Shown piece after piece: positions 1-35,943 of a DNA stretch of 35,943 nt; position 1 is the first letter of the stretch, and the number at the start of each line of letters is the position of its first letter. Source of the stretch: Jimgerdemannia flammicorona (taxonomy: Eukaryota); contig RBNJ01000232.1 in assembly GCA_003990765.1 (NCBI GenBank), positions 1 through 35,943 on the forward strand, written 5' to 3'. The position numbers and the translations under genes were made by a program. Below the pieces are notes generated by a model. It did no database searches. It had not been told where the DNA came from and saw only the letters and a program-made list of their open reading frames with translations.

Positions 1-406
1 AAAATAGAATTTCAACAGAATTGATGATATTCAAATAGGTAACAGGGTTCATTTCTTGAATGTCATTCAGAGAGAACTGTGCCTGTGTCAGAGCTGTGAC
101 ATTTCATTTATAAATAGTATATAGTCTGTCTACAGCAGTAGTATCTCTCTTGGTCAGACCTATGGTATTCCTGATATAGGTCTGTTCTGGGGCTGGAAGG
201 TTCTGCAATTATTCATCAATTGCATAATAGACCTGCAGTTGGTGGACTTGTAGTAGGTATCTGGCCAAGGTAAGATTTTCTTGGTGAACTTGAATTCTCT
301 GAAGGGGGTTCTCATTAGCTTGGCCAAATTGAGGTAGGGGAACTGGTAGGGCTTGGAAGGAGCTGAGGACCAATGTCTGGAGGCATTGATCAATTCTTTG
401 GCTCAT
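1..406 (-). pseudogene. Extra ORF downstream of integrase (env position), unknown function
   Basis: ATG at 406. The frame reads MSQRIDQ...LQVYYAIDE*LQNLPAPEQTYIRNTIGLTKRDTTAVDRLYTIYK*NVTALTQAQFSLNDIQEM... to the window edge. Both stops (TAA, TGA) are one C>T from sense codons. Colinear with the family B ORF at 26359-26765. Confidence 0.6.
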
Positions 407-462
407 GGTGTAGAGAGGAGATATAGTTTGAGGTGATTGATGTATACTGGTGTTCTCAGGGT

Positions 463-1300
463 TCATCCATTCATGCTTCTTAAATAGATACTGATTTCTC
501 TGATGTTGTGTACAAGGTAAGGTCCCTCCCATTTGGGCTCCAGTTTGGCAGCAAAGTTTGTTTCAATCATGCTTCTCCAAACTAGTACTTGATCTTCAAT
601 CTTGATCTCCTGATCTTTCCATTTCTGGTCATAATACTTCTTTTGTCTTTCCTGGGCTTTGATAATCTGTCCTTGGGCTTGATTATACAACTGTTCTGCC
701 TTCTTGAGGAGATCTCCAAGATTCTCATGGTCAGTAGTTCTGGTTTTCTTGGCAAACATCATTTCAAAGGGCTTTTATTTAGTTGAGGCAACAGGGGTAT
801 TCCAAATTTCCCATAGGATCTCAGGTAAGCAGAGGTCCCAATTGGTAGGATTGACTCAGACAAGTTCTTTTTTGATTGTCTGGTTTATTCTTTCTGTCAT
901 ACCATTGGTCTGGGGGTGGTATAATGTGGTCCATTTAAGATGGATCTTGTGAATTTAAGCATAACTTGTGATTATATTGTTGATGAATTCTGTGCCTCGG
1001 TCAGAGATGAGTTCTTCTGAGGGTCCATATCTGAGTGTGAGTCTAAGAAGAAGGCCTACAATGGTTAGGAAAACTGTAATTTCCATTGGGAAAGCCTCGG
1101 GCTACTTGGTCAGATGTTTTATAAATACAAAAATGTATTTGTTTCTTCTTGGTATAACTGGTAGAGGTCTAATTACATCTACTCCCCATCTTTGAAAGAT
1201 GTGAGTAAGTGGGGGAATTGGTTGCAGAGGGGCTTAATAGTTCTTCTTTCCTTAGTACTTCTGGTAGGTGTCACATTTCTAAATGATGTCTCAGACTTGT
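463..1300 (-). pseudogene. Gypsy integrase (catalytic core plus GPY/F motif), disrupted
   Basis: Translations include FQRWGVDVIRPLP, ISDRGTEF, YHPQTNGMTERINQTIK and KLEPKWEGPYLV. In-frame stops are present. Confidence 0.92.
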
Positions 1301-1559
1301 GTTCTGAGGTTAGACTAATGTTGGTATATTGTTTGCAACTTCTCTCCTACATTCACCTGTCCTTGGTGAGCTTTCTGATATTCTTTTTGGATGAGATCTT
1401 CTTGTGCCTTGATGGTCTGAAGAGCTTCCTTTAGGGTGTAGTTCCTTGGGACACTCTTCTTCTGGTTCATTGGGGGTGGCAGGAAAATACATCAATATTG
1501 TTGTGGACTTTCTCTGCTTTGTGGATGATAGTGATTTTGTAATCCTGAAGGATAAGAAT

Positions 1560-2720
1560 CCAGTGGGCTAGGATTCTAGTAGGTTTCTTGCGATTGAATA
1601 GTCATTTGAGGGCTGCATGATTTGTGATCAGGGTGAACCTTTTTCCAATGAGGTAATACTTGAACAGGGTGACTGCCCATATGACTGCAAGATATTCCAG
1701 TTTGGTGCTACCATAGTTCATCTGCTGCTGATTGGTAGCTCTGCTTGCATAAGCTATCATATGGTACTGTTGATTGGGTCCTTCTTGGGCCAGAACTGCC
1801 CTGAGGCCATCTTTAGAAGTATCTGTATATAAGATGAATAGCCTCTGTAGATTGGGGCGCATAAGGATTAGTGCTGTAGTTATGCAGTTCTTGAGTTCTT
1901 TGAAGGCTTTTTCTTGTGATTCTGTCCATTTGAATGGTACTCTTTTCTTGAGAAGGATTCGGATTGGGGCAGCGATTTGGGCAAAGTTTTTGATAAACCT
2001 TCTGTAGTAGGATACTAGCATCAGAAATGATAGTATTTCCTTCAGGGTTTTAGATACTGGCCAATTATTGATCTTTTTGGTTTTCTTTAGGTCTGCATGG
2101 GTTTCTTTTTTCAAGACTATAAATCTAAGGAATTTGAGTTTCTGTTTCCCAAAGTAGTATTTCTTTGCATTTAGTCTCAAGTGGTTCTTACAGGTGAGTT
2201 TGAAGAATTCCTCTAGGTGGTACAGGTGTTCTTCAAAATTTGCTGAATAGATATTAGAATCATCCATATATAAAATTAAGCAGTGGTGGATCAAGGGGGT
2301 ATAGACTGAATTTATCATCCTCTGGAAGGTGGGGGGTGTATTACAAAGTCCAAAGGGTATTCTTAGATATTCAAAAAGTTTTCCTAGGGCAAGGAAGGCT
2401 GTCTTTTGAATGTCCTTGGAGTCCATGGGGATCTCATAGAATCCTGCAAAGAGGTCCATACTGCTGAAGTATCTGGCATCTTGTAACTGATCCAAGAGGT
2501 CATTGATTCTGGGCAGAGGATAGACATCCTTTTCAGTGACTGAATTGAGTTTTCTGTAATCTATGCAGAGTCTCTATCCTCCTTTCTTTGGTACAATAAG
2601 TATAGGGCTGGCCCAGGGGCTGGTAGAGGGTTGGATGACTCTATTGTCTAAGAGTTCTTTGATGTGCTCTTTTTCGAATGTTTTCAAGTGATAGGGTATT
2701 CTATAGGGTTTCTGCTGGAT
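1560..2720 (-). pseudogene. Gypsy reverse transcriptase plus RNase H
   Basis: ORF 1602-2495 has YFSSMDL..GFYEI, PFGLCNTPPTFQR, YMDD, FILYTDTS and FTLITNHAALK. The upstream frame reads RLCIDYRKLNSVTEKDVYPLPRI after a stop. Confidence 0.95.
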
Positions 2721-3289
2721 GGGTGTTGCATTTTCTGTATTTATGCTATAGTGATATGATGGACTGTATGGCAGGTTGCCATAATCGGTGGTGAAGATAT
2801 CTTGATATTTGTTGAGAAGTTCTACTAGTTGTTGTTATTGTTGAGGTATCAATTCTTCTCCAATATTGATGGAAGGCTTCACTGTCTCCTGGGTCGCAGA
2901 GGGGCCTTTCCTTTCTTCTAGGACCTTTTGCCATTTCCCAATAGATTTAGTTCATAAACTTCCCTATGAGTTTGATTGAGAAAAGGCACCAGATGTCCTA
3001 TGATCATTCCTTTCAGCAAGATGATGGTCTCCCAACTTTGGTTGGTTGCTCAGGAGTGTACTGGGTTTATTTTGTCAGGGAATGTGTATCCCTCTATGTC
3101 CAGGTGTAGGATATCTTCCTTGGGTTCAAAGAAAAGATTCCTGGGGTTGGGTGGTGCAAAGATTTCGAAGGTAGTTTGTTCTCCAGATTCCAGGATAAGA
3201 TTCTTGTGCAGTCTGACTGGTTGCCAGTATACTTGCTGGGGAACATTTCTCTTGAGGTGATTGACTTGAAGAAGATATACTTCCTTCCT

Positions 3290-3690
3290 GTCTGAACTTC
3301 CAAATCTCTTGACTTGTCTTGTTCCTTCAGTTAGTTCTGAGACTTCTTGTAACTGTGGGGTCTTGACTTTCATGAGGACTGCTTGGGCAATCTTCTGTCC
3401 TCTAATGATTTGGTGCCATTATGTACTGCTGTTGTATAGGATGATCTTGATTTCACCTGTATATCCCAGATCAATGGTTTCTCCTTCTACAGTTATTCCT
3501 TGTCTGGCAAGTCTGGACCTTGAGGTCAGCTGGATGTAAGCTCCTTAGGGTGGCTGAATGGCTAATCTGGTTCTAATCATGAAGATTTTTCCAGGTTTGA
3601 TAGATTCATCCTTCAGGCTGTGAAGATCATATCCTACATCTTCTGGGTGGGCTTTGGTTGGGGGTCTGGCCTTGAGGTGCAGCAGGATAT
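3290..3690 (-). pseudogene. Retrotransposon-borne trimeric dUTPase domain
   Basis: All five dUTPase motifs are recognisable in decayed form: DVGYDL, SRSRLA, ETIDLGYTGEI, GQKIAQ, RQVKRFGSS. Located between protease and RT. Confidence 0.85.
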
Positions 3691-4979
3691 ACTGGGCAAT
3701 ATCCTTGCTGAGTTTGGGCCTTTCTAAGGCTGAAGCTCCACTAGCAGAGAGCCTCTAAGATTGAGGTGTGGCCATCTGGCTCCAATAGAGGGGTCTTGGA
3801 GATAGTTGATTCCCCTTCTTCCTGTAGGGTCAAGAGCTTCCATGAAGTTGGTGGCATCTTCTGCCCATCCTTGGTGGGTTGCATGTCTGATGAGAGCTAA
3901 GATATTTTCTCCTAAATTATAGATCTTGAGGGTCCTTCTTCCTGGCTTTTTGGTCTGGCTTTTTCAGATCTGACTTCAGTTATCTCCTCTCTTCAAGATA
4001 TAGACTGCCACATCATGACTGAGATGGATCTTCTGATGCCTGCAGTCTTGGCAGTCTGGGTGTCTTCTATGGTTGCAATATCCCATTGCTCAGAAATGAT
4101 GTTCCTGGTTACTGATCTCTTGTTGTCTTAGGAAATGGTATATAGGTGGGTAGAAGGATAGATAAGGGATATATTTCTGTTCAGGTGAAGAAGCCTTGTT
4201 CTCTAAATTAACTCTGTAACCTTGTGGTAACTTCTTGAAAGGTGGTTGACTATACAAGTATAGTTGGGGGTTCTGGTCTCTGGGGTCTCTGTCTTTCTTA
4301 TTGATCCAACAGATGACACTGATAGCAGTAGTCTCAGAGAGAGTGGAAGACCATTTGGTGTGGGCACCTTCCAAGCCGAAAAGTCTTTTCTTGATGAGTT
4401 TCTTTCTTTGGGATAATGGTGATTATACTGGGTCCTTCTTCTATGTTCCAAGGGTCATTGTCCTTGGGTGGTGTCCAATGAGGATCATCCCAGGGGATGA
4501 GTTCAGGGACTTCTTCTTCTTCAGGTACTTCTTGTTCAGGGACTTCTTGATTAGAAGTTTCTTCTTCCTTGGATGATTCTTGACCCCAAATTGCTTATAC
4601 TTCTGCAGCTTTGGTTGCAGGTATTTCTGGAATATGTCTGCATTTCTTCTTCTTCCTTCTGCACTCTGGGCAGGCTGTACCAGGTGATTTCCTTGTTCCC
4701 ATGATCTTGGAGGAGTGCTCAGGACACTTGTGTCTCTTGAGGCAGATAGGGCATCCTTTGGCTTCTCCTGCAATAGCTCCAATGGTGATGGGAATGGTGT
4801 TCTTAGCCCATACATTGTCTTCTGGTCTGTCATCTACCAGGTTAATTCAGAGGTTGAGTCTGGGATCATTTCCATCTTCGGATTCTTCCTCTTTTTCTGT
4901 GGTAGATTCTTCACTGCTGGCATATTCTTCCTGAATAGTGACCTTCTTCTTCTTCTTTGATTGCTCATAGCTGGTCACC

Positions 4980-5345
4980 TTAACTCTATATTTCTTGTCT
5001 CGGTAATCAAACTTGAGTACTTGTTGACCAATATTGACAACTGTATTCATTTCCTTCATCCAGTTGGTGCCAAGAATTATGTCATAGGTGACAGCATCCA
5101 TGACAATAGCTTTTGGGATAGAAAACTGAATGTATCCAAGAGAGATAGTAATATTTCATACTTCTCCCAGAGGTTGAGTTTGTGCTCTATCTGCTACTAT
5201 GATGCTAAGGTTGGATGGTCCATCAATGGGCCATTGGAGGGTGTCTAAGAATCATTTGGCAATGATACAGACAGCTGCTCCTGTGTCTATGAGGATTTTT
5301 ACTTTTTGTCCTCTAATATCTCCATGTAAGTAGGTGTTGACATGT
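4980..5345 (-). pseudogene. Gypsy aspartic protease
   Basis: VKILIDTGAAVCII near 5265-5303, and YDIILGTNWM in ORF 4847-5101. Confidence 0.9.
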
Positions 5346-5759
5346 CTTTTGGCTGCTTGGACAGAGATAGAAGCTGGTTCTTGCTGTGAGATTGGAACTC
5401 AGCCAGTGCTAGACCTAGTAGTTCTCAGCAATTTGTTTTGGACTCCTGCTGGTATCAGTTGCAAGAACTGCAGGAGAGGGACTTCTATCTTGGCTTCTTG
5501 AATCTTATGCCAGGCTTCATTGTAAATATCTCTAGGCATGGTCTTCAAAGTATACTTCTTCTTAGGCTTTGGAGCAGCAGGTTCCCATTCTTCTTGTTCC
5601 ATTTCTTCATCTTCTGGTGGTAACTCATTTGTCTCAGGAACAAAAGGTGAGGGGGTTTGAGGAGGTATTTCTACTTGTTCCTCCTCATGTTCTTCATCTC
5701 CTTCTTGGATGATTCTTCTGCTGATGTTCCTGGATGGCCTTCCTACAGGTCTCTTCCTC

Positions 5760-7010
5760 TTTTCTGCTGAGTAGACTATCTTTCAGGTGGTAATCTTAGT
5801 GGGGTATAAGTCTAGGTCACTGTAGTCTTCACTGTTGCTTGCTTCCTCGAAATCTTCAATAGAATGGGCTTCAGTCTTCTTATACTGGGTATCATTCCTT
5901 TGGTTTGGTGGTTCTGAGTCTCTTCAGTCACTTCTTTTATTATCATATTCAGTGGCATAGTGTCCAAATTGTGCAGTGAAAACATTGGACTTAGGCTCTG
6001 TCTCAGGCAGGGTACCTTCTTTCTTCTTGCTGGTAATTCCTGTTATCTCTTGGTGGATAACCTTGGCTCCTCTGTAGTGGGTACTCTCTGTTGTTTTGGT
6101 AGTCCCAATTTTCACATATAGTGAGTTTTTCAATCTGTCCAACCAATCAGTCCAGCTTGAAGCTGAGGTCTTGGATTTCACTTCTGTCCTTCTTCTCTTC
6201 CTTGGCTGGCCTTCTTTCTTTGGATCTTTCTTATCCTTGAAGGAGTCCTTGTAGGGCTTTGACCAGAATGTCTTCTTTCTCTTCTTTTCTATTATGATCA
6301 CTCCAGGTAGTTCCTTGTCTGATATCAAAGAATCCTTGGGCTGCATCTACTTGCTCTTCAGACCTTCTGATGCCTAGGGTGCAAACATGCTGGGCAATGT
6401 TTGGGGGAATTCCATTCATGAAGATCATTGGACCAATGATGTCCTGATTGGTGGCATTGAACCTGGCAGCATGCATTCTCTTCTGGATTCTTGTGAAGAA
6501 GGCTCTGGGTGATTCTCCAAGATTCATCTTCATTCCCATGATAGATTCTTGAGTCTTATGGTGGATTTCATTTCCTGCATACTTTTCAATGAGCCAGTGG
6601 ACCATGGCCTCATATTCTAGCTCATAAGACATTGCTGCTTGCATCTGTCTTGTCAGTTCTGAATCTGGGTTGTTTGCTGTTCGATGGAAAATTCCTCTGG
6701 CTGGTTCTCTGAGCTGAGCCTTATAGATGGCAATTTTTCTTTTATCTGAGAGATTCCTCAAAATTGTAATTCCTTCAATTCCATCAAGAAATTCTCTGAG
6801 GTCTTCCTCTGGGTATCCTGCAAAGATTGGCAGTAAAGTGGCCATTTCTTCGTCACTTTCTTCTGATTCTGGTTCAGGTTCCGATTCTGATTCCGATTCG
6901 CTTTCTGAGCTGTCACTGGAGATGGGGGTGCTTGGGTATCTTGAGGATGGTGTTCTGGACCTTGGGTGAAGTGGAATAAGCCTAGGTATTCTTGTAGGAG
7001 CTGCTTCCAA
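5760..7010 (-). pseudogene. Gypsy gag (capsid-like region plus decayed CCHC knuckle)
   Basis: ORF 6231-7010 has LPIFAGYPEEDLREFL and GESPRAFFTRI. A frameshifted CFHC..FGHYATE(Y) knuckle lies near 5945-5986. Position directly after the PBS/leader. Confidence 0.8.
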
Positions 7011-7376
7011 TTCAAGGGATTGTGGTAAAGGTTCTATTGGTGAGATTGGTGGAACTGATCTGGGGCATCTGGCTGTAAGGTCTCAGGTTTATGTGATAAG
7101 GTCTTCTAGTTCTTGTACAAGTTCTCCAAAATCTCTAGCAGGGCTGTCTATATTGTCTGGTTGATCTGGTTGGAGATTTCAAGCTGTACTGCCTTCTGGT
7201 TGAGAGCCTTCTGATGCTGGGTAGTTGGCAAGTCTTGATGTAATTACTTCTCTTCCTGTCTAAATGCTAGTGATAACTGGTTCTTCTGTAGTGGTAGAGG
7301 TTGGTATTGTATCAAATATATCCAGTTTGACTGTGGGTTCTTGTGAGCTGAAAAGTCATGTCGATTTTTAAAATCT

Positions 7377-7393
7377 TCCCAGTTGAGCCCCCA
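7377..7393 (-). promoter_or_regulatory. Primer-binding site, tRNA-Pro type
   Basis: Minus strand reads TGGGGGCTCAACTGGGA, 2 nt after the LTR end. Close to the known tRNA-Pro PBS TGGGGGCTCGTCCGGGA; two of the three differences are CpG transitions. Confidence 0.75.
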
Positions 7394-7395
7394 AA

Positions 7396-8785
7396 TGTAA
7401 CATGCCTGGCTCAATGGAGGCAAATTACAAGGTTGGAGGTTGATGTAGTTTGGCTTGAGCCCTCAGTTACTTTGTCAAAAAGCAACAAAATGTTCTAAGA
7501 TTCCTGAGGTCTGTGGTGTTTAGTGGTATAATAGTTAAAGCTGGATATCTGTGAGCAATTTGTATGTCAATTTCCTAATTGAATGGTTCTCTGGGTGTAG
7601 TGGCAATTTGGGTGTGTGTGTGTGTGAATGAGTTTCCTCCTTAGATCAACTGGGAATGGTAGAATTTCATGTGTAGTATGACAATCTCTGTGTATGATAG
7701 TCTAGTAATTCAGCAATTCTCCTTCTTGGGCAGCAGGCAATTTCTGTGTAGCATGACAATCTCATAATGGTCTGGTAATTTAGCAGTTCTCCTTCTTAGG
7801 TAGCAGGCAATTTCTGTGTAGCATGACAGGTTCCTTATGTGGGATGTTCTGATAATTTGATAGATAACTTGATTCAGCTTACAGAGAATCATACTGGCAG
7901 TGGATATCTTAGTAACTCAGGCTCACTGGGAACAATGGATAACTTCGGATAGTGCAGATAATTTGGACAACTGGAAATACTACTTGAATGGCATGAGTTC
8001 TTCTGAATTGGGTTCTTCTGGAAATATGATGGCATGGATTCTTCCTGAATCAGCAGCTTTAACTGGGAATGCAGTGGTTAACTTGGAAACAGTGGATGAT
8101 GTAGATTCTCCTAAATCAGCAGCTTCAACTGGAAATTAACTAGAATTCTTGGCAAGTTACATTAAAGACTGGCTTCATTTGCATAGAGTTACATCATAGA
8201 CTAGCTCTACTGCAAAGTTGTGTCAGAAAGACTGGCTTGTGGTAAGAATGGTGGTGAAAACTTGGGTTCTTCAAAAGGTGGACTGGAGTAGAAAGGGGAC
8301 CAATGCTCAATCTTTAGAGGCTTCTTTGGTGTTTGTATTTCGGACTCATTCTTTGTATTGGAAAGTGGACCAGAGTGGAGAAATAAGCTCACAATCTCCT
8401 AGTAGTGGCTGTAGAGTTTCTCCCAAAGTGTGGTAGGCAGACTTGTCTTTTGCTTCAATTTTGGACTGAGGTTTATTCACTCTTGTCTCTGGGGTAATTT
8501 ATACAAGTTGGTTGCTATCTAGTTACTATGTGGCTAACTATAGATCTGCTACTTATGGCAGGTGTACAGAGTCTATATGGTGTACAGGACCTGTATAGTA
8601 TACAGAGTCTATATGGTGTACAGAGTCTGTACAGGTAAACAGACCCTATCTGGTATGTTCAGCTAATTATACAGTTTTTGCAGCAATGGTTGCTAGTTAC
8701 TATGCTGTGTGTTTACATCATCTGGCTAATTGTTCACATCATCTAGCTAAGGTATAATTCAGGTGGTATGTCTTGGTTTGTCACA
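7396..8785 (-). repeat. 5' LTR of family A element (1390 bp)
   Basis: TGT...ACA termini, adjacent PBS, and full-length similarity to 17915-19229 and (inverted) to 27594-28977 plus 35377-35409. Internal ~18-bp tandem repeats at ~8560-8635. Confidence 0.95.
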
Positions 8786-10506
8786 ATAGATATCTTGAGG
8801 CATGTTTTTTAGAGAGTACTTCTTCTTAGATTTTAGAATTACTGATCTTATTCTTCTTACTCTATTTCTTTATCTTTAGATCTAGATAATAATTTATCAG
8901 TTCTAGAGGCAAATAGTGAAGGAGAGTAAAAGAGTATATTAATCTGGTCTTCAGTTTCCTTTTCTTAAATAATTCTCCTTTTTGACCACCTAACTAGTCT
9001 ATCTTCATTTGCCTATCTTTTCTTAACAGAATAGATAGTTTTTCTAGAGATGATCTTAGTTGAGAATAGGTCTAGATAACTGTAGTTTTTACTATCACTT
9101 TTCTCATAATCCTCTATGAAGTAGGCTTCAGTCTTCTTATAATGAGTTATATTCTTTCAGTTTGGTAGTTCTGAGTCTCTTTAGTTACTTCTTCTATTGT
9201 TATGTAGTATAGTATACAAATTATTTATAGTTATATATTAGACTTAAGTTTTATCTTAGAGTAGATAGCTTCTTTTTTCTTGAGATAGATAACTTTCATT
9301 TTTTTAGAGTAAATAATCCTGATTTCTTTATAGTATATAATTCTTATTATCTTATAAATAGCTCTGATTTTTATATAGTGAGTTTTTCAATTTGTCTAAC
9401 TAATCAGTCTAGTTTAGAGTTAAGGTCTTGGATTTCATTTTTATTCTTCTATTTTTTTGTAGATTTCTTCTCTTTAAAGTTTTCTTAGAGAATTTCTTGA
9501 AGAGTCTTAATCAAGAGATCTTCTTTATTTTCTTTCTTATTATTATTCTAGATAGTTTCTTACTTGATATCAAAATATCCTTAGGCTATATCTACTTGTT
9601 TATTAGATCTTTTGATACTAAGAGTATAGATATACTAGATAATATTGAGAGGGATTTTATTTATGTGTTTGAGTGTCGACCTGAGCGGCATACGGCATAT
9701 GGTGGGGTGTGTTTATGAAGATATGGATGATGTCACCAAATTCTGACCAATGGGGGTTGATTATATCACGTGAATCACGTGGCGAAATTTGCAGGCAAAT
9801 TTGCCTGCGGATGCCAACAACCTAAGGGTTATAAAGATTATTGGACTAATGATATCTTGGTTGATAGTACTAAATCTAGCAGCATGCATTCTCTTCTGAA
9901 TTTTTGTAAAGAATACCTATCAAGATTCTTCTAGATTTATCTTAATATCTATAATGAATTCTTGAGCTTTGTAATAAGTTAGTTTCTGCATATTTCTCAA
10001 TAAGTCAGTGAGAGATAGCTTCATACTGATCTGTATAATAGTTTACAGTAGCTAGGACTTATCCTAGATCAAAGTTTGAGTTATTTGATATTCTGGTAAA
10101 GATTCCTTTAGCTGACTCTCTCAACTATACTTTGAAGATAATATTCTAAGTATTGCAATTCTTTCTAAATCAAGTGACTTTTGGCAGATATTTCTTCTAA
10201 TGTATCAGACAATTGGCTTTTGCTTTTTTTTTTTTGACTTTTCAGACTGAAGTTTATTTACTTGAATTTCTGGGGTATTTTATACAAGTGTGGTTGCTAT
10301 CTGATTGCTATCTGGATAATTATAGAATATATAGTAAGGCTAATTTAAGGAAGATATAATCACTTGTTCCCTTGTAGGACAGGTGTTCCACTTGGTACAT
10401 CTGGTTATTTATACAAATTGGTGGCACATGTAGTAACTATGTGAGGTAACTATGCTAAGTGTTCTTTATACATCATCTGGCTATACTATAGTATTTGCTC
10501 GTCACA
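8786..10506 (-). mobile_element. Older, more decayed family-A-related Gypsy fragment (gag remnant plus partial LTR)
   Basis: 8786-10140 is colinear with ~5525-6740 (e.g. 9374-9437 vs 6117-6180) with excess C>T/G>A. About 10205-10506 resembles the distal LTR and ends in GTCACA. PBS and most of the LTR are deleted. Confidence 0.85.
9666..9828. mobile_element. ~163-bp young insertion, unclassified
   Basis: Interrupts colinearity with 6410-6440. Flanked by TTAT(G)/TTAT(A) direct repeats, retains CpGs, and contains the perfect palindrome GCAGGCAAATTTGCCTGC (9791-9808). Confidence 0.7.
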
Positions 10507-13454
10507 ACATTGCTGGATGCAGATGAGGATGTGTCCCACAAAGCGCACTAAACAAAAGTAATCATTGTATATAAACATTTATATTTTAATAATCACATGT
10601 GTTTATAGAGTAAACCCTTTTCCCTCATATTTTCTACAAGATAGTCTCTCATTTCGGTCTGACATTTGGGACAATCATATAGACCGACGCATTACTGTAA
10701 GGATCCATGTAGGTATTAGATTAATATTTTCGGCTGAACAAGGACATCACTGATCCCATTAATACGTCAGCAAAACCTCAGGTAAAAAATATGTTTGTAG
10801 ATTAAAATGTGGTCTATCGATTATGCGGAAACCATCAAAGGTAGCGGCGCCGTTGCGTACAAATCAATGCTTGTCATCCCGTCCTTCTCGGCTCGATATG
10901 AGGCCTATTAGCGACGTCACCAGAGTGCGGGTTACTCCACTCGCCCCGAGCCGGCGTGCCCCACAATGCCTGGTTCTGAATAATAATTCGGAAATGTGGA
11001 GGACAAACGGCGAGTCTTGCGTAACCATTAATGGAACAGATCCTTTTCCTTATGGAATAAACAAAATTTATATTCGCGGAGCCCTAATCTTGAAAGTAGA
11101 ACAATGATAGTTAGAGCTACATCTATATATTGGACTTCTGCACGTGCTTTCTACTGGAAGAAGAGCAATATATTAAATTACTCTTTTTCTTCGGCATAGC
11201 CAATAGCCTTGTATTCCCATAACTTAAATTCCGCATAGAAAGGAACCTTCCATATCTATTTCTTTCGATGGTAGTAAATTAATCTAGCCTTCTTGCATAC
11301 TTTTAATACTTTTAATACTTTTGGTGGTGTCATCTCCCGAGTGCGACCACTGTTACTAATGACTGCAACCGCATCAACCTTTTTTTTTTTTTTTTTACCC
11401 ACACCAGTCGCTTTTCATTTTGACGCAGAAATGAGACGCACAACAAAAAATGAATGCACAGTCGCATTCACGATAATGTTGAGATCTGTAGGCACTTTTG
11501 CTCCGATTGCTTAACGTTGAGAACACGTGTAGTAACACTATCTCCGCTAGGTGGAAAACGTCGCCGGGCGTTGGCCTGTATCAACGACAAAATATTCGAT
11601 TAGAGGGAGCCTAGGGATAATGCGCACTTGTGCTTCGATAAGTCTCGGATGAGGAGATGTGAAAACAGAAAACATACATGCTGCTGAACTAATTTCACAG
11701 GGTTTGCATAATATTCATTCATGTTCCTATTTTTCCATAGAATGTGGGTTTCGGCCATGACAGGAATTCATATAGGGTTCCTCCGTTCAGTAATATTTGC
11801 ACAATAAACGAGGGTATATGCCAACTTTCAGATCAAGACCAGTTTCGGTACAGCATTTTGAATGAAGACCAATGAGGCATATTTGCCTGGGTGAATCTCC
11901 GAGCCACTCTTCCGAATTCGACTCTCTCCTCTTCCTATAGTGATGGCATATCGTCATAATTCATGCATGCTCGTTTCCATTGGAATCTACCCTCAGCACT
12001 CACCGCCAAAATTTATTCTTGAAAATGTCTGTTACTTCATCAACCATCGATCAGACCCGGTTCTCAGAAAGAAATTGATTCCGCATGCACAGAAGTTATT
12101 CCGATGCGCCATTATTATCCCCTGCACAAACGTCATCCCCCGAATGCTTCACTGCCTTTTGCCATTATCACAGCCGTATCTCTCCAGGTAGCGTTCCATA
12201 CAAGTGACAAGGTCGTGTGTCGGGACAAAGCGGCAAAGTGAGAGCAAACGCTGTCCTTAGATCTTTGCCTTCCTTTTTACTCTTTTTTGTGTTCGCAGAC
12301 AAAGAATCGCAATAAAAACGAAGCGTGCTGACAATGATGCTACATATATTTGATCAAATTTCAAATAAAGTTCGTTTCTTACTTTAGATCTCAAGTTGTG
12401 GGACTCACTCCATCTCTTGACAAGTTTTTGATTCACCTCAAAGAGCACGGATTCGCATGAGTCGACCACATCGTTCCGAAAGCTCATCTTCTGTCACACC
12501 ATAGTGGCTTTATTTTTCTACCACTCCAACAGACCGCATTTCAATCGGGTTTATGCCACGCATGCAGTTTTCTTAACACATCAACCTTACGCGCTTGACT
12601 GCCCCACCATTTCTAGGTCGCATCGATGGCAACGGCAACAACTCAACAATCTGCGCCAGTCAGTTACGTGGTCCGCGGGCAGAACGAATTGTCTGTCATA
12701 AATTAGAATTATCCAGAGTAAAGTTCAATCGAGGCGGAAGTCGTCCTACTTTAGCTTCCATCTCATCCCTGAGGCAATATAAAAATTATCACCATGACAG
12801 TTGGCAACAACTTTAGTAACTTCTCCGTTTCAGGTTTTAAACACGGTACTGAGAACATGGACACTAACGATTGCGGGTTACAAGTGCTATTGTGACGGGG
12901 CAACTTTTTTGTTAAACGTAAAAAACAAGTTTTGAGGGTCGTGAGAAGAAACACATTCTTTACTTCGCGCACATGCTTTATCCATGTAAAGCAAGGTTCG
13001 ATTGCGAAGGTTCTTTCGAAAGATTTTCTGGCAGAAAAAGTGCCAGTTCTAGGGCGTTAAAGACGACTACGACGTCGCATCTGATTTATTGTAGATCCAC
13101 ATCGCTCGCTTCGTTAACTCGCGACCAGTTCGCGTTCTCGACCACCTCCCGTCTTATTCTTCACACACCTCTGTACCGTCGGGTTCTCATGAACTGACTT
13201 TCGAACTTCATAGTTCGCCCACAAAACATTTCGAGATCAACATGAGACAGAGGAGAGTTCCAAAAACAAGGCAACAACTACAATATCTAAATGGAACGAG
13301 AGAAACTGAAGAGTCTTATCAAACAGCTATCTAGTTCAACCAATTTGCTTGAAAATCCTTTAAATAATCCGTCCTTGGCGCCCAGTTTCCGTTATTTTTT
13401 CCGACATCCCGCTTTCTTCGACATCTCCACACTGAGCTCGGGGGTCACGACGTT

Positions 13455-14201
13455 CTACTGCTCCGACGAATTCAACGGGCTTATTTTCAACTGTTCCTCA
13501 AGGCTCCTTTCTTTGTCTCTCAACCTTGGTGTCACCACATCCTCCTCCTTTGGAAAGTACACGGATACACCTTTCAACAGCTCACCAAGCCTCCAATCAT
13601 GTCCATCCGAGTACCACTGATCCTCATTGAGATGTTCCAGCCTACTGAACGGTGGTACGCCGTGCCGTACGGAACAAGTGAATTTCGTGTGCTTGTTGAG
13701 CAGGCCAGTTTTGGAGAACGGAATGCAATCCAGGCACTGGAAGTTTCTCTCGCAGGTGTCGTGGATGGCCTTCTGGCAACGGGAACACCTGGTCGCGGGA
13801 TATGCCTTGTCTTCGTTATGTTTGTCAAACTTCTCTAGCGTGTAGCAGAAGCAATTGCAGGCTGGGAATTGGAAAAACAGAGTGGGATGCGGCGCTGGGC
13901 CAGCTTTTCTAGTGGTAAGCGTAAAATCTAACGGTGTTTTGGGACATTTTTGGTAACCGTCTTGTGCGGCATTGTTTTTTTCAGAGCTCATCATCTGGGG
14001 GTTACCTTTGGGAAGCCTCTGCCTGATTGACACGGGATACTTCACTAGGCGGTTCACCGAATCGGTTTCAGTAGCATTCGTATTTTCTGACGTTGTGCTG
14101 AGGGGATTTAGGTCAATTGGCATTAGAGCTTCTGGTATTGGACTGCGGTTCGGTGGATTTAACGGCAGGTTGTAAGAGTTTATATATCCAAGATGGCGCA
14201 A
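13455..14201 (-). CDS. Hypothetical protein or exon with a PHD-like C4HC3 zinc finger; gene structure unresolved, possibly a pseudogene
   Basis: Longest non-TE ORF (248 aa). Pattern CFC-x19-CSRC-x4-H-x2-C-x3-FQCLDC at ~13725-13853. The same frame looks coding past the stop (NVVTPEL echoes DVVTPRL). Confidence 0.4.
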   Translation of the reverse strand: MRHLGYINSYNLPLNPPNRSPIPEALMPIDLNPLSTTSENTNATETDSVNRLVKYPVSIRQRLPKGNPQMMSSEKNNAAQDGYQKCPKTPLDFTLTTRKAGPAPHPTLFFQFPACNCFCYTLEKFDKHNEDKAYPATRCSRCQKAIHDTCERNFQCLDCIPFSKTGLLNKHTKFTCSVRHGVPPFSRLEHLNEDQWYSDGHDWRLGELLKGVSVYFPKEEDVVTPRLRDKERSLEEQLKISPLNSSEQ

Positions 14202-15467
14202 GCTAATGTCAACTTTGCTTGGGTTGCATGAAACTGTCGTAGCGAGGCCGACAACAAATGTATTCTGATCACTGACAAAACCGAAAACGATAAGAACGCT
14301 GCATCATCCTTGTTTGCTTGTTGGTTAAATGGGAGGCGCATCAATAAATCTATGTATCATTTCGCGGGCGAATTACACATCTTCCTTGTTCGAAGTTAAT
14401 ATGGAGGCACATTTTATCGTTCGTTGTTTTGCGCGTGATACCAAGCGGATATAAAAAACACTGGGTATCGTATGCCATTTTTCATCATTAAGTAAAAGTG
14501 CGATTGCGAGTGCCACCTGTTTGCGAGCTGCCCGCATTGCACCGTATAACTCGTTTGGGTTATTGGCGACCTCTCGTTGTTATCCGCGCGATTCCTTGAC
14601 CCCACCTATGGGTTGGTGCTTCCCGTAAGTACACCCGTCATAACCAAAAAGCTATACGCTGCGCAATAGGATGGGCTCACCTTTTGCAGCCGGCTTTCCG
14701 CGATAAGAGTGTGTATCCTCATTTTTCTTCACTCTATTTTCACTTGAATAAAATCGCTCGAATCAGAGCACGAAGTGAAGTACACATTCGAGATATGCTC
14801 TACTTGTTGATGTTATCACGATCGGTGTGTTCGAATAATAGATTGCATCCTTTCCGTCATTTGAAGAACCGGCGGGCTGGTGGAATGAACCAACAATCCT
14901 CTCCATCGCAATGCCAATTGAGAAATATGCAGCTCATAACGAGGTTGAAATGTTTAAGGATTTTTTATATTCGCCGAGTCGTTGACGACGTAGTTAGCTT
15001 ATCTCGTGGACTACACCAAGGCCCTCTCTCAGTGCGCACAGTTTCATATTCTTGCGCCCAGTTTGTAGAATCAATACGGGAGATTCACGTCCCGTAGGGC
15101 GACGTTACCGTCAGCTACATAGTTGGTAATAGAGGTATATCACGCACGTTGATACGCTTTTTGCACCCTCGGCAATTTGCTTTCTCCTTAGCTTTCCAAT
15201 CATTGATGGTCATTGTCGAGGCTCGTAAACCATTTCGGACAGGCTTATTGGAGTATTGTATAAACACACCGGAAAGCAGCACAAAAAATGCTCTCATCAA
15301 TGAATCCACCCATGCTGGAATATAACCATAATGAATGTTGTAGCCGACCAGGCAGCGGGTTCCTTGTCATAATTGTGATATGCCGAAATTAAACACAGAA
15401 ATTTGCAAGCTTTAGTGCACAGAGGAAGTACATTATATAGGTATGTATGGATCACACATATTTGGCG

Positions 15468-15900
15468 CTACGACTGATTCATTTCAAATGCGTATACGCC
15501 CGACCCCAACCATTTTATATTTATTTTGCTCATATCAAAGCCATAGTACGTAAATTCTCTTTGCATAGTGTAATACAGTATATCCGGAACTTCCACCACG
15601 CCCCCGTTACGGTAGAAATCCAGCACATATCGAAAGAGTTTGCCATTACGGTCGATGAATATCTCCTGAAAATCAGGGTTTGGCTCAGCCACCAAGCGCA
15701 CCAGAAGAGTTTCTGGATAGGCGTTGATGGTCGCGCGGGTAGTTTTGTATCGCTTCCCTGCACAATGACCGCGAGGGGTTAATATAGCTGTTATGAATGG
15801 AAGATGAAGAGGGTCAGCAGGACTGTGTGACTTACCACCGACGTCGAAGACTACTCTGTCTGGGTGGGGTGGTCCATTTGGTGAGTCGTTGCCGTGTGCT
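15468..15900 (-). CDS. KCTD-type BTB/POZ (K+ channel tetramerisation-like) domain protein; start codon not resolved
   Basis: Splicing intron 15835-15758 (GTAAGT...TGCAG) gives DRVVFDVGGKRYKTTRATINAYPETLLVRL...EIFIDRNGKLFRYVLDFYRNG...EFTYYG. No in-frame ATG in the upstream exon, so there is a further exon or a lesion. Confidence 0.85.
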
Positions 15901-16249
15901 CTAAGGCATTCGAAAGTGACGCAACTCCAAATATACGAAACTTGTCACGATTTTATGACGTCATCATTTCAGTTCATATGTAATTCTGTAGTTTAGTCCA
16001 TGTATGCATATCCAAGACCACCCAGACTATGTGTTCTTAGAAGACCATTGTCCGGTCTACATTTGGAATTCTATTATCTGTAAATAATTCATATTCAAGT
16101 TCACACTTATGTGTTTTCTTCACATTAACTATATATTTCAATTTAATAATTTTGCTCTATAAGAGAACTTTGAAACTTATTTCTTTAGATATAATATGAG
16201 AGAGAATTGAGTTATTGTCACTGAAAAGATAATTTACAAACTTTGGTGG

Positions 16250-16875
16250 GTAGATGTATAGATCACCCATATTTTGTTCTATTTGTTCATATGACTATTT
16301 TTATTTTAAATATAATATATAAATTTTTAATAATTAGAGCTCTAAGTCTAATTTATTTTGCTTATATCAAAGCTATTATATGTAAATTTTTTGCCATAGT
16401 ATTTTGCAGTACTACAGAAAAGTCCACTATACTTTAGTTAGTACTTCTAATAATTAAATCAAATTGAATTTAACCTAAATTTAATTTGATTCAATTGAAT
16501 TAAAGGTCTAATTCAATTTGATTTGAGATTTGATTTAAACTTTATTTTTGAAATATAATAACTCAACAAAAATATGTCCAAATTTAACAATCTTTAGTTT
16601 ATTAGATTTCTTTATATATAAAAGAAATCTAACAAGCTAAAGATTATTAAATTTGAATATATTTTTGTCAAGTTATTATATTTCTAAAAATAGAGTTCAA
16701 ATCAGACCCTCAATTTAATTCAAATTCAATTTGAATAACTTTCAATTTGATTCAATTTAAATTGAATTGATTTGTTAGAGAGAAAAAGCTCTGGTTATAG
16801 TAGAAATCTAGTATATATATAAATGACTTTCTATTACAGTTGATAAATATCTTCTAAAAATCAAATTTAGCTATA
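16250..16875 (-). pseudogene. Decayed tandem duplicate of the BTB gene, split by a MITE
   Basis: 16351-16433 aligns to ~15519-15602 and 16788-16873 aligns to ~15600-15684 (GTTATAGTAGAAATCTAGTATATAT vs GTTACGGTAGAAATCCAGCACATAT). Differences in these blocks are mostly C>T/G>A. Confidence 0.85.
16439..16787. mobile_element. Foldback MITE, hAT-like, copy 1
   Basis: Starts TAGTACTTC. The 8-bp flanks ACTTTAGT and GCTCTGGT differ only by transitions. Long internal palindrome centred ~16617. Homologous to 20585-20942. The right terminus is degraded. Confidence 0.85.
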
Positions 16876-17914
16876 AGAGAGTTCTTTATATATTAAGGTA
16901 CTATTATATAGTTCTGAAAAGATTTCTAGAAGTTCTGAATATTCTAGAAGACTATTTTCTTTTAGATCAAAATTAATTTTATATAGAGTATATTCTCTAT
17001 ACTTATTGATTTTAAGATTAGATTAATGTTTCAACTAAAGTTCTTTTCTAGACTTGTTCTGGATATTCAGGATTTTCATTATTTTAAGAAGTTAAAAAAA
17101 CTAAAACTAGCTTAGTTAAATTGATATATTGCTGCAAATAATATCTAATTAGGAAATTTCTGGATCTAGTTAAGAGTAAGACCTAATATATATAGTATAG
17201 ATTTACTTAAGAGTAATTTGTAGATTATTAAATAAGTTTATTTACTATTTATGATATTAATAGAGTTATAAATATAATTCAAACTTCAGCAAAGTAAATG
17301 AAACTATATAATCCTTAAACAGTAATATATTAATTAATATAGTTTTAGTATCTCTGAAGTTTTAGTACTTAGTAATTTAGGATCTATTTTAGTTATATAT
17401 ATATCAGTACTAAGTAATAATAGTTAGTAAGCCATAGGTTCAAGACTGATCTATGACAAAGTATCTTGTCACTTTTCTTCTTCAATGATATCAGTAATTG
17501 CAATTAGATATTTTTATATCCCTCCCACTCTTTCTTAATAGTAATATAATAAAGACTTAGTCTCTTTTACTTATATAAATAGTAGGCTCTGAAAGTATAG
17601 ACTTCCATATTAGTCAAACTCAGTCACTTAGTTCTCAGCTAATATTTGGGCTCTACTTTTAGTCATTTAGTCATATATTGAATATTTAGGAATTTTGGAT
17701 ATTTATAATTAATTATGTATATCTTATTTCTATACTTAAATATATACTTTAAAACATATTTCTAAAATTACACTAGTATAAGGATATTTTGCTATTTTTT
17801 GTTTTATGAACTCAGAGTCTTATAGATTTTTATTAGAAGAGAATCTAGACTATATAGGCCAAAACTCTTCTCTACCATATATTGAGTACTACTTCTCTAT
17901 TAAACCTAGACTAG

Positions 17915-19229
17915 TATAATGTGCCAGCTTAATGAAGGCAAATTACAAGGTTTGGGGGTTGATGTGGTTTGGCTTGAGCCCCTAGTTACTTTGTCAAAAA
18001 GTAACAAAATGTTCTAAGATTCCTGAGGTCTTTGGTGTTTAGTGGTATAATAGTCGAAGCTAGATATCTGTGAGTGATTTCCTTATTGGGACAGATCTCT
18101 AGGTGTAGCGGCAATTTGTATGTCTTTTTCTTCTTAAGTCAACTAGGAATAGCAGAATTTCATATATAGTGTAAGCAGTTTTCTTCTTGAGTAGTGGGTG
18201 ATTTCTGTGTAGTGTAACGATCTCCTTATGCATGATGGTCTAGTAATTTAGCAGTTCTCCTTATGTGATTTCTGCATGATGATCTTGGTGTGACGATCTC
18301 TGTATAGTACAGTGGTCTCCAAAAGTATGTAATTTCTGGTATAACAGTCTTGGCGATATTCCTTATGTGGATCTGGTAAATAACTTGATTTGGCTTACTG
18401 GAAATTATACCGGTGTGGTTTCTTCCATATCGGGCTCACTGGGAACAAATAACTTGGATGTCGCGGATTCTTCCTGAATCGGCAGCTCTTCTGGGAATAC
18501 AATGGCATGGATTCTCCTGAATTGGTGGCTTCAACTGGGAATACGGCAGATAACTTGAAAATGGTAGATGACATGGATTCTCCTGAACCAGCAGCTTCAA
18601 CTGGGAATTAACTAGGATTTTTGGCAAGTTATATCAAGACTGGCTTCATTTACATGAAGTTGCATCAATAGACTGGCTCTACTGCAAAGTTGCATCAGAG
18701 ACTGGCTTGTGGTAAGGCTCTCTGAGAATGTGGAAACTGGGGTTCTTCAGGCTTATCTAGCAAGTATACCAATAGTGTGGCTTATTCCTTAAGTGATGGG
18801 TTCTTCAACAGGTGGTGAAGTTCTTTCTCGAACTTGGCGATAAATCTTCAAGCTTGGTATTGGAAAGTAGACCAGAGTGGGAATAAGGAGACCAATTGCT
18901 CAATCTTTAGAGGCTTCTTTGGTTTGCACTTCAATTCAGACTGAGGTTTATTCACTCTTATCTCTGGGGTAATTTATACAAGTTGGTTACTATCTGGTTA
19001 CTATATATGTGGCTAACTATAGATCTGCTACTTATGGCAGATGTATAGAGTCTGTATGGTATACAGAGTCTGTACAGGTAAACAGACCCTTTCTGGTATA
19101 TCTAACTATTTATACAGTTTTCTGCAGTAATGGTTGCTAGTTACAATGCTGTGTATTCACATCATCTTACCTAATTGTTCGCATCATCTGGTTAAGATAT
19201 AATTCAGGTGGTACATTTGGTTTATCACA
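17915..19229 (-). mobile_element. Solo LTR, family A (1315 bp)
   Basis: Colinear with 7396-8785. Termini TAT(<TGT)...ACA, flanked on both sides by CTAG (17911-17914, 19230-19233). No adjacent PBS or internal domain. Confidence 0.93.
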
Positions 19230-20584
19230 CTAGTTATTGTCCAGCAGCTCAACTATACTAGGTACAACAAGACCCTATATAGTCCATATCTCATTTTGTA
19301 TACTATATTCTCTCTTTTTTTTTTTTTTAAGTTACTATATTCTCCTTACCATTAGGAGAAACTCAGCTATATATAAATATCTGAAAACATATACTTAAAA
19401 TTCCAATATATATACAAGACTATATCTAAGCTAAATAGAATAGTTCCTACTACCTTAAGTAGAATAACAGATAAAGAAAAAACTCTCCTTAAAGTATAGA
19501 ATAATAGATAGGGCCTGGTTCTCCTAAGTGAGATAAGTAAAGAACTTATACATAAGATAAGAGGAAATCTCTAATATCCTACTACTCAAGCCTATGAGCC
19601 TTAATCATACATATTGCTACATTAGCTCTCAGTTTCAGTTGAGTATAGCCAAGACACCTGATCTAGGTAGCCTCAGGCCTCTCAGTCATACTTAATGATT
19701 AGAGCCCAATCTCACAAATTATCAAAAGTAGCCAAAAGTAATATCTATTACATAACTACCCTACATCAATTAAAAGGCTCTACCAAAGTAGTATCTGCTT
19801 CAGTCCCAATGACTGCCCCTAGCCTGGTACCCTACTGGTTCATTATAATCACCCTTCTGCTTATCTATAATAGTCATTCCTCTCTCATCCTGACTCTATC
19901 CAAAAGGCAGTCACATATATCAGAACTATACTTATCAGAAAGCTTGCCAAAGCTCAGAGAGCTCTACTACAGATACTGAGAACCTATGGATAACCTATAC
20001 TAGCACTTGATACCCAAGGTCAGCTAACTTTATATATAGCCTATAATACTCCAGATGATATCTTATTAATAATAGTAAAAAGAAGAAGATACCATACTAA
20101 AATAGATATACTTCAGATATAGCTAAAGATACTAGAAACTACAAAAAAGTAGAGAAGACACTGATTCAATACTGATAAAGAGGTAACTCATTACCATTGC
20201 TCTCCTTCTACTATATCTATATAAGTACAGCAAACTAATCTGAGGTAGAGAGATAATAATAAGAGAAAGAAAACTCAGAAGATTATCTACCAAACCTTAT
20301 AACAGTAAGATAGTAGAGAAAGGAGTCTGAAGGATACTTTACTATTGACTAATACTAAAAATAGTATGTAAAGGAATATTTGTATATAGAATTATTCATA
20401 CTCAAGTTATATTCTTGTCTGAGTTTCTGAGATCTAGAAAAGAGAGTAATTATACTAATAGGAGATTATCTAAATTAGAGTAAATATGGATACAACACTT
20501 TAATACTTAATGAGTTAGAATATAGTTACATAGTATAAATTGTAAACTGATATATTAAGAGATCTACTGACTGATAAGTTAGAA

Positions 20585-20942
20585 TAGTGCTTTTAATAAA
20601 TTAAATTAAATCAAATTTGATCTAAAATTTAATTTAATTTAATTGAATCAAAGGTCTAATTTAATTTAATTTAATTCAGGATTCAATTCAAACTCTATTA
20701 TTTGAAATATAATAGCTTAATAAAAAAGTTCAAATTTAACAATTTTTAGTTTATTATATTTCTCTATATAAGAAAAATCTAATAAGCTAAAGATTATTAA
20801 ATTTAAATATATTTTCATCAAGTTATTATATTTCAAAAAATAGAGTTTGAATCAGACACTCAATTTAATTCAAATTTGATTTAATTTAAATAACTTTCAA
20901 TTTAATTTAATTTAAATTAATTTAATTCATTTGAGAGTACTA
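20585..20942. mobile_element. Foldback MITE, hAT-like, copy 2
   Basis: TAGTGCTTT...GAGAGTACTA termini, internal palindrome centred ~20767, colinear with 16439-16787. TSD not cleanly preserved. Confidence 0.85.
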
Positions 20943-22111
20943 GTGAAAATATAGTTATATAATATTAACTAATCTAACTATACTAATAACTGCTAAGCTA
21001 TTTATAGATTTAGATACTGTCTAGGTATTTCTCAATAAAATTACTATTAATAATATCATCTTTGATGAATTAGTTGTCTAAAAAGAGTAGTTCTTAGATT
21101 ATATCTCTCTGTTTATTTATATAGTAGTATGTAGAAATAAAGTAATCATTCTATAGAATAGTATCATCTATCTCATATACTGAGTATGGTATTGGTAGAG
21201 AGAGAAGAAGAAGAGATATATCAACTTTATTTTTATCAGATTCACTGTCAGTATACTTTTGGTAGATTATAGTACTATATATTATAAAGTTATAATATAC
21301 TGGCAGTTGTTCTTTATATTACTCATACTTAGAAAGTGGAGTTGTTGGTTCTATCTCAAGAGTTGTCTAGAGATATAGATTGTATTCTTTTATCTCTTTA
21401 TTATAGTTAAAGTAGTTAGATATAAATGTGGATTAGTACTCATACTAGTAGTCATTATTCTAATAGGTCTTATAGATAGTTATAAACTATTGTAATTTTA
21501 TCAGCAAAGTTGGCAAAGTGATCAGGGTTGGCAGAGATTCTTGACTAGAGAATATCTTGGTATCAGAGAGATTATTGTCTTCTATTTCATCATTATTAAA
21601 CGGGATTATATTATAGATATTCTTTATAGTATATCCAACTTAGAGCATTTGCAGAATATAATTATTTGATATAAAAAGGATCTATTAGTAAATTGGATAT
21701 ACTCAATATATTTCTGATTAAGTTCTTATACTATGTCATTGATTTGACTATAGGTTAGAGTAGTAATAATTTTAGTAGTAGTAACTCAAAGATAGAAAAT
21801 AAACATACTATACTTATAAAAGAGTTCTCAGTATTTACATATAATGAGTTTTTGGTTTTGAGATATTTTGGTAATATCTATATTATTATAGTGGTTAACC
21901 ATATCTTCAAGAAGTTAGCTGATCTGATAGTAGCTTGAGATTTGTCTAATTTGGTGAGTCTTACTAAGCATATATATTCAGAGTATTCTATTAGGCTTCT
22001 ATAAAGTAGAAAGGTACTAGACTATAGAGGCAAGAGCATTATAACTCAGTTGATAATAATATTCTAAATATCAACATAGATGTAGTTATAGACTTCAGTA
22101 ATCATAGCTAG

Positions 22112-22531
22112 TGTGACAATTGATCTAAATTGGTAATATGAATCAGGGGAATAGATATTTAATTATAGTATCTGAATCTAATTTCCAAATATAGTATAGC
22201 CTTATAAATAGCAGTTATATTTCACAAATGTAGAAAACTTTAACAGATATTAAGGATTAATACTTGTGAAGAATGACTTACAGAAAAGATAGTCATAACT
22301 TGGCCATCTTATAGCAAGTAAACTTGTATAAATACATATCTCTAATATCTAGAGCAAATAAACCTCAGATCAAAATAGTTTAAAGTAAAGAGAACTAGTA
22401 AGTCTATGGACAGATATACTTTGAACTCACCCACTCCTGCATCCTGAGAACTCTGTAGAGTTAAAGATGATTATATTTTTAAGATATAGAAATCTAATAT
22501 ACTTATATAGTTATATATTCACTATATTACA
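22112..22531 (+). repeat. 5' LTR, family B (420 bp)
   Basis: TGT...ACA termini, direct repeat of 26809-27310, followed by a TGG-starting PBS-like sequence (primer tRNA not assignable). Confidence 0.9.
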
Positions 22532-24779
22532 ACTTGGTACCTATTGGCTAATAATTTAATATATATAAATCTCTCACTTTTAAGCTAAATAATAAACAAC
22601 TATTATCATCCAAACAATGACTCAAATCAAATCAAGACATTAGACAAGATGGATATAAGACTATTAGTATTCTATAGATATATATACTTTAGATGAATCA
22701 ATTATTATATTCATTGAAGACTTTGAGCAATATGCTGCTGTAAGAATTCTGAGAGTAAGACAGTAAGTAGCCCTCATATTCTTCAGTCTCTGAGGATCAG
22801 CAGAAGTAGTATTCACAGCTACAACTCATATAGAAAATAATAATAATGCCATATTAGTAGTATAGAAGACTTGGCTCTAAACTACCTACTATATAGACAA
22901 GATTAAGCAAGCTCTGAAGGATCAGCTCAATATAATATATCAAGAAATGAGTGAGAATCTGAACACATTCTACACCAGAATCCAATATTAGATAATTCTT
23001 ATAGATTATACTACTGCTATCTGAGATCAAGTAGCAGAAGCAACCTTCATAAAGAGAGTCTACCCAGAGATAGTCCTGGCCATCTGCTTATCACCAGTAG
23101 TCCTAGATTTAGTACAAAAAGTCACCTATATCCAACAATACTGGATAGCCAGATATCTACAAAATCATACAATAGAAAGAGTTATTGGAGTTAGAATCAA
23201 AGTACCTAAGGTAATCAGTATAATCCCTACTATAGTGATCAATTGAAACACACCTCAACTATGAGCTACTAAGCAGTAAAGAAACAGTGATCCTATGGAG
23301 AAACTAGCTAAGAAGTTCACTAAAATAACTGCCTATCTAAGAGATGTAGTAAAGAAAATTAGAAGAAAAGATTACTGCTCAGTCCAGAAGTTTACTAACA
23401 TCTCAGACAAGAAGAGAGATATCTGCTATATCTGTGGAGAAGAAGACCACTACTCATATGAATATATGAGCAAAACTAAGTATAAGGCTCAGCCAAGCAA
23501 TACTACTTAAAATAAGAAATAGGTCAATATCATTATTTTTAAGAAGATTGGAGAATTAGATGAAGAAGAATGAGAGGCCTATTCAACTGAGACTGTCAAG
23601 AAAGATATCTACAAATAACCCTATAAGAGACTATTAGGAAGATCCAAGAAGAACTCTGTAGAAAAATAGATAGAGACTGCTATAGAAAGTTATGCTAAAG
23701 AAATAGATCAAGATATAGAACTGGAATAGGCTATTTAAGATATTATTCAAGGAACTATCCCAGCTAGCAAAGAAAAAAAGAAAAAGCTTCACAAAACTAA
23801 GACCTTTAAGTATGATATCTTCAAGGATCTCAGTCAATAAAAAATCTATGCAACTTTTGACCAGCTGGCAGAAATACCCACATTCAGACAACAATGAGAT
23901 ATGGACTTGCTGAGACAACTAAGGAGTAAGGTTGGAAGATAACTGAGGTCAATAACATTAACAAAGACTCTAGAGAAGAAAAGAAGACAATCACAAGACC
24001 TCTACCTATGTAATCTATCAAATCAAAGATAGAATCTTTAAGGCTATCATTGATACTAGAGCAGGAGGATGTCTTCTCAGCCAGACTACCTAGGTTGAGA
24101 GGTTGAGGAAGCAATCAAATTGGTGTTTGTCACAGCAGATAATATAAGAGTCACACTCTTAGAAAAGATTCAGAATATTTCCATTAAGTTTAGAGGAGCA
24201 ACTATCTTAGTAAATATCATTGTAATCAATACAATCAACTATGACATCCTCATTGATAACTAGTGACTTTATAAAGCCAGAGCAATAATTAATCTAAATG
24301 CTCAAAAGATGCAGAACATCTACTGAGGACAGAAGATAGGAATTCTTATCAATGTTAACAAAAGAGTACTCTCTGAAATAGAGAAAGAAGAAAGCAAGCA
24401 AGAAGAGACCTATATATATGGTGACTACCCAGAAAAAGAAGAAGAAAGTTGGATAGATCAGTAAAGAGGACTGGTATAAGAGAATTATTGAAGAATATAT
24501 ACTACAAGAAGTCTGCCACCATGAGATCAGAATATATTATATAGAGCATTTTAATGACTACTACCAGTATACCAGTACAATTAAGAAGATCTACTATTAA
24601 AGAAGACAGAAGGCTCTCAAGAAACAAGCAAGAGAAGAAAAGAAGAAGAGAGAGGATAATGAACTATCAGCCCTTCTGGAGGACAGTGATGATAAAGAAG
24701 AAATCAAGGTCAAGATTCAGAGGATCTACCCTAATATAGTTCTATCAGAATATAAGTCAGAAAATGTAGCTGGAATGGA

Positions 24780-25065
24780 TATTACTATAGTAGAAGAAAC
24801 TATACTTGAGTCCCAGACAACTACTCAAAACAAGAAGCAGTCTGGCCAAGAGTGAGATTACTATTGAAGGAGGAGTCATCAATTCAGATTATATCAGAGA
24901 AATACTACTCATTGCTAAAAACTATTATCTCATGATTTCATTTTTAATCAAGAAGAAGGACTGACTAGCATAGATATTAATCTTTCTAGTTCTTTAGCTA
25001 AAGATCATAGAAGTCAAGAAGTTAGAAGAAATAGAGAGAGAAAGAAAGGAATTTGGATCCACAGA
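24780..25065 (+). pseudogene. dUTPase remnant in family B element
   Basis: KTRSSLAKSEITIEGGVINSDYIREI (motifs II-III) and RKEFGST (motif V), between protease and RT. Confidence 0.75.
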
Positions 25066-26358
25066 AAGAAGAGTATTCACTAGTACCAAGATTACTAAAC
25101 TGGATTATAAGCTGGAGGAAACCACAAACAAGTATAGCTATACTATTAGAAATAAATTCCTGCTCAATAAGGAACTCAAGAAGATACTCTATGAATTCAA
25201 GGATATTCTAATCATAGATTTCAAAGATATCAAAGAAAAGACTCCACACTACTATCATAATATAGACATAGGAGACACTGAACCAATCTATCAAAAAGTA
25301 AGACTGATTTCATCAGTCTACCATGAATAGCTCTGAGAAGAAATCAAGCATATGGAAGAAGCCAGTATCATCAAAGAAGCCAGTAGCCCTTGGACTTCAC
25401 CAGTCATACTAGCTCTGAAAAAAGAAAGCAAGCTAGGAGAATTTGCTTCAAGACTCTGTATTGATTACAGAAAGCTCAATCTGGTTACTAAGAAGATTGC
25501 CAGCTACTGCCCCTCATCAGCAACATCCTTGTAACCTTAGGAGATGAAGCACAGTACTACAGCACCTTAGACTTATATTCAGAATTCTATCAAATTGGTC
25601 TCAAAGAAGTAATGCATGATCAATTGCCAATTTCTTCTACAAAGAAATCATCTGCTGATTTAAGACCCTATTGCAAGTAACTACATATAGATAGAGAAAT
25701 AGAATTTGTGAACCAGTTCTTTGAGGTTCTCTATAAGAAGTACATATAAGATTTAGTATATTCAGACTACAGCCTATTACTCTCAGAGAAATAGATAAGT
25801 AGAAAGAACCAATAAGACTCTCAAGAACATCATTACCAAGATCTGTAATAACTATGAAAACTGAGATAACTATCTGCCAATAGTATTATCTGCTCTTCAA
25901 GATATCTAATTACAAAGCACTCATTTTACCTCTTGAGAGATACTGTTCAGAGAAGTTCTCATAAAACCTTATTATCTAATAGAGATACTATATGAAAATA
26001 TATGGGTATAGAGATATGTAGACTACACCAAATTAGAAAAAAGATTGAGAATTATATAATCAAGACACAGGCCCTACAATAGAACAATGCAGAAAAGATT
26101 CACAAGCCTCTGGAGATTATCAAGATAGGAGACAAAGTTCTGGTATATCAGAATATAGTAGAAGCTTCATGGTTATAAAAGCTGAAGTCTAAGTGAGAAG
26201 GACCTTACTTGGTATAAGATATAAAATAAATCACCTTTTGGCTATAAAAACTCTCAGACACAATTATCTCTACTACTATTTACTAAAACTAACTCAAGAA
26301 GTATTATGGCTAATTAATAAAGTACTACTATAGCCCTCAAGATCACTAGTACTATACA

Positions 26359-26765
26359 ATGAGTCATAGAAAGACAATAGTATACTACCAAACTATCAAT
26401 CATAGAAGAATCCTTTGACAGCATCCAGAGTATAGTTCAGATATACTTATTATGAATCTTACATTTTAAGGCCTACTAGAACTAGATTGAGTTTCAAGAA
26501 TACTTCAAGTTGGGACAGCTACTAAACTCATGACCAGAGATGAGAAAAGAAGACTGAATCAGAGAGTGCCAGCTCTCTCATACTCAGATCATAATCACCA
26601 AATGAGTTAATAAGTTATTCAAAGATAATGAGCTAGCTTTAACCTATTTCCAAAGAGTAGTCCTAAGAGACTTTAGATATATTAAGAGATACTATTAGAA
26701 GAATGTAATAATATAGATTGTACAGTACAAGGAGATATAAATCATGAAAGCTTGGGAGTTTGAGT
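26359..26765 (+). pseudogene. Extra ORF downstream of integrase, homologous to 1-406
   Basis: Reads FQEYFKLGQLLNS*PEMRKED*IRECQLSHTQIIITK*VNKLFKDNELALTYFQRVVLRDF between integrase and the PPT. Confidence 0.6.
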
Positions 26766-26808
26766 AAATAGGATATTTTAGAAATAAATCACCTATTCAG
26801 GAGGAAGT

Positions 26809-27310
26809 TGTAATAGTTGATCTGAATTAGTAATATGAATCAGAAGAATAGATATTTAATTATAATACCTAAATCTAATTACTAAATATAGTATAGCCTT
26901 ACAAATAACAGTCATATTTCACAAATATAGAAAACTTTAACAGATGTTATAATATTTACAAATATCAAAGATTTCACAAATGTTAAAGTTTTGACAATTG
27001 TCAAAAATTTAGCAGATATTAAGGATTAATATCTATAAAGAATGATTCACAGGAAAGATAGTCATAACTTAGCCACCTTATATGTAGCTAGCAAACTTGT
27101 ATAAATATCTCCAATATTTAGAGTAAATAAACCTCAGATTGAAATAGTTCAAAGTAAAGAGAAAGTAAGAGAACTAGTAAGCCTGTAGATAGATACACTT
27201 CAAACTCACCTATTTCTATATTCTGAGAACTCTATAGAGTTAAAGAAGATTAAGTTTTCAAGATACAGAAATCTGACATACTTATACAGTTATGCATCTG
27301 CTACATTATA
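26809..27310 (+). repeat. 3' LTR, family B (502 bp)
   Basis: Direct repeat of 22112-22531 with an additional ~70-80 bp at ~26945-27015. Preceded by the PPT. Confidence 0.9.
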
Positions 27311-28999
27311 CTGAGTATATATTGAGAGTTGTGGTTATTATTTATTATTATTCTCTATTTTAGTATACTATATATCTGATATATATACATATCTTTGATC
27401 TTAATTGGTAAAATTCTATTTTTATAAGTTTTATATTTTATGACTCAGCTTTATAATCTATAACTTAGTTTAACTTAGCTTTATAATCTTATATATATTT
27501 TCTGAATTTGTTCTAAGAATGAAATATAATTTCAGTAGCTTGGAGATTGTAAACTTATATTAGCTCTGCCATTAAGCATACTAGGTTAGGTATTGTGACA
27601 AACCAAAACATACCACCCAAATTATATCTTAACCAGATGACGCGAACAATTAGCCAAGATAACATGAACATACAGCATAGTAACCAGCAACCATTGCTGC
27701 AGAAAACTGTATAAATAGTCAGATATACCAGAAAGGGTCTGTTTACCTGTACAGACTCTGTACACCATACAGACTCTGTACACTATACAGGTCCTGTATA
27801 CTATACAGACTCTGTATACCTGCCATAAGTAGCAGATCTATAGTTAGCCATATAGTAACCAGATAGTAACCAACTTGTATAAATTACCCCAGAGACAAGA
27901 GTAAATAAACCTCAGTCTGAAATATAAACACCAAAGAAGCCTCTAAAGATTGAGCATTAGTCCCCTTTCCACTCCAGTTCACTTTCTGATACAAAGCTGA
28001 TTTTGCCACCAAGTTCGAGTGAAGAACTTTGCTGCCTTTTGAAGAACCTACTGCTTATGGAATAAGCCACACTATTGGTATGCTTGTCAGATAAGCCTGA
28101 AAAATCTGAGTTTGCTGCCCAAGTTCAAAGAAGAACTTTGCCACCATTTCCAAGTCATTCGCCACATTCCCAGAGAGCCCTATTCTTGTCACAAGCCAGT
28201 CTGTTGATACAACTTCACAGTAGAGCCAGTCTATCAATGCAACTCTGTGCAAATGAAGCCAGTCTTGATATAACTTGCCAAGAATCCTAGTTAATTCCCA
28301 GTTGAAGCCACTGATTCAGGAAAATCCACATTATCTGCCATTTTCAAGTTATCTGCCATATTCCCAGCTGAAGCCACCACTTTCAAGTTATCTGCATTCT
28401 CAGAATCCATGCCATTATATTCTCAGAAGAGCCAGATTCAGAAGAATTTGTGCTATCTGAGTAGTATTCCCAATTGAAGCTGAGTCTGCAACATCTGAGT
28501 TGATTGTTCCCAGTGAGCCTGAGTTATCAAGTTATCCACCACCAGTACAATTCCTAGTGAACTCGCACCCAAACCAAGTTATCTGCCAAATTATTCAAAT
28601 GTCCCACATAAGGAACTTGTTGCACTACACAGAGATCGCCACCCAAATTACATAAGGAAAGCCACCAAATTACCAGACCATCACATACAGAGATCATCAT
28701 GCTACACAGAAATCACCTGTTACTCAAGAAGGAAACCACTCATGCTATATACAAATTCTGCCATTCTCAGTTGATCCAAGAAGGAAACCCATTCACACAA
28801 ATCACCACTACACCTAGAGAACCGTCCCAATTAGGAAATCAACACACAAATCAGTCGCAGATATCTAGCTTTGACTATTATACCACTAAACACCAAGGAT
28901 CTCAGGAATCTTAGAATATTTTGTTACTTTTTGACAAAGTAACTGGGGCTCAAGCCAAACTACATTAACCTCCAACTTAGTGCTCCAAACGAATGGAGT

Positions 29000-29185
29000 T
29001 GATCCGGATGAGATTCGATTCAGATTCGTCATGTGATGGATTTGAATCAACTCAGATTAGTCTTGTGATCTGATCCAGATTGATCCAGATTGATCCGAAT
29101 TGATCCATCCGGATTGATCCATCCAGATGATTCATCCAGATGATCTATCTGGATTGATCCATCTGGATTGATCCATTTGGATTGA
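29000..29185. repeat. Left subterminal repeat array of the hAT element
   Basis: Dense GATCC/GATT(G) units, e.g. GATTGATCCA reiterated over 29070-29185. Confidence 0.85.
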
Positions 29186-29392
29186 AATCTTTGGTGACGT
29201 CACCCTTTCTTTTGTTCATTTTGCTCTTGTTTTTTTTTTTCTGTCACACTTTGGTGACATCACTCTTTCCTTTGTTCCCTCTCTTTTCTTTGTTCTTTTT
29301 CTTTGTTCTTTCTTGCTGCATTATGAGCAAATAAAACAGTAGCCCTTAATTCATATGTTGGTCCAGTCTACTCATTTTTCACCCTGTAATGA

Positions 29393-29985
29393 TTGTCAAA
29401 AGAGGGAGTATTCGAGGTGGAAATGCACTCTCTACTGACAATGTTAGATTCTTTCTCATATGGACAGCACACAAGCTGCTCATCGAGAGCCAAAGGGGCA
29501 ACAGCAGTAGCAGTGGTGATGGCAATGGTGGGGATGAGGGAAAATTCTGACAACAACTCATGGTGGCCCTTTGGATCTCAGAATTTACAGACCTCACAGC
29601 TATGTAAGCGGGCAGCCTTTTTGGAGCAGCTGATAGTAGATGTAGGTTGCTCACTCAGCCGCCACTTGTTTACTTATGTTTATTTAAACTTCCCCAGCAT
29701 GATCTAATTCACCTCATGCTTTTCTTAGGGTCCACAGCTCTATGGCAAGATCTGCTGACTTTATTCGCAACATCTGGTCAAGATGAAGAAAGGCTGGCAG
29801 ACGTTGCAGGGCATGCCTTTGGTGGCTGAGCTGTTGAGTCAATGCATCGCATAGTGGAGGTCTCAAAAGGAACAGAAGCAAGCCTTCATGAGTAATTCTT
29901 GTGCAACTTGTGCAACTTGTCAGCGTGTAACTCATCGGCATGCAGCTCACTCACTCATACTCTTTTTCTGAAATACCCATCTCCG
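29393..29985 (+). pseudogene. Possible 5' exons of the cargo gene (or a second cargo gene), unknown domain
   Basis: ORF 29393-29641 joins in phase via a GTAGGT...CCCCAG intron (29642-29697) to HDLIHLMLFLG.... The stops TGA and TAA are one C>T from sense codons. No recognised motif. Confidence 0.4.
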
Positions 29986-30152
29986 TGTTTTATTTAATTT
30001 CATTTTTATGTGGTCTCCTCCTAAAAAACACCCACACCCACATGCAACCCGCACATAACCCATCCGCATGCAACCTGCCTGCCTGCATGTAACCTGCCTG
30101 CATACAACCCACCCATATGCAACCCATCCGCATACTTATCTCAGTCCCTCAG

Positions 30153-31393
30153 ATCAGGGCTCAGTTCCATTGGAAAGGAGAGTTCAAAGTTACCTGAGTT
30201 CAACTACGTCCAGCATCTGATCAAATAGAGAAATTCGAGGGCAAGATGTTCAGCATGAGTAGTACCAGCATCATCATCAAGGCTTGGGGGTCTACATTTG
30301 AATCAGAGCCAATTGTACTTGACCAAGGGGTCCATTGGCCAGCAGGAGTAACTAACGACAAAGCGAACCATATCTTTATTAACAAATGTGGAGAGGTGGT
30401 TGTGATGGTGGTAAGGAATCTCTACAGTGACGAGCTTCACCACCACATCAATGAGATTTGCGAGGATTGCATCAAATACTGGGTGGCAGGGAAGAGGGGG
30501 CGAAAAAGCAAGGAGGGGGGGTTTGGATGGGAATTGGGTATACTGCAACACTGGCGAAGGGTGGGTTCCAAAATCCCCCACACTCATCTCTCTTTTTTTT
30601 TAACCCCTCCCCAGATAAATCACACTCTTTGCTGACATACTCTTTTTGATACAATTCTAGAGATATACAAGATTCTGTACCCCTACCAAAACTTTAGAAG
30701 TGCTGTCGAAGAGCAAACTGCGTGTGAGCACAACACAGCCTGTGCGGCGATGGCAGCTATGATCTGGGGTTCTTTGAGCAGATTGGTAGAGTGTATGGCA
30801 GGCCAGCTTAGTGGTGATCTTGGTGCAGTTGTATGTACGTTCTTGGCACAATTTAGCATGCTGTATGAGGTAAGGAGCTCCGCTTTTTTGGGGTGCTGCA
30901 GCCCAGGGAGTTTCTGTGGCCTGGGGGGTTTCTGCCCCCCTGAACGCAAAAAGGACTGACTGGTTGCCATCTGTTTTGGCAGGTTTCCAAGCTGGGGCTC
31001 CCGGGGCTGGACTAAGGGCAGGCATCCACCAGCACAGCCTGGCAGTATGAGGTCCTGGGCCAAGGGTTCACCCAACCATATGCTTGCGTCACATCAGGAT
31101 ATGTTGGGCACAACCTTTCTCTGCCCACACACACAGACAACAACATCACCCCAGTAATGTTTTATATCCTGGAAAGGAAGGGCCCAATCTGGGAAGATAG
31201 TGGCAGAGTCTGGTACAACCTCACCTATGGTTTCGGGGTCCCGTTTGTGGCCAACATGGCCATCCTATTCCAACCACATGACTACCATGGCACCGTCACC
31301 TTTGAGGAGAGCTTGGACACAACAGTCGTCGCACTCACAATGGATGACAGGCTCATCAAGGCCTGGGACCAGTGGGTGGAGCAGTTTTTGTGA
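30153..31393 (+). pseudogene. 2OG-Fe(II) dioxygenase, probably TET/JBP-like, spliced, with premature stops
   Basis: Exons ~30153-30560, ~30663-30869 and 30983-31393; intron 30870-30982 has GTAAGG, CTGAC branch and CAG. The last exon reads VTSGYVGHNLSLPTHTDNNITPVMFYIL...GRVWYNLTYGFGVPFVANMAILFQPHDYHGT...TVVALTM. HxD at 31130-31138, distal H at 31286. Stops at 30195 (TGA) and 31013 (TAA). Confidence 0.72.
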
Positions 31394-31680
31394 GGGTTAG
31401 GCAATCTTTCGTGAGGGTTAGGTAGCCATTTTGTGCGGGTTGGGCAGTCTTATGTGGGGGGGTTGGGCTGGATGCCTCTTATGTAGCACTAGCTTAGCCG
31501 TTATGCAGGGCCCTACCAGCCCCTTGGCCCTGCTCTGTAGTGCCACCAGTGTGGCGCTGCGGCGCAGGGCTGGGGTGCCTGTGGGACCCAAACTGGTGAC
31601 TTCGACCACCAGAAATGCCCTCTGATCACCAGAAGCACCCTCTGACCACCAGAAGCACCCTTTGCCCTGGACTCCTTGGT

Positions 31681-32140
31681 GGCTTGGGGCTGCCCTTATG
31701 CCACTGGCAGAGGGCCATAAATTTTGCACACTCCCTCCACTTGCCCTGCCCATCCCAGACACTTGCGGCTTGGGGCAGTCCCTTGTTGCTGGCGGAGGGC
31801 CACAAATTTTTGCACACTCCCTCTGCCGACCCCATGCCTGCCAACCGACCCCACCCACTGACCTGGGCGCTGACAGCTTGGGGCTGCCCCTCGCTGCTGG
31901 TGGAGGGCCACAAATTTTGTGCACTCCCTCCACCTACCCCCCTGACCTAGACACTTGTGGCTTGGGGCTGCCCCTTGCTGCTGGCGGAGGGCCACAAATT
32001 TTGCATGCTCCCTCTGCTGACCCACCCACCAACCTACCCACCAACCCGCCCACCGACCCGCCCACCAACCCAGGCACTAGCAGCTTGGGGCTGCCCCTTG
32101 CTGCTGGCTGAGGGCCGCAAATATTGCATGCTCTCTCCAC
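31681..32140. repeat. GC-rich array: five copies of a ~58-bp core with variable C-rich linkers
   Basis: Core GCTTGGGGCTGCCCCTTGCTGCTGGCGGAGGGCCACAAATTTTGCACACTCCCTC starts near 31682, 31768, 31877, 31960 and 32083. Confidence 0.92.
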
Positions 32141-32294
32141 CGCTACCACCAACCCCACCCCACTTTGGCTGCAAACTCCAGGCTGAGTCCTCAGGTTTTT
32201 TTTTCCTTTTTTATTAATTTGAAAGGTATTAAATATTCCACAAGGCCAACCAACTTATCCGCAGACCTGCTGAATTATAGTGGCCCGAGCCCCA

Positions 32295-34864
32295 CTAAGA
32301 CTTCAGATACATACATACCTGGATTGTCTCAGCATTCAGCACACACCTCTTTGGGGCAATGAGGTCCACTCTATCTGAGAACATCCACTCGACGGGAGCA
32401 CTGGAGGCAGGAATCGCCAGGTAGTCCCAAGCCATACCACACAGGCTGGGGAAGTCCATTTGATGCAGCTGCACACCCCGGTGGGTAGAGCAGTGGTTAG
32501 ATTGGTGGGTTAAATTGGCCCAACGCCTGCCTGACAACCCACCTTCCACCAGTTGAGCACCTCTATACCCTCCAGCAGAACCATGTGGTCGCTGGTGAGG
32601 TAAATAGTAAGTTCATCTATTGATGGCAGCTCTTCCACTGATGGCTCCCTCTTCCTCTTTCTGCCGAAGTAAATGTGGGACAGGAGGGATCTCTCGGTAT
32701 ATTCGTCTGGACTTTGGCCAGAACCTTGCAGTGGTGCATAGTTTTTCTGGTATACTTCAATTATGGCCTGCTTGGTTCTCTCAATGAAGTGCTACTCCCA
32801 GCCCTGATCTTTATGGTATTGTAGCTTTAAGTGTGGGTCCAGCACTGTTTGAAGAAAAGGAGAGTGAGTTTTTGTGGGGTTTCCTCTGTTTTGGAAGAGA
32901 CAACAGCCATATGCCGATATCGATATACCTGTACTGATTGAGTATACAGCAGTATCTGTTTGGGAGTAGTATTTTCTAAGCTTGCTTAGAGCAACCTCTA
33001 TGGCGTCTCTCTGATCCAGGCTTAACTGTAAATTACTACAACCCTCCAGCCTATCCTCGAGCTTGTCCTCTAGCTGGTCAATCAGAAGGTTGTATACCGG
33101 TATTGCAGAGCTTATTGTCAGGGTCATTTGTTTGACTATATCCTTTGTACAATCATCAAAACACTGGCAGTTATATGTGGTGAGGTGTTGCACTGTGTAG
33201 AGGTAGACAAAATGAGTGTAGAGCCAGAGCAACCACCACTTACTTCCAAAACTCTGACAACATTCCTAAGTACGTCTCACTCACTTTCACCTAGAGCCTT
33301 GGCCCATATTTCCTTGTCGGCAGCCATCATTGAATCTATTGGCTTTTTTTTTTTTTTTTTTTTTAAAAAATAAATCTTCCATCATCCAAAACAGTTGCTT
33401 CAGCTGACTAAAGAAAAAAAGAATGCATACCACAGCAAACTCCAGTGCATGCTGGATCATTGCAAATGTTGAGTTCCAATGTGTACAGATGTCCAATATA
33501 AGCTCTTTCAGGGCTAAACTGATTGCCCTACACTGTGCAGCGAATTTGTCTTGTTGTTGTGGGGATGATCGGACTGACACAACCAGTTTGTGTAGCTTGG
33601 AATTTATACTCAGGGCCCCTCCTCTCTCAGATGTTTTGTCTATATACATAAGATAGTCCTGAACAGCGAGGTTCAATACATGGGCCTGGCATCATACATG
33701 GCAGCTTTCTGCACTGAAGGCCACGTTTTTCTGTTTGAGGCTGGCCACTAAACCTTGGAAAAATGTTGAGTTGTTTGTGGCATTATCTGTCGTAATGGCC
33801 AAAATCTGTACTTGAAATATTTGGTTGACAAATTTATGTAAAAATAAGTAACCAATAAAATCTGGTTTGGTTTAGGACCTCCCTCAAAATGCCGACCTGA
33901 CAGCAAGCCCCCCTTTTTTACCTTGGTGGTGATCCCAAGCTCCCGGATATAACTAATAAAAGCATCTGTGATGTTGTCTCCAGAATGAGGGCCAGCAAGT
34001 TTGATGAAGTCAAGGGTGAGAGATTTAAGCTGCCAATCGAGGTCAATCCAATGACCAGTAATGCTCAGAAATGAAATTGCATTGGGGGATGTCCATGAGT
34101 CGATCATAAATGAAATTTTGCCTGCCGAATTCTGCTTATTGAATGTGAGGTTAAATTGGTAAGCTCTTTTATATAATTCAGCTTACAAAGGTCATGGTGC
34201 TGCCCTTATTTTACCTGAAGTATCTGGCAGAGATTGTTGTGCTCCTTCCTATAGGCCTCCAGGACATCTTTGTGAATAGTATCAGCACTTGGCAAATATA
34301 AATCATACTTGAGGAGGCCAAAGATGCTATGTAATTGATCACTCTCGATGGTTGTGAATGGCTGGTCTGTGCACATAATCCAGCGAATGAGCTGATTTCG
34401 AAATTCTGCCAAAGAGTATGGCTAAATATTTTTGATTAAATGGTATTGTTGGTACAGAAATAGTCAGGCAATCAGATAAACGTACCCACCACAGCTTGGA
34501 TGTTGATTTTATTTGTCTCCATGTTCTTTTTGATTTTGTCAGAGTGCTTGTCTTTTATGTGTCGATTCATGTTCAAAGTCGTACCCCCAAGCATTTTGAA
34601 CTTCTGGCTGGTATAGTTCATGGAGGTGGATGAAACAATATCATGTGTGTGTCAAAACAATATCATGTGTATGTCAAAACAAAGTGTCAATAGGGGCATC
34701 TTAATTTTTTACCTGCAATAATTACAAACAACATCAACTCCTATCTTAGCACAATGTTGCCAGATTTCAGAGTGAGGATTGCATGGAAGGTGTGAAACTA
34801 TCAGGGATGTTTGACTTGAAGCATCATCAGTACTGTGAACTGTTGAAGACTGATCTGTCGACAT
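32295..34864 (-). pseudogene. hAT transposase, multi-exon, inactivated
   Basis: ATG at 34864. BED finger (IWQH..VVCNYC / TTLNMNRHIKDKH), DQPFTTIE, FMIDSWTS (D), ITTDNA (D), CQAHVLNL, THWNST, KLRKYY, VLDPHLK, WWK|..FPSL..MAWDYLAIPASSAPVEWMFS (E, dimerisation domain). About 7 GT-AG introns and several premature stops. Confidence 0.95.
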
Positions 34865-34959
34865 GTGTGTTTGCGTGTTTGTGTATGCATGTGTATGCGT
34901 GTGTGTGTATGTATATATATATGTGTTGTGTTGTGGATGCATCCGGCATATGAGTCATG

Positions 34960-35352
34960 TGGAGGATTTGGATTGGAGGATTCAGTTGAAGGATTCAGAT
35001 AAGAATTCAGATTGAAGGATTTGAATTGGAGGATTTGGATTGAGTGATTTGGATTGAGTGATTTGGATTGAGTGATTTGGATTGGGTGATTTAGATTGAG
35101 TGATTCAGATTGGGGTGGTTCAGGTGGGTGATTCGGATGGGTGATTTGGATGGGACAATTTGGATGGAGCGATTCGGATTGAGTGATTCAGATTGAGTGA
35201 TTCAGATTGGGGTGGTTCAGATGGGTGATTCAGATGGGGTGATTCAGATGGGGCGATTTGGATTAAATCCGAGTTGATTCAGATGGCTTCAGATTTGAGA
35301 TTCGAATCAAACTGTCATGTGACAAATCGAATCCGGATTTGATTTGAATTGA
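34960..35352. repeat. Right subterminal repeat array of the hAT element
   Basis: Tandem ~14-bp units GATTTGGATTGAGT / GATTCAGATGGGT / GATTCGGATTGAGT. Confidence 0.9.
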
Positions 35353-35409
35353 CTTGTTCGGAGCACTACTCCAACTTGTAATTTGCCTCTATTGAGCCAG
35401 CACATTATA

Positions 35410-35691
35410 TTTGGGAGCTCAACTGGGAAATATTTCAAAATCGATGTAACTTTTCAGCTCACAAGAACCCACAGTCAAACTGGATACATTTGATACAACA
35501 CCAATCTCTGTCACTATAGGAGAACCAATCATCACCAGTATCTGGACAGGAAGAGAAGTAATCACTTCAAGACTTGCCAATTACCCAGCATCAGAAGGAT
35601 CCCAACCAGAACCAAAAGGCAGTACAGCTCGAAATCTCCAACCAGATCAACCAGATAATATAGGTAGCCCTGCTAGAGATTTTGGAGAACT
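35410..35691 (+). mobile_element. PBS (35412-35428) and leader of the third family A copy
   Basis: TGGGAGCTCAACTGGGA, then sequence matching the reverse complement of ~7120-7376. Similarity stops abruptly at 35692. Confidence 0.92.
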
Positions 35692-35943
35692 CAGTCCACA
35701 CCATCTTCTTTTCTCTGGTAACATTCAGGTTACACAACCCTTTGGCAATACTTTCGACACAGTTTCTGGAGAAAAGCTACTAGTTTCATGGCGACCAACG
35801 AGCATCCGGAGGTGCATACTGGGCAGGGTGGCCCTGGAGCATTTGAATGGCAGAATGTGGGGAGAGGTCCTGGCTTGGGGGGAAGCATGAGGGGCCTGCT
35901 GGCAGGAGGACATGGTGGAGGAGGAGACAGGGCTGATGGGCAA

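Follow-up and report, generated by a model that had tools for sequence, protein, structure and literature searches.

A decayed canonical hAT transposon of Jimgerdemannia flammicorona with a probable, very divergent TET/JBP-like dioxygenase gene as its cargo

The 35,943-nt contig RBNJ01000232.1 of Jimgerdemannia flammicorona (assembly GCA_003990765.1), the whole of which was analysed and is referred to here as the window, contains at positions 28978-35368 a 6.4-kb element, one decayed member of a hAT transposon family that exists in multiple copies and is canonical in having an 8-bp target duplication. Beside its transposase the element has a second gene, whose product of ~300-370 residues is a member of a small protein family, deeply diverged and so far met with in metagenome sequences only. 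Judging by its language-model neighbours, by fold matches at noise level and by sequence blocks matched by eye, this cargo protein is probably a very divergent TET/JBP-like iron dioxygenase. The explanation that we favour, with rather more confidence than doubt, joins these observations into one: a decayed canonical hAT with a far relative of TET/JBP as cargo, PE-like in layout and with an HxD...H triad, for which an anti-silencing role may be supposed. The host of the transposon family is a eukaryote, most likely a fungus.

The clean TIRs and 8-bp duplication of the original prediction were both borne out, the ends being complementary at 12 of 13 positions and flanked on each side by CTCCAACT (Table 1). 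By our own arithmetic an identical 8-mer would stand beside a given repeat pair by chance about once in 65,000 cases (4^-8), and a 7-bp reading of the duplication did not fit with ends at 28978 and 35368. The 8-bp duplication, short TIRs, subterminal repeats and C-terminal dimerisation domain are all as in canonical hAT elements (Ac/Tam3-like), unlike which this one has an extra 2-3 kb that accommodates a second gene as well as a GC-rich repeat block, giving its total of 6.4 kb. The number of repeats in that block differs between copies, metagenome contigs skipping or repeating 55-307 nt there.

Table 1. Features of the element and its flanks (positions in the window)
Feature	Position	Strand	Remarks
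Left target site duplication, 8 bp	28970..28977		CTCCAACT, identical to right copy (script-checked)
Left TIR, 13 nt	28978..28990	+	12/13 complementary to 35356-35368
Left subterminal short repeats	29040..29208		Units of 10-14 nt, GATTGATCCA-like
Possible upstream cargo exon (weak)	~29828..29896	+	tblastn with L001 upstream exon, E 1.4
Cargo exon 1	~30246..30560	+	Private 1-nt deletion behind 30502; donor G/GTGGGT at 30561
Cargo exon 2	30661..30869	+	Matches P0005 174-209, E 2e-6
Cargo exon 3	30983..31393	+	Matches P0005 234-345, E 8e-19; stop codon 31391-31393
GC-rich internal tandem-like repeats	31600..32150		~85-123 nt, 4-5 copies, between both genes
hAT transposase gene, several introns	32295..34864	-	Converges on cargo gene
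Right subterminal repeats, 14-nt period	34960..35290		Repeat families in the window's repeat listing
Right TIR, 13 nt	35356..35368	-	Pairs with left TIR, 12/13
Right target site duplication, 8 bp	35369..35376		CTCCAACT, directly outside element end

The transposase was recognised by its C-terminal Pfam domain Dimer_Tnp_hAT (PF05699; E 3.7e-9, 36.7 bits against a cut-off of 21.4), encoded at ~32301-32468, and the central exon pieces had zero Pfam matches. Its motif CQAHVLNL resembles what we take to be the hAT block C-x-AH-x-LNL. A search for a BED-type zinc finger gave only a weak Pfam row, zf-H2C2_5 (E 0.086); a CxxC...HxxxxH pattern was seen by eye in the ORFs 34709-34954 and 34472-34651. 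Two in-frame stops interrupt the gene, TAG at 32792-32794 and TGA at 33692-33694, the first of which is CAG in other copies on metagenome contigs, where position 32794 is a G.

For the cargo, a spliced gene at 30153-31393 that converges on the transposase had been predicted; the splicing, the convergence and a last exon with HTD and YHGT were all upheld, but the predicted start, at 30153, is in a different frame from the gene. The gene is on the plus strand, its three exons are all collinear with P0005, a metagenome protein of 374 residues, and both intron positions and phases are common to it and to locus L001, even though the latter is only 35% identical. Within exon 1, 30339-30500 corresponds to P0005 residues 92-147; past the deletion, at which other copies have an extra A in four of four metagenome runs, the homologous reading runs on in the frame of ORF 30455-30649 and matches P0005 residues 145-167 (E 4e-4). 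Exon 3 encodes HTD at 31130-31138 and YHGT at 31283-31294 (second His at 31286-31288), and is interrupted by an in-frame TAA at 31013-31015, in keeping with the nonsense mutations reported earlier for this copy. With cargo and transposase both broken the copy is dead, and therefore incapable of the anti-silencing activity proposed for the element. When the possible upstream exon was compared by eye with L001 and the N-terminus of P0005, an in-frame TAG was seen, and AT at the place of the L001 donor GT.

For the claim that the cargo is a TET/JBP dioxygenase the support is indirect only: the conserved HxD...H, the language-model neighbours and the blocks shared by eye with the PE type of these enzymes speak for it, but no profile matched and fold prediction failed. 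The suggested HMMER comparison with Tet_JBP and Tet-like 2OG-FeII profiles came out negative, as neither Tet_JBP (PF12851), nor 2OG-FeII_Oxy_6 (PF20515), nor any other Pfam family matched the window exons or their homologues at E ≤ 0.001. The two named families were also missing with the Pfam ceiling raised to E 10, a range in which the HMMER filters conceal most rows above E ~0.1. NCBIfam gave zero matches for the cargo and PHROGs only rows at chance level, and a profile of the cargo family found none of the PDB sequences except for one chance row. Both AlphaFold models were of low confidence (pLDDT 35-38), and the weak Foldseek and VIA rows obtained from so poor a model were mostly 2OG oxygenases and cupins, with NgTET1 among them; since the models are below pLDDT 40 and the rows at noise level, their order means little.

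For exon 3 the ESM Atlas gave language-model scores of 0.93 and 0.92 with unnamed clusters (Basidiomycota in the few members whose phylum is known), 0.90 with a cluster in which 11% of members carry Tet_JBP, and 0.87 with one in which 72% carry PF20515. For P0005 the score was 0.96, with 209 features shared, and in the cluster concerned 15% of members carry PF20515; the recognition value of P0005, 2142, is below the 2300 mark, so that the tool itself rates the score as weak. One neighbour cluster came from Mucoromycota. An alternative that we consider unlikely, but which carries some weight, places the cargo outside the TET/JBP relatives, as a cupin or double-stranded-beta-helix protein; it might be another Fe(II) oxygenase with a protein or small molecule as its target, or else a factor that assists transposition without catalytic activity, its HxD...H binding metal for some other purpose. 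The fold rows that bear on it come from the noise level just described, and wherever a family is assigned among the language-model neighbours it is Tet_JBP or the Tet-like PF20515. The block match with the PE type, made by eye on the PE sequences compared, also argues against it, since the match spans the whole PE-type length and not the metal site alone.

Most 2OG oxygenases bind 2OG by an Arg 10-16 residues past the second His. As had been noted for this copy, the usual Arg of the last strand is missing: across the cargo family no basic residue, Arg included, is conserved at +10 to +16, and R/K are scattered at ~+21 to +28 only, which weighs against the TET/JBP reading. The PE sequences compared are, by eye, likewise devoid of it and have Q, H or I at its place (PMC12730594), a likeness that again counts against a cupin. 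PE-type dioxygenases belong to transposons of Agaricales and Pezizales, have HxE as their hallmark (PMC12730594, sections 3.2.3 and 3.4), and are barely visible to profile methods, with an HHpred E-value of 1.4 to CMD1 (PMC12730594). Between the PE entries taken from Table S1 of that paper and the cargo, five collinear blocks over ~280 residues were matched by eye, the best of them with 13 identities in 35 ungapped residues (counted by eye). Read from the N-terminus, those entries and the cargo family have in common N-[YH]-I-F...E-[IV]-V...V-x-R-N, then G-x-S-A-G, a helix block of hydrophobic character with F/W, the metal motif with an Arg ~14 residues on, D-x-G-G-x-F-[FY]...Y-G...N...H-G-[TS]-[ST], and at the end G/S-L-S/T-x-V, where the usual Arg is missing. 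The two differ in that the PE type has HxE and the cargo family HxD, and in that SAGSR of the PE entries compared is SAGYT or GIGYT in the cargo family (PMC12730594). With the PU-type sequences compared (PMC12730594), only generic GG...F and HGT blocks were in common by eye. The cargo family is most likely a distant relation of the fungal transposon-borne TET/JBP-like Fe(II) dioxygenases; in layout it comes nearest to the PE type of Kojima, but its iron triad is the classical HxD...H. The nearest solved structure reported for the PE and PU types is CMD1 of Chlamydomonas, a TET homologue that uses vitamin C, not 2OG (PMC12730594, section 3.4); this enzyme has the TET/JBP fold and an HxD...H triad, the latter being present in the cargo family too.

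The search for copies elsewhere established that the cargo occurs beyond the window copy, homologues being found by phmmer, at L001 and on metagenome contigs. Exon 3 had five phmmer matches at E ≤ 0.001 in an exhaustive search of 1.84 billion representatives, with identities of 81, 54, 35, 37 and 38%. Across 22 rows of the family the first His is kept in 22, the Asp in 18 and the second His in 21, with every exception within a single near-identical multi-copy subfamily; every lineage has H-[TV]-D as its metal motif, the conserved form is HxD...HG[TS], and the conservation of HxD...H among homologues, on which the original prediction had turned, was found in four of the four diverged lineages. 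As for the element, contigs from four runs of two studies cover 29-30 of its 30 bins, cargo region included, and relatives in soil metagenomes are without at least two of the defects seen in the window copy. At L001 the cargo lies 1.66 kb from an end resembling the right terminus in the window (24 of 28 identical, a score reached by 0 of 300 shuffles). L001 and its near-identical copy L002 differ by eight exon changes, two of them stops, and as all eight are non-synonymous the copies decay neutrally after insertion.

Such neutral-looking changes between copies, together with the broken cargo of both the window copy and L002, would also suit a host gene fragment captured by one hAT lineage (transduplication) and useless to the element, capture of host DNA being a known habit of hAT elements. 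We regard this as improbable, because a whole gene with conserved introns is present and no fragment, and every family member found is on a small metagenome contig, in repeats where the DNA is readable. Furthermore, members of the family are down to 30-47% identity yet have kept the triad and five sequence blocks, and a second genome, rich in AT, has a related cargo adjoining a related terminus (L001). Less credible still is an accidental pairing, in which the cargo gene would be part of a different element nested in the hAT. It is true that no contig bridging cargo and transposase (31393-32295) was found outside the window among the matches listed (32 of ~2600 pieces), but there are no inner inverted repeats or duplications around the cargo region in the window's repeat listing, one run (X1) with 2258 contigs of 80-100% likeness covers all 30 bins, spacer included, and the L001 cargo lies within a hAT-like end.

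Our preferred reading, a hAT transposon with its own TET/JBP-like cargo, has a precedent. The pairing had been thought undescribed, but it was already published for the hAT of Puccinia: Kojima in 2025 reported twenty TET-carrying hAT families in six species of these rust fungi (PMC12730594, section 3.1.2), TET+ hAT7 having 7-bp duplications and a PU-type enzyme (PMC12730594). Like TET+ hAT7, the J. flammicorona element is a fungal hAT transposon with a transposase and a putative TET/JBP-like gene, for which the same anti-silencing role is proposed; unlike it, our element makes an 8-bp duplication. The combination is therefore not new, and what is new here is the 8-bp duplication with a PE-like, HxD-bearing cargo. 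In the part of Table S1 compared, one hAT7 5' end begins otherwise than TAGTGCTCC; in the portion of the paper's text searched, that 9-mer was met once, within an EnSpm entry (PMC12730594).

The strong CpG loss described for the transposable elements of the window was confirmed, with observed/expected ratios of 0.0-0.12 in the other repeats and 0.27-0.34 in the hAT element, against ~1.0 in the genic stretch at 10.5-16.5 kb. It is in such surroundings, of CpG-depleted repeats beside undepleted genes, that TET cargo has been suggested to work (PMC12730594, section 4.2), and an anti-silencing role of such cargo is a hypothesis already in print (PMC12730594). By this mechanism an active copy would express the cargo enzyme, which would oxidise or otherwise modify 5-methylcytosine, or another base, in the methylated DNA of transposons; silencing by methylation would be relaxed by this, and decay through C-to-T changes slowed.

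The cargo family is without either Arg read as the likely 2OG binder in PU and PE sequences and, as both are missing, another co-substrate or base modification might apply, as with CMD1, although this is speculation. It is possible, and we suggest it tentatively, that the cargo represents a fourth transposon-borne TET/JBP-like type beside PU, AG and PE, i.e., PE-like, with HxD and neither Arg, on an 8-bp hAT, and with hosts possibly beyond the known groups. That hosts may lie outside the three reported fungal groups is suggested by the subfamily that sits in a very AT-rich genome and by the Mucoromycota neighbour cluster. In the parts of the literature consulted, transposon TET/JBP enzymes are the leading candidates for fungal transposon counter-defence against DNA methylation (PMC12730594, section 4.2; PMC13297926). 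The concept of TET-carrying transposons is itself already published, and to it this element adds a new carrier, the canonical hAT, and an enzyme type unseen by profile libraries, such that surveys by Pfam or by known types probably undercount TET cargo. Since the family is abundant in soil metagenomes, where some copies are without two of the defects, intact members should be recoverable.

The element predicted at 28978-35368 is a genuine hAT insertion, as supported by the pairing of its terminal inverted repeats, by identical 8-mers at its flanks and by its transposase. The same 8 bases, CTCCAACT, directly abut both ends as a target site duplication, which was read from the sequence and checked by script, and the last transposase piece matches the Pfam family Dimer_Tnp_hAT (E 3.7e-9; 36.7 bits against a cut-off of 21.4), the sole above-cut-off Pfam match among the 11 frames of the window that were submitted. 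Arrays of short 10-14-nt repeats, usual for hAT elements, are present in both subterminal regions, and when the flanks were joined as an empty site no ORF spanned the junction. The window copy is non-autonomous, with two transposase frames interrupted by one stop apiece. The second gene of the element (the cargo) contains a TAA, in keeping with the nonsense mutations noted originally. Between the two converging genes lies a GC-rich block (31600-32150, 58% GC) with 4-5 repeats of approximately 85-123 nt, and the repeat number varies among copies, since segments of 55-307 nt are omitted or duplicated there in metagenome contigs.

Features of the hAT element and of the remainder of the window
Feature	Position	Strand	Details
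Terminal inverted repeats	28978-28990 and 35356-35368		13 nt each; 12/13 complementary
Cargo exon 1	ends 30560	plus	open frame; followed by GT...AG intron
Cargo exon 2	30661-30869	plus	open frame; joined by GT...AG introns
Cargo exon 3	30983-31393	plus	open frame
Cargo TAA	31013-31015	plus	P0002, a metagenome relative, has Glu at that place
hAT transposase	34864 down to 32295	minus	chain of open frames
Transposase stop	32792-32794	minus	reads ...DQGWE*HFIERTK...
Transposase stop	33692-33694	minus	reads ...AESCHV*CQAHVLNL...
LTR-retrotransposon remains	1602-2573 and 6231-7082	minus	one frame with RVT_1 and RNase H, E 1.9e-24 and 9.2e-31
Open frame with BTB_2 (potassium-channel-tetramerisation-type BTB)	15468-15944	minus	E 1.2e-14; CpG-normal stretch

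The cargo is a real, old, spliced gene. Its three exons align in the same order with P0005, a 374-aa metagenome-derived protein (exon 1 with residues 92-147, E 4e-8; exon 2 with 174-209, E 2e-6; exon 3 with 234-345, E 8e-19), and both of its GT...AG introns recur at the same position and phase in L001, a metagenome locus with a related cargo, all of which bears out the claim of a spliced second gene. For residues 145-167 of P0005 the match lies in the next frame of exon 1 (P0023, E 4e-4), and the contigs of all four metagenome runs have an extra A behind 30502, from which it follows that the window copy has suffered a private 1-nt deletion at that place. Searches by tblastn for further upstream exons gave weak rows only.

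With exon 3 as the query, an exhaustive phmmer search of 1.84 billion representative proteins returned five relatives at E<=0.001: P0002 (E 2.4e-64, 81%), P0003 (E 1.8e-34, 54%), P0004 (E 7.7e-14, 35%), P0005 (E 4.2e-12, 37%) and P0006 (E 8.8e-6, 38%). Relatives down to E 2.4e-64 rule out that the cargo ORFs are products of chance. Word-indexed homologue searches added only P0007, and a scan of metagenome contigs yielded two cargo loci, L001 (35% identity) and L002 (32%). Every relative derives from a metagenome or Logan contig and lacks an informative name. P0005, the only relative that is both full-length and intact, reads through all 374 aa without a break on a 1702-nt Logan contig, where genomic copies contain two or more introns; the contig may be an assembled transcript, or else an intron-less copy.

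The cargo is not a one-off capture, and the prediction that it would be found beyond this single copy was confirmed by these related loci and by the cover of the element itself, as four runs, drawn from two studies, have contigs in 30, 29, 29 and 30 of its 30 bins. In run X1, one of the four, 2258 contigs matched, 325 at a likeness of >=99%, 704 at 95-99%, 884 at 90-95% and the other 345 under 90%. Individual contigs are short, and among the best 32 of approximately 2600 metagenome pieces none bridged the spacer between the genes (31393-32295). In other copies place 32794 is a G, converting the transposase TAG to CAG, and together with the extra A behind 30502 this means that at least two defects of the window copy are private.

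The L001 cargo is 1.66 kb away from sequence resembling the right terminus of the window element (24/28 identical), a score reached by 0/300 shuffles; when the final 25 nt were scored by themselves, 15/300 shuffles reached the score. For the left terminus, no match was present in L001 or L002, whose contigs stop short of their left ends. The two loci are 99.0% identical to one another, with G>A and C>T changes predominating, and all eight exon differences are non-synonymous, two of them being stops. Single copies decay neutrally, and what speaks for constraint on the cargo is its conservation over long range, between lineages that share 30-47% identity. Downstream of the L001 cargo (2320-2945, plus strand) are two more spliced-looking frames of 93 and 94 aa, for which neither Pfam nor the window element offers a counterpart; they may represent a third gene of the L001 element.

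As to what the cargo encodes, the identification as a TET/JBP-like dioxygenase is supported indirectly. In its favor, an HxD...HG[TS] motif is present in every diverged cargo lineage, and the conservation of HxD...H that had been expected among homologues was seen in a 22-row alignment (first His 22/22, Asp 18/22, second His 21/22), the exceptions all falling within one near-identical subfamily. In the ESM Atlas, exon 3 lay nearest to unnamed clusters (0.93 and 0.92), in which the few members assigned to a phylum are Basidiomycota, followed by a cluster where 11% of members carry Tet_JBP (0.90) and one with PF20515 on 72% (0.87); P0005, with a recognition value of 2142, under the tool's mark of 2300, scored 0.96 (209 shared features) against a Basidiomycota cluster in which 15% of members carry PF20515 and 0.95 against a Mucoromycota cluster. 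These neighbours, together with the type of element, suggest a fungal origin. Against it, profile matching gave nothing: no relevant family was found for the cargo exons or homologues in Pfam at E up to 10, nor for the cargo in PHROGs or NCBIfam, and two cargo family profiles run against PDB sequences gave 0 rows and then one chance row (TAF6, E 0.48). AlphaFold2 models from thin alignments of 7 and 15 rows had mean pLDDT values of 37.9 and 35.1, and a fold search with the low-pLDDT model 1 returned rows at noise level.

A precedent for such blank searches is found in Kojima 2025 (PMC12730594), which describes TET/JBP genes carried by eleven DNA transposon lineages in rusts, mushrooms and Pezizales. 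Among its enzyme types, PE is one that HHpred hardly detects (E 1.4 to CMD1) and that was linked to CMD1, NgTET and CcTET via predicted structures, and the silence of the profiles for our cargo fits this near-invisibility. Read by eye against Table S1 of that paper, the cargo looks unlike the PU and AG types and appears to follow PE block by block: an N-terminal N-[YH]-I-F...E-[IV]-V...V-x-R-N, a G-x-S-A-G, a hydrophobic F/W, the metal motif with an Arg approximately 14 residues on, a D-x-G-G-x-F-[FY]...Y-G...N...H-G-[TS]-[ST] block (13/35 identical, ungapped, to one Laccaria PE entry by a by-eye count) and a G/S-L-S/T-x-V end that is without Arg in both. A difference is in the metal motif, as HxE is the hallmark of PE (PMC12730594) whereas the cargo family has HxD.

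The same paper overturns the assertion that a hAT-TET pairing was undescribed, since twenty of its TET-carrying families, in six Puccinia species, are hATs (PMC12730594). Those elements, named hAT7, have 7-bp duplications and a PU-type enzyme, and no hAT is named among the PE carriers. In the literature searched, no other hAT was reported to carry TET/JBP, and arbuscular mycorrhizal fungi likewise gave no such report.

The remainder of the window informs on how its host treats repeats. It holds LTR-retrotransposon remains, in which CpG is nearly absent and whose gag-like frame, upstream of the RVT_1/RNase H frame, had no Pfam match, and a BTB_2 frame that is probably a host gene. Over the whole window (1-35943, 1.5-kb bins), CpG observed/expected is approximately 1.0 in the part that holds genes (10.5-16.5 kb) as against 0.0-0.12 in the LTR retrotransposon (1-9 kb) and AT-rich repeats (16.5-28.5 kb), with the hAT element intermediate at 0.27-0.34, so that the strong CpG loss claimed for its transposable elements is real; TpG and CpA are in excess in them. 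The window copy has A or T where metagenome copies have G or C at 32 of the best-supported 40 differences, and of these 32 places only 9, a proportion close to background, are in CpG-derived contexts, and 14 create TpA. The CpG loss, the TpG/CpA excess and this A/T bias indicate that the host mutates repeats by C-to-T, which fits methylation-linked decay, and the decay of the window copy may be partly RIP-like and not simple CpG deamination alone. The higher CpG of the hAT element relative to the other repeats could reflect either youth or protection. The AT-rich stretch 16501-22500 (24-28% GC) has RIP-like dinucleotide indices, with TpA/ApT at 1.15-1.19 and (CpA+TpG)/(ApC+GpT) at 0.90-0.96, the latter opposite to the 1.5-1.7 of younger transposable elements.

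The window element is thus a genuine but dead hAT copy, and its cargo is a true gene from a small family that lacks annotation; most likely this is a family of divergent, PE-like TET/JBP dioxygenases. Transposons with TET/JBP are a known kind, and as far as our literature searches reach, what is new is that an 8-bp hAT is combined with an enzyme that is PE-like, has HxD and is invisible to Pfam. The enzymes of such transposons were still called uncharacterised in a 2026 review (PMC13297926). If P0005 is an assembled transcript, the gene is expressed and spliced in that organism. Following the published hypothesis, the cargo product would oxidise methylated bases on transposon DNA and so could permit the element to escape from silencing.
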